A DNA stretch of 6,088 bases from an uncultured archaeon (lineage in GTDB: Archaea; Asgardarchaeota; Lokiarchaeia; Sigyniarchaeales; Promethearchaeaceae), in contig CAYRPF010000087.1 in the NCBI GenBank assembly GCA_964426185.1, positions 1 to 6,088 on the forward strand, written 5' to 3'. Position numbers and translations under genes: made by a program. Below the pieces are notes generated by a model. The model was not told the DNA's origin, searched no databases, and worked only from the letters and a program-made list of their open reading frames with translations. This document shows, in pieces, positions 1 to 6,088 of the stretch (within the stretch, counting starts at the first letter, position 1; each line of letters starts with the position of its first letter).

Positions 1-2
1 AA

Positions 3-1220
3 ATTCCCATTTCAGATAATGAAGTAAAGGCGGCATTTCAATTTACTTCTTTGATAATCGACGATAATGGTCCAAGAATTACAGGGGATCCAAGCACACA
101 TGCTGCAGCAAAGGAAATAAAGGAAGAATTTCAGAAATACTGCGATTCGGTGGAAGAAGAATCTTTCTCCGTTCATCCAAAAGCATTTCTCGGATGGATT
201 AAGCTGATTGTTGTATTGTATATTATGGCTACCGTTGCATTATGGTTCAAAGTTCCTTTTATTGCAGGAATTCTGATTAGTGTTGGGATTCTTGCTATGG
301 TATTGGAATTTTTTCTATACAAAGAATTTATCGATCCGTTTTGGCAAAAAAAAACAGGGATAAACATTGTGGGAAAAATTGAACCCAAAGGAGAAGTAAA
401 ACAACAAATTTTAATCTCTGGCCATCATGACAGCGCGTTTGTTTTCAACTTTTTTGTTCACCAACCAAAACTTTATCCAGTGCGCATCTACGGAGGCCTC
501 GGTTCGGTCGGGCTGTTATGGATTCTTGCATGGGTTTGGGCAATAATCCAATTAATAAAACAGCAAAATCCGGGATGGACCATAGGAATCCAGATATTTT
601 CAGTAGTATCACTGGTTTTCGTGCTTCAAATGTGGTTTTTTCGCGGAAATAAAGGAACCCCAGGCGCAGGGGATAATCTTATTTCTGTGGCAATTGCCAA
701 TGAAGTAGCAAAGAAAATTGTCGCATTAAGAAAGCAGGGAAAAGGATTAGAACACACACGTATTTTTGTCTGTAGTTGGGATGGTGAAGAAGCAGGATTA
801 AGAGGTGCTCGCGATTTTGCTAAAAAGCATTACAAAGAATTGACAGAAATTCCCACATATAATTTCAATATGGATTGTCCCTATTACTTGGAGGAGTTCT
901 TCTTTATGACTTCAGATATTAATGGATCAGTAAAACTTTCTCAAGAAATGGCCGAAGAATGCGTTGAGATTGCACATTCTCTGGGTATTCCTTGCACAAC
1001 TAAACCAATTGCATTTTTAACTGGAGGCACTGATGCTGGAGAAATGGCAAAAATCGGAGTTAAAGCCACAAATTTAATGGGAATGCCATGGGGAAATTCT
1101 CAACGAGCATCAGTTTACCATACTCCACGAGATACGGTTGATAGCATCGAATCTCAAGCGGTTTTGGGAGCAATGAAAATTTTATGGAGATATATTGTAA
1201 AAAAGGATTCTGAAATATGA
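3..1220 (+). CDS. Membrane-embedded M28 family zinc metallopeptidase (5' end probably outside the window)
   Basis: M28 motifs occur in order: GPR-x-TG, NIVG, SGHHDS (His ligand), GAGDN (Asp ligand), DGEEAGLRG (catalytic Glu and ligand Glu), NMD, GGTD, YHTPRD (His ligand). Two hydrophobic hairpins (about 4 TM) are inserted. The frame is open upstream of the TTG at 51 back to position 3 (IPISDNEVKAAFQFTSL-IIDDNGPR), so the true start is probably upstream of the window. Confidence 0.9.
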   Translation: MPISDNEVKAAFQFTSLIIDDNGPRITGDPSTHAAAKEIKEEFQKYCDSVEEESFSVHPKAFLGWIKLIVVLYIMATVALWFKVPFIAGILISVGILAMVLEFFLYKEFIDPFWQKKTGINIVGKIEPKGEVKQQILISGHHDSAFVFNFFVHQPKLYPVRIYGGLGSVGLLWILAWVWAIIQLIKQQNPGWTIGIQIFSVVSLVFVLQMWFFRGNKGTPGAGDNLISVAIANEVAKKIVALRKQGKGLEHTRIFVCSWDGEEAGLRGARDFAKKHYKELTEIPTYNFNMDCPYYLEEFFFMTSDINGSVKLSQEMAEECVEIAHSLGIPCTTKPIAFLTGGTDAGEMAKIGVKATNLMGMPWGNSQRASVYHTPRDTVDSIESQAVLGAMKILWRYIVKKDSEI

Positions 1221-1240
1221 ATCCCATAATTTTTTGAGTA

Positions 1241-2323
1241 ATGAACCATAATCTGAGCCTAGTTATGAATATTTGGATGGGGATTGGAGCACTTTATATT
1301 TTCGCACTTGGAATTCTTTTACTCTGGCATGTAACTCGCCATTGGAATGATATTGTGAAGAAAAAATTTCGAATATCTGAATTGTTTGTTGTTGCCCTTT
1401 TTTTCTTTCAAGGGATACAAATATTCACTCTTTTTCACAATTCTGACTCTGAATCAATCCGTTGGCTTTCAATTTTTTTCTGTTCTCTTTTATTTCTGGA
1501 ATTTGTTATATTATTTGGAGGAAACATTTTACCCAATATCATTAAACAAAGGAAAAATCCACAATTTCGAGCAGAGTATACCTATTATCATTTTTTAGAC
1601 CAAATGGCACAAACTAAGACAAAGATTAGTAAAAAATCGTTGCTCTTCCGAGATTTAAGCAGAAAAGGTCTCCATTTTATTCAATTTTTAGGCGTGGTAT
1701 TAATTTATTGGTTATCAATTGCTAATTATCCCTACAGAATTTTAATTGGAATTGAACCAGATGAATTTCGAAATTTTTTCTTTTTCTTGATTAGTGCATT
1801 ATTTTGGATTATGATGATGATTGGTGATATTACCCGTATGGAGAACTGGCGCGTTCTTCCAAAATGGGCGTGGAAATGGTACAGTGTCTCTTTGGATTAT
1901 CCTCGGGAATCTTGGACAATAAATGCTGCAACACCCATTCTATTGGCAAATTTAATCTGGACTAATCGAATTTTTCCGATTCAAATACTCTTCATCGCAG
2001 TATGGATATCTTGTATTTCTGATGCAGCAGCAGCCCTGGTTGGAAAATTCTTCGGCCAATATCATTTAAATAAAATAGGTAAATTCCCAGAAAAAACATG
2101 GGAAGGATTAATTGCGGGAATTCTCACTACATTAATAGGAACTGGTGGAATTCTTTATTTCATACCCACTTCATTTCCACCTTTGGCAATCATTATGATT
2201 TTAGGAGGAACAGTGAGTGTATTTGCAATCACAGATTTATATTGCTCTACTTTAAATGATAATATCGTAAACAGCTTAGCCAGTGGAACAGTTATTTGGC
2301 TGATTTTTTTAATTTTTGCATAA
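1241..2323 (+). CDS. CTP-dependent diacylglycerol/polyprenol kinase family membrane protein (SEC59/DGK1/VTE5-like; cytidylyltransferase-like fold)
   Basis: 360-aa polytopic membrane protein with the family motifs RKGLH (RKxxH, R141, nt 1661), SDAAAALVGKFFG (D261, nt 2021), PEKTWEG (KTxEG, K285, nt 2093) and C-terminal NDN. Substrate cannot be assigned from sequence. Confidence 0.85.
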   Translation: MNHNLSLVMNIWMGIGALYIFALGILLLWHVTRHWNDIVKKKFRISELFVVALFFFQGIQIFTLFHNSDSESIRWLSIFFCSLLFLEFVILFGGNILPNIIKQRKNPQFRAEYTYYHFLDQMAQTKTKISKKSLLFRDLSRKGLHFIQFLGVVLIYWLSIANYPYRILIGIEPDEFRNFFFFLISALFWIMMMIGDITRMENWRVLPKWAWKWYSVSLDYPRESWTINAATPILLANLIWTNRIFPIQILFIAVWISCISDAAAALVGKFFGQYHLNKIGKFPEKTWEGLIAGILTTLIGTGGILYFIPTSFPPLAIIMILGGTVSVFAITDLYCSTLNDNIVNSLASGTVIWLIFLIFA

Positions 2324-2355
2324 TAACTTGATCGAATTTAAGGAAGAAATGTTTG

Positions 2356-4044
2356 ATGAGAGATTTTCAAGATACTCCTTGGTGGAAGAAAACTACAGTT
2401 TATCAGATTTATCCCCGTTCTTTTTATGACAGTAATGGTGACGGGATTGGCGATTTGATGGGTATAATCTCGAAACTCGATTACATAAAAGAAACCGGGT
2501 TTGAAACCATCTGGTTTTCTCCGTTCTACGATTCTCCCCAACGCGATTTTGGTTATGATATTCGTGATTATCGAAATGTTGCTCCAGAATACGGAACCCT
2601 GAAGGATGCAGAAGAATTAATTGAGCAAATCCATGTTCGGGACATGAAGATAGTCATGGATATGATTTTGAACCACACCAGCGACGAACACCCTTGGTTT
2701 CTGGAATCCAAAAAAAATCGAGATAATCCTAAAAGAGATTGGTACATATGGCGTGATGGAAAAAAACCGAATGGAAAAGCACCTCCTAACAACTGGATAT
2801 CTCAAATTGGAGGCTCAGGTTGGCACTATGATTCTAAAACGGATCAGTGGTATTGGGCAGCATTTTTACCATTTCAGCCAGATCTAAATTTCCGTAATCC
2901 CGAAGTTCAAGAAGAAATGTTAGATACCATGCGGTTTTGGTTAGATAAAGGAGTTGACGGATTTCGATTGGATATATTGGGTTCACTTTTCGAAGATGCA
3001 GAATTTCGGAATAATCCATTTACCTTCAAACTTTTACCCTCCGAATCCGATCCGGGCATGCTTTTTAGATCGGCCGAAATGACGATAAATCATCCAGATA
3101 CCATTGCATTTACGAAGCGTTTGCGGGCATTAACTGATGAATACTCTCCCGATCGTTTTATGGTAGGAGAAGTATTCGGTTCATACCCAACTATTCGAGA
3201 ATTTTGTGGAACGCCCGATTCTCCAGGAATTCATTCTGTTTTTCAATTTCAAACCTTGGAAACACCATTTTCCTATAAGGGTTTTACCCGATTATTGAAG
3301 GAAAGTGAAAAATGGTTTTCCGAACCATATGTGCCAACTTGGGCCTTTTCAAATCACGATCGCACCCGCAGGATCTCAGTTTTAGGCAATGATATAAGAA
3401 AGGCTAAATTAAACGCATTTTTCCAATTGACGGTGCGTGGGGTTCCTTACATTTATTATGGAGAAGAAATCGGTATGAAACAAGTCGATATACCCTTTTC
3501 AAATGCTCAAGATGGTCTGATATCCAAATTCCAAAAATATCCATCATGGATGTTGAGTTTACTGCAAAAACTTACCACCGGAGCGATTAACCGTGATGGT
3601 TGTCGAACTCCCATGCAGTGGTCTGCCTCCGAAAATGCAGGCTTTACAGCTCCATCAGTGAAACCGTGGTTACCAGTAGATCAACAATATGCTGAAATAA
3701 ATGTAGAAAAAGTCAGACAGGATCCTGATTCTATTTGGCATTTTTATCATCGAATTTTAAAACTAAGAGAAAAAAGACCGGTATTGGCAGCTGGCGCTTT
3801 AGAAATCTTGAAATCAGACACATTACCAAAAAAAATCTTAGGATATAAACGGTTGAAATTATTTGACAGTCACAGCGAAGAAATGTATATCTTTCTGAAT
3901 TTCTCCAATAAGGAGGTGAAATTCTCAAATATATTTGGAAATTTAAATTTATTGGCATCTACAACGATTCATTCCAATCCTCTTAAGGAGAACAAAATTT
4001 TTCTTAGCGGGTGGGAAGGAATAATAACGGAGAAGATCAAATAA
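2356..4044 (+). CDS. GH13 alpha-glucosidase (oligo-1,6-glucosidase/maltase group), cytoplasmic
   Basis: Motifs WWK, YQIYPRSF, DSNGDGIGDL, GYD, NHTSDEHPWF, QPDLN, GVDGFRLD (nucleophile Asp, nt 2971-2973), MVGEV (acid/base Glu, nt 3169-3171), NHD (Asp, nt 3358-3360), YYGEEIGM and RDGCRTPMQW. Start is ATG 2356 or the adjacent TTG 2353. No signal peptide is visible. Confidence 0.93.
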   Translation: MRDFQDTPWWKKTTVYQIYPRSFYDSNGDGIGDLMGIISKLDYIKETGFETIWFSPFYDSPQRDFGYDIRDYRNVAPEYGTLKDAEELIEQIHVRDMKIVMDMILNHTSDEHPWFLESKKNRDNPKRDWYIWRDGKKPNGKAPPNNWISQIGGSGWHYDSKTDQWYWAAFLPFQPDLNFRNPEVQEEMLDTMRFWLDKGVDGFRLDILGSLFEDAEFRNNPFTFKLLPSESDPGMLFRSAEMTINHPDTIAFTKRLRALTDEYSPDRFMVGEVFGSYPTIREFCGTPDSPGIHSVFQFQTLETPFSYKGFTRLLKESEKWFSEPYVPTWAFSNHDRTRRISVLGNDIRKAKLNAFFQLTVRGVPYIYYGEEIGMKQVDIPFSNAQDGLISKFQKYPSWMLSLLQKLTTGAINRDGCRTPMQWSASENAGFTAPSVKPWLPVDQQYAEINVEKVRQDPDSIWHFYHRILKLREKRPVLAAGALEILKSDTLPKKILGYKRLKLFDSHSEEMYIFLNFSNKEVKFSNIFGNLNLLASTTIHSNPLKENKIFLSGWEGIITEKIK

Positions 4045-4064
4045 ATCTCCGCAGACCACAGATC

Positions 4065-4072
4065 TTTTTTTT
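4065..4072 (+). terminator. Probable archaeal-type oligo-T terminator for the + strand gene cluster
   Basis: T8 run about 20 nt after the GH13 stop (4044), in the 31-nt gap between convergent genes, with no strong hairpin. Confidence 0.5.
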
Positions 4073-4075
4073 CCG

Positions 4076-4957
4076 CTATAATTCTTTCTTAATAATTAAG
4101 GAGCCAATGGGCACGTTAAAGTATGCAGCCACAACCTCGCATTTTGCTTTCAGTAGAAAATACAGCGATCCTTTCGGCCGATTTTCAGATTCATGCGAAA
4201 TACCTTCCAGTGACTCGAAATTACCCTGTCCTTTAGCGAGGATCAAATCGGATGAATGAAATGCTTGAGAAAATTCTGGGGAAACTTCCTCAAAAATCAC
4301 TCCAGGACATGCTGAACCTTCAACCACATTACAAATACTAGTGATCCCGATCTCTTCCGCTTCTTTTAGGGTTATATCATTAATTGCCGGCCCACCCCGC
4401 ACTCCATAAAAAATTCTCTTAGCGGGATAGTGTTTCTTCAGATATTCCACAAAGATTTTATCAAAAACTGCTTCACCGCAATTGTCACCGATGATCATGA
4501 TTTGAGAACTTTTTTCCAAATCCGCTTCAAACTCATCTAAAATTTCATCAGGAATATGAAGCTCGTTTATTTTTTCTAAATCTTCCCATAAATCAGAATT
4601 ATACGGAGCACCAAAATCAATAGTATTCCCAATAATCATAAATTTGACCACCAATTGGAGGGGATCTTGACTTTTAGCTAATTGAGCAGTTAATGAAGGA
4701 ATAAGTTTCAGCACACGGTTGTTATCACGTTGTTTTATTTTTCTATAAGGATCAATCTCATGAAGATATTCAGCTAATGTGTCATACACAATTTTCCCGT
4801 AATATGGAAGTTTGGTTTGATTTTCTTTTATTATTTTCTGCATTACGGCGCGTTGAATATCAATAATTGCATGATTTTCCATTTTAGGTTTCAATTTTCT
4901 TGCATTTTTCAAAACTTGGTTCAATAAACACGGAAAACATTCAGCATGGATCTTCAT
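4076..4957 (-). CDS. DUF89/ARMT1-like damage-control metal-dependent phosphatase (PH1575/AF1104-type subfamily)
   Basis: Motifs MKIHAECFPCLLNQ (N-terminal CxxC), DPY-x-x-IK, GNTIDFG, DNCGE, PAINDIT, KGQGNFESL and LKAKC. The family N-terminus matches ATG 4957 (293 aa), not the longer 5032 start in the ORF track. Confidence 0.92.
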   Translation of the reverse strand: MKIHAECFPCLLNQVLKNARKLKPKMENHAIIDIQRAVMQKIIKENQTKLPYYGKIVYDTLAEYLHEIDPYRKIKQRDNNRVLKLIPSLTAQLAKSQDPLQLVVKFMIIGNTIDFGAPYNSDLWEDLEKINELHIPDEILDEFEADLEKSSQIMIIGDNCGEAVFDKIFVEYLKKHYPAKRIFYGVRGGPAINDITLKEAEEIGITSICNVVEGSACPGVIFEEVSPEFSQAFHSSDLILAKGQGNFESLEGISHESENRPKGSLYFLLKAKCEVVAAYFNVPIGSLIIKKEL

Positions 4958-4982
4958 TCTTATTTTTCTTAAATACACTCCC

Positions 4983-5000
4983 GCATAAAAATTACCCTTT
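4983..5000 (-). promoter_or_regulatory. Possible BRE/TATA promoter for the DUF89 gene
   Basis: The minus strand reads AAAGGGTAATTTTTATGC, a purine-rich stretch followed by TTTTTAT about 28-34 nt upstream of ATG 4957. Specificity is weak in AT-rich DNA. Confidence 0.3.
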
Positions 5001-5050
5001 CTTAATTCTGCCTTCACCCATGAAGCTCCCACAATTATAAAAGGAAATTT

Positions 5051-5066
5051 ATAGAGATTTTAAATA
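5051..5066 (+). promoter_or_regulatory. Probable archaeal BRE/TATA promoter of the 231-aa gene (leaderless transcript likely)
   Basis: TTTAAATA at 5059-5066, preceded by purine-rich ATAGAGA, lies 29 to 22 nt upstream of ATG 5088. No Shine-Dalgarno sequence precedes the ATG. Alternative boxes are TTTATA (5048-5053) and TTATAA (5035-5040). Confidence 0.45.
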
Positions 5067-5087
5067 GAAAGAAAATTTGGTTTAAAT

Positions 5088-5783
5088 ATGAAGACCCAAA
5101 CCCCTCGAAAATTCAGCATAAAAGAAATTCATGCGGCGGGATTGACTTTGGAGCAAGTACGCACTCATAAATTATTAGTGGATAAAAGAAAAAAAGGAAT
5201 GAGTGCTGAAAACATCTCTTATTTAAAATCTCTTGGAATCCCCCCCCAATATACCGGCCCAATCCCTCAACCACGTGTGAAAAAAACACAACTTCCTAAA
5301 CAAAGAAAAGCACACGTTAAAAAGCCAAAACAAGTTACAAAATCGGCGGCAAAACCTGCAGTTAAACCAGTGAAAAAAGCGACTACTAAAACGACAACCA
5401 AGCCTACAACCAAGCCAACCACCAAAGTAACCACGAAACCTAAGGCTAAGGCAAAAACAGAAACTAAGCCAGCACCTAAACCAGTAACCAAAGTTACCAC
5501 GAAACCTAAAGCAAAATCGGAAACCAAACCAGTAAAAGTAGAAGAAAAAAATTCATTTAATAAAATTGAATCAAAATCTCTCGATCCAAAGGTACAAGAA
5601 GCAATCGCCAATATTTTCCAAGATACTCCCCTATTTTCGAAAAAGGCCGATTTACTTGAAGCGATTGAAAAACATACTGCAAAATTAACCGAATTAAAAC
5701 CCGATCAATTATTAAATCGATTGAAGAACGAAAATATAATAAAGTACTCTCGAACAGCCCCTCGAGGATATTCACTCAACTAA
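5088..5783 (+). CDS. Basic three-part protein: divergent ribosomal eL13 (L13e)-like domain, Lys/Thr/Pro/Ala-rich histone H1-like linker, predicted C-terminal winged helix
   Basis: Residues 7-50 (RKFSIKEIHAAGLTLEQVRTHKLLVDKRKKGMSAENISYLKSLG) follow the eL13 core pattern RGFSxxElxxAGlxxxxaRxxgixVDxRRkxxxxENvxxLk without gaps. Residues 61-150 contain 28 Lys, 19 Thr, 13 Pro and only 2 acidic residues. Residues 165-231 show three amphipathic helices followed by a hairpin-like IIKYSRTAPRGYSL. Confidence 0.75.
   Translation: MKTQTPRKFSIKEIHAAGLTLEQVRTHKLLVDKRKKGMSAENISYLKSLGIPPQYTGPIPQPRVKKTQLPKQRKAHVKKPKQVTKSAAKPAVKPVKKATTKTTTKPTTKPTTKVTTKPKAKAKTETKPAPKPVTKVTTKPKAKSETKPVKVEEKNSFNKIESKSLDPKVQEAIANIFQDTPLFSKKADLLEAIEKHTAKLTELKPDQLLNRLKNENIIKYSRTAPRGYSLN
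5379..5438 (+). repeat. Five degenerate in-frame 12-bp tandem repeats encoding xTTK
   Basis: gcgactactaaa / acgacaaccaag / cctacaaccaag / ccaaccaccaaa / gtaaccacgaaa encode ATTK TTTK PTTK PTTK VTTK. Confidence 0.85.
5421..5512 (+). repeat. Intragenic direct repeat with a 66-bp offset
   Basis: accaaagtaaccacgaaacctaaggc (5421-5446) and accaaagttaccacgaaacctaaagc (5487-5512) are 24/26 identical and both encode TKVTTKPKA. The two differences are synonymous. Confidence 0.85.
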
Positions 5784-5816
5784 ATATTGATTACAGTGGA
5801 TTTAGAGAATTAATTA

Positions 5817-5866
5817 TTTTTTTCTTCCCATTTTTATCCGATTTTTCTTAAAAACCAAATTTTTTT
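5817..5866 (+). terminator. Oligo-T terminator region for the 231-aa gene
   Basis: T7 at 5817-5823, two T5 tracts, and T7 at 5860-5866, all downstream of the stop at 5783. Confidence 0.5.
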
Positions 5867-5901
5867 CAAAATTAGTTATCTGCTGAATCAATGATATAAG
5901 G

Positions 5902-5914
5902 AAAAGAAAAAAAA
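5902..5914 (-). terminator. Oligo-T terminator for the Loki-CTERM gene
   Basis: The plus strand aaaagaaaaaaaa reads TTTTTTTTCTTTT on the minus strand, about 50 nt after the stop at 5964. Confidence 0.45.
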
Positions 5915-5963
5915 TCTAAGAAATCAAATATGAGATAGAAATCCTGCATTCTTTCGTTTATTT

Positions 5964-6086
5964 TCATCTGATTTTTCGATATAATATAATCAAAGAGAAG
6001 GCAAAAACACCCAAGAAAATTCCTGAAGAATATCCCGGAATTTTAATACCCCCATTTGAATCATCACTGGTCGTATCATCGGTGCT
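5964..6086 (-). CDS. C-terminal end of a cell-surface protein with a Loki-CTERM-type (IPGY) sorting signal; partial, and absent from the ORF track
   Basis: Manual translation gives ...STDDTTSDDSNGGIKIPGYSSGIFLGVFAFSLIILYRKIR*: a Ser/Thr/Asp linker, the IPGY motif (6030-6041), a TM helix, a basic tail RKIR and stop TGA at 5964-5966. Confidence 0.85.
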   Translation of the reverse strand, partial: STDDTTSDDSNGGIKIPGYSSGIFLGVFAFSLIILYRKIR

Positions 6087-6088
6087 CG

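Follow-up and report, generated by a model that had tools for sequence, protein, structure and literature searches.

The gene at positions 5088 to 5783 of the analysed stretch of DNA (6,088 nt, referred to as the window) encodes a protein that is, judging from its sequence, an eL13 orthologue and the cell's ordinary eL13, ending in a winged-helix domain in place of the HhH domain of its relatives. We favour, at a probability of about one half, the reading that it is a ribosome-bound eL13 with a tethered arm that grips RNA or another nucleic-acid backbone. What is new here is the swap of the HhH for the winged helix on eL13; the ribosomal protein itself is known, and this is not a new kind of system. 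An earlier note on this DNA had described three modules in one chain, and a core, a disordered basic linker and a winged helix were all borne out. The gene, its modules and its flanking signals are located as follows.

5058..5066, forward strand: TATA-box-like element TTTTAAATA, 30 to 22 nt 5' of the ATG
5088..5783, forward strand: eL13-winged-helix gene, 231 aa in three modules, the genome's only detected eL13
5106..5237, forward strand: eL13 core, aa 7-50, from profiles, the structural model and the kept residues F9, S10, E13, D32, N42 and L46
5238..5273, forward strand: conserved Pro-rich extension of the core, aa 51-62, from the alignment and a block pLDDT of 95 for aa 51-60
5274..5567, forward strand: disordered Lys/Thr/Pro/Ala-rich linker, aa 63-160, from composition and model confidence
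5577..5780, forward strand: winged-helix domain, aa 164-231, of the YSRxxPRG(Y/W) family, with conserved K186, K213 and wing residues Y220-S221-R222-P225-R226-G227-Y228
5817..5823, forward strand: oligo-T run T7, a plausible archaeal terminator, with a second T7 at 5860-5866

Orthology and conservation of the eL13 core

The assignment of the N-terminal module to eL13 is upheld by profile and structure searches that agree with each other. NCBIfam NF008914 matched aa 4-48 of the protein (E 5.6e-9) and Pfam L13e (PF01294) matched with an E-value of 1.8e-4, both under their curated cut-offs; that of NF008914 was reached in none of the 41 genomes searched. A profile built from the cores of relatives matched solved eL13 chains, the best being the archaeal chain 9e6q_AH (157 aa, E 1e-12), which is outranked by two repeat-rich IcmE rows solely because these sum many sub-threshold repeats. 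In the full-length AlphaFold model (pTM 0.38), two confident and independent domains at about aa 1-62 and 164-231 are joined by an unstructured stretch, and the core reaches a pLDDT of 96-98 over aa 11-50. Foldseek searches with this model gave weak matches to eL13 chains (probability 0.97-0.99, E about 0.07-0.25), including 8e5t_L with an rmsd of 3.0 over 53 columns and a weak E-value. The eL13-like segment had been delimited at aa 7-50, which stands, but the linker does not start at aa 51 as had been stated: aa 51-62 are conserved and confidently modelled, indicating that they are part of the core.

With eL13 (PF01294; NF008914; 9E6Q chain AH) the protein shares the core helices, the FS..E and D..RK motifs, a structural match and a single-copy distribution. 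It differs from ordinary eL13 in its sub-cut-off scores, in the added linker and winged helix, and in the absence of the N-terminal V-x-S-P...R-x-G-x-G segment of typical Asgard eL13. This segment is also missing in the HhH-bearing eL13 of related genera, indicating that the truncation is a trait of the subfamily that is not tied to the swap of the tip. The near-invariant eL13 residues (F-S, E, D, R-K, N, L) are kept except at aa 35, where Lys replaces Arg, and at aa 37, where Gly replaces Ser; the Arg at aa 35 is otherwise 99% conserved and is retained by the closest relatives. Loss of the VxSP/RxGxG segment together with Lys35 could weaken rRNA binding.

The genome of origin (92% complete) contains one eL13 match, and no second eL13 was detected in it by profile or tblastn. 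A single-contig relative (G001) likewise has one match only, and in an order-wide survey eL13 was found in 126 of 154 genomes, with exactly one match in 122 of the 126. Since no other eL13 was matched in its genome and the order as a whole has one copy per genome, we regard it as an orthologue and not a paralogue; given the sole matches in its own genome and in G001, we reject the paralogue reading and with it the idea, put forward in the earlier note, of an eL13 paralogue co-opted as a chromatin protein. In a tree of the core (67 columns), the winged-helix forms fall among HhH-bearing eL13 from their own family (SH-aLRT 92).

Exchange of the terminal domain

Collection of 206 eL13 proteins, a sample weighted to one large family, yielded 172 that end in an HhH domain, 13 that end in the winged helix and none with both; among the remaining 21 are truncated sequences, short forms and HhH domains too divergent for the profile. 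Nearly all of the 120 listed homologues carry an HhH (PF14520), and many of them are named ribosomal protein L13e in their source. HhH tips, in some cases two per protein, were also seen in several further Asgard families, while some eL13 are short. On this sequence evidence, the usual Asgard eL13 consists of a core, a basic linker and a small domain at the C-terminus. The statement that archaeal eL13 proteins are typically short and single-domain thus fails for Asgard archaea, where HhH-armed forms prevail.

The Asgard eL13-HhH fusions (PF01294 plus PF14520) follow the same plan of core, Lys-rich linker and small tip, and the cores group together, whereas the tip of the protein described here is a winged helix and its linker is longer and less Lys-rich (median length 104 aa in winged-helix forms versus 67 aa in HhH forms; Lys fraction 0.28 here versus a median of 0.39 in HhH-tipped eL13). 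The architecture is conserved in relatives, with 13 distinct eL13-winged-helix proteins, whose winged helices form one group in a quick tree (SH-aLRT 90). This fits a single acquisition, and the ancestor of one lineage probably swapped its HhH once for the order-specific winged helix. Other relatives, including those of the Ca. L. ossiferum type, have an eL13 without the winged helix.

Two further kinds of tip were noted. A 317-aa eL13 (L028:742-1692 (-), genome G004) ends in two repeats of about 35 aa with a marginal match to Cauli_VI (RNase H1 N-terminal; 22.5 bits versus a cut-off of 21), and a 148-aa eL13 (L045:1210-1653 (-), genome G010) has a short helical end without a Pfam match that looks by eye like a helix-extension-helix.

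Residues 51-154, taken as the linker, comprise 28% Lys, 19% Thr and 16% Pro, the net charge of the linker is about +27 to +28, and from about aa 71 to 160 the AlphaFold model has low confidence and no secondary structure. Among winged-helix orthologues the linkers range from 33 to 138 aa and from +2 to +32 in net charge. Lys-rich tracts occur in 33 ORFs of the same genome, among them Lys/Ser/Thr-rich tails on proteins identified by eye as RadA-, UvrA- and histone-like (G000:C3:9299-10603, C20:19419-22523, C26:35407-35778, C5:49377-49787). Long acidic C-terminal tails were observed on uS3 (by eye) and eL32 in the spc/S10 cluster (G000:C2:75054-75908, C2:80181-80714).

A genome so prone to Lys-rich tails, and the replacement or absence of terminal domains in several lineages, might suggest that the arm is a largely neutral decoration that arose by domain shuffling. 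We give this reading little credence: orthologues share 37-73% identity over the winged helix, about the level of the eL13 core or higher, with the linker mostly less conserved, and at least 185 of the 206 collected proteins have retained some terminal domain.

Fold and conserved surface of the winged helix

The C-terminal domain modelled alone (pLDDT 97) consists of three helices followed by a beta-hairpin wing (helix-helix-helix-strand-strand), confirming the winged-helix topology that had been proposed from sequence. A conservation profile of 129 non-redundant copies revealed conserved polar positions at the start of helix 2 (Ser/Thr-Lys, the Lys being 80% K/R), at the end of helix 3 (Lys, 71%) and in the wing (Y-S-R-x-x-P-R-G-Y/W, the Arg residues 91% and 77%). 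Exposed positions of helix 3 are often acidic (58%, 43% and 52% D/E), and the eL13-linked copies are near neutral, with a net charge of -4 to +3 and about +1 to +3 for the domain here. The acidic helix 3 and the low net charge argue against reading of the DNA major groove; they would fit either a wing gripping the phosphate backbone or binding to an acidic protein patch.

No Pfam match was obtained for the winged helix, any single Pfam family accounted for at most 2 of 35 copies of the domain, and no PDB sequence matched. Structural neighbours include PBP2 of Saccharolobus PolB1 (5N41, Z 7.6), the cullin WHB (6.8), the SelB winged helix (6.4) and Z-alpha (5.8), with rmsd values of 2.5-3.9 and identities of 8-15%, none of them above background. 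We take the PBP2 and cullin matches to be protein-binding winged helices; the SelB domain is an RNA-binding winged helix. In the wing at window positions 5733-5775, we presume that the Pro-aromatic spacing is that of Z-alpha domains, although the Z-alpha profile PF02295 did not match, and the helix-3 positions that are presumably equivalent to the Asn/Tyr pair of Z-alpha are mostly E/N/D here. Membership in the Z-alpha family was therefore rejected on the unmatched profile and the absent pair. The nearest folds in the ESM Atlas belong to domains from DNA-mobilisation and primase-like proteins (TM 0.71-0.77), with feature scores below 0.9, and serve as leads only.

These atlas folds, the linker charge and the fact that winged helices and HhH domains are both common DNA-binding folds could be taken to favour the bridge of the earlier note, in which the arm of a ribosome-bound eL13 binds chromosomal DNA or a transcription complex and keeps ribosomes near the nucleoid. 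Such a bridge appears quite improbable, since the would-be recognition helix is often acidic at its exposed positions, unlike a major-groove reader, the linker varies widely in length and charge, and eL13 belongs to the large subunit and is remote from the path of the mRNA. Moreover, the ribosomes of Ca. L. ossiferum are evenly spread through cell body and protrusions (PMC9834061).

The likeness to linker histones H1 and H5 extends to the winged-helix fold class and a disordered Lys/Pro/Ala-rich stretch. In contrast to H1/H5, the domain here is near neutral, C-terminal and preceded by the basic stretch, and it is fused to eL13. Linker_histone (PF00538) matched no copy of the domain at E-values up to 10 in five genomes, nor was it among the families found for 35 copies, and H1 globular domains resembled the winged helix generically (TM 0.42-0.56, E 0.05-0.2), interspersed with CymR, Rio2 and cullin. 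In H1, the long basic tail follows the globular domain, an order opposite to that of the eL13-winged-helix protein. Membership in the H1 family was rejected on the unmatched profile. Since the linker is not Lys-richer than those of HhH forms and Lys-rich tracts occur in 33 ORFs, it provides no evidence for an H1 role either, so that the analogy drawn in the earlier note finds no support, with a structural similarity of TM about 0.5 and a Lys fraction below the median of HhH forms. A role as H1 precursor or chromatin protein is not supported.

A related scenario is that the N-terminally shortened eL13 has left the ribosome and now acts as an H1-like chromatin protein. The lost N-terminal segment and the combination of basic linker and winged helix would suit it, and some archaea and Asgard lineages can do without eL13 (PMC9932298). 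Against this stand the lack of a second eL13 by profile or tblastn, the constraint on core residues, the unmatched Linker_histone profile, a fold likeness that is generic only, the near-neutral charge and the reversed domain order, and we consider a departure from the ribosome very unlikely.

A mobile winged-helix family confined to one order

In a sample of 301 genomes of the phylum, 65 had the winged helix, and all but one marginal match lie within the order; a search of 1.8 billion representatives returned 91 matches, a few of which are spurious repeats. The YSRxxPRG(Y/W) winged helix thus appears from its sequence distribution to be a mobile family confined to the order, and apparently unnamed. 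Its commonest hosts are BBS7/ITFG2-like beta-propellers with one to four copies, and it further occurs on eL13, a cold-shock protein, an M28 peptidase, a longin, an AAA ATPase and membrane proteins. The propeller winged helices (e.g., that of P. syntrophicum QEE15843.1, an 'FG-GAP repeat protein') belong to the same family at 21-39% identity to the eL13 copy; Lokiarchaeia propellers carry one to four tandem copies behind the propeller, whereas the eL13 here carries one.

In all three genomes of the genus to which the genome of origin belongs, the propeller orthologue lacks the winged helix (L177:1441-2592, L178:1438-2547, L179:1105-2604) and the eL13 has it, while related genera carry one to four copies on the propeller. 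The propeller gene of the genome of origin ends near a contig edge, unlike its counterpart in the single-contig genome. A Promethearchaeota cold-shock-domain protein (L141:4001-4552, P0214) matched the family weakly (E 3.6e-4) with an intact motif. Furthermore, in a family of about 300 aa, the winged helix stands at the N-terminus and is joined by a basic linker to a C-terminal domain without a family match (G000:C1:45652-46488; L020:868-1758; P0156, P0194); it occurs in many genomes of the family and is degenerate in the genome of origin.

The unrelated hosts, from propellers, membrane proteins and the peptidase to the longin, ATPase and cold-shock protein, raise the possibility that the winged helix is a portable, protein-binding address tag for one common partner, such as a membrane-associated scaffold, the cytoskeleton or an adaptor-like complex, and positions ribosomes via eL13. 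The near-neutral charge would agree with this, as would the absence of the domain from the propeller, and its presence on eL13, in the genus studied here. Ribosomes of Ca. L. ossiferum sometimes form membrane-associated chains (PMC9834061), and in eukaryotes UFL1 makes contact with eL13 as well as with eL36, eL42 and the L1 stalk, the UFL1 winged helices binding ribosomal proteins including eL13 and not rRNA (PMC10937380). We nevertheless hold this reading to be distinctly unlikely: the domain replaces an HhH, a fold usually tied to nucleic acids, its conserved patch is rich in Arg, Lys and Ser, the propeller loss and eL13 gain amount to a single phylogenetic event in three genomes, and relatives including the Ca. 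L. ossiferum type lack the domain on eL13.

Gene context and expression signals

The 40 nt upstream of the gene are identical in two relatives of the genus, and the position of the TATA-like element would suit a leaderless or short-leader transcript. Genome-wide, 7.4% of genes have a TATA-like match in that same positional interval. A T7 run within 60 nt after the stop follows 23% of ORFs, so that the one at 5817-5823 is ordinary. Both elements named in the earlier note are thus present, the terminator being commonplace, and the gene does stand alone outside a ribosomal operon, though this is not distinctive, as the HhH-type eL13 is likewise a stand-alone gene in both loci examined. Its codon usage lies at the 96th percentile of likeness to 16 ribosomal-protein genes, in a genome where overall bias is weak.

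The stand-alone gene and its two potential RNA-binding ends could also point to a dedicated ribosome assembly or hibernation factor. This proposal is hardly credible for the sole eL13 of a genome: no match to such factor families was obtained, and HhH-type eL13 genes stand alone as well.

Close homologues bear the names Ca. Harpocratesius sp. and Promethearchaeota, and a Harpocratesius contig shows the same order of upstream genes, in agreement with the Asgard origin that had been suggested. The other window genes (3-1220, 1241-2323, 2353-4044, 4076-5032 (-)) encode an M28 peptidase with membrane segments, a CTP-transferase-like membrane protein, a GH13 glycosidase and an ARMT1-like damage-control phosphatase, which are syntenic in the Harpocratesius contig. 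A more distant eL13-winged-helix locus has other neighbour genes; because gene order differs there, the window neighbours were not treated as eL13 partners, and comparison of the neighbourhood with the Harpocratesius contig and this locus revealed no link between them and eL13. In two genomes of another family (L143:1275-2747, L144:2564-4021), an eL13-HhH gene lies two genes downstream of an Arf/Roc/Rag-type small GTPase gene.

A proposed tethered arm on the ribosome

The protein is probably incorporated into ribosomes. In the model that we favour, that of a ribosome-bound eL13 with a nucleic-acid-gripping arm, the N-terminal core would lie close to the L1 stalk on the solvent face of the 50S subunit, as in eukaryotic eL13, and the disordered basic linker would let the small terminal domain reach around the subunit. 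The winged helix would then bind a nucleic-acid backbone without reading sequence, via its wing and the start of helix 2. Its nearest ligand may be RNA on the ribosome surface such as the enlarged expansion segments of Lokiarchaeia, so that the arm would add avidity or steady surface RNA. Supersized ES9 and ES39 have been described in Lokiarchaeia (PMC7594248), and in Entamoeba a species-specific insertion of eL13 binds a species-specific rRNA helix (PMC12368212).

The ligand of the winged helix is the least secure point of this model. Since the winged helix took the place of an HhH, a nucleic acid is the more economical guess, and we lean slightly towards it; the basic or hydroxyl nature of the conserved surface-type residues suggests the same. 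A protein ligand appears somewhat unlikely, although hosts without an obvious RNA role, namely membrane proteins, a peptidase, a longin and propellers, carry the same winged helix, and the best structural matches (PBP2 and cullin) are presumably protein-binding while the eL13-linked copies are near neutral.

In the literature searched, which did not extend to subscription journals, we found no account of extra domains attached to Asgard eL13, nor any of the winged helix described here. eL13 is not mentioned in a study of Asgard ribosomal clusters (PMC10833476) or in a 2026 Asgard chromatin preprint, and the supplements of PMC9834061 and PMC7015854 yielded no eL13 expression figures.

The eL13-winged-helix protein represents a natural swap in which two unrelated folds occupy the same position on the same ribosomal protein, so that their comparison can show the purpose of the arm. 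It also brings to light a winged-helix family that is restricted to the order, apparently has no name and turns up again on propeller and longin proteins of eukaryote-like type. The finding is worth a biochemical test. A broader conjecture, unlikely as we see it, is that the winged helix is a Lokiarchaeia-specific portable tag for one shared ligand which, on eL13, would tie ribosomes to the site of the BBS-like propellers, longins and membrane proteins, or to the nucleoid. If this were true, interchangeable eL13 tips would be a general Asgard means of positioning ribosomes.

Follow-up and report, generated by a model that had tools for sequence, protein, structure and literature searches.

A divergent Asgard archaeal eL13 that ends in a linker-tethered winged helix

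Domain architecture of the gene

In one gene of the window (the whole stretch of 6,088 nucleotides analysed here, from contig CAYRPF010000087.1), an eL13 core is followed by a polycationic linker and, at the C-terminus, by a winged helix (wH) (Table 1). The wH sets this three-part protein apart as a new version of a familiar ribosomal protein, one distinguished by its accessory domain. We favour, with moderate confidence, the reading that this protein is the sole eL13 of the organism and that the wH is an accessory module tethered on the ribosome surface, where it would bind either a surface partner or duplex nucleic acid. The relevance of the finding is mainly to the evolution of the Asgard ribosome. 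Orthologues from relatives and metagenomes share 37-64% identity with the window's protein, and in its full-length AlphaFold2 (AF2) model two confident domains are joined via a low-confidence linker.

Table 1. Features of the eL13-wH gene and neighbouring genes in the window
Feature	Position in the window	Strand	Evidence
Whole gene, 231 aa plus TAA stop	5088..5783	+	ORF list, translation; full-length AF2 model
Divergent eL13 core, aa 1-52	5088..5243	+	NF008914 match, A4 profile, N-domain superposition
K/T/P/V/A-rich linker, aa 53-162, predicted disordered	5244..5573	+	Composition, pLDDT
Winged-helix (wH) domain, aa 163-231, YSRxxPRGYSL wing signature	5574..5780	+	AF2, profile search
Helix H1, aa 167-179	5586..5624	+	DSSP on models; hydrophobic I173, I176, F177 conserved
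Helix H2, aa 186-197, first residue conserved K186	5643..5678	+	DSSP; Lys in 39/45 copies
Helix H3, aa 205-214, "recognition helix" position	5700..5729	+	DSSP, column statistics
β-hairpin wing, aa 218-230	5739..5777	+	DSSP; conserved Y220, S221, R222, P225, R226, G227, Y228
Neighbour: M28 peptidase with membrane segments	3-1220		
Neighbour: CTP_transf_1-like membrane protein	1241-2323		
Neighbour: GH13 alpha-amylase-family enzyme	2353-4044		
Neighbour: ARMT1-like damage-control phosphatase	4076-5032	-	

Identity of the N-terminal core

The archaeal L13e profile NF008914 matches residues 4-48 of the protein with E values of 1e-8 to 1e-7, and this locus is the sole match of both NF008914 and PF01294 in the genome, which is 92% complete. 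Similarly, exactly one eL13 locus per genome was found in 32 of the 41 relatives, closed genomes included. When a profile built from Asgard proteins (A4), whose first row is the sequence from the window, was compared with PDB sequences, the eL13 chains of archaeal and eukaryotic ribosomes were matched at E values from 2e-18 to 1e-9. The modelled N-domain (residues 1-60) has a pLDDT above 90, and about 41 of its residues superpose on eL13 chains at 2.7-2.8 Å with 29-34% identity. The likeness to eL13 consists of the same N-terminal core, FS-x-x-E-I...VD-x-RRK...N-x-x-x-L-K, present in a single copy per genome.

On the other hand, the window's core differs from eL13 in being shortened at the N-terminus, where about 25 residues are missing, and in the replacement of GRGFS by PRKFS. 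Its scores lie under the curated cut-offs: NF008914 reaches 31-35 bits vs. 96, and PF01294 reaches 10-18 bits vs. 24.9, with 17.7 bits at this locus; the orthologues of sister genera score above the PF01294 cut-off, at 25.5-44.4 bits. The low scores, the missing N-terminal segment and the missing GRGFS together make it possible that the protein is a repurposed, non-ribosomal derivative. Judged from the profile matches and the modelled core, the gene appears to be the eL13 of its lineage in a divergent, N-terminally shortened form, and eL13 is listed as present in Lokiarchaeota (PMC9932298).

The linker that follows the core consists of 27% Lys, 18% Thr and 15% Pro and has a net charge of +27. 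In the full-length model its pLDDT falls below 50 at residues 86-93 and 96-159, and both its length and its sequence vary among orthologues. A 12-bp tandem repeat of 2.7 copies is located within it at 5394-5425, which implies that part of the linker arose from recent duplication. In addition, lysines recur at every fourth residue over residues 81-121 and then again over residues 123-147 (window 5328-5528).

Structure and conservation of the winged helix

A model of residues 160-231 was computed with AlphaFold2 from an alignment (A3) of 45 copies of the C-terminal domain, and it has a mean pLDDT of 92.7 and a pTM of 0.79. The topology assigned by DSSP is H1, a short strand (a one-residue bridge), H2, H3 and a hairpin formed by residues 218-221/227-230; in the numbering of the domain model, the helices span 8-20, 27-38 and 46-55, and the bridge residue is accompanied by a hairpin at 59-62/68-71. 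The same helices and wing are reproduced in the full-length model, and the C-terminal domain is predicted to be a canonical winged helix. An earlier note, made from the letters of the sequence, had read this region as three helices followed by strand-turn-strand at the extreme C-terminus and had named a winged helix-turn-helix (wHTH) fold as what a structure prediction should give; both were borne out by the AF2 models at the pLDDT given above. The translation that it quoted for window 5580-5783 (+ strand) is correct, and the region ends with the TAA stop of the 231-residue ORF. The helix/strand pattern is not due to chance, since the domain is kept in six orthologues, with a mean column identity of 69%, and its conservation extends to the 45 copies drawn from 35 protein clusters.

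Across the 45 copies, the wing is the most conserved part of the domain: P225 and G227 never vary, and more than 90% of the copies keep Y220, S221 and R226. The share of basic residues is 96% at R226, 87% at R222, 87% at K186 and 73% at K213. Except for K213, the exposed face of H3 is variable or acidic; at positions 206, 210 and 214, acidic residues account for a fraction of 0.42-0.47. The wH carries a net charge of +2, while over the family the charge averages +0.8 and ranges from -6 to +5. Such a near-neutral domain with an acidic or variable H3 face argues against classical major-groove binding, and protein binding fits these features equally well. When the domain model was compared with the PDB by Foldseek, no match was obtained at E ≤ 1e-3 (the best was 0.037), so the fold does not assign the domain to a family. 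The prediction of a complex of two wH copies gave no verdict (score 0.01) and counts neither for nor against a dimer.

Comparison with linker histones and other winged helices

The earlier note had also likened the C-terminal domain to the globule of linker histones H1/H5 (H15). That the wH is a true, highly diverged homologue of this globule seems to us extremely improbable. The two share the wH topology, and H1.0, H1.4 and other H1 chains do appear among the weak Foldseek matches, with E values of 0.10-0.23, TM scores of 0.46-0.54 and rmsd values of 4.9-6.2 Å; however, among these weak matches cullin-1 WHB (TM 0.59, 3.3 Å) and RIOK2 (TM 0.58, 3.0 Å) fit better, and the superposition of H1 chains seems poorer than that of cullin WHB, Rio2, PBP2, MukF or Z-alpha domains. 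The H15 profile PF00538 matches one of the 45 family members at E 0.012, but this single match is below the cut-off and stands among 50 families at noise level. With Pfam hmmscan at E ≤ 10, PF00538 matched neither the protein nor the domain nor its 5-6 orthologues, and a six-frame PF00538 scan of the genome at E ≤ 10 gave nothing at this locus, its sole match (E 0.9) being unrelated and on another contig. Searches of PDB sequences with the family profiles A2 and A3 returned only noise, with no H1/H5 chain at E ≤ 10.

The globule of linker histones is strongly basic and has conserved basic residues on H3 and on a second DNA-binding face. A strongly basic globule with a basic H3 is absent from the window's wH according to its charge and column statistics, and so is the H1 tripartite order of a short N-tail, a globule and a long basic C-tail, as nothing follows the wH. 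The likeness to H1/H5 consists of a three-helix wH fold with a hairpin wing and a long Lys-rich, low-complexity tail in the same protein, and the fold with its C-terminal β-hairpin is common to all wH families and does not discriminate among them. The differences are the lack of profile similarity, the seemingly poorer superposition, the near-neutral charge of the wH with its acidic or variable H3 face, and a tail that is N-terminal to the wH and belongs to a ribosomal protein. An H15 identity of the wH is largely refuted on these grounds of profile, superposition, charge and order.

The earlier interpretation is therefore not supported beyond the generic fold. The residue-by-residue parallel that it drew with GH5 was confirmed by no profile or structure comparison, and the absence of PF00538 at the locus and the seemingly better fit of other wH chains speak against an H1/H5-like globule. 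Its two caveats proved right, namely that the order is reversed, with the Lys-rich tail preceding a wH at the extreme C-terminus, and that generic wHTH folds fit, since cullin WHB, Rio2 and Z-alpha seem to superpose better than H1. Its observation of a K/P/A/T tail beside a winged helix is half retained: both elements are present, but the tail is the linker of the ribosomal protein eL13. A literature search on linker histone, winged helix and Asgard found nothing relevant. These results remove a tempting, unsupported link from an Asgard protein to the origin of H1, and the resemblance is that of a generic fold beside a Lys-rich linker.

Analogy to H1 in function is a separate matter. The protein could be an extraribosomal chromatin or nucleoid protein whose tail and wH compact DNA, with the core as a relic or an RNA-binding handle, although we consider this very unlikely. 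The H1-like composition of the tail (K/T/P/A, net +27), the divergent and truncated core, and the location of the gene outside a ribosomal-protein cluster, with ARMT1-like phosphatase and GH13 neighbours, are in keeping with such a role. Against this, neither this genome nor any relative with such a locus has a second eL13 homologue, and a protein devoted to chromatin alone would deprive the ribosome of its eL13; in addition, the wH is not basic and gives no H15 signal, and Lokiarchaeota are among the lineages listed with eL13 (PMC9932298).

PBP2 (Sulfolobus SSO6202), cullin WHB, Rpa2-WH and the MukF N-terminal WH show 8-23% identity to the present domain and share no signature with it; unlike these domains, the present family has its own specific YSRxxPRGYSL wing. 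No sequence relationship was detected to the Rio2 N-terminal wH, the SelB wH domains or a mitoribosomal wH protein. The hallmarks of Z-alpha domains are a conserved Asn and Tyr on H3 and a Pro-Pro-x-Trp wing, neither of which occurs in the window's wH. That the domain binds left-handed Z-DNA or Z-RNA in the manner of Z-alpha is hardly credible.

C-terminal modules of Asgard eL13

The eL13 ORFs of 57 Asgard genomes were compared. PF01294 matches 51 of the 57, and 41 of the 57 have a C-terminal HHH_5 at E ≤ 1e-3 (for example, the loci L028:1099-1707:- and L058:1267-1710:- in the set L023-L080). An eL13 with a C-terminal HHH_5 is the dominant Asgard form, and some of these proteins (L068, L078) contain two copies of the helix-hairpin-helix (HhH). 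Within the same order, the eL13 ORFs of the sister family whose C-termini were read all consist of the core, a K-rich linker of about 80-100 residues and HhH, and the HHH_5 scores reach 35-37 bits vs. a cut-off of 27.

In the window's own family, HhH is found in two genera, one genus has two RNase-H1-N-like repeats near the threshold, and another has a short module that matches no Pfam family and appears HeH/SAP-like by eye. The HhH and the unassigned module are both represented in closed genomes of sister genera. In the genus with RNase-H1-N-like repeats, the locus L022:742-1683:- encodes an eL13 of 314 residues; its linker is made of Pro/Lys/Glu repeats, and the two repeats at its C-terminus fall just short of the RNase H1 N-terminal cut-off (Cauli_VI, PF01693: 20.6 bits vs. 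21). In the window's genus, the wH is present on eL13 in all three genomes, and further wH-type eL13 proteins of 165-261 residues occur in metagenomes. HHH_5 matches in the window's own genome are confined to large unrelated ORFs.

The window's protein is similar to the Asgard eL13-linker-HhH form in that a basic linker is followed by one small C-terminal module, but here a wH stands in place of HHH_5 and the linker is longer and Thr/Pro-rich. Asgard eL13 usually has a tethered C-terminal module whose type varies by genus, and the wH is an addition peculiar to one lineage, in the terminal position that HhH holds in most Asgard archaea. The simplest reading of these sequences would be an ancestral protein of the eL13-linker-HhH type in which another module later took the place of the HhH. 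In that event the combination of a K/P/A/T tail and a wH would be a by-product of ribosomal-protein evolution and not an H1-like ancestor, which takes away the bearing on H1 origins that the earlier note had seen in it.

In the literature searched, no description of eL13/L13e with a helix-hairpin-helix was found. Eukaryotic eL13 has a long C-terminal extension, and eukaryotic rRNA has large expansion segments. In a phmmer comparison of L058:1267-1710:- with yeast eL13, the envelope covers query residues 9-142 and chain residues 55-191, and it extends into the HhH region and the eukaryotic extension. Possibly, the Asgard HhH region and the C-terminal extension of eukaryotic eL13 are homologous, and the tethered modules of eL13 offer a testable lead for the evolution of the ribosome towards eukaryotes.

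The YSRxxPRGYSL winged-helix family

Relatives of the wH were gathered by a word-indexed search, by an exhaustive profile search and by searching 41 related genomes in six frames. The profile search covered 1.84 billion representative proteins and found 35 at E ≤ 1e-3, two of which are evident repeat-driven false positives; the window's domain matches over its full length and is a top-scoring member (E 7e-39). The family is characterized by a wH of about 65 residues with F177, K186, L-K at 212-213 and a Y-S-R-x-x-P-R-G-Y-S-L wing, and all of these features are present in the window's domain. A YSRxxPxGYSL-type terminus, which the earlier note had thought worth looking for on other proteins, is thus carried by a small family whose taxonomically labelled members are all Promethearchaeota. 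In Pfam and NCBIfam, every match to the wH domain stays under the cut-off of the family concerned, and the weak hints (Mnd1 HTH, TFIIE_alpha, CggR_N, nSTAND_NTPase4 and DUF5805) say only "wH-like". The wH is a small, new sequence family with a very common fold and without a Pfam model.

The family is common to eL13 and BBS/FG-GAP-like β-propeller proteins. In the latter, which are presumably cytoplasmic and 530-850 residues long, 1-5 tandem wH copies are located behind charged linkers at the C-terminus; these carriers are BBS7/BBS2/FG-GAP-like (L005-L021; P0010-P0013, P0015, P0021, P0031, P0034, P0035), and no N-terminal signal sequence was evident by eye in those inspected. The structure matches from the ESM Atlas include a Promethearchaeota BBS-like propeller cluster, in agreement with the profile search, and the feature matches, all below 0.9, are no more than leads. 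The wH is also found at the end of a multi-pass membrane protein, and one or two copies precede an uncharacterised helical domain. In the window's genus, the six-frame search showed eL13 to be the sole wH carrier. The gene neighbourhoods of the β-propeller-wH genes gave no operon-level clue; one of these genes, L082, adjoins gelsolin, GPP34, mu-homology (Adap_comp_sub) and TFIIB genes.

This distribution bears on the main alternative, one that we regard as somewhat unlikely, in which the wH is a protein-interaction module (cf. cullin WHB, Rpa2-WH and PBP2) whose wing would recruit a putative common partner to eL13, to the β-propellers and to the membrane protein. The promiscuity of the domain, its top structural neighbours, its neutral charge and its acidic H3 face would all be consistent with such a module. 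However, the wH in eL13 occupies the place of HhH or RNase-H1-N-like modules, whose families are known above all as nucleic-acid binders; moreover, the absence of any other wH carrier from the window's genus leaves no homotypic network there.

Based on the same distribution, the YSRxxPRGYSL wH could be a Promethearchaeia-specific targeting module for one shared site, for instance an enlarged expansion segment of the rRNA, or else a different surface formed by nucleic acid or a filament; this idea is speculative, and we consider it unlikely. If true, it would bring together eL13, the BBS-like β-propellers with their 1-5 copies and the membrane protein, and it would suggest a primitive system that positions ribosomes or coat-like proteins in the Asgard cell. 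In a weaker variant, a tethered wH or HhH on eL13 may link ribosomes to DNA or nascent RNA.

Proposed role on the ribosome

In the favoured reading, that of an accessory module on the ribosome surface, the eL13 core would anchor the protein in the 23S rRNA of the 50S subunit, and the protein would reside on the ribosome. The basic linker may lie on the rRNA or sweep over it, and the wH would dock mainly via its wing (R222, P225, R226 and G227), with the help of K186 and K213. It would dock onto a surface partner or onto duplex nucleic acid, for which rRNA helices are the most plausible candidates.

HhH and RNase-H1-N families are best known for nucleic-acid binding, and in classical wH complexes the nucleic-acid backbone is contacted by the wing and by residues where H2 starts and H3 ends. 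Duplex nucleic acid is favoured as the target because the modules that alternate on eL13 come from families that bind duplex nucleic acid, because the conserved basic residues of the wH are located at the classical backbone-contact positions, and because RNA-binding and ribosome-associated winged helices are found among its neighbours. An rRNA role is less easily reconciled with the occurrence of the same wH on β-propeller proteins and a membrane protein, for which binding to rRNA would serve no evident purpose. A candidate target on the rRNA would be the enlarged expansion segments of Lokiarchaeota; supersized ES9 and ES39 have been described there (PMC7594248), and a link between eL13 and ES9/ES39 is conjecture.

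Flanking sequence

No ribosomal-protein cluster surrounds the eL13-wH gene, as judged from the window neighbours at 3-5032. A TTTATA motif is located at window 5048-5053, about 35 nucleotides 5' of the ATG and inside an intergenic spacer of 55 nucleotides; the motif could serve as an archaeal TATA box, in which case the leader would be very short. The sequencing runs listed for this material are all DNA runs, from vents and sediments. Just past the end of the window, a run of about 100 N (L001:2508-2607, contig C87) has the same stretch of about 30 bases, ATCATCACTGGTCGTATCATCGGTGCTCG, on both sides, and it is probably a scaffolding gap within a repeat.
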